NCBI RefSeq assembly: GCF_011386835.1
Contig: NC_088803.1
Coordinates: forward strand, 19,220,001 to 19,284,000
DNA: 64,000 nt
Direction of reading: 5' to 3'
Origin: Chrysemys picta bellii
Taxonomy: Eukaryota
The notes under the pieces were generated by a model. That model was not told the DNA's origin. It did not search any database and saw nothing but the letters and a program-made list of their open reading frames with translations. The position numbers and the translations under genes are program-made. This document shows, piece by piece, positions 1 to 64,000 of this stretch; position 1 is the first letter of the stretch, and the number at the start of each line of letters is the position of its first letter.

Positions 1-101
1 TTGCTCCAGAACTCCCTACCCCACCCAGAATCCCTGGGCCCCTCAGTGGGAGGAGCTTCCCCCATCCCCTCCTCCCTACCCCCAGCTACCCAGCCGGGCT
101 G

Positions 102-191
102 TATATAACAGGGCTGGAGGGGAAGGAGGCTCAGGGACGCTCAGCTCTGCTGGTAGCTGGATCCATCTCTGACGGGAGCCGCAGGACTCAG
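102..191 (+). promoter_or_regulatory. TATA box and non-coding exon 1 of RNase gene A
   Basis: TATATAA at 102-108; donor CAG|GTGAGC with intron starting 192; acceptor TTCTTGCAG ending 1215, 18 nt before the ATG. This is the typical RNase A gene layout (non-coding exon, intron, single coding exon). Confidence 0.7.
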
Positions 192-842
192 GTGAGCTGA
201 GAACAGATTTTAGCCAAGGGGGAATGCAGATTGACTCGGGGCAGGGAGCAGAATGCGGCCCTGACTCCATTGCAGACAGGGGTAGGCTGTACAGATTCCT
301 GGGTCTATCGCCGGCCCTCAGAGGGCAGAGAGAGGCTGTTTACACATGAAATGTGCACCTGCACCGCTGGACTGCCTGGGTTTAAACACTAACTATGCCC
401 ACAGAAGGGCTTGCCTGCCAGTGTCTGCAATCCACCGCCCCGAGGGGCCCGACCTAGCACTGCCTGCAGCGGGGGTCAGGTCGGCACAACTACGGCACTG
501 GGGGAGGGGTGGATTTCCCCTGACAGACAGAGCTATGCTGATGTATGTCCCCAGCATACACCAGCCTGGTGTGTAGAGGGATGGGGGAAGTGGGAGCCAG
601 GACTCCTGGGTTCCCAGCGCTGCCACTAACTTCCAAAGTCTGTTCTCAGTCACCTAAATCTGGAGTGAATCCACAGGAACTTCTCCAGCTGCACTGGGGA
701 AAGTGAGAACAGGGCCGGGACAGGCAAGAGGATGAGCGGGGGTGGTAACTGGACTGGAAAGAGTCAATGGGGGCGAGGGTTGGTAAGCAGGCTGTGTGAG
801 ATCAATTACCCCTCCCCTGCCCCACACCCTATACTGCCGCCC

Positions 843-1171
843 TAGTGCCCATTATACAGTATAGCCGCTGCTTCCCCTCCCCCACCCTCTGCTGCCCGTA
901 GTGCCCATTATACAGTATAGCCGCTGCTTCCCCTCCCCCACCCTCTGCTGCAGTATAGCCGCTCCTTCCCCTCCCCCGTCCTCTGCTGCCCCTAGTGCCC
1001 ATTATACAGTATAGCTGCCCCTTCCTACCCCCACTCTCTGCTGCCCCTAGTGCCCGTTATACAGTACAGCCACCCGTTCCCCCCTTCCACCCTCTGCTGC
1101 CCCTATTGCCCGTTATACAGTATAGCCGCTCTTTCCCCACCCCTGCCCTCTGCTGCCCGTAGTGCCCGTTA
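843..1171. repeat. ~56-bp minisatellite (about 6 copies) in the RNase A intron
   Basis: Unit TAGTGCCCATTATACAGTATAGCCGCTGCTTCCCCTCCCCCACCCTCTGCTGCCC starts at 843 and 899 and recurs to 1171. Confidence 0.9.
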
Positions 1172-1233
1172 GAGGACAAAGCTCTGCCATGCATTACGGT
1201 GTCTTGTTCTTGCAGGCCTGCCCTGCTTCCGCA

Positions 1234-1668
1234 ATGGGTCTCTCTCGGGATGGGCTCAGCCTGCTCTTGTTCCTGGTGCTGGCCTGGTGCCTGGCCCCGC
1301 CTGTCCGCTGCCAGGGCCCGCGCTACGAGAAGTTCCTGCGGCAGCACCATGACCACCCGCGGACCAACGCCGGGCGGGATTACTGTGGGGCCATGATGCA
1401 GCGCCGGGGCATGGCCCGGCCCTGCAAAGACATCAACACCTTCATCCACGCCCCCAAGGCCCAGATCCAGGCTGTCTGCGGCTCCGGGGGCATCGAGTAC
1501 TGGGGCAGGCGGCGCAGCCGGGCTCAGTTCCCCGTCACCACCTGCTCGCTGAAGGGCCCCCCGTGGGGCCGGTGCAGCTACCTGGGCCACACCAACCACA
1601 GATTCCTCGTCGTCACCTGCGACCCGGCAGGCTGGCCCATGCAGTTCGATGAGAGCCACATCATGTGA
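1234..1668 (+). CDS. Secreted RNase A-superfamily protein A (144 aa), with His119->Gln
   Basis: Signal peptide MGLSRDGLSLLLFLVLAWCL; FLRQH (His12); CKDINTFIH signature (Lys41); six mature Cys; C-terminal WPMQFDES where PVHFD is expected; single coding exon after the acceptor at 1215. Confidence 0.93.
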   Translation: MGLSRDGLSLLLFLVLAWCLAPPVRCQGPRYEKFLRQHHDHPRTNAGRDYCGAMMQRRGMARPCKDINTFIHAPKAQIQAVCGSGGIEYWGRRRSRAQFPVTTCSLKGPPWGRCSYLGHTNHRFLVVTCDPAGWPMQFDESHIM

Positions 1669-1737
1669 CGGCGCCGGGCACCACCGCCCTGCCCCGCCTT
1701 GGCATGGAACTGAGTCCTCGGCCACGCGTTGTGTCGA

Positions 1738-1880
1738 ATGGGCCAGACCCCCGGCTGGTGTGAATGGACTCTAGCTCCATGGGGGTCAGTGGCACCAGCC
1801 CCCCAGCTGGTGTGAAAGGACTGTAGCTCTGTGGGGGTCAATGGGGCCAGCCCCCCAGCTGGTGTCAATCTGCATCTCTC
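1738..1880. repeat. ~51-bp tandem repeat (3 units) in the 3' UTR of RNase A
   Basis: Units like GGCCAGACCCCCGGCTGGTGTGAATGGACTCTAGCTCCATGGGGGTCAGT; same family as 37949-38252. Confidence 0.75.
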
Positions 1881-2174
1881 TATTAACATTGGCACCACGG
1901 GAGCAGCGCTTCAAAGCCATGCAGCTCCTGTCCGGTGAGATGTGCTCTGGACACAAGCCCAGGACTGCCCGGGCCACGCAGGCTGCCTGGTTGTTCGCCC
2001 CGCTGCGTGCGTCTCTGGGTGGCCTGGACACCAGCTGCGCTGCAAAAGGCGGGGGTGGGGAGCTGTCCGTGTATGGGGGAGCTGGGTTGGGGGGCGGGGC
2101 GAGTGCAGTGCAGGCAGTGGGGCAGGTGCATCTGGCTATGCTCAGATGTCCTGTTCTTGCTCCGCTCCTGACTC

Positions 2175-2180
2175 AATAAA
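2175..2180 (+). terminator. Polyadenylation signal of RNase gene A
   Basis: AATAAA about 500 nt after the stop codon. Confidence 0.65.
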
Positions 2181-2389
2181 GGCTCCATTCTGCAAAGCAG
2201 CTGGGCTTGTGTCCCCCCAGTGCCGTCTCTATTCCTTCTCCTTGGCCTAGAAACCCCCCGGGTTCCTCAGGGCTAAATCCGCCCCTGCTGTACACTTGGG
2301 TCGCCCCGCCAGTGCCGTGCGGCCAGATCCCCCCAGTGTAATTCAACATAGCTTCAGTGGAGTCAAGCCTTCTACGATGCTGATTGGGC

Positions 2390-2580
2390 CCCAGGGCAGG
2401 GGACTGGCTGGCTCAGAAGGGTGGGGAATGGGGCACGGGGCTTTTCCCCTCTAGGGGGTACAGGCTCTCATCTGGCCCCAGGGCAGGGACTGGCTGGCTC
2501 AGGGGGCAGGGAATGGGGCATGGGGCTTTCCCCCTTTAGAGGGTGCTGGCTCCCATCTGGCCCCAGGGGGCAGGGAATGG
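2390..2580. repeat. GC-rich ~75-85-bp tandem repeat family
   Basis: Unit CCCCTCTAGGGGG..GGCTCCCATCTGGCCCCAGGGCAGGGACTGGCTGGCTCAGGGG..GGGAATGGGGCA; also at 19950-20270, 27110-27550 and 59690-59890. Confidence 0.8.
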
Positions 2581-4716
2581 ACTATGTCTCCTTTCGTATT
2601 CTCCACCTTCCCAGCCGACACCATTCCTGTCGGTCCCTGGCCGGTACCTTTTTGATGGATGTGCTGGCCACAATGCCCCCTCCTCCCCAGGCCATCTGAT
2701 CTGCGTGGCCTTGGCCGGGCCATTCCCCCCGGCCCCCCAACCGTTCCTGAGCCTGCCCACTCCTCCCTCTTGGCTGGGGCCCCCGGTGCAGCTGCCAGGA
2801 ACCAGAGAGTGGGACTTGGGGCTGCCCCAACGGGCAATGTGGCAGCCGGTTCCGGCGCCTGGAGAAGGACAATGGGCCAGTGACCTGTGCATTCAGTGCG
2901 GAGCCAAAACAATGGGGCCGGCCTCAGGCAACTCCACTAAATCGTCCCCTGGGGGTCACCTGCCCCATGGTGGCCTTGCCAAGCCGGATCAGCCCTTGGG
3001 CTGGGCGGTGTGGCATCCTGTCTCCAGAGTGCTGGTCCTTGGACAGGAAACCCGCTTACTGCTGCGCCTACCTCGGCCAGGCCCTCCTGGCAAGTCAGGT
3101 TCTGCCCCGAAACACCAGGCTTCCCTTGTGGGGAAGCGACTGGGGCTCCTGACAGTCCCCGGCTCTGACCTAACAGGACGGTCCCGAGAAGTTGGCCCTT
3201 CAGCAGTAAGCAGCTCTCCAGCCATATGGGCCCAAGGGTAAGGCCCTGGACTGGAAGTGGAGACACCTGAGTTCAGTTGTGCTCCCTGTGTGACTTAGGG
3301 GGCAGATTTTCCCCATCCCCTTTGGCTTTACAGTAGAAATTTATGGGGAAAAGGGGCCCAAATCCCTCCGTGGCTTGGAAAGTCTCAGTGGTTTTTTTTA
3401 AATAAAAGCTCGGTGCCTCAGTTTCTCCATCTGGAAAATGATGCCAACCTACCACAGCTCCCGCCTGCAGGGCCCCCGTTGTGCCAGGTGCTGTGCAGAC
3501 CCCGACCAAGATCAGAGCTCCATAGTGCTGGGTTCTGTACACTCCCGCAGTAACAGACAGGCCTCGTCTCAATTTGCTCACAGTGCAAGGCTAGGGTTTT
3601 CAGAGCAGTTTGAGGCTACAAAGCAGCCTATGCAGAGAAACAGTGGGAGAAAGGAAGATGATTATCTGCCTTTGTGGGGAAACTGAGGCACGGGGAGGCC
3701 AAGGGACTTGACCAAAGGCTGGGACCATGACCCAGGTCTCCCACCTCCAGGTCAATGCCTCAGCAGCCTCCTTTGGCATCAAGAAGTTTGTAGCCTGGTA
3801 CATGGAGCCCACCACCAGGGTTGGATTAACTGCCCGGCACCCCACACAGAACCTCTACTCCCTAGTGCCCCAACACACAGAGATCTTCCCTGCCCCCTCA
3901 CAGCCCAGCACCCTCCCCCCAGGCCCTCCAGAGACCCACTCCCCCAAGGTCTGCACTCACCGGCCCTCTGGGAGCCAACTGTCTACTGGGCTGAGCTGGC
4001 AGCGCAGCCAAGGGTGGTCCCAGGGCGGGGAATCGCCCCGGCCCCTTGGGAGTGGTGCGATCAGCCAGGCCAGTGCCTGCCCTGGCCGGGCTCCCTCAGG
4101 ACCCACTTGCCTGGCTCTGGAGGGGTCCAGCCAAGTCCCCCACACCGTCCCTGCCCGCAAACTGACCGAGCCTGGCCAGGCTTCTGCACCAGTCCCAGGC
4201 GGCTCAGCTCCAGGGAGACAGGTGGGGCCCCACAGGTGGTGGGAAGCAGAGACTGCCTGAAGCTAGAGGTGCACTGAGGTCTGGGTAGGGGGCAGAAAGA
4301 AGCCGGAGGTTGAGGCCAGGGGGTGGAGAGGAGCCCTTGGCCAACCAGCGGGCAGGCTGAAAGGAGCAAGTAGTGGGCAGCGGAGGGGAGCCAGCGGACT
4401 GGCGGGATCTCAGGGCACAGTGCAAGCAGAGCAGGACAGGGCCCCTTCTGAGCATGAGCCCGGCTCCATCGCGCCATTGTAAACCCGGCACTGCCCACCA
4501 CGCCTTCCCCTAGAGGTCACCGAGCAAGACCCTATGGTCCCACCCCAGCCAACCCTGCTCCTGGCTTCGGAGGTCGCCAGGCTCCCTAGTGCTGGAAGGA
4601 GCTGGCTAAACAACTAGCCGGTGCCCAGTGCTCACTGGCTTCATGCCCCACCCGACATCTCTGGGCCTGGGCAGGTGAAACTGGCTCAAGGGAGCCCTCT
4701 CTGGCCAGCCAGGCTG

Positions 4717-4796
4717 TATATAAGGGGCACATGCCAGGCTGGAGACTCAGACGCTCAGCTTTAGACCCTGTGCTCCAGCAGGAGCGAAGCCACCAG
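4717..4796 (+). promoter_or_regulatory. TATA box and non-coding exon 1 of RNase gene B
   Basis: TATATAA at 4717-4723 in the same GGCTGTATATAA context as gene A; donor CAG|GTAAGG at 4797; acceptor GTTGCAG ending 5784, 6 nt before the ATG. Confidence 0.7.
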
Positions 4797-5306
4797 GTAA
4801 GGCAGAGACTGGATTAAACCCAGGGTGGGGAGCAGGGCCGGGGCGGGGCGGTGGGGTGCCCAGCTCAGCCAGAGGAAAGGCTGAGAAGGTGACTGGATCA
4901 GTGAAGGATCTAGCTAAGGGGAACAGAGCTCTGGACCTTCCCCAGCCCCCTGAGACCAGCTGGAAAGAAATGGACAAAGAGACTGGCCCAGAGGGACAGA
5001 CACCCACAGCTTTTGGAAAGATGCTCACCTAGGCAGGTACACACACCCCAGGCAGGGCATAGAGTGGGGCGACCAGATGTCCCAGTATTAGGGGCTTTGT
5101 CTTATTTGGACAAATATACCCTCTGCCCCTGAAAAAAAGTGCCCCAACTTTTCACACTTGCTAACACAGACAGGCAGAAACACCGAGTGGTGAAAGCCAA
5201 AGACCTCAGCACGCGACACAAATGAAAAGCCAGGCAGACAAAACCCAGAGAGAGACACATAGATGCAAATCGATCCAGTGAGGCCAGGCATTGATTGGCT
5301 TGAAGC

Positions 5307-5530
5307 CAGGACTCCTGGGTTCTATCCCCAGCTCTGGGAGGGGAGTGAGGGCTAGTGGTTAGAGCAGGGGGACTGGGAGCCAGGACTCCTGGGTTCTACC
5401 ACTGGCTCTGGGATAGGAGTGGGTCTAAGGTTATAGCTGGGAGGGCTAGAAGCCAGGAGTGGGGTCTAGTTGTTGGAGGGAGGGGCGGGGGGCTGGGCAT
5501 CAAGACTCCTGAGTTCTATTGCTAGCTCCT
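5307..5530 (+). repeat. Tandem array of tRNA-head-like (MIR/core-SINE-like) ~73-bp units
   Basis: A-box-like CTAGTGGTTAGAGC and B-box-like GGGTTCTATCCC in repeating units; CCAGGACTCCTGGGTTCTA at about 5309 and 5380. Confidence 0.7.
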
Positions 5531-5790
5531 GCAGGGCGTGTGTGACTCCAGACAGTCACTTAGTCTGAGATTTTCCAAAACTGCTTAATCAATTTGCGGA
5601 GCCAGTGCCCACGGAGGGAAGCCTTAGAAACCTCAGGCTCAGTGTCTCCATGCCTCAGTTTCCCACCCGTACCACGGACACACGGCTATGCCCCACGTTT
5701 GCGAGGTCAGCCCAGGAGGGCTTCTCCCTCGCTGCCGTGGCTGAGGGCACGTACCGAGCCAGACGGCCCTGCGTGATGTTGCAGGTGGCG

Positions 5791-6216
5791 ATGGGCGTTC
5801 TGAAGGGCACCGGCCCCCTCTTTCTGGCACTGCTGGTGGCCTGCCTGCTCCTGTGCGCCTCAACCCACGGCCCGCGCTATCAGAAGTTCCTGCGGCAGCA
5901 CCACGACAACCCGCGGACCAATGCTGGGCGGGATTACTGCTGGGCCATGATGCAGCGCCGGGGCATGGCCCGGCCCTGCAAAGACATCAACACCTTCATC
6001 CACGCCTCCCGGGCCCAGCTCCGGAGCGTGTGTGGGGACGGGGGCACGCCCTACCAGGGCATGCGCCGCAGCAAGAGGCCGCTGGCCGTCACCACCTGCG
6101 AGCTCAGGCGGATGCAGGGCGCCCGGTGCATCTACCGCAGCCATGCGGCCTCCAGGTACATTGTCATTGGCTGCGTCCACGGCATGTGGCCGGTGCAGTA
6201 CAACGAGAAAGCGTGA
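5791..6216 (+). CDS. Secreted RNase A-superfamily protein B (141 aa), with His119->Gln and Asp121->Asn
   Basis: Signal peptide MGVLKGTGPLFLALLVACLLLC; FLRQH; CKDINTFIH; six mature Cys; C-terminal WPVQYNEKA; Arg-rich. Confidence 0.93.
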   Translation: MGVLKGTGPLFLALLVACLLLCASTHGPRYQKFLRQHHDNPRTNAGRDYCWAMMQRRGMARPCKDINTFIHASRAQLRSVCGDGGTPYQGMRRSKRPLAVTTCELRRMQGARCIYRSHAASRYIVIGCVHGMWPVQYNEKA

Positions 6217-6281
6217 GCCGCACCAGAGCCCAGGGAAGCGCCCTAGGCTGCGTTGAGCTGAGTTTGCCCTTCAGTGCTGGG

Positions 6282-6287
6282 AATAAA
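6282..6287 (+). terminator. Polyadenylation signal of RNase gene B
   Basis: AATAAA 66 nt after the stop codon. Confidence 0.75.
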
Positions 6288-6329
6288 ACACATTTACTGG
6301 AACAGATGTGGCCGCGAGTGTGTGCAAGG

Positions 6330-6720
6330 GTCTGGAGGGGGTGCTGTGGGGTAGGGAGTGGGGTACAGGGCTCAACAGGGGGCATTCTTCCTTAGCAGTC
6401 AGTGCTGGCCCCACTGCAGCACTAGGGGGTGCTGTGGGACAGGGAGTGGAGTGAGGGGGTTCAGTAGGGGGTGCTCTCCCTGGCAGTAGTGCTGACCCCA
6501 ATGCCTGTGTGGCACTTGGGGACACTGTGCTGCACGGAGCGGGGCTCAGTCGGGGGTGTGCTCTCGCCTGGCAGTCAGTGCTGACCCCAATGCCCCAGTG
6601 TCGCACTAAGGGGCGCTGTGCTGCAGGGAGCGGGGCATGGGTGAGCAGGGGGCGCTCTCCCCTGGCAGGCAGGGCTGGCTCCACAGCAGTGCTATGGGGC
6701 GCTGGGCTGTGGTAAGTGGG
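6330..6720. repeat. Diverged GC-rich tandem repeat
   Basis: Recurring GGGGTGCTGTGGG..AGGGAG..GGGG..CTCTCCCCTGGCAG..AGTGCTG units. Confidence 0.6.
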
Positions 6721-7223
6721 GCAGGGAGCCCAGTAGCCCAGCGCAAGGATGGCCAGAGACTGCCCTATAGCTCAACGAGTGGGGCGGGAGAGGTTGGGAG
6801 AGAATTAAAGTTTCTGAATCTACGAGCACCTGCCCTCCCTCGCTCAGTGGCTAGGACACGGGCTCTGTAAACCCGAGGACACAGCTGGTGCCTGGGCCGC
6901 ATATTTGTTTCACGGAGGTCAGAGAACATGATCTTCTAGCCATTATAAGCAAGGCAAGCGATCGCTCGGGGCCACAGGGATTTTTCAAAGGTAAATTAGC
7001 TCTGCCCTTTGAGACACACAGCCCCGGGTGGTACTGGCCCCTGAGCTAGCCCCTTGGAAAGTTCCTCTGCCTCTTTACAGTAAATGATGAGAGAGTCCTA
7101 TTCCCAGAAATGCACTTCTACAGGGAGTGCATTGGGCACCATGACCCCTCCAGTGTGCAGGCTCCCCTCACGCTCTGCCTTGTTTGATGCAACCCCTGGG
7201 CCCAGCTAAACCGATATCCCCAC

Positions 7224-8398
7224 TGTGACAGTTTCGGTCACAGAGACCCCCTTGGGACTGTCACCTGACGTGCTGGAATTACCTCTGAGCCAGTTTTCCC
7301 TGCCAGCTTGGGACTCCAGAACCCTGACTTGTTGAGCCAGACACGCTAGCCTATTGCATCACAGACCCAGGTCTGGTCCACGCCCCCAAAGCTGCAGACT
7401 TTAACCAAAAACTGCTCAGCAGGTCACCTGTCTCCAGCACCCAGACACCCAGTTTCCAATGGGATCCAAACCCCAAATAAATCCGTTTTACTCTATATAA
7501 AGCTGATACAGAGTAAACTCATAAATTGTTCGACCTCTGTAACACTGATAGAGAGAGATGCACAGCTGTTTGCTCTCCCAGGTATTAATCACTTACTCTG
7601 GGTTCAATAATAAACAAAAGTGATTTTATTAAGAATAAAAAGTAGGGTTTAAGTGGTTTCAAGTAATAACAGACAGAACAAAGTAAGTTACCAAGCAAAA
7701 TAAAGCAAAAACACTCAATTCTAAGCCTAGGTTTCTAAGCCTAATACATTACGAAACTGTTTACAGGTAAATCTCACCCTCAGAGATGTTCCAATAAGCT
7801 TCTTTCACAGACTAGACTCCTTCCTAGTCTTGGGCCCAAATCCTTTCCTCTGGTACAGTCCTTGTTAGTTTCAGCAGGCATCTTAGATGAAAAGCAGGGG
7901 CTTTCTCATGACTGGTACCCCCTTTGTTCTGTTCCACCCCCTTTTATAGCTTTGGTCCAAGTCGGGAATCCTTTGTCTCTCTCTGGGTTCCCACCCCTCC
8001 CTCTAAATGGAAAAGCACCAGGTTTAAGATGGATTCCAGTCTAGGTGATATGATCACATGTCACTTTAAGACCTCCTTCTTCATTACCTAGGAGCTGGCG
8101 GACACTTACACAGGAAGGCTTGCAGGTAAACAAAGCCATTCACAGTTCATTGATTCTGAAGCACCCTTAATGGCTTCCACTTAATGTTTTTACATCAGTA
8201 ATACAAGTTTATATCTTATTCTCCTAACTCCAGACAGAGAAATAATAAATGCAAACAAATAGGATGAACACACTCAGTAGATTATAAGCTTTGTGATGAT
8301 ACCTTAAAAGAGACCTTTTGCATAAAGCATATTCTAGTTACATTACGTTCACACTCATAAGCATATTTCCATAAAACATTATGGAGTGCAGCGTCACA
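7224..8398 (-). mobile_element. Solo LTR (~1.17 kb)
   Basis: TGT...ACA termini; 5-bp TSD with one mismatch (CCCAC/CTCAC); its ends match the reverse complement of the LTR at 55671-56823. Confidence 0.85.
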
Positions 8399-8499
8399 CT
8401 CACCCCCCCATGTGCCATGCCCAATCAGACCCCTGGGTCTTGCTACTCCACCCCCACCTCAGAACCAATGACCTTGAGTCAGAAATATAAATCAAGAGC

Positions 8500-8655
8500 C
8501 CCGATTTGTCCATCTCCAATCCCATCACTGGAGATGTTTAAGAACAGGATGGACAAACACCTGTCAGGGCTGGTCTAGCTTTACTTGGTCCTGCCTCGGC
8601 ACAGGGGACTGGACTCAATAACTTCTCACGGTCCCTTCCAGCCTGACATTTCTAT
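8500..8655 (+). mobile_element. Old CR1 LINE 3' fragment
   Basis: CCATCACTGGAGATGTTTAAGAACAGG...GGTCCCTTCCAGCC..ATTTCTAT matches the CR1 3' end seen in the young copy at 47083-50072. Confidence 0.75.
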
Positions 8656-8859
8656 TGTTCTTAATCCCTAAAATTCCCCTCTACAGATTTGTTTGGATGC
8701 AGGCTTCCCCTTCACTTCCTCTCTGGAAACGTTTAGCATTGCTGCGCACTGTTAGCAGGTGGGTTCCAGCCCAGCAGCAGCTGCATTTCCCTCTGCAGCT
8801 ACTTAGTAAAGCTCTTCAAGTGGGGGGAAAAGAAAGGAATTTTTTAAATCAGCAAGTCT

Positions 8860-9320
8860 AGAGAACTTGCATCCAAGAGTTTTAAAAGAGCTGGCTGAGG
8901 AGACCATTAATGAAGATTTTTGATCACTCGTGGACCACTGGGGAAGTTCCAGAAGACTAGAAGAAAACTAATTGTGTGCCAATTTTTAAAAAGGGTAAAT
9001 GGAATGACGTTGGTAATTAGAGGCCTGTCAGCCAGACATTGATCCTGGGCAAGACCAGGGAGCAGCTGATATGGGACTTGATTAATAAATAACTAATGAA
9101 GAGTACTATAATTAATGCAAATCAACATGGATTTATGGAAACTAGATTCTACCAAACTAATCTGATATTTTTGTAATGAGATTACACATTTGGTTGATAA
9201 AGGTAAAAGTGCTGATGTAACACACTGCGAATTCTGAAAGGTGTTTGACCTGGCACGACATTCTGATTAAAAATATCCAGTGGCCGGAAGTTGAAGCTAG
9301 ACAAATTCAGACTGGCAGTC
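8860..9320 (+). mobile_element. Degenerate CR1 ORF2 (RT region) fragment
   Basis: Recognisable remnants of motifs equivalent to [22 protein letters not shown] and QHGF, with stops and frameshifts. Confidence 0.75.
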
Positions 9321-21310: not shown

Positions 21311-23760
21311 CCTAAAATCTCTCCCCAGCCCTGGGAGGAGAGTGGGGGCTAGTGGTTAGAGCAGTGGGGGTTGGGAACCAGAACTCCTGGTTCTGTTCTG
21401 TCACTGTTGGGAACCAGAACTCCTGGTTCTGTTCTGACCCTTCCCCTTGTGGGTCTCGGTTTCCTCTTGTGGGTGGCCAGCCCCCCACCCCGTGGGCGGT
21501 GAGCCTGCCCTGCACGCTGGGCACAGCGTGTGCTGCGCTCGGGTGAGTTACCACTTGCTGGCATTGCAGTAGCTTGGGCGGGGGAACGGGCTCAGCTGGT
21601 TCCATGGAGCCCCTGGGCGTGACCCAGCTGTGTGCGTAGGCTTGGCATGCGACCGTGGGGCTGGGGGGGGAGGGGGAGGGAGAGGGGGCTGAGCTCTGGG
21701 TGGCCTCAGCTCCCTGCAGGACAGTGCTGCCTGCGACCCCCCCCCACCCTGCTCCCTGCGGGATAACGTCCACTGTGGGCCCCCCATCCTGCTCCTTATG
21801 GGACAATCTCTCCTGTGGGGCCCGCATCCTGCTCCATGCAGACACCCCCCTCCCCCGCTCCCTGCGGGGCCCCCTTTCTGCTCCTTGCAGGACAGCGCCC
21901 CCTGCGGGCCCCCACCCTGTTCCCTGCCAGCACTGCATGCTAGGGGAGAGCACCCCCTACCGAGTCCCCACCCCACTACCTAGCGCCACACTGGGACTAT
22001 GGGGCCAGTGCTGGCTGCCAGGGACACTGAGGGTTATGCTGCATCAGGGCCGTGGCCCATCGGCTGCTGGTGGTGGTGTTGGGAAATGCTCTGTGCAGAG
22101 TAAACAGTGGGTGAAGGGCTGGGGTGTGTTTCAGGAGCCAAGCTGCAGTGAGGCATTGATGCCATCAGAGGAGCTCAGATAATCCCCTCTAGGAGGTGCT
22201 AGCTGGGACCCAGGCTTAGTGGGGTGGGGAATGGAAGGTGGGGCCGGGATGCTGGCTCCTGTCTGCCCCCAGTGCAGGGAACAGGACGTGGGGCCTCTTT
22301 CTTCTAGGAGATTCTCATCTGGCCCTGTTTGTGACCAAACATCCCAGTATTGCCTGGCCAGTAACGAAGCTCGAGGTGTCCTGCGGCAGTGGGGGCAGCA
22401 TGGCGATATTAGTCTGGGATGCGTGTGACTCGGTTTCCCCACTCACCATGCAGACTGCATGTGAAGGATTGAATTTCTCCTGGGGAGAGAGGGAAGAAGG
22501 GTCACACAAACAGCAATGCACTACCTAGACTGTCCCGATGTCACCAGAGGACAAAGGACTTCAGCAGCGGAGACCCCGTGGAGCCTCCTGGGCAGCTATC
22601 GGGCATGGGGCCGGGAGGTGGGAGCCAGCTGGGATCCGAGGCGCTGGCTGCCCATGGCTGGGGCAGAGATGGGGAGGCCGGGTTTGGGAGCAGCAGGGCA
22701 GCCAGCGCCTCTCTCAGGTGACACTGACTTTAGGCCCCTTCAGCCCAGGTTGCGAGTGAGTAAAAGGCAGTGGCTTGGTTTGCCAGGCTGGCCTTTGCCA
22801 CTGCAGATCCCTGCTGGTGGCATCTCTCCCGAGGGCCTGCTGGGCAGCCAGGGAGAGAAACGGGAGCTGGATCCGACAGGCTGTCCTCGGGGGCACGGTT
22901 GGAGACACGGCTGTCACTCCTGTGAATCCAGGCCGGGCAGCTGGCAGAGGTGGAGGGCTGACCAAGCCCCGGGGGCGCTGTATGTTTGAGGTCTCTCCAT
23001 CCTCACCCTGCTTGGGGCCCAGGAGATGCTGATCCGGCACTGTCCAGCCTGGCACCAAACCCCTCGACAGCTGGAAAATCCCCCCGGGCCAGGGCCTGCT
23101 GGGTATTTAGGGAGGGATGGGTGCTCCATACAAGCGTATCTAAGCTGCTAGGAATGCAGCCGGTGACCGGAGAAGTGGTGGGGAAAAGTGCTCTTGGGAA
23201 ATGTTTACCCAATAAATTATTTAATGGTGGTGCAATTAAGACTGAAGGAGGGGCGGGGAGGGGGTGGTTCCCTTCTCTTGGGAGGTTATTATTCACTCTG
23301 GGGCTGGGAGGTGCTGGAGAAGGTGGCAGGAGCGGAGCAGGAGAGGGAGCGAGAAGCAGCAGAGATGCAGTGAATGCAGAGAGAGGGGGAAGGAAGGAGA
23401 AGTGGAAGGCAGAAGGGCAGATGGAGTGAGGTAGAGACGGGAGGGAAGGAGGAGAGGAGGATGGCCAGGGAACTGGGAATGGCCTGAACCAATCTGTGTG
23501 GCACAGCATCTCCCACCGATTCCCGGGGCTTGGAAGGGTCCCCAGCCACGCCTGGGTTCAGCTGAGGGCTCGGCGCTGGCTTGGGCTACCTAGGGTTAGG
23601 ATCATCCGTGGTGGAGGTCTCCCTAGCCTGGGACGGGTTAGATGAGAGGGGACAGGAGAGGACGGGCTAGCAGGGCATTGTGGAGGAGGGGCTGTAGGGT
23701 GTGAGCCCAGGGTAAGGCCCAGCTGTATCGCCTGGCCCGGCTCTCCTGGCGCCCGCACAG

Positions 23761-26700
23761 ATGGAGCCGCTCCTGGCGGTGAAGATCGGCTGCCTGGTGG
23801 CTCTGCTGTTCATTACCCTCGTCTGTGGCCTCATCCCGGCCCAGGTCAAGTGGTTCCAGATCAAAGCGGCCAAAGGTGAAGAGGGGTTGGGGGTGGGGAA
23901 TGGGACAGCGGCTTCCCATCCACATCGCAGGGGTGGGCGGGCTGGGTATCCCCATATGCACCCATCTGCTCCTGTATCATCTATCCTCATAGACACCCAT
24001 CTGCTCCTCTATCATCTTTCCCCATACACACCCTCCGTTCATCCATCCATCTATCTACCTATCCCCATATACACCCCTCCGTTCATCCATCTACCTACCT
24101 ATTCCCATGCGCACACCTCTATCTATTTATCTATCTATCTATCTATGGCCTTGGCTGCACTCGGGACTGCACAGCGCTGTGAAGCGCAAGTGTAGTCGCG
24201 CCGCCAGCGCTGCGAGAGAACTCTGTATGTACTCCACCTCTCCGAGGGGAATATCTGTATGTACTTCACCTCTCCGAGGGGAATAGCTTGCAGCGCTGCA
24301 GGCTCTGATTACACTGGCACTTTACAGCGCTGTACTTGCTGCGCTCGGGGGGGGGGGGGGAGCGTTTTCACACCCCTGAGCGCAGCAAGTTGCAGTGCTG
24401 TACAGCGCCAGTGTAGCCAAGGCCTGCCTATCTATCTCTTGCTGCTCCTCGCTCTTGTTCTCTGTGTATCTGTCTGTCTGGTGCTTCCCCTCCCCTATCC
24501 CCTGCAGGCTTCTGGCTCCCGGGGCAGGGGAAACCCCCTTAGTAAATAAGGCAATGGGGCAGCTGCAGGCATGAATGATACCTCCATCCTGCCCCAGCCC
24601 CATCACTGCCTCCCCGTGGGGCAAAAGAAACAGTCACACTCAGGGGGCTCTGGACCCCCTGAGGGAAACTGAGGCTTTGTCTGTCCACCTCTGTACCACT
24701 TTCTTTTTTACCCATTACTTTGCCCTTGTTCTTCCTATCTGTGGCCAGCTCTTTCTCCCCGGGGAGCTGTGCGGCTTTCACTCCATCCTCTTGCCAGTTC
24801 ATTAATCACCCTTGTTCTGTCAGCAGATCTTAAAGCACTTTGCTAAGGAGGTCAGTCTCATTAGCCCCATTTTACAGATGGGGAAACTGAGGCACAGGAG
24901 GCCAAGTGACTTACCAAGCTCACCTAACAGCCTGAGCCAGAACTGGAACCCAGGTGTTCCCGGTGCCAGGCCAGGGCTCTGTGCCTGATGCCCCACCTCT
25001 GGCTTTCTCCCTGCCCCAGGCTGTGTGGTTCCCCAGTTCAAGACCCACCTCCCAAGCTGGGATTGCTTTGCTCAGCCCTGCCACATGGCCGTGGCCTTGG
25101 CCTCACCCCAGCCCTCTCCTCCCACAGGGCGGCACCGGCGCATCCTGAGCTTCATCGGCTGCTTTGCAGCGGGGGTCTTCCTGGGTGCCTGCCTCATGCA
25201 CACGGCGGCCGACGCGCTGACAGACATCCAGGGGGAGCTGGGCAAGCGGCTGCAGCAGGTGAGATGGAGCAGAGACACACGGGACCCCCTTGCTCCAGCA
25301 GTGTGGCGCACACAGAACAGGGCCCGTCCCCTCCAGCAGGGGGTGCAGGGACACACACGGAGCAGGGCCCATCCCCTCCAGCAGGGGGAGTAGGGGCACA
25401 CACATACACACACTCACACAGAGCAGGGCCCATCCTCTCCAGCAGGGGGTGCAAGGACACACATAGAGCAGGGCCCATCCCCTCCAGCAGGAGGTGCAGG
25501 GACACCCCTCCAGGTGTATATGGGGTCAGTGCACCGCCTGCCCCCCAGCGCGATATCTGATTCCTCTTGTCTCCCCACAGGCTGCTGCTGGGCAGAACCT
25601 GACGGGGACACAGAATGACTCGTCTAGGGCCAGTGCCGGTGGGGCTGAGGTGAGCACCCCCAACACCTTTCAGCTGGAAGTGCCCCCCACTGGGGAAAGG
25701 TGGGAAGAGGGCTGCTGTGGGGAAAGAGCTGTGAGAGCAGAGCCAAGGCAGGGGGAGCGACTGGGCCTTGTCAAATCTCCCCTCCCAGATACGGGGATAG
25801 AAGCCAGGAGTCCTGACTCCCAGTCCCCCCCCTCTAACCCACTAGACCCCACTCCCCTCCCAGAGCCAGGGAGAGAACCCTGGAGTCCTGACTCCCAGCC
25901 CCTTCCCCCTCTAACCCACTAGACCCCACTCCCCTTCCAGAGTTGGGGACAGAATCCAGGAGTCCTGGCTCCCAGCCCCCTGCTCTAACCACTAGACTCC
26001 GTCCTCCTAAATAGCCCTCCCTTTGGGACCCACTCCTTAGGCTGTGGGTGGAGGTGGGGAAGGCTGGGTGGCTGCGTGCGAGTCCCTCTGAAACAAACCA
26101 TCTCCCCATCCCTCTCCCCATAGCTGGATTACCCCTTCGCGGAGCTCGTCATCTCCCTCGGCTTCTTCCTTGTCTTTCTCACCGAGAGCCTGGTGCTGCA
26201 CTGCTGCCACGCGGCTCCACTGTCCCACGGGGCCCCGGGCAAGGACCCTGCTTGCTCAGCCCCCAGCGTCCCCTCCGTCCCCCACTCCCACGGGGCCACG
26301 GTGCCCAGCGTCCCCTCTGTCCCACACTCCCACGGGGTTCCGGGGCCTGGCGGCCCCTCACGTGGCTCCTTCCGGGCCCTGGTGCTCTTCATTACGCTGT
26401 CGCTGCACTCACTCTTCGAGGGGCTGGCGGTGGGGGTGCAGCGGGGCGAGGCAGGGGCCCTCCAGCTCTGCCTGGCTGTGCTGGCCCACAAGGGCGTGAT
26501 CGCCTTCAGCCTGGGGCTGCAGCTGGTGCAAAGCGGCACCCAACCCCGCTGGAGGCTGCTCTACCTGGGCATTTTCGCCCTCATGTCCCCCTCTGGCATG
26601 GCCGTTGGCATCGGGCTCTCGTTCTCGGGCGGGGCGGCCGGCGGGCTGGCCATGGCCCTGGTGGAGGGGGTGGCGGCCGGCACCTTCCTGTACATCACCT

Positions 26701-26810
26701 TCCTGGAGATCCTGCCCCACGAGCTGAACTCCCACGAGCCGCCCCTGGCCAAGTTCTCCTTCATCGCTCTGGGCTTCACCGTCATGGCCACCATTGCTGT
26801 CTGGGCCTGA
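23761..26810 (+). CDS. SLC39A2: Zinc transporter ZIP2, 4 coding exons, 333 aa
   Basis: Exons 23761-23875, 25128-25258, 25581-25649, 26124-26810 (1002 nt, GT-AG, phases 1/0/0). Motifs KIGCLVALL, FAAGVFLGACLMH, DYPFAELVISLGFFLVF, LSLHSLFEGLAVG (TM4), LAHKG (TM5) and AAGTFLYITFLEIL. The position next to METTL17 favours SLC39A2 over SLC39A1/3. Confidence 0.92.
24147..24424. mobile_element. Palindromic MITE (possibly PIF/Harbinger-like)
   Basis: TIRs GGCCTTGGCTGCACT / AGTGTAGCCAAGGCC (14/15 match); no clear TSD. Confidence 0.65.
25310..25510. repeat. ~45-bp tandem repeat (4 units) in SLC39A2 intron 2
   Basis: GAGCAGGGCCCATCCCCTCCAGCAGGGGGTGCAGGGACACACA units. Confidence 0.85.
25786..26000 (-). 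repeat. tRNA-head-like tandem array in SLC39A2 intron 3
   Basis: Three ~76-bp units containing CCAGGAGTCCTG and CTCTAACCCACTAGACCCCACTCCCC. Confidence 0.75.
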
Positions 26811-26843
26811 GGGGGAGGCAGGGCTGGGTGGGGGCTCCAGGGG

Positions 26844-27064
26844 CAGGGCCGGCTCCAGGGTTTTGGCCGCCCCAAGCAGCCAAAAAAAAACAAAAAACAG
26901 CCGCGATCAATATCTGCGGCGGCTATTCGGCAGGAGGTCCTTCGCTCCAAGCGGGAGTGAGGGACTGTCCGCCGAATTGCCGCCGAATAGCTGGATCTGC
27001 CGCCCCCTCCGGAGTGGCCGCCCCAAGCACCTGCTTGCCAGGCTGGTGCCTGGAGCCGGCCCTG
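26844..27064 (+). mobile_element. hAT MITE in the SLC39A2 3' UTR
   Basis: TIRs CAGGGCCGGCTCCAGG / CCTGGAGCCGGCCCTG; perfect 8-bp TSD TCCAGGGG. Confidence 0.92.
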
Positions 27065-27109
27065 TCCAGGGGCCAAGCCCTGCAGAGACTGACCCCAAAC
27101 GGCTTGTCC

Positions 27110-27550
27110 CCTCTAGGGGATGTCAGCTCCCATCCGGCTCCAGGGCAGGGACTGGCTAGATCAGGGGGGTGGGGAATAGGACATGAAGCCTTTCCCATCT
27201 ACGGCGGGGACTGGCCGTCTCAGAGGGCTGGGGACATGGGGCTTTCCCTTCTAAGGGGCGCTGGCTCCCATCCGGCCCCAGAACAGGGACTGGCTGGCTC
27301 AGGGGGCTAGAGACATGGGGCCTTTCCCTCTAGGGGGTGCCGGCTCCCATCAGGCCCCAAGGCAGGGACTGGCTGGCTCAGGGGGCTGGAGACACGGGGC
27401 CTTTCCTCTCTAGGGGTTGCCGGCTCCCATCTGGCCCCAGGGCGGGGACTGGCTGGCTAAGGGGGGTGGGGAATAGGACACGGGGCCTTTCCCCTTTAGG
27501 GGGCACCAGCCCTGGGGCAGGGACTGGCTGGCTCAGGGGGCAGGGACTGG
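27110..27550. repeat. GC-rich ~80-bp tandem repeat (5-6 units)
   Basis: Same unit as 2390-2580. Confidence 0.85.
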
Positions 27551-28120
27551 GACACCTAGTGGCTATTCACTGGCTTGAGTGTTGCAATCTGGGAGGTTCT
27601 CAGTGTGTTTCCAGAGGGCCCAGGAGTCTCCCACCCCAGCTGTTGAGCCAGCCAGCTCCCTGGAGTCCTAGGAGCAAAGTAATCTCCCCGCCCCCCCCAC
27701 TCCCAACCCTGTGCTCGGGTCTGTCCCTCTTTCATGGCATTTTGGCCCCTGTACAGGCTGATGAGCCTGCCCTAGCCTGGGCTAACAGAGCAGGGGCCTT
27801 TAGCTCAGCCAGTACAGGCTCATGGGCTTAGCATCAGGGGTAGTGGGTTTAATTCCCCGCTGCTGGTTACCCGTCCTGTGGCGTGGTGTTACAGAGCCGA
27901 ACTCCCTCCCGCTCTCCAGGGCTACAGCCCATGGGCAGAGCTGCACCAACCCCTCAGCTGACCCCTTTCTCCAGGGCTGAGGCTGCCAAGGCTGCCTTGG
28001 GGTGTTGGGTGCCTGCTTCCCCTGCCTCTCACTTGCTGTCCAAATCCCTTAGACCACTTGGGGAGGTCCAGCCAGGGGGCTCCTAACAGCGTGGGCCCCT
28101 TGGATGTAGCTGATGCCACG

Positions 28121-28192
28121 TAGGGTTGCCCGCCCTCCCTTAATTAAAAATCATGTCACGGGATGAAACCTCCAGGAATCTCAGCAACCCTA
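28121..28192. mobile_element. 72-bp miniature hAT-type element
   Basis: TIRs TAGGGTTGC / GCAACCCTA; flanks ATGCCACG/GTGCCAAG (6/8 TSD match). Confidence 0.6.
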
Positions 28193-30509
28193 GTGCCAAG
28201 GCCAGGGTGGCTGTGAGATGAAGCCACAATCTCTGCGCAGCTGGTGGACAGTGGGTTCCTTGGCCTTGCAGAGACTCCTGGGAAATAGCTGGAAGCCCAA
28301 TTAAAATTGAAAAGAAGGCTCCGTTTTTTGTAATGGGGGGGCGATTAACCCATGGAACAAACTCCCTGGGGCCTTTCGGGAAGATGCTTTAGCCAAACGC
28401 CCGTTCCTGGGCTCAGTGCTGGGAGAGCTGGATGGAATTTAGCAGCCTGTGCTAGACAGGAGGTCGGACTACAGCTTGGCCCTCCAAGCGCCCAGCTCAT
28501 GGATGCCTGTTCTTTGAGCCTGTTCGTTCAATGGACGTTGCCGCTGAAATAAATCATGTGTGTTTTGTGTGCGTCTTTGCTTGTGGTTTCTTTGGGCCCT
28601 TTCGGCGGGACAGCATTCATGCACCAACGGGGCCATCCCCCCACTGAGTGGGTTTTGGGGATGCGGCCGAGACCCAGTGCTGCTAAGTGCTGGGAAAGCC
28701 TGGGGCAGGTTTTGAAGCCAATCCAACGGAGTGTAGATTCCAGAAAGGCCTGCCTTTTTCAAAAGGGGTGGGGGATTTTGGGAGCCCGGCATGCGCCCCT
28801 TTAAGAGCTTTGGCTTACATAAAGGGCCGAGCCCCCGCGCTTGCAAAACTAGACCTCTTTAACATGGCTCAATGTGGACACCCAGCAACTGCAGTGCCCC
28901 AAACCACTAGCCACAAAAATCATCCCGCGCCCTGGTTCAGCAAGGAATGATCTGCAAGGCAAGGCAGTGCCACACCAGTTGTGAATGGTGTCGTACCACG
29001 TATGGCCCACCACTTGTTAAGGCATTCTGTCTGCGTACTAGAAATAGGTTCCAATAGTTCACATCCAGCAAAGGTGAGCAATTGGTCTCCTGCTGGAGCG
29101 GAGATGTTCGCCCATTGTTCCGGAGAACTCTCTCACCCACATAGTGCTGTCCACACTGATGCTTTAGTCCGTGAAACTTATGTTGGTCGTGTGTGTGTGT
29201 GTGTGTGTGTGTGTTTTTCACACCCTTGACCAACAAAAGTGCTAATGTAGATGTAGCCTGTTAGGGGCTGATACGAGCTCACTGCTTAACAGCTGCGTTT
29301 TCTAGGCGCTCCAAAACCCACATGCTGTGTCACGTTGTTTTGAAATGTGCCATGTCTCCTTGATGTCTGAGCTAGGGTAAGTGGGGCAAATTTGGAGTCA
29401 CTTGGTCCAGGGGTTCCTGAGACACAACGCTGGTAAACCGAGGACCTGAGAGTGGAACACTGAGGTTCTCTGTGACTTGGCTCTGGTTTGGTTTCAGATG
29501 GGCATTGATCCTTTGTCTCGCCTCCTCGGCCAAGGATGCCGGTTGTACGAGGCAAATTGGTCCCCCCGGGCTGGCCCACAGCGACAAAAGACGATTCCCC
29601 GAGAGATGGCTCTGCAATATCTGCCAATCCCAGCGCACCCCAGCTGGGCTGTCTCTCTCACTGGGCACAGAGCGGGGGCCGGGCTGTTGGTGGGAGAGGG
29701 GCAGGGAGGTGCTTGCTGCCCAAAGCTCTCATCAGGACAGGACGGCAGACGAGCTCTGGAGGGAGACAGTGAGGCAAGCACCAGGTGACAAGAAGGCCAT
29801 TCCTGCACGGATGGGCTGAGGATTGCAAGCTCATATCTCAGATCAATTTCCTGCTGTGGGAAGGTAAGTACCAGGCTGGCTCATCAACCCCTCTATCCTG
29901 GTATTCCCTGCCCCTCTCATCACACCCCGAGGTCAATCAGGCTTCCTCTCCCACCCTTTCCCCTCACATCTAACCCCTGAGTCATTCAGCCCACTCATCC
30001 CGCTAGTCCGGTATCCCCCAGCTCTCTGCTGCACCAGAACAGACCCGGGGTCCGGACACTGCAGTCACCCAGCGACCTCCTGTCCCAGCTGGTTACACAA
30101 TGTGTCCATGGAGCCAGTTTCACACCAGCTGCCATGCCGGATCAGCTGGGGCTGCCAGTCAGGACTGAGGGGCACCGGCAGAGCTGTGGGTGGGGGCAGC
30201 CCAGGGCTCACGGCCGGTGTTATTCCAGCCTCAGGCTCCGTCCCGGCACAGCACTTCCAGTGCCACTGAATCCTTGAGGAGGAGCGAGAGAGCGACTGGT
30301 CCTTGTCACACCTCCCCTCCCAGAGCTTAGAGAGAAACCAGGAGTCCTGGCTCCCAGACCCCCTGCTCTAATCACTAGATGCTAGTGCGTTAGAGCAGGG
30401 GAGGGGAGCAGGAATAAGAACAAGGACTCTTGGGTTCTCCCCATAGCTGTGGGAGGGGAATGGGATTTCGTAGGTTAGAGTAGGGGGGCTGGGAATCAAG
30501 CATCCCAGG

Positions 30510-31740
30510 TGTAGCAGAAAGAAAGCCTGAAACATGAGGCCTTGTATCAGGCCTGAGGCCTGAATTAAAGTAGTGGGTCAAGCCCTGCTAATATAAAGCA
30601 AAGTCAGCAAGAGACAGGCTGAGAGCAGAAGTCAGTGATCGAACCTGGGAGCTTAGTGCATGAGCTAAAAGCCACCTGGTTGTTAGCTAAGGCTGGAGAG
30701 CAGCAGGGCCGGCTCTAGGTTTTTTGCGGCCCCAAGCAAAACATTTGCCGCCCCAAGCTCCGAGAGTTGTGCTGCCCCAAGCACGTGCTTGCTTTGCTGA
30801 TGCCTAGAGCCGGTCCTGGAGAGCAGACTCGTTTTCTCTCTCTCTCTCTCTCTCTCTCTCTAAGTGGACTCAGTGCCAGATGGGGCAGAACACCACACCC
30901 AGGAGGTGTGTGGGTTACACAGGCTCACAGAACCTGGCAAGAGCAGGGCTGGTATTGCAGAAACACACACATTCCTAAGAAGTGCTAGGCACAGGACACT
31001 CACGCAAGCGCAGTCCAGAAGGGTGGTAGCAGAACACCCTGGTACCAAGTATGGGTACAAACACTGATCCAGGAGTACACTGACCCTCTCTTAGCGATAA
31101 GGGCAGGATGGGAGCATAATGAATAAAAATGTTTTGATCGACCCACCATGTACAAGGTAAAGGGTGGAAACTAACCACGTCAAAGGGGCAGTAACTAGCT
31201 ATGTCAGAGAGGCAATACGTAACTTGTTTGTGTCGGTGAATAACGAGGGGTCTCACAGGCAGTGTCTTTAGCCAGCCTAGGGGACAGTGAAAAGTCCCGC
31301 CGCTCACTGAGCTGCGTCTATTGTCACAGGCTACATGTCTTAGTATCCTCATAGAGTCTGCCGGGTGCTATTACCGTGCTTTGTCGGCAATAAAGCAGGC
31401 CGGGTGCCTTCGCTACTAACCCAAGTTTTGTGGGTTTTGTGAGCAGTGCCGCACGCAGAAAAAACATACACATGGAGCCAACAACTGACAACACTGGTGA
31501 CCCCGCCCGCTGTAAAAACTATAACTTTTAACTTTTAAAACAAAGAGAGCGAGAGAGAGCAGAGAGGCAGGAGAAAGGGGGGCGAGGGTGAAGAGCAACC
31601 TAGGAAGGTAGGGAGACCTGAGCCAAGAGAGATTAACTCTATCAAGGGATCTTAAAGTACTGGCAGCAGCAGCCAGTTTAGCAAACTGAGAAAGGATATA
31701 AAAGAAAACTTAACTGGTAGGTAAAAATATTTGAGAAAGA
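30510..31740 (+). mobile_element. Truncated ERV/LTR element: 5' LTR (30510-31493), PBS and leader
   Basis: Starts TGTAG and ends CAACA at 31493; AATAAA at 31389; TGGTGACCCCG at 31495-31505 matches the first 11 nt of the tRNA-Trp PBS; the host tRNA-head repeat resumes near 31741. Confidence 0.7.
30704..30818 (+). mobile_element. hAT MITE nested in the LTR
   Basis: TIRs CAGGGCCGGCTCTAG / CTAGAGCCGGTCCTG; perfect 8-bp TSD GAGAGCAG. Confidence 0.92.
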
Positions 31741-32594
31741 AGGTTCTATTTTAATCTCTGAGCGAGGAGTGTGTGGCTCCATGGGTTAAAGCAGTTGGGA
31801 ACCCGCACCCCTGGTTTTTATCCTGGCTTTGAGAGGAGAGTTGGGGTCATTACCTGAATTTTTTCCTCCAGTGTTTGTTGCTTTTGTCTGCAAGCCAAGT
31901 GGATGCATCAGTTCTAGGTGTTAATCCGCTCCATTTTGGGTTTTCACTTTGAAATCCTTTTTTATTCACTTCCCTGAGATCGAGTCACAGCTTCTGTCTC
32001 CTAATGTGATCTGTGATCTGTTTCATTTTTTCCAGTGACTGTATAGTTTGCTACTTCTCCCTACTGGGCACTTACTTGTCCCGTTCTGACAGGCACCAGT
32101 CTAGATCTCTGTTTAAGTTTAACCAGAACCTGTTTTTTATCGTACAGTTGTGTTTGCACTGCAGCAGCCCCTGTCTCATTTTTTTAATTTTGATAGGGCC
32201 GCCTTTTTCCACTCTGTCCCCATTCTTCAGGCACAGGGGAGCTACCAGAAGCCTGCTATTGACCACCAATATTTATAACGGGATGGCACATGTCTTTTTT
32301 GCAGATTTTTTCAGCTGTTTCCAATGTTTTATTCTGTTCCTGTGCTTGCTGTAAGGTAAACACTCTTTACCATCTATACATTTATGCTTCATCTGTCCCT
32401 TAGTTTTTACATTTCCTTTTATGACTGATGGACAGATTTTATTTTTCAATTGTTTTTAGTTTCTTATGGTGGGCCTGGAAATGTTAGGTCCCCGGATCAT
32501 GACTGAGGAGTGGGGTTTTATGAGTGAGCCTTGGGGGCACCCAAATAATGAATATATATGGATAGTATGGATATGGCATATATATGTATATAAA

Positions 32595-33120
32595 TACAGC
32601 TTCCATATGAGGAGAGTTTAATAAGACTGGGACTTTTCAGCGTGGAAAAGAGATGACTAAGGGGGGATGTGATAGAGGTCTATAAAATCATGACTAGTGT
32701 GGGGAAAATAAATAAGGAAGTGTTATTTACTCCTTTTCATAACACAAGAACTAGGGGTCACCAAATGAAATTAATAGGCAGCAGGTTTAAAACAAACAAA
32801 AGGAAGTATTTCTTCACACAACGCACAGTCAACCTGTGGAACTCTTTGCCAGAGGATGTTGTGAAGGCCAAGCTATAACAGGGTTCAAAAAAGAACTAGA
32901 TAAGTTCATGGAGGATAGGTCCATCAATTGCTATTAGCCAGGATGGGCAGGGATGGCATTCCTGGCCTTAGTTTGCTAGAAGCTAGAGGCAGGGGATGGA
33001 TCACTTGATGATTACCTGTTCAGTTCATTCCCTCTGGTGCACCTGGAATTGGCTACTGTTGGAAGACAGATACTGGGCTAGATGGACCATTGTTCTGACC
33101 CAGTATGGCTGTTCTTATGT
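32595..33120 (+). mobile_element. CR1 3' fragment
   Basis: ORF 32669-32878 reads IEVYKIM...[34 protein letters not shown]; tail ACCCAGTATGGCTGTTCTTATG. Confidence 0.9.
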
Positions 33121-33189
33121 GTGGTACATATGGGTATGTATGCATAGTATGTATGTGTACATATGACACCACCTTATATCCAAACATAA

Positions 33190-45400: not shown

Positions 45401-46155
45401 GAGAGAGCGGAGTTTATTTTGTAGGTAATTCAAATGATCTCAAAGTCTATTTGCCAGGATTGCTATGATGTAAGCAATTTAAAATTTGTTTCATGCTGTC
45501 ATTTTCAGAGCTGCTAGAGAAATAATTTTCTCCATGAAAAGTTTTGACAAATATATTCCATTTTTGTCAAAATATTTCTTTGAAGGATTTCAAGTTTTAT
45601 CAGTTTTTTGATGACCGTCCGTCCAAAAAATTGACCATTAGTTTTTTTTTTTTCATTTTTTCTAAATCTGTCATGGAAAATGTTCAGATTTCATAGACAA
45701 AAATAGAACAAAATTAATTTAGCTGTTTCTTGAGAATAAACAATACATTTTGACAATTTTTTCCTGTTTTGTAAAAGTTTTATTCTTTGAAAATTTTCAG
45801 ATTTTAATCAAAATTTGTTTTTCTTTTAAAACACCCCTCAAAATTTGCTGAAAACAGATTTTTCCACCCAAAATTTCCATGTAGTTGAAAGTCAATTTTC
45901 CATCAACAAATATATTAATAGAATACTTTCAATCATCTCTGAATATTACCTTCAAGTTTTGAACCAGAAGGTAATCTGGCAGATAAGAAAAGCACAGACA
46001 CTAATGGCTTTTCTTGCAGAATTTTGGGTGGGACTTTCAAGGGAGACTAAGAGAATTAAATGCTCAACTGCCATTGAATTTCCATGGGATTTAGGTACAT
46101 GACTCCCTTAAATTCATGTGGAAAACCAAGCCAAAATTCTTAGAAGACTTGTATT

Positions 46156-46157
46156 GA

Positions 46158-46201
<44 letters not shown>

Positions 46202-46202
46202 A
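46156..46202. repeat. (GAAA)n microsatellite
   Basis: About 11 units. Confidence 0.97.
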
Positions 46203-47082
46203 GTCCCCAAATCTCTCAGCCCCCTCACAAAACAACTAAAAATTGCAAAGCCAAGAAACTTAGTGTTAAGGTTAAACTTACAAGAAATCCCAGACTTTTA
46301 AAAGTGTACTCAGGTGTGTGTCATAGGTCCTGTACTGCCAAGCTAATGAATAGTCTCATGTAGTTCAAATGTCACTGGCACCCATGCCTGATACTACAGT
46401 GATGAGAGCAGTAGAAGAAACTAAATAGACTAGACTAGACTAGAATATCATTGGAGCACCTGCTCAAAGAACAGACTAGTTGGGTAGGACAAAGGTGCTG
46501 GTTCCTTACTTCTAAAGAAAACGTCTATAGGACATGTCTATGGGCGGACATATTTATGTCCATGAGAATTTTGCTTTATTAATGACACAGCATTGCTGCC
46601 CACAGCACTAGGACTGGTCACACAACATTATTCATCACCATGGTGACCATCCAAGAGGAGACCTGGATGGATGTATTATGCCAACCGAGGTTAGCATTTC
46701 TCAAAGCATGAAAAATGCTGGTTAGAATAAGGTATAATAGATGGATCCATCTCTAGCTCACCCCTGTCTGCTATTCAGTAGTGTTCATGGGACTACGTTA
46801 GGGTCCGATGTGTTAGGGAAGGAAGAAATCTGTGCCTAGAGCTGCTACGAATTCCCGAGTGGTCATTGTATGACATGCGGTGACATAACCATTCATTACA
46901 TTGCTTAGTGGTTTTGTTACAGCTGGTCAAAACAAAACACCAAATGAGGAGCGAGGATTTATGAAAATATCGTCCAATGATTTTTCAAAAATTTTGGGTT
47001 GAAATTCAAATTTTTGTTGTTGCTAAAATGGAATTGTGGAAATCTTTGATCAACTGTAATCGTGATGCTGGGCCTGAAGTGG

Positions 47083-50072
47083 CTAACCTAGTGAGGAGGG
47101 CTTTAAACTAGGTTCACCGGGGGAAGGAGACCTGAGGTAAGTGGGGAAATGGGATCCTGGGAGGAAGCACAAGCAGGAGAGCGCAAGAGGGGAGGACTCC
47201 TGTCTCATGCTGAGAAAGAGGGACGATCCATGAGTTATCTTAAGTGCCTATACACAAATGCAAGAAGCCTGGGAAACAAGCAGGGAGAACTGGAAGTCCT
47301 GGCACAGTCAGGGAACTATGATGTGATTGGAATAACAGAGACTTGGTGGGATAACTCACATGACTGGAGTACTGTCATGGATGGATATGAATTGTTCAGG
47401 AAGGACAGGCAGGGCAGAAAAGGTGGGGGAGTTGCGTTGTATGTAAGAGAGGAGTATGACTGCTCAGAGCTCCGGTATGAAACTGCAGAAAAACCTGAGA
47501 GTCTCTGGATAAAGTTGAGAAGTGTGAGCAACAAGAGTGATGTCGTGGTTGGAGTCTGCTATAGACCACCAGACCAGGGGGATGAGGTGGATGAGGCTTT
47601 CTTCTGGCAACTAGCAGAAGTTGCTAGATCGCAGGCCCTGGTTCTCATGGGAGACTTTAATCACCCTGATATCTGCTGGGAGAGCAATACAGCGGTTCAC
47701 AGGCAATCCAGGAAATTTTTGGAAAGTGTAGGGGACAATTTCCTGGTGCAAGTGCTGGAGGAACCAACTAGGGGCAGAGCTTTTCTTGACCTGCTACTCA
47801 CAAACAGGGAAGAACTAGTAGGGGAAGCAAAAGTGGATGGGAACCTGGGAGGCAGTGACCATCAGATGGTCGAGTTCAGGATCCTGACACAAGGAAGAAA
47901 GGAGAGCAGCAGAATACGGACCCTGGACTTCAGAAAAGCAGACTTTGACTCCCTCAGGGAACAGATGGGCAGGATCCCCTGGGAGAATAACATGAAGGGC
48001 AAAGAGGTCCAGGAGAGCTGGCTGTATTTTAAAGAATCCTTATTGAGGTTGCAGGAACAAACCATCCCGATGTGTAGAAAGAATAGTAAATATGGCAGGG
48101 GACCAGCTTGGCTAAACAGTGAAATCCTTGCTGATCTTAAACGCAAAAAAGAAGCTTACAAGAAGTGGAAGATTGGACAAATGACCAGGGAGGAGTATAA
48201 AAATATTGCTCAGGCGTGCAGGAGTGAAATCAGGAAGGCCAAATCACACTTGGAGTTGCAGTTAGCAAGAGATGTTAAGAGTAACAAGAAGGGTTTCTTC
48301 AGGTATGTTAGCAACAAGAAGAAAATCAAGGAAAGTGTGGGCCCCTTACTGAATGAGGGAGGCAACCTAGTGACCGAGGATGTGGAAAAAGCTAATGTAC
48401 TCAATGATTTTTTTGCCTCTGTCTTCACGCACAAGGTCAGCTCCCAGATTGCTGCACTGGGCAGTACATCATGGGGAGAAGGTGACCAACCCTCTGTGGA
48501 GAAAGAAGTGGTTCGGGACTATTTAGAAAAACTGGACGTGCACAAGTCCATGGGGCCGGATGCGCTGCATCCGAGGGTGCTAAAGGAGTTGGCGGATGAG
48601 ATTGCAGAGCCATTAGCCATTATTTTTGAAAACTCATGGCGATCAGGGGAGGTCCCAGATGACTGGAAAAAGGCTAATGTAGTGCCCATCTTTAAAAAAG
48701 GGAAGAAGGAGGATCCGGGGAACTACAGGCCAGTCAGCCTCACCTCAGTCCCTGGAAAAATCATGGAGCAGGTCCTCAAGGAATCAATTATGAAACATTT
48801 AGAGGAGAGGAAAGTGATCAGGAACAGTCAGCATGGATTCACGAAGGGGAAGTCGTGCCTGACTAACCTAATTGCCTTCTATGATGAGATAACTGGCTCT
48901 GTGGATGAGGGGAAAGCAGTGGATGTGTTATTCCTTGACTTTAGCAAAGCTTTTGATACGGTCTCTCACAGTATTCTTGCCGCCAAGTTAAAGAAGTATG
49001 GGCTGGATGAATGGACTGTAAGGTGGATAGAAAGCTGGCTAGATCGTCGGGCTCAACGGGTAGTGATCAATGGCTCCATGTCTAGTTGGCAGCCCGTTTC
49101 AAGCGGAGTGCCCCAAGGGTCGGTCCTTTTGTTTAATATCTTTATTAATGATCTGGAGGATGGTGTGGACTGCACTCTCAGCAAGTTTGCAGATGACACT
49201 AAACTAGGAGGGGTGGTAGATACACTAGAGGGTAGGGATCAGATACAGAGGGACCTAGACAAATTAGAGGATTGGGCCGAAAAAAACCTGATGAGGTTCA
49301 ACAAGGACAAGTGCAGAGTCCTGCACTTAGGACGGAAGAATCCCATGCACTGCTACAGACTAGGGACCGAATGGCTAGGTAGCAGTTCTTCAGAAAAGGA
49401 CCTAGGGGTCACAGTGGACGAGAAGCTGGATATGAGTCAACAGTGTGCTCTTGTTGCCAAGAAGGCTAATGGCATTTTGGGCTGTATAAGTAGGGGCATT
49501 GCCAGCAGATCGAGGAACGTGATCGTTCCCCTTTATTCAACATTGGTGAGGCCTCATCTGGAATACTGTGTCCAGTTTTGGGCCCCACACTACAAGAAGG
49601 ATGTGGAAAAATTGGAAAGAGTCCAGCGGAGGGCAACAAAAATGATTAGGGGTCTGGAGCACATGACTTATGAGGAGAGGCTGAGGGAACTGGGATTGTT
49701 TAGTCTCCAGAAGAGAAGAATGAGGGGGGATTTGATAGCAACCTTCAACTACCTGAAGGGGGGTTCCAAAGAGGATGGAGCTCGGCTGTTCTCAGTGGTG
49801 GCAGATGACAGAACAAGGAGCAATGGTCTCAAGTTGCAGTGGGGGAGGTCCAGGTTGGATATCAGGAAAAACTATTTCACTAGGGGGGTGGTGAAACACT
49901 GGAATGCATTACCTAGGGAGGTGGTGGAGTCTCCTTCCTTGGAGGTTTTTAAGGCCCGGCTTGACAAAGCCCTGGCTGGGATGATTTAGCTGGGAATTGG
50001 TCTTGCTTTGAGCAGGGGGTTGGACTAGATGACCTCTTGAGGTCCCTTCCAACTCTGATATTCTATGATTCT
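47083..50072 (+). mobile_element. Young CR1 LINE (end of ORF1, complete ORF2, 3' UTR)
   Basis: Starts in the ORF1 tail ([10 protein letters not shown]); ends ATTCTATGATTCT; TSD AAGTGG at 47077-47082 and 50073-50078. Confidence 0.97.
47149..49989 (+). CDS. CR1 ORF2: AP endonuclease plus reverse transcriptase (946 aa, stop-free, 3-aa deletion in the RT)
   Basis: Endonuclease motifs [30 protein letters not shown]; RT motifs FLDFSKAFD and FADD; [11 protein letters not shown] lacks GPV. Confidence 0.95.
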
Positions 50073-50714
50073 AAGTGGGGCAGAGTTAAGGGTACATGTA
50101 GCCTGCCCTTCTGCATACCACAGTCCTTTACATTTCACCCAGTAACCCCTGTATTTAGCCAAATAACTTGTATTTGGCTAAATCACCTTCCAGAAATGCA
50201 CCCAGTCTGACTGGATATCAAGAGATGGAGAAAACATCATTTCTCTTTGGAGTTTGTTCCAATGGTGAATCATGCACACCGTGAAAAATTTGTGCCTTGT
50301 TTCCAATATGAATTCGTCTGGCTTTAACTTCCAGCCTTTGGTTCTTCTTGATCAGTGAAAATGACAAAGAACAAACGAAAATTCATATTAAAGCTAAACC
50401 ATTTTTTTTTGTCACCAAAATATATGGGAGAAAAAGGAAAAGAAAGAAGGCAAACCACCAATCAACCGCCCTTCCAAGGAAACAGAAAACAAAACCAAAA
50501 TGTTATTGCAAAAATTTCCTTTAAAAAAACAAAAGAAGAAAGGCCAATTCTGGATACAAATTTTTCACCAGCTCATTCAGGGCCAAAACTCGGTCCACTG
50601 ATGTCAACACTGCAGGACTGGGACCCCCAGCCCCAGAGAAGAAGATTAAAGGAACGAAGTGCCAACTTGCCTTGAATTTCTTGCTCCTGTAGGTTTCAGC
50701 CTAGGTAGGACCAT

Positions 50715-50960
50715 AAGACATAGGATTAGAAGGGACCCCCTGGGTCCTGGCAGCCAGCCCTCTGATATCAGTGGCAATCCCAGCATATTATCCTGTTCAT
50801 AAATTTATCAAGCTCCATCTTCAAGTTGTTAGGTTGTTTCTCCCCCCACTGCTCTTATTGGAGGCTGTTCCCAAACCTCCCTCCGCTGGTGATTAGAAAC
50901 CTTCTCATACCAGCCTCAATTGATCCATGGGCAGTTTATCCCCACCTGTTCTGGTGCCAA
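50715..50960 (-). mobile_element. Old CR1 3' fragment
   Basis: Begins CATAAGACATAGGATTAGAAGGGACC, the reverse complement of a CR1 tail. Confidence 0.7.
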
Positions 50961-51579
50961 CACTGTCCTTTAGCTTCAACAGTCTTTGAAAATCCCACTA
51001 AATCCTTTTAATTGTCTGGCCTTTAGACACACGCTTAAGCTGAGTCAGGGCCTTAATTAGAGGCAGTCTGCCACAGCTTCAACGTGGTAATAAAGAAGTG
51101 ACGCACCCAAGGTCACAGGGTAAATTAGCATTGGGGCAGAAGGACCCCATGAAAGGAAGAATAGTCTGGAGGTTAGAGTGGTTGCCTGGGCTGTGGGATT
51201 GCTCCTGTTCCACTGACCTTCTGCAAAAGTTACGGGCAAAGAGAAAAACACCCACTGAGGAAAGAAAACTTAGAAAGTCAAATCAGAAATGTACATCTCG
51301 TTTATTCTACCACGTCGGACAGGGGAAAAAAAAGGAAAGGAAAAAAAAGGGGGGGGAGAGAACTGAAATTCTGGAATTTCTGCTTTTAACTAAAAAACAG
51401 AAACTGTGGGGAAAAAGTTTTTAGTTTTGGAAAGTTATTAGTTCCCCCCCACCCTGGATTCGTGTTGTGGATTCGACCCCTCCACTCAGGATCTGTGTTG
51501 TGTGTGAACTCCCATTCACTCTGTCAATTTACCTCATGGGGGGCGACTTCCAATCCTTTCCTTCTCACTTGCAGGCCCA

Positions 51580-52551
51580 ATGGATCCTGCTCGGAGGACC
51601 CCAGTGAATCAGTCTTCAGCGGCAATCACTGAGGTTGTCCTTCTTGGTTTCTCCAGCCTCGGCCAGCTGCAGCTGCCCCTCTTCCTCCTCTTCCTCATGA
51701 TGTACATGCTGACGCTGCTGGGGAACGCTCTGGTTATCTTCATGATCAGGCTGGACCGCCACCTCCACACGCCCATGTATTACTTCCTCAGCCACCTCTC
51801 GCTGCTGGAGCTGCTCGTCACCACCACTGTCACACCCACGATGCTCCTTCTCCTCCTCTCCCAGCGCAAGACCATCTCCTTCTTGGCCTGCGCCCTCCAG
51901 GGCTACGTCTACATCCTGGCAGGCTCAGCTGAGGTTCTTCTGCTGGCCGCCATGTCTGTGGACCGCTATGTGGCCATCTGCAACCCACTGCGCTACACGG
52001 CCATCATGAGCGGCCAGGTCTGCCTCAGCCTGGTGTTGTCCTGCTGGATGAGCAGCTTCCTCTTCATCTCGACTTCCATGGTGCTCAAGGCCAGGCTGCC
52101 CTTTTGTGGGCCCAACGCCATCGACCACTTCTTCTGCGACAGCGCCCCCTTGCTAGAGCTGATCTGCACCGACACCAGCCTCCTCTGGGCCCTGGACTTG
52201 GCCATCTCGTCCTTCCTCCTCCTCAGCTCCGTCTCTGTGACAACTGTGTCCTATCTCTGCATTGTCGCCACGGTGATGAGGATGCCCTCAGCCCAGGGCA
52301 GGCAAAAGGCCTTCACCACCTGCACCTCCCACATCATGGTGGCCTCGCTCTACTACGGCAGCTCCATCTTCATCTACGTCAAGCCAGCTGACAACTCCTC
52401 CGCGGGCTTCAACAAGGCAGCCACGGTGCTGAACACGGTGGTGACACCCCTGCTCAACCCCATCATCTACAGCTTCAGGAACAAGGCGGTGAAGGAAGTG
52501 CTGAGGGATGGGATGGGCCGGATGGGCGCTGCCCTCCCTAAGAGTGCTTGA
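51580..52551 (+). CDS. Olfactory receptor, family 6-like (323 aa, intact)
   Basis: NQS sequon; LHTPMYYFLSHLSLLE; MSVDRYVAICNPLRY; HFFCDSAPLLELICTDT; GRQKAFTTCTSH; TPLLNPIIYSFRN; acceptor CACTTGCAG ending 51574. Confidence 0.95.
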   Translation: MDPARRTPVNQSSAAITEVVLLGFSSLGQLQLPLFLLFLMMYMLTLLGNALVIFMIRLDRHLHTPMYYFLSHLSLLELLVTTTVTPTMLLLLLSQRKTISFLACALQGYVYILAGSAEVLLLAAMSVDRYVAICNPLRYTAIMSGQVCLSLVLSCWMSSFLFISTSMVLKARLPFCGPNAIDHFFCDSAPLLELICTDTSLLWALDLAISSFLLLSSVSVTTVSYLCIVATVMRMPSAQGRQKAFTTCTSHIMVASLYYGSSIFIYVKPADNSSAGFNKAATVLNTVVTPLLNPIIYSFRNKAVKEVLRDGMGRMGAALPKSA

Positions 52552-52757
52552 AAGCCAGGCTCCCCACCACTCAGTGCACCGGGATGGACTCGTTCCCAGC
52601 ATCCCTCATGCAGGGATACATGGGATTGAGGGTGGAGAGGAAACCAGAAGACATTATGGGAGTTGGCTGAGAATGCAAGAGCATCAAGAAGGAGTATGTG
52701 GGCCTTCCTTGAGACATACAGCTTTGCCATGGGAAGGCAGAGAGAAAGAAACTATAG

Positions 52758-52795
52758 GAAGAGAAGAGAAGAGAAGAGAAGAGAAGAGAAGAGAA
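52758..52795. repeat. (AGAAG)n microsatellite
   Basis: About 7 units. Confidence 0.95.
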
Positions 52796-53639
52796 TTGTC
52801 TAGTGTCCTCTAGTGGACTAGATCTAGGGGGACTGAGAGTTTTCAAGGGACTCTAAGGCAGTTGGGTGCTCAAATCCCATTGAAAGACAATGGGAATTGG
52901 GAGCCTTAGACGCTTGGGGCAGTTAGACACCTAACTTCCTTTGAAAGTCAATGGAAATTGGTCACTGAACTTCCCTTGGAACTCCCCTTGGAAATATCCC
53001 AGCTTTGGAGACTAGCCGGTGGCTTGTAGAAGACCACGATTTAGCTTTATATGGCTCCACATCTCAGTCCCAGGTCCATTTCCCCAGGACCATACCTCAG
53101 CTCCTCCTCACACCTAGCAACTGAATATCAAATAAAGTCTCTCCTTGTTCCATTCCCAGGCTCTGAGCCATGGGGAATGTAAGAGGGAGAAGACACTGTC
53201 ATTTGGTATGTCACTATTCCTGGCCCTTTCCCTTGACATCAGCCATGATGATTAAGGTGATTCTGCATCTCTGCTATTATTTTACTAACCTTTTTGTATG
53301 GGAAATAGGCTTGCAACCAAAATCCATTCTGAAAACCCACCTCTGTCGTGATATCCCCAGCTCCTCCTGTCTGACCTGGCTGACATTTCTTTCTCTTCTA
53401 AGTTCTCTTGGTTATGATGTGGCCCCTCAACTTGCCACCCGATCCCCTCTCATCTGCCCACTCTGTCCTGTCCAATACCAGAGTGGGATTTTTAAAGAGG
53501 CCTAAGGGGGTTAGACACCTAAATCCCAGCCCTTTGATAATCCCAGCCCTAGAGCGGGAGGCCTTGGAGACAGAGACTATCCTTCTCTGTTACCTGGTAG
53601 CCAGTTTGTTCATTTTATCATTCATTGATTAGTGTGTGG

Positions 53640-54766
53640 TGTGATGTTCTGAGCAATTTATATGAGATGTCATATGTAATCCTTGTGTGCTAAATAGATT
53701 TAAATTTTAGGATTATAGAAGAATACAACTGATAAATATTTAGGAGTAATGAATATGCATTAGGTATATAAGTAAAGCAGGGCTGAAATGCAAGGCCTAC
53801 GGGCTGAGGCCTGTAAGATTTCAGCTTATCCATACTAGGCCAGAGGCTTATGAGTGCTTGACATATGTAGGTGACCAAAGAATAACCATAGGCCAGTAAA
53901 GATCACAAGGCTACTGCGAAAATATGCCAATGGGTGATGCTGCAGAAAATTGACCCCAGTGTATTGTTCAAGTCCATTAGAGACCTTAGTGTGACATCTT
54001 TAAATGCCTGTCCCGACTGCAGGGTACGTGCTGTGTGTAAATGCTAATTAGGAGCTATGAAAAATGGGGCACCCCGATATTCATGGGGTGGGGACATACG
54101 GATAAGGAGAAAAGGGTTGGCACCTTCATGCACATGCATGGGAGTTAGATGGAGTGGGAATTACGATATAAAAGAGTGTCCCTCGTTGGGAAAAGGTGGG
54201 GAAACCTGGGGAAGAACCCAAGCAGGAACTACACCCCTGCTGATGATCAAATGATGAGAAATCCACTAGAATATCTCTGAGGCTGGGGGTTATGATTTCA
54301 TTTATAACTTGTGTGTGGGCATTCATAGGCATTATATCTGCCTGGCTAATCATAACCTTACTCACATTCATCCGAAGAAGTGGGTATTCACCCACGAAAG
54401 CTCATGCTCCTATATGTCTGTTAGTCTATAAGGTGCCACAGGACTCTTTGCTGCTTTTACATAACCTTACTTGTTATTCTAATACAATGTACCATACAGA
54501 CTAGGCTTTGTGCTTGTGAATGTATGTGTGGCCACTGTCCTTGGTCTTCTCATGTTCCTAGCGTCACTAGATCAGGGACAAAGAGCAGAGGTGATTTTCA
54601 CTCTGTGGAGCTCCAAACTGTAGCCCTCAGAGCCGGCCCCATGGTGGTGCAAGATAACCTCACTCAATCTAGTCTAAATACAATAAAAGGCTACCGCCTG
54701 TTTGTCCAGCACCTAGCACGACACGCCCGGGATCATCAGCTGGAGTTGGTCCTTGTGACCGTCACA
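53640..54766 (+). mobile_element. LTR-like element (~1 kb) carrying a nested Penelope fragment
   Basis: TGTGA...TCACA termini; TATA-like GATATAAAAG near 54165; AATAAA near 54682; no TSD found. Confidence 0.55.
54362..54459 (+). mobile_element. 98-bp Penelope-like terminal-repeat fragment with a hammerhead ribozyme motif
   Basis: Matches the reverse complement of 63255-63345; 11-bp TSD CATAACCTTAC at 54351-54361 and 54460-54470. Confidence 0.85.
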
Positions 54767-55670
54767 GAAATAAATCGATGAAGGGAGCTCCTTTTTCCTG
54801 TCCGAGCCGCTCCCAGAGGTCCCATCCCCACAGCTGCTGCTGAGGCAAGGGACCCAGTGACATGGCAGAGGCTGAAGGGACAAGCTGGCCTCCCTTCTCA
54901 TTCACCCAGCAGGGCACAGCTGAGCCGTGCCTATGAGCTGACACTGTGATAGCCGGAGCAGGGGATGAGCATAGTGGAACAGGACAGCAGGGGCGGGGTC
55001 TGAGCCACTGAACACGTTTCCCTGGATCCAGGCTGTACCAGCGCTGGCTGGAATATTCAAAGGAGTGTGAGACAGCTAGGGGCTCCACAGAATTTCAATT
55101 ATGTTTGGGTGCCTAATTCCCTTAGGCCCTGGCCTATGCACATTCTCACACACCTGGGAAGCCAGGGCTTGAACTCCGGGCCTTCCACACGTCTGCTTTC
55201 ACCGCAAGCTGAATGATATTAACACCTAGCTCTTCACTAGCACTTTGCATCAGTAGATCTTACAGTGCTTTACAAAGAGGTTGGTATCATTGCGCCCATA
55301 TTACAGATGGGGAAACAGAGGCACCCAGTGGGCCAATGGCAGAGTTGGGGATAGAACCAGGGGTCCCGAGTCCCAGTGCTCTATCCACTGGACAATGCTG
55401 CCTCAGAAAGCAGCTCAAGCCTTTTGCACTGATGCTAAAGGAAAACGCTGGTGTCTCTGTGCAGTGATGAGTTCTCTATCCATTTCTGGCCATATAAATC
55501 CAGGCTAGCGCACGATAGGCCCTCCTTAGCCAGCATCCCCCCCCCCCCCCACACACACACACAGAGCCTCTGAGATGAGCACACGGAGATACGCCGGGGC
55601 TCCCTTGGCTCAGCTCTCACTGCAGACTCCTGGAGAGGGAGGTTCAGTGATTCCAAGGCCAGATGGGATC

Positions 55671-56823
55671 TGTGACACTGCACTACATAATGCTTTATAA
55701 AAATATGTTTATAAGTGTGAATATAATGTAACTGGAATATGCTTTATGCAAAAAGTCTCTTGTAAGGTATCATTACAAAGCTTATAATCTACTGAGTGTG
55801 GTCATCCTATTTGTATAAACGAACCACTCTTATATCTGAAACTAGAAATATGAAATATAACTCTGAGGGCCTATTGTAATTATGCAACTTGTGGGCCATT
55901 AATGGTGGTTTGGAATCTTGATGGCTCCCATTAACCAGGACAATTGGTTGTAAATGGCTCTGTTTACTTGTAAGTCCTCCTGTATACTTGTGTGCCAGGA
56001 AGTGGGTAATGAAGTGGTCATGTCACCTAAACTGGAATGCATCTTTAACCTGATGCTTTTCTATTGAGAAGGAGGGGTGGGAACCCAGAGAGAGACAAAG
56101 GCTACCTGCTTTGTGCCAAAGATATATAAGGGGGTGGAACAGAACAAAGAGGTTGCCAGTCAGGAAGAAATCCCCAAGTTACCACCTGAGCTGGAACTAA
56201 CAAGGATTGTACCAGGGGAAAGGATTGGGCCCAGACTAGGAAGGAGTCCAGTCTGTGAAAGAAGCTTAGTGGAACATCTCTGAGATTTCATCTGTAATCA
56301 GTTTCTTAATGTATTAGGCTTAGACTTGCATGTTTTTTTGTTTTGTTTTGCTTGGTAACTTTGTTCTGTCTATTATTACTTGAAAGCACTTAAATCCTAC
56401 TTTTTATACTTAATAAACTCACTTTTATTTATTAATTAACCCGGAGTAAGTGATTAATACATGGGGGAGCAAACGGTAGTGCATATCTCTCTATCAGTGT
56501 TATAGAGGGTGGACAATTTATGAATTTACCCTGTATAAGCTTTATACAGAGTAAAACGGATTTATTTGGAATTTGAATACCATTGGGAATTGGGTGTGTC
56601 TGGGTGCTGGAGACAGGAGTACTTGCTAAGCTGTTTTCAGTTAAGTCTGCAGCCTTGGGGACATGGTTCAGACCGTGAGTCTCTGTTGGAGCAGACTGGT
56701 GTATCTGGCTTAACAAGGCAGGGTTCTGAAGTCCCAAGCTGGCAGGGAAAATGGGCTCAGAGGTAGTCTCAGCACATCTGATGACAGTCCCAAGGAGGGT
56801 CTCTGTGACCGAACCCCGTCACA
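55671..56823 (+). mobile_element. Solo LTR (~1.15 kb)
   Basis: TGTGAC...GTCACA termini; perfect 5-bp TSD GGATC (55666-55670 and 56824-56828); same family as 7224-8398. Confidence 0.92.
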
Positions 56824-59689
56824 GGATCATCTTGTCTGCCCTCGTCTACTGCACAGGCCGGAGAATCCAGCACAGAAGGGTGATGGCCTTTGGCTCACTG
56901 CCCCTGCAGGCTGAATTGCATCACAGTGGAGAATATGGCGGGAAGGCTCTCCGGCCTGCCCCCAGGGCCCTCAGCAGAACGGTCCCAAGCCAGCTCTGCC
57001 CAGTGATGGACTTCCTGTCTCTGCATGTTGGCCCCGGGGAGCCAAGCAATGAATCTGCAGGGTCCTCGCTTGCTGGCTCCCAGCACACTGAAGATAGATT
57101 CTCAGCTGGTGTAAACAAGTGTAGCTCCATTGCCTACGTTGCTTTACATCATCTGGGGATCTGGCCCCTTTGACTCCGAAGGAGCTACGGCTGATTGACA
57201 CCAGCTGGGGGTCTGGTCCATTGCCTTCAATAGAATGACACCAATTTACACGATTTGGAACTTTGGCCCTTTGTAGCTCTTCATTCTCTCTGTCATGCCT
57301 GCAACCAAAGTGAAAACATCATGCTGCAATGGAGCTGCAGCCAAAGGAGCCTTTGTGTTACTGTTGTCTCAGTCAGAAAAAAAAATTGCCGAGAACGAAA
57401 GGAAGAAAGATAGAAAAGTTGGGCTATTCATAGGTGCTGAAGCTCTTAGCGATGGTGAATTCCTCCCAAGTTCTGCCCCCAGTGGGAATGAATCGCTTTG
57501 TCGCCATTAGAAGTTACACTTGTAATTAATCCCACAGGACAAAGAGCTAGGAAAGAGCAGACGGGTTGGGAACTTTTGGCTCGTCTTTAGTTCAGTTTCA
57601 TAAGCAAAGAATATGGATTGGAACCTGTGTAACGGACAAGATCCCCAGCTGGTGTAAATCAATGTAGTTCCATAGATATCAGTGGGTCAGTTGAAGTCAA
57701 CAAAACTGTATCAATTTACACCAGTTCAGGACTTGGCCCTTAGTTTTCAGTCTTTGCCTCTGGGTATCTCTTGGTGACCAACTTCAAGCACCCAGGGCAG
57801 CTTGAGTGGTGGGTTCCTCTGGTGACTGCATCCCAAAAGCTGCTGATGCAATGCAGGAGAAAAACATCTCTGCCCCCCGAGGGATAACTGTGCGGCATTA
57901 ATGAAGGAACAGGCCATTCCAGACCAGCTGAGGTTCTGGTGAGTGGCTCTAACTATTGTAGGTCACAAATACATCTTTATTTCTGCAAACCCCTGGGACA
58001 CCCTTTGTGCCTCAGCCCTGCCTTATTTTTAGCCAAACTCCTTAGACGCCTTTGAAAATCCCCAGCCTTAGTGGCATATTGAATTTACAGAGCAGCAATG
58101 GACAAGTGTCTGTAATCGAGCTGCTTGAAATGTGTCATCTCCTAAATTTTCCCATTGAAAAATGTGGTTTCGTTGACATTTTCCAGGATAGTATGTCAAT
58201 TCTGGTTTTGTTTTTTTTAAATTCCTGTCAGGAGAATCTAAACAAAAATTAAAGTTTGACTTATCATTTCAAGGCAGAAATAGTCTTTCACCTTTGGTCG
58301 ACATTTTAAAATGGGTTTTGTTTGTTTCAAAATAGTATTTCCAAATGAAAAATTGCTTTTGTCATGTCAAGTTTTGACCAAGGGTGTAGACATTTTTCTG
58401 TTTGACATTTTCATATCCCATTTTTCTGAACTTTTCATTGCATCAACGTATTTGTTACTTTGACTTTTTGTCCTGATTCAGCATGAAAAGAAATGTTGAA
58501 CTATCAGAATTTCCCACAGATGGGAAATTCTATTTTCCAGCCAACGCTAAGTGCTAACATTCACGGGGGTAAAAGAAGAACATTTATTATTTCTGCGATC
58601 ATTTTTCTCTTCATTCTTCACTCATTTCAAACACTCTGGACTTGTTCCATTTTGACGGCTCCTGCTAACCACAGGGCAAATTCTACTTGGTGAAAAAACA
58701 TGTTTTGAACAAACATTTTGTAGCCCTAGAAACACCCAGCAGAGCTGAGACACTCGGGGATACGGATGGCTAGTAATTGTAATGATTGTAATGGGAAGCA
58801 GGTACACACATTTTTTACGGGGTTTTGCAAATCTTAACCGAAATGAGTTGATGGATGAAAGGAAAAAACAGCATTTTTTTGCTGTCCTGAAACAAACCAA
58901 CAAACCGGAGACTCTGGGACATCATAAGACAACAAACTGGGATGATAATGGGACATTGTATGAGAAACTGGGACTGTCCTGGTAAAATCAGGCCACGTTG
59001 TAACTTTAGGAGGGCTAAGGTTTCCCAGGCCACCTAGTGGATTTGAACACACAAGCCACTTTAAAATTCATGGGAGCTGTGGACTTAAAATTCTAGCAAG
59101 GGTGAAAGGCTCAGCCAAGGAGTCTAGCCCTGGTTGTGGGGCCGCAGGTGCAGCCCATAAAGCTCAGCGTCGCTCCTGAGTTGGTGTCTATATATAAGGG
59201 TCTTCCCAGGACTTTGGGCCTGAAGTTTCCAAAGCAGTTGCTAGTTTTGGGTGTCAAGCTTGAGGCAGCCTGGATCTGTTCAGGGATACGCCTTCAGCAA
59301 AACCTCTGAGATGCCCACAGGTAATCAGGGGAACCCTGAGTTCAGAGGCCAAACCCCCATCTGCCCCTGGGGACAGGGCTGGAGGTTGGGGAAGCCTGAT
59401 TTCCATGGCGAAGAGCTCTGGAGAAAACTCTTTTCCCTGTGTCATTTCCCAAGGTTTTTTTTGTTTTTCTGTAAGAGAGGAGGGGAGCTGAGCCCACATT
59501 GTGAAGTGCTAACAATGTCATGCTGGCCTCAAATTGGGTACTGAAAAATTGAGATACCTAAAATCTCGGGTTGCTTGTGAAAATGTTGGCCCTCATGCGA
59601 TGAGTCATGGATGTGTGCGATGAGCCTTGGACACAGAGACTATGAATGCTAGCGAGGTTTCTTGCAGGCCCACCACTTGACCATAGGAG

Positions 59690-59890
59690 CCATAGGGAAT
59701 GGGACATGGGGCCTTTCCCATTTAGGGGGGCCAGCTCTGATCTGGCCCCAGGGTCTTGGACTGGTTGGATCAGAGGGATGGAGAACAAGGCTAGGCAACT
59801 GTTCCCCTCTAGGGAGTGCTGTCTCTGATTTGGCCCCAATGTCTGGGTACTGACTGGCACAGGCGGGCAAGGAATAGAATCTGGAGTCTT
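59690..59890. repeat. GC-rich ~80-bp repeat family, diverged copies
   Basis: GGGAATGGGACATGGGGCCTTTCCC..TAGGGGGCCAGCTCTGATCTGGCCCCAGGG. Confidence 0.65.
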
Positions 59891-60284
59891 TCCCCTCAAG
59901 GGATGTTAGTCCAGTATCTTGTCTCTGACCTTGGCCCATGCCAGCTGGTTCAGAGAATGTGTGAGAAACCCAGCAGTTTTGGGATAAACTGCCCATCAGG
60001 AAAGTTTATTCCAGCCCCTCAACAGGTTTATGTCTTGAAGCCCAAGTATTTATATTTCTTCAGCTGACATAAATCTGCAAGCTTCACTGGTGTCAATGGT
60101 ATGTTGCTGATTTTCAGGGATTGAGGATCTGGTTCTGTATTTCCTTTGGTGTTTTAAGAGAACTACAATAAACTGTCAAAGTCTTTCCTGTCTTTAATTA
60201 TTTGCTGGCTCTGTAGAAATTAGTAAAATACTTGGAGACAATTTTGGTTCTCAGTAATCCCAGTGCAGACTTTGGGGTTAGCAA

Positions 60285-60870
60285 AGAGATGCTATAGAGT
60301 TACTCCATAGATATTATGAAATGATTGGAGTTATTCAATAGATGCTATTGAATTATTCAACAGATACTACAAAATTACTCCAGAGTTACTCAGTAGTACC
60401 ACAGAGCTATTCCATAGATACTAGACAATTACTTCACAGAAGACTGATAATACCAGCAATTAATGTTATTCTGTGGATAGTGAGGAGTTACTCAACAGAA
60501 ACAACAGATTTACTCAATCCATATTACAGAAGTTTGGCACTGTTGTTCCATAATACTACACAGAGCTACTTCTTACATACTAGAGAGTTGCTGCATAGCT
60601 TCCCACAGATAATGCACTGTTACTCAACAGGTACTGGAGAATTACTACAAAGTTACTCCACAGATGCTAAATATTTCTTCAATGGATCCTTCAGAATTAT
60701 TACAGAGCTACTCCAAAGTGCTATAGAGATGCTTCATATATACAAGAGAGTTACTCCATAGATTCCTTTGAGTTCATCCATACAACTACAGCATTGTTCC
60801 ATAGATACTAGAAAGTTATTCAACAGATACTATAGGTTTAATCAATAGGTACTGCAGAGTTATTCTGGAA
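60285..60870. repeat. Diverged 22-bp minisatellite
   Basis: Consensus close to GAGTTACTCCATAGATACTACA, repeated about 20-25 times. Confidence 0.85.
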
Positions 60871-60959
60871 TAACTGAGGCCAAAACTTGGCCTTACACAT
60901 TACAATTAAAACACAAATAAAGTACAAATACTCAAATTTCTTCACTTTGCAATAGTGCT

Positions 60960-61898
60960 TTAACTTTTCACCCGCCAGGATATGTACCTGTTGATTAACT
61001 TCCTCATGGAGCTTTTGATCTCCTTGTTCCTCAGGGTGTAGATCATGGGGTTGGTGAGGGGGAAGACCACAGTGTGGAACACAGCCACCACCTTCTTCAG
61101 GGGGGCGGCCCGGAAGGGCAGGGCATAGATGTAGATGGCCGGGCCGCACATCACGAAGACCACGATGATGTGTGATACACAGGTGGAGGCCACTTTGCTC
61201 TCCCACCTGGGGGAGTGAGTCCGCAGCCGGAGCAGCAGGGCAGCATAGGATATGATGAGGAGGATGAAGCACATCATGATGACCACACCATTGTTGAGGA
61301 ACATGATCATCTCCACCACGTAGGTGTCAGCGCAGGCCAGCTTCACCAGCTGATGGACGTCACAGAAGAAGTTGTCCAGGATGTTGGGGCCGCAGAAGGG
61401 CAGCTGGATGGACAGACCAAAGAGGATGATGCCATGAACGAAGCCCCCTGCCCACGCTGCCCCCACCACGGTGCAGCAGATCTCTCTGTTCATGAGTGTG
61501 GCGTAGCGCAGAGGTTTACAGATGCCCACGTAGCGGTCATAGGCCATGGCCATGAGCAGGAAGGCCTCGGCGCCCCCCAGGAAGTGGAGGAAGAAAAGCT
61601 GGGCCATGCAGCCCCCATAGGAGATGGTCTTGCAGAGGGAGAAGAAGTCGGCCAGCATCTTCGGAGGGGTGACGGAGCAGTAGCAGATGTCCAGGAAGGC
61701 CAGATTAGCCAGGAAAAAATACATGGGGGAGCTCAGGCAGGGGTCACTCTGGATGGTGAAGATAATGAGGAAATTCCCTGGGAGGATGATGATGTAGAAG
61801 AGCAGGAAGAAGAAAAAGAAGAGAAGCTGGACCTTCTGCATCTGGGATAGTCCCATCAGTATGAACTCTGTCGCCCCAGTGCAGTTCCCCTGCTCTAT
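60960..61898 (-). CDS. Olfactory receptor, family 4 (OR4N/OR4M-like); frame intact but initiator ATG missing, possible pseudogene
   Basis: IILPGNFLIIFTIQSDP, SPMYFFLANLAFLD, QLFFLHFLGG, MAYDRY, FFCDVHQLVKLACADT, PLTNPMIYTLRNKEIK. The listed ORF start at 61928 is GTG; the expected Met position (61898-61896) is ATA. Confidence 0.88.
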   Translation of the reverse strand: MEQGNCTGATEFILMGLSQMQKVQLLFFFFFLLFYIIILPGNFLIIFTIQSDPCLSSPMYFFLANLAFLDICYCSVTPPKMLADFFSLCKTISYGGCMAQLFFLHFLGGAEAFLLMAMAYDRYVGICKPLRYATLMNREICCTVVGAAWAGGFVHGIILFGLSIQLPFCGPNILDNFFCDVHQLVKLACADTYVVEMIMFLNNGVVIMMCFILLIISYAALLLRLRTHSPRWESKVASTCVSHIIVVFVMCGPAIYIYALPFRAAPLKKVVAVFHTVVFPLTNPMIYTLRNKEIKSSMRKLINRYISWRVKS

Positions 61899-62309
61899 CC
61901 CATCTATGTGGATCCCTGTCTTGCACACACATGGAGAATGAGAATGGATATGGTGACTCGATATTACAGCTGGTCAAAAAATGGAATTTTTTTTTTTATT
62001 AAAAACGTTCAAGATCATTTTTTTGTTTCCAAGGGCAGTAGAGAGAAAGAAGGCTCTGTAGAAATTAGTAAAATGCTTGGAGACAATTTCAATTCTTAGT
62101 TACACCAGTTCAGACTTTAGAGTTACCCACAGAGTTAGCAAACAGATGCTACAGAGTTACTCCATAGATATTATGAAATGGTTGGAATTATTCAATAGAT
62201 GCTATGGAATTGTTCAACAGATACAACAAATGGAAGAGAGTGGAAGTTGATAGTAATGAATATAATTCAGATATTAGGAATTGTAGAAAATCGATAAGGG
62301 AAGCCAAAG

Positions 62310-63250
62310 AACACAAGGAAACATAGATAATAGATCCTGTCAAACTAACTTAACATCTTGTTTGATGAAATTACAAGTTTGGTTGATAAATGTAATCATG
62401 TTGATGTAATACACTTAGACTTCTGTAAGGCGTTTGACTTGGTACTGCACGATATTCTGATTAAAAAACTAGAAAGAAATAAAATTAGCACAGCACATAT
62501 TAAATGGATTTAAAACTGGCTAACTGATAGATCTCAAATTGTAACTGTGAACAGGGAGACATCACTGAGCAGACTTGTTTGCACGAGGGGGTCCCACAGG
62601 GATTGCTTCTTGGCTTTGGTCTATTTAATAACCGGGAAGAAAACATAAAATCATCACTGATAAAGTTTGCAGATGTCACAAAAAACAGTAACGCTGAAAA
62701 TGATTTTGGGGGTCATGGTGGATAATGAGCTGAAAATGAGCTCCCAACACGGTGGCCCAATTGGGCTAATGTGATTCTGGGATGCATAAACAGGAATCTC
62801 AAGTAGGGGTAGAGAGGTTTTCACTGGTGTGACCGTTGCTGGAATCCTGTGTCCAGTTTTGTTGCCCACAGTTCAAGAAGGAGGTTGATAAATTGGAGAC
62901 GGGTCAGAGAAGAGCCACAAGAATGATTAAAGGGTTAGAAAACCCATCGTGGAGTGATAGACTCAAGGAGCTCGATCTATTTCGATTAACAAAGAGAAGG
63001 TTAAGGGGCGACTGGAGCACAGTCTATAGGTACCTACATGGGGAACAAATATTTGATCATAGGGTTTTCAATCTAGCGGAGAGAGGTGTGACACGATCCA
63101 ATGGCTGGAAGTGGAAGCTGGACAAAGGTGTAAAATTTGAAGGATGAGGGTAATTAACCATTGGAGCAGTTTACCAAGGGTCATTGTGCATTCTCCATCA
63201 CTGACAAGTTTTAAATCAAGACTGGGTGTTTTTTCTAACAGATCTATTCT
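62310..63250 (+). mobile_element. Degenerate CR1 RT and 3' fragment(s)
   Basis: Remnants equivalent to LDFCKAFD and KFAD; ORF 62836-63147 reads LESCVQFCCPQFKKEVDKLE...RLKELDLF. Confidence 0.88.
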
Positions 63251-63253
63251 AAA

Positions 63254-64000
63254 CAATGAGGAGTCCTTGTGGCACTTTAGAGACTAACAAATTTATTTGG
63301 GCATAAGCTTTCATGGGCTAGAACCCACTTCATCAGATGAATGGAGTGGAAAATACAGGAGCAGGTATAAATAGAGGAAAAGATGTGATTTGCCTTACCA
63401 AGTCTGAGGTCAGTCTAATGAGACAATTCAATTGACAGCAGGATACCAAAGGAGGAAAAATAACTTTTGAAGTGGTAATGAGAGTGGTCCATTTCAGACA
63501 GTTGACAAGAAGGTGTGAGTAACAGTAGGGGGAAATTAGTATTGGGGAAATTAGGTTTAGGTTTTGTAATGACCCAACCACTCCCAGTCTTTATTCAGGC
63601 CTAATCTGATGGTGTCCAGTTGGCAAATTAATTCCAGTTCTGCAGTTTCACGTTGGAGTCTGTTTTTGATTTTGTTGATGTTGAAGAATTGCCACTTTCA
63701 GATCTGCTACTGAGTGACCAGGGAGATTGAAGTGTTCTCCTACTGGTTTTTGAATGTTATGATTCCTGATGTAAGATTTGTGTCCATTTATTCTTTTGCA
63801 TAGAGACTGTCCGGTTTGGCCAATGTACATGGCAGAGGGGCATTGCTGGCACGTGATGCCATATATCACATTGGTAGATGTGCAGGTGAAAGAGCCCCTG
63901 ATGGTGTTGCTGATGTGGTTAGGTCCTATGATGGTGTCCCTTGAATAGATACGTGGACAGAGTTGGAATCGAGGTTTGTTGCAGGGTTTGGTTCCTGGGT
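63254..64000 (-). mobile_element. Penelope-like retroelement 3' part (GIY-YIG endonuclease plus terminal repeat), running off the window
   Basis: ORF 63648-63869 reads IYGITCQQCPSAMYIGQTGQSL..RINGH..PVGEHFNLPGHS, a GIY-YIG domain of the Penelope type; terminal repeat AAGCTTATGCCCAAATAAATTTGTTAGTCTCTAAAGTGCCACAAGGACTCC. Confidence 0.92.
63301..63340 (-). ncRNA. Minimal type I hammerhead ribozyme motif (Penelope-associated)
   Basis: Minus strand reads UCAU-CUGAUGA-A-GUGGG-UUCUAG-CCCAU-GAAAG-CUU-AUGC: intact core, stem II, palindromic stem III (AAGCUU) and a 3-bp stem I. Confidence 0.7.

What the first reader, a model, noticed from the sequence alone, without database searches (positions are those of the whole stretch)
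1234..6216. Tandem pair of secreted cationic RNase A paralogues that both replace catalytic His119 with Gln
Seen: both ORFs are intact with signal peptide, TATA box, splice sites and polyA signal. Both keep His12 (FLRQH), Lys41 (CKDINTF) and six Cys, but the C-terminal PVHFD motif reads PMQFD (CAG at 1642-1644) and PVQYN (CAG at 6196-6198); gene B also has Asn at Asp121. Known: His119 is the general acid of the RNase A triad, and catalytically dead members exist in mammals (RNases 9-13) with non-enzymatic roles. Inference: the shared W-P-x-Q ending sits in the otherwise ~41%-identical C-terminal halves, so the change probably predates the duplication and has been kept. These may be a reptile lineage of pseudo-RNases that bind RNA or act as Arg-rich antimicrobial or egg/reproductive-tract proteins, arising independently of mammalian RNases 9-13.
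Basis: partly seen in the sequence, partly recalled or inferred. Interest (0 to 1): 0.78.

Follow-up and report, generated by a model that had tools for sequence, protein, structure and literature searches.

The report
Turtle angiogenin-like RNases lacking catalytic histidine
Two neighbouring turtle genes encode secreted, very basic angiogenin-type ribonucleases that have each lost one of the two catalytic histidines, on separate occasions, yet both stay under purifying selection, so their selected role (probably host defence) does not need normal RNA cleavage.

Summary
Window 1234-1668 (gene A, 144 aa) and 5791-6216 (gene B, 141 aa) are intact RNase A-family genes beside METTL17. Both keep His12, Lys41 and six Cys. 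Both read CAG (Gln) at the His119 position.

- Gene B has Gln in every turtle sampled, including a pleurodire.
- Gene A has His (CAC) in sea turtles, Chelydra and the pleurodire Emydura. It has Gln (CAG) only in the four families of Testudinoidea.
- The single-copy relatives beside METTL17 in Alligator and most squamates have His.
- Anolis and Phrynosoma have Arg there.

That makes three independent losses in one gene group.

Both genes are constrained (omega 0.06-0.29; omega=1 rejected). Gene A shows no relaxation after its loss. A ~140-bp gene-conversion tract keeps the His12/Lys41 half of A and B nearly identical, while the His119 half is 41% identical.

The most likely reading is cationic secreted host-defence proteins (net +9 and +15) with strongly reduced RNase activity.

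The proteins are auto-annotated as "ribonuclease-like", and I found no paper describing them. Two first-stage notes of this scan cover the same stretch.

The parts
1200..1215 (+). Pyrimidine tract plus AG: likely splice acceptor of the coding exon of gene A
   Evidence: tgtcttgttcttgcag directly upstream of the ATG. It is conserved in nine cryptodires, and Emydura has an equivalent ctctctcgcag. Its use was not shown by reads.
1234..1668 (+). Gene A: complete CDS of an angiogenin-like RNase A family protein (144 aa, stop included)
   Evidence: ORF. Pfam RnaseA 89.7 bits. Best solved relative is mouse angiogenin-4, E 1e-35. Orthologues found in 15 listed turtle entries.
1234..1311 (+). Signal peptide of gene A (26 aa); mature chain starts QGPRYEKF
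   Evidence: Hydrophobic N-terminus that aligns with the signal peptide of mouse Ang4 in 2j4t. The cleavage site is inferred from that alignment and was not predicted by a dedicated tool.
1315..1452 (+). Gene-conversion tract shared with gene B; it holds the His12 codon (1345-1347) and the Lys41 codon (1426-1428)
   Evidence: A-B nucleotide identity is 87-100% here, against 51-73% on both sides. dS is 0.03-0.34 here, against 0.36-1.18 in the C-half. Within this tract, paralogues in one species are closer than Emydura-cryptodire orthologues.
1642..1644 (+). CAG = Gln at the His119 (angiogenin His114) position of gene A
   Evidence: The codon is CAC (His) in five non-testudinoid turtles and CAG in five testudinoids, a single C-to-G change.
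2175..2180 (+). AATAAA, first polyadenylation signal after gene A
   Evidence: An AATAAA/ATTAAA lies 278-612 nt after the stop in nine of ten turtles.
5770..5784 (+). Likely splice acceptor of the coding exon of gene B
   Evidence: tgcgtgatgttgcag upstream of the ATG, conserved in all ten turtles. Some public models instead start at in-frame upstream ATGs, for example the 188-aa Malaclemys model.
5791..6216 (+). Gene B: complete CDS of the second angiogenin-like RNase (141 aa, stop included)
   Evidence: ORF. Pfam RnaseA 90.1 bits. AlphaFold2 model mean pLDDT 90.5. Foldseek TM 0.85-0.89 to turtle egg-white RNase and angiogenins.
5869..6006 (+). Gene-conversion tract shared with gene A; it holds the His12 codon (5899-5901) and the Lys41 codon (5980-5982)
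6196..6198 (+). CAG = Gln at the His119 position of gene B
   Evidence: Every turtle copy sampled has Gln, encoded as CAG or, in sea turtles, CAA. That is a synonymous change within Gln.
6202..6204 (+). AAC = Asn at the Asp121 position of gene B
   Evidence: The Alligator relative also has Asn here (HFNEGV) while keeping His119.
6282..6287 (+). AATAAA, polyadenylation signal of gene B, 65 nt after the stop
   Evidence: The signal lies 54-102 nt after the stop in all ten turtles.
14779..20381 (+). METTL17 exons: the syntenic anchor of the locus
   Evidence: tblastn of Chelonia and Natator METTL17. The same neighbour (Pfam Rsm22) follows the RNase gene(s) in Chelonia, Emydura, Mauremys, Anolis and Alligator.

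Best explanation
Genes A and B are a tandem pair of secreted, three-disulfide, angiogenin-type RNase A proteins beside METTL17. Their selected function no longer depends on the general-acid histidine.

Shown:
- Gene B lost His119 (to Gln) before the last common ancestor of living turtles.
- Gene A lost it by a single CAC-to-CAG change on the stem of Testudinoidea.
- The lizard counterpart lost it (to Arg) in Anolis and Phrynosoma.
- All copies stay intact and under purifying selection.
- A roughly 140-bp gene-conversion tract keeps the His12/Lys41 half of A and B alike.

Inferred: canonical transphosphorylation is cut by about two or more orders of magnitude. The proteins act mainly through their strongly cationic, Arg-rich surface and the retained His12-Lys41 phosphate pocket. 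They would bind and damage microbial envelopes or bind nucleic acids and other polyanions, as mouse Ang4, RNase 3 (ECP) and RNase 7 do independently of catalysis.
For: - Family and fold: Pfam RnaseA; best solved relatives are angiogenins; confident model and fold match.
- Site: Gln aligns with the catalytic His.
- Distribution in gene A: His in Chelonia, Caretta, Lepidochelys (two species), Natator, Dermochelys, Chelydra and Emydura. Gln in the window species, Emys, Terrapene, Platysternon, Mauremys and Gopherus. These are exactly the four families NCBI places in Testudinoidea.
- Distribution in gene B: Gln in all turtle copies whose C-terminus is modelled (about 30 sequences), encoded as CAG or CAA.
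- Relatives: Alligator and 11 squamates have His; two Anolis species and Phrynosoma have Arg. The minimum is 3 changes on the gene tree.
- Selection: omega for A is 0.08 (F3x4) or 0.29 (equal codon frequencies), and for B 0.08 or 0.25. omega=1 is rejected at p<1e-8.
- No relaxation: omega for testudinoid gene A after the loss is 0.07-0.32. It does not differ from background (p 0.3-0.7), and omega=1 is rejected (p 6e-13 to 0.0075).
- Charge: mature A is net +8 to +11 (pI 9.6-10.0); mature B is net +11 to +15 (pI 9.9-10.65), with 14-18 Arg.
- Literature: human ANG H114R keeps about 2% activity on tRNA (PMC5296752). Mouse Ang4 H12A loses RNase activity but keeps full bactericidal activity (PMC9207454). 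RNase A H12K/H119Q is used as an inactive control (PMC5730577).
Against: - No enzymatic, antimicrobial or binding assay exists for these proteins.
- The effect of a single His-to-Gln change in an angiogenin-type enzyme was not found in the searchable literature.
- Gln11, His12, Lys41 and Thr45 are invariant in both genes, even in gene B, which has lacked His119 since before crown turtles. That conservation could mean residual catalysis still matters. It is confounded by gene conversion with gene A, which remained His-bearing in many lineages.
- Expression and tissue are unknown.
Confidence: 0.6

Rival explanations
1. The proteins are still working ribonucleases. Gln at position 119 hydrogen-bonds to the leaving group, or water takes over as the acid. 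A low or substrate-specific cleavage (for example of tRNA anticodon loops, or when activated on a ribosome) remains the selected function.
For: Gln11, His12, Lys41, Thr45 and the CKDINTF motif are invariant in all 20 turtle copies. Human ANG H114R keeps about 2% activity rather than none. Angiogenins are intrinsically weak enzymes on standard substrates whose biology still depends on catalysis (established knowledge of angiogenin). The omega values are as low as for a typical enzyme.
Against: The same catalytic residue was replaced three times, by two chemically different side chains (Gln and Arg), with no detectable change in constraint. That is easier to explain if catalysis was already dispensable. 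Gene B also lacks Asp121, the partner of His119. Conservation of the His12/Lys41 half is partly explained by the conversion tract.
Confidence: 0.27
2. The Gln-bearing genes are young, unprocessed pseudogenes drifting after loss of function. They are still open only by chance.
For: A catalytic residue is missing. No direct expression data were obtained.
Against: Open frames, acceptor and polyA signal are intact in ten species that include both turtle suborders, Pleurodira and Cryptodira. omega=1 is rejected for both genes, and for testudinoid gene A alone. In gene B the Gln codon changed synonymously (CAG/CAA) but never to another residue.
Confidence: 0.03
3. Gene A's Gln in testudinoids was copied from gene B by a short gene conversion rather than arising by point mutation. 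The two Gln residues would then share one mutational origin.
For: A and B demonstrably exchange sequence in the N-terminal half. Both carry GTG CAG T at the site in several species.
Against: The flanking paralogue-specific bases were not co-converted. Gene A keeps CCC/CCT and TTC where gene B has CCG and TAC, so any tract is 7 nt or shorter and cannot be told apart from a C-to-G substitution. Either way the event is testudinoid-specific and post-dates the duplication.
Confidence: 0.1

Closest known systems
Mouse angiogenin-4 (Ang4; PDB 2j4t) and other mammalian angiogenins (RNase 5)
   Same: It is the best solved sequence relative, E 1e-35, with the match running through the signal peptide and the C-terminal GWPxxFDES motif. 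It shares the three-disulfide fold, with Foldseek TM 0.85-0.89. It is secreted and cationic. Ang4 kills bacteria without needing RNase activity (PMC9207454).
   Different: Angiogenins keep the full His-Lys-His triad, and their angiogenic and tRNA-cleaving roles need it. The turtle proteins have Gln at the second His, and gene B also has Asn for Asp121. Identity is about 40-45%.
Green turtle egg-white RNase (PDB 2zpo) and the 'canonical' turtle RNases (P0007, P0008)
   Same: Turtle, three-disulfide RNase A family; top Foldseek hit for the gene B model, at 47% identity.
   Different: It belongs to a different paralogue group in the tree, keeps His119 (PVHYDKSI), and is not encoded in this window.
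Mammalian RNases 9-13 (non-catalytic RNase A paralogues)
   Same: Secreted RNase A-fold proteins that lack catalytic residues and are presumed to act non-enzymatically.
   Different: The origin is independent. The turtle genes nest, with 96/92 support, among His-bearing sauropsid angiogenin-like genes. They have lost only His119 (plus Asp121 in B), and they keep His12, Lys41 and the CKxxNTF signature. RNases 9-13 were not put in the tree.
Human ANG H114R (ALS-associated variant; PDB 5m9t)
   Same: It carries the same substitution that is naturally fixed in the Anolis and Phrynosoma orthologues. It shows what replacing this His does: about 2% residual activity on tRNA (PMC5296752).
   Different: It is a rare disease allele in an otherwise catalytic protein, not a lineage-wide, selectively maintained state. 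The turtle residue is Gln, not Arg.
Eosinophil cationic protein (RNase 3) and RNase 7
   Same: Very basic, Arg-rich RNase A proteins whose bactericidal action is reported to be independent of catalysis (stated in PMC9207454). Gene B has 14-18 Arg and pI up to 10.65.
   Different: They are four-disulfide mammalian paralogues that keep the catalytic triad. They are not closely related to the turtle pair.

Membership tests
RNase A superfamily (Pfam PF00074) | Match to the family profile above the curated threshold | tested here: met
   89.7 and 90.1 bits against a cut-off of 23.1, covering profile positions 2-121 and 2-119.
RNase A superfamily (Pfam PF00074) | RNase A fold | tested here: met
   AlphaFold2 model of gene B has mean pLDDT 90.5, and 94-98 over the mature domain. 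Foldseek probability is 1.00 and TM 0.85-0.89 to 2zpo, 4qfi, 2j4t and 1ang.
RNase A superfamily (Pfam PF00074) | Catalytic triad His12-Lys41-His119 | tested here: not met
   His12 and Lys41 are present and invariant. His119 is Gln in both window genes. They are family members by descent and fold, but not by the enzyme's active-site definition.
RNase A superfamily (Pfam PF00074) | CKxxNTF signature and conserved disulfide cysteines | tested here: met
   CKDINTF is present. Six Cys columns are invariant across 38 relatives.
RNase A superfamily (Pfam PF00074) | Secretory signal peptide; whole CDS in one exon behind a 5' non-coding exon | tested here: inconclusive
   There is a hydrophobic N-terminus aligned to the Ang4 signal peptide. 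It forms a helix at residues 7-23 of the model. A conserved acceptor lies before the ATG. No signal-peptide predictor or transcript evidence was available.
Angiogenin-type (three-disulfide) RNases | Only three disulfides (no Cys65-Cys72 pair), pyroglutamate-type N-terminus, C-terminal GxPVHxDxS segment | tested here: met
   There are six Cys in the mature chain. Gene A starts QGPRY. The C-terminus reads GWPMQFDESHIM against GWPVHFDESFI of Ang4. The His within that segment is the residue replaced.
Angiogenin-type (three-disulfide) RNases | Ribonucleolytic activity needed for function | not testable with these tools
   This needs recombinant protein and RNase assays.
Mammalian inactive RNases 9-13 | Orthology to, or common descent with, the RNase 9-13 genes | tested here: not met
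   The nearest relatives are His-bearing Alligator and squamate genes in the same position beside METTL17. His is retained in gene A of many turtles. The loss is therefore recent and independent. RNases 9-13 themselves were not included in the tree.

The most novel reading that the evidence does not exclude
One sauropsid angiogenin-like gene group has turned from enzyme into binding protein three separate times: gene B in stem turtles, gene A in stem Testudinoidea, and the single-copy gene in Anolis and Phrynosoma. Each time the His12-Lys41 phosphate pocket was kept. On this reading the pocket has been re-used as a ligand site for RNA, nucleotides, or the phosphate groups of microbial lipids. 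A gene-conversion tract holds that pocket constant while the other half of the protein diversifies. This would be a natural replicated experiment in pseudoenzyme evolution.
Probability: 0.3. Interest if true: 0.6.

Novelty: new member of a known kind. Interest (0 to 1): 0.45.

Why it matters
Non-catalytic RNase A paralogues and catalysis-independent antimicrobial RNases are known from mammals. No reptile case was found in the searchable literature.

In this locus the same catalytic histidine was lost three times in closely related genes. His-bearing orthologues are still alive in sea turtles, snapping turtle, side-necked turtle, alligator and most lizards. That gives matched natural pairs, differing at one key residue, for asking what an angiogenin-type protein does when it cannot cleave RNA normally. 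The question can be tested with routine recombinant protein work.

The locus is also a clean example of a short gene-conversion tract maintaining one functional half of a duplicated gene pair.

Tried and rejected
- **Runs:** The look-up of sequencing runs found no run recorded as RNA. Fourteen small runs guessed to be RNA hold 6-23% of the words. That is suggestive only.
- **Literature:** searches for reptile or turtle RNases lacking His119, and for single H119Q/H114Q mutants, found nothing relevant.
- **TATA box:** not confirmed.
- **Age of the duplication:** not resolved. The free tree pairs A with squamates and B with Alligator (supports 86/80 and 91/74), but the AU test does not reject A+B as one clade (p 0.39).
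- **Codon model:** my first run printed odd tree lengths because of the scaling unit. I rewrote it with synonymous-rate scaling. The omega estimates depend on the codon-frequency model (0.06-0.09 with F3x4, 0.2-0.3 with equal frequencies or NG86), so I give both.
- **Assembly error, private allele, pseudogene:** all rejected.
- **A nearby His standing in for His119:** His13 in RQHHD, His in ESHIM of gene A and His in CVHG of gene B were considered and set aside. The first two also occur in the His119-bearing gene A orthologues, and none tracks the loss. No model coordinates were available to measure distances.
- **Big representative protein search:** not used, because no claim here rests on absence of relatives.

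Full report
**What is there.** The window carries two open reading frames on the + strand: 1234-1668 (gene A, 144 aa) and 5791-6216 (gene B, 141 aa). Both match Pfam RnaseA at about 90 bits. Their best solved relatives are angiogenins. Mouse angiogenin-4 (2j4t) matches gene A at E 1e-35, from the signal peptide through the C-terminal motif. That alignment puts GWPMQFDES of gene A opposite GWPVHFDES. The codons at 1642-1644 and 6196-6198 are both CAG. His12 (RQHHD), Lys41 and the CKDINTF signature, Thr45 and six mature-chain Cys are present. Gene B also has Asn where RNase A has Asp121. A pyrimidine-rich AG acceptor precedes each ATG and an AATAAA follows each stop. Both features are conserved across ten turtles. 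A TATA box could not be confirmed.

**Whose genome and which locus.** The closest database proteins are all from turtles. Gene B is 98% identical to a Malaclemys model and identical in its C-terminal half to Chrysemys. The window therefore comes from an emydid-like turtle. METTL17 exons lie at 14.8-20.4 kb on the same strand. I fetched the orthologous loci of nine other turtles: Chelonia, Natator, Dermochelys, Chelydra, Emydura, Mauremys, Gopherus, Platysternon and Emys. Each has gene A followed 3-5 kb later by gene B, and METTL17 follows where it falls inside the fetched stretch or is called. Anolis and Alligator each have a single RNase gene directly upstream of METTL17, with no second copy within 10 kb.

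**Distribution of the missing histidine.**
- Gene B has Gln in every turtle copy whose C-terminus is modelled, about 30 sequences. These include the pleurodire Emydura (WPAQYNEKA). The codon is CAG, or CAA in sea turtles, which is a synonymous change within Gln.
- Gene A has CAC (His) in Chelonia, Natator, Dermochelys, Chelydra and Emydura, and His in the Caretta and Lepidochelys proteins.
- Gene A has CAG (Gln) in the window species, Emys, Platysternon, Mauremys and Gopherus, and Gln in the Terrapene protein. These Gln-bearing species fall in exactly the four families that NCBI places in Testudinoidea. One C-to-G change on the testudinoid stem therefore explains gene A.
- A profile search brought in the squamate and crocodilian relatives. 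Eleven squamates and Alligator sinensis have His. Anolis carolinensis, A. sagrei and Phrynosoma have Arg (CGG in Anolis).
- On the gene tree the minimum is three changes at this site.

**Age of the duplication.** The tree gives a well-supported clade (96/92) made of [Alligator + gene B] (91/74) and [gene A + squamates] (86/80). An AU test does not reject gene A and gene B as one clade (p 0.39), so the age of the duplication is open. Under either topology the ancestral residue is His, and the two turtle Gln residues are separate events. A micro-conversion from B to A cannot be excluded. It would be at most 7 nt long, because the flanking paralogue-specific bases were not transferred.

A and B are 93% identical in the N-terminal half of the mature protein (43/46), 41% in the C-terminal half (28/69) and 27% in the signal peptide.
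- At the nucleotide level, identity jumps from 51-67% to 87-100% over about 140 bp (A 1315-1452, B 5869-6006), then falls back to 51-73%.
- Synonymous divergence is 0.03-0.34 inside the tract, against 0.36-1.18 in the C-terminal half.
- Inside the tract, paralogues within a species (6-18 differences in 138 nt) are as close as, or closer than, orthologues between Emydura and cryptodires (12-18 for gene A). In the C-terminal half, orthologues (24-37 differences) are far closer than paralogues (67-86).
- Emydura A and B share lineage-specific changes there.

This is the signature of recurrent gene conversion. It covers the His12 and Lys41 codons and stops well short of codon 119.

**Selection.** Pairwise Nei-Gojobori dN/dS is mostly 0.1-0.4 for both genes. 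I wrote a Goldman-Yang codon model and fitted it on the accepted species tree.
- One-ratio omega for gene A is 0.08 (F3x4) or 0.29 (equal codon frequencies).
- One-ratio omega for gene B is 0.08 or 0.25.
- omega=1 is rejected at p<1e-8, and this holds for the C-terminal half alone.
- In a two-ratio model, omega of gene A within Testudinoidea (after the loss) is 0.07-0.32. It is not different from the His-bearing background (p 0.3-0.7), and omega=1 is rejected (p 6e-13 to 0.0075).

The genes are therefore not decaying. Losing the histidine did not relax constraint on gene A.

**What the proteins look like.** The AlphaFold2 model of gene B is confident (mean pLDDT 90.5). It superposes on green-turtle egg-white RNase and on rat, mouse and human angiogenin at TM 0.85-0.89. 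Mature gene A proteins carry net +8 to +11 (pI 9.6-10.0). Mature gene B proteins carry net +11 to +15 (pI 9.9-10.65), with 14-18 Arg. There are no N-glycosylation motifs.

**How it most likely works.** The steps above are shown. The rest is inference. In RNase A and angiogenin, this histidine protonates the leaving group (established enzymology). Human ANG H114R, the very substitution fixed in Anolis, keeps about 2% activity on tRNA (PMC5296752). RNase A H12K/H119Q is used as an inactive control (PMC5730577). Mouse Ang4, the closest solved relative, keeps full bactericidal and membrane-permeabilising activity when catalysis is removed by H12A. The same paper reports this for RNase 3 and RNase 7 (PMC9207454). 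The simplest reading is that this sauropsid gene group works as secreted cationic host-defence proteins for which catalysis was already dispensable. That would explain why the histidine could be lost three times without any change in constraint. I put this at about 0.6.

**Main rival (about 0.27).** Weak or substrate-specific cleavage may still matter. Gln11, His12, Lys41 and Thr45 are invariant even in gene B. That argument is weakened by the conversion tract, which keeps copying this half between A and B.

**Other rivals.** Pseudogene and assembly-error readings are rejected by the data above.

**Limits.**
- No expression data were obtained.
- The run search gave only a hint of transcripts.
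- Trionychia, Kinosternidae, most Pleurodira, birds and crocodiles other than Alligator sinensis were not sampled.
- The codon model is my own implementation, and its omega depends on the codon-frequency assumption.
- RNases 9-13 were not placed in the tree.

**Novelty.** The proteins are in public databases as automatically named 'ribonuclease-like' or 'angiogenin-4-like' entries. I found no paper describing the missing histidine in reptiles. Non-catalytic and catalysis-independent RNase A proteins are a known kind, so this is a new member of that kind. It adds a replicated-loss pattern and a gene-conversion mosaic.

Noticed in passing
window 834-1171 and 1743-1865: Tandem repeats flank gene A. 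Units of 56 bp (about 4 copies, with nested 38- and 94-bp periodicities) end about 30 bp upstream of the putative acceptor of gene A. A 52-bp unit (2.4 copies) lies in its 3' UTR region.
   Followed up: partly
window 35261-36241 (+), 51580-52551 (+), 60960-61928 (-): Three intact single-exon olfactory receptor ORFs (Pfam 7tm_4, E 1e-44 to 1e-57) lie downstream of METTL17. By recollection, olfactory receptor genes also lie near the mammalian RNase cluster.
   Followed up: partly
window 47149-49989 (+) and 38520-39791 (-): A 946-aa open ORF with endonuclease and reverse-transcriptase domains (non-LTR retrotransposon ORF2, possibly still intact), and a second reverse-transcriptase fragment.
   Followed up: no
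P0082 (Pangshura), P0085/P0088 (Mauremys; same chromosome record as the Mauremys A/B pair), P0080 (Chelydra): Other turtle RNase A-family paralogues have lost more of the active site. They have Phe or another residue at the His119 position (NRLPVFYEENM), and the Cys-Lys41 pair is absent from the CKxxNTF motif. They may be turtle counterparts of the mammalian inactive RNases.
   Followed up: no
L012 10001-10426 (Alligator sinensis): The Alligator relative keeps His119 but already has Asn at the Asp121 position (HFNEGV), like turtle gene B. If it is the gene B orthologue, Asp121 was lost before His119 in that lineage.
   Followed up: partly
P0002 (Chelonoidis, Ensembl model), P0038/P0046/P0048 (Natator and Chelonia 'METTL17' models clustered with gene B), L002 13909-20435: Public gene models at this locus are inconsistent. 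One model joins a gene A-like N-terminus to a gene B C-terminus. At least one call (L002, 565 aa) fuses the gene B RNase domain to METTL17. Several gene B models start at upstream in-frame ATGs, giving 146-188 aa.
   Followed up: no
L003 668-3134 (-) (Emydura): An MHC class I-like gene lies upstream of gene A in Emydura.
   Followed up: no
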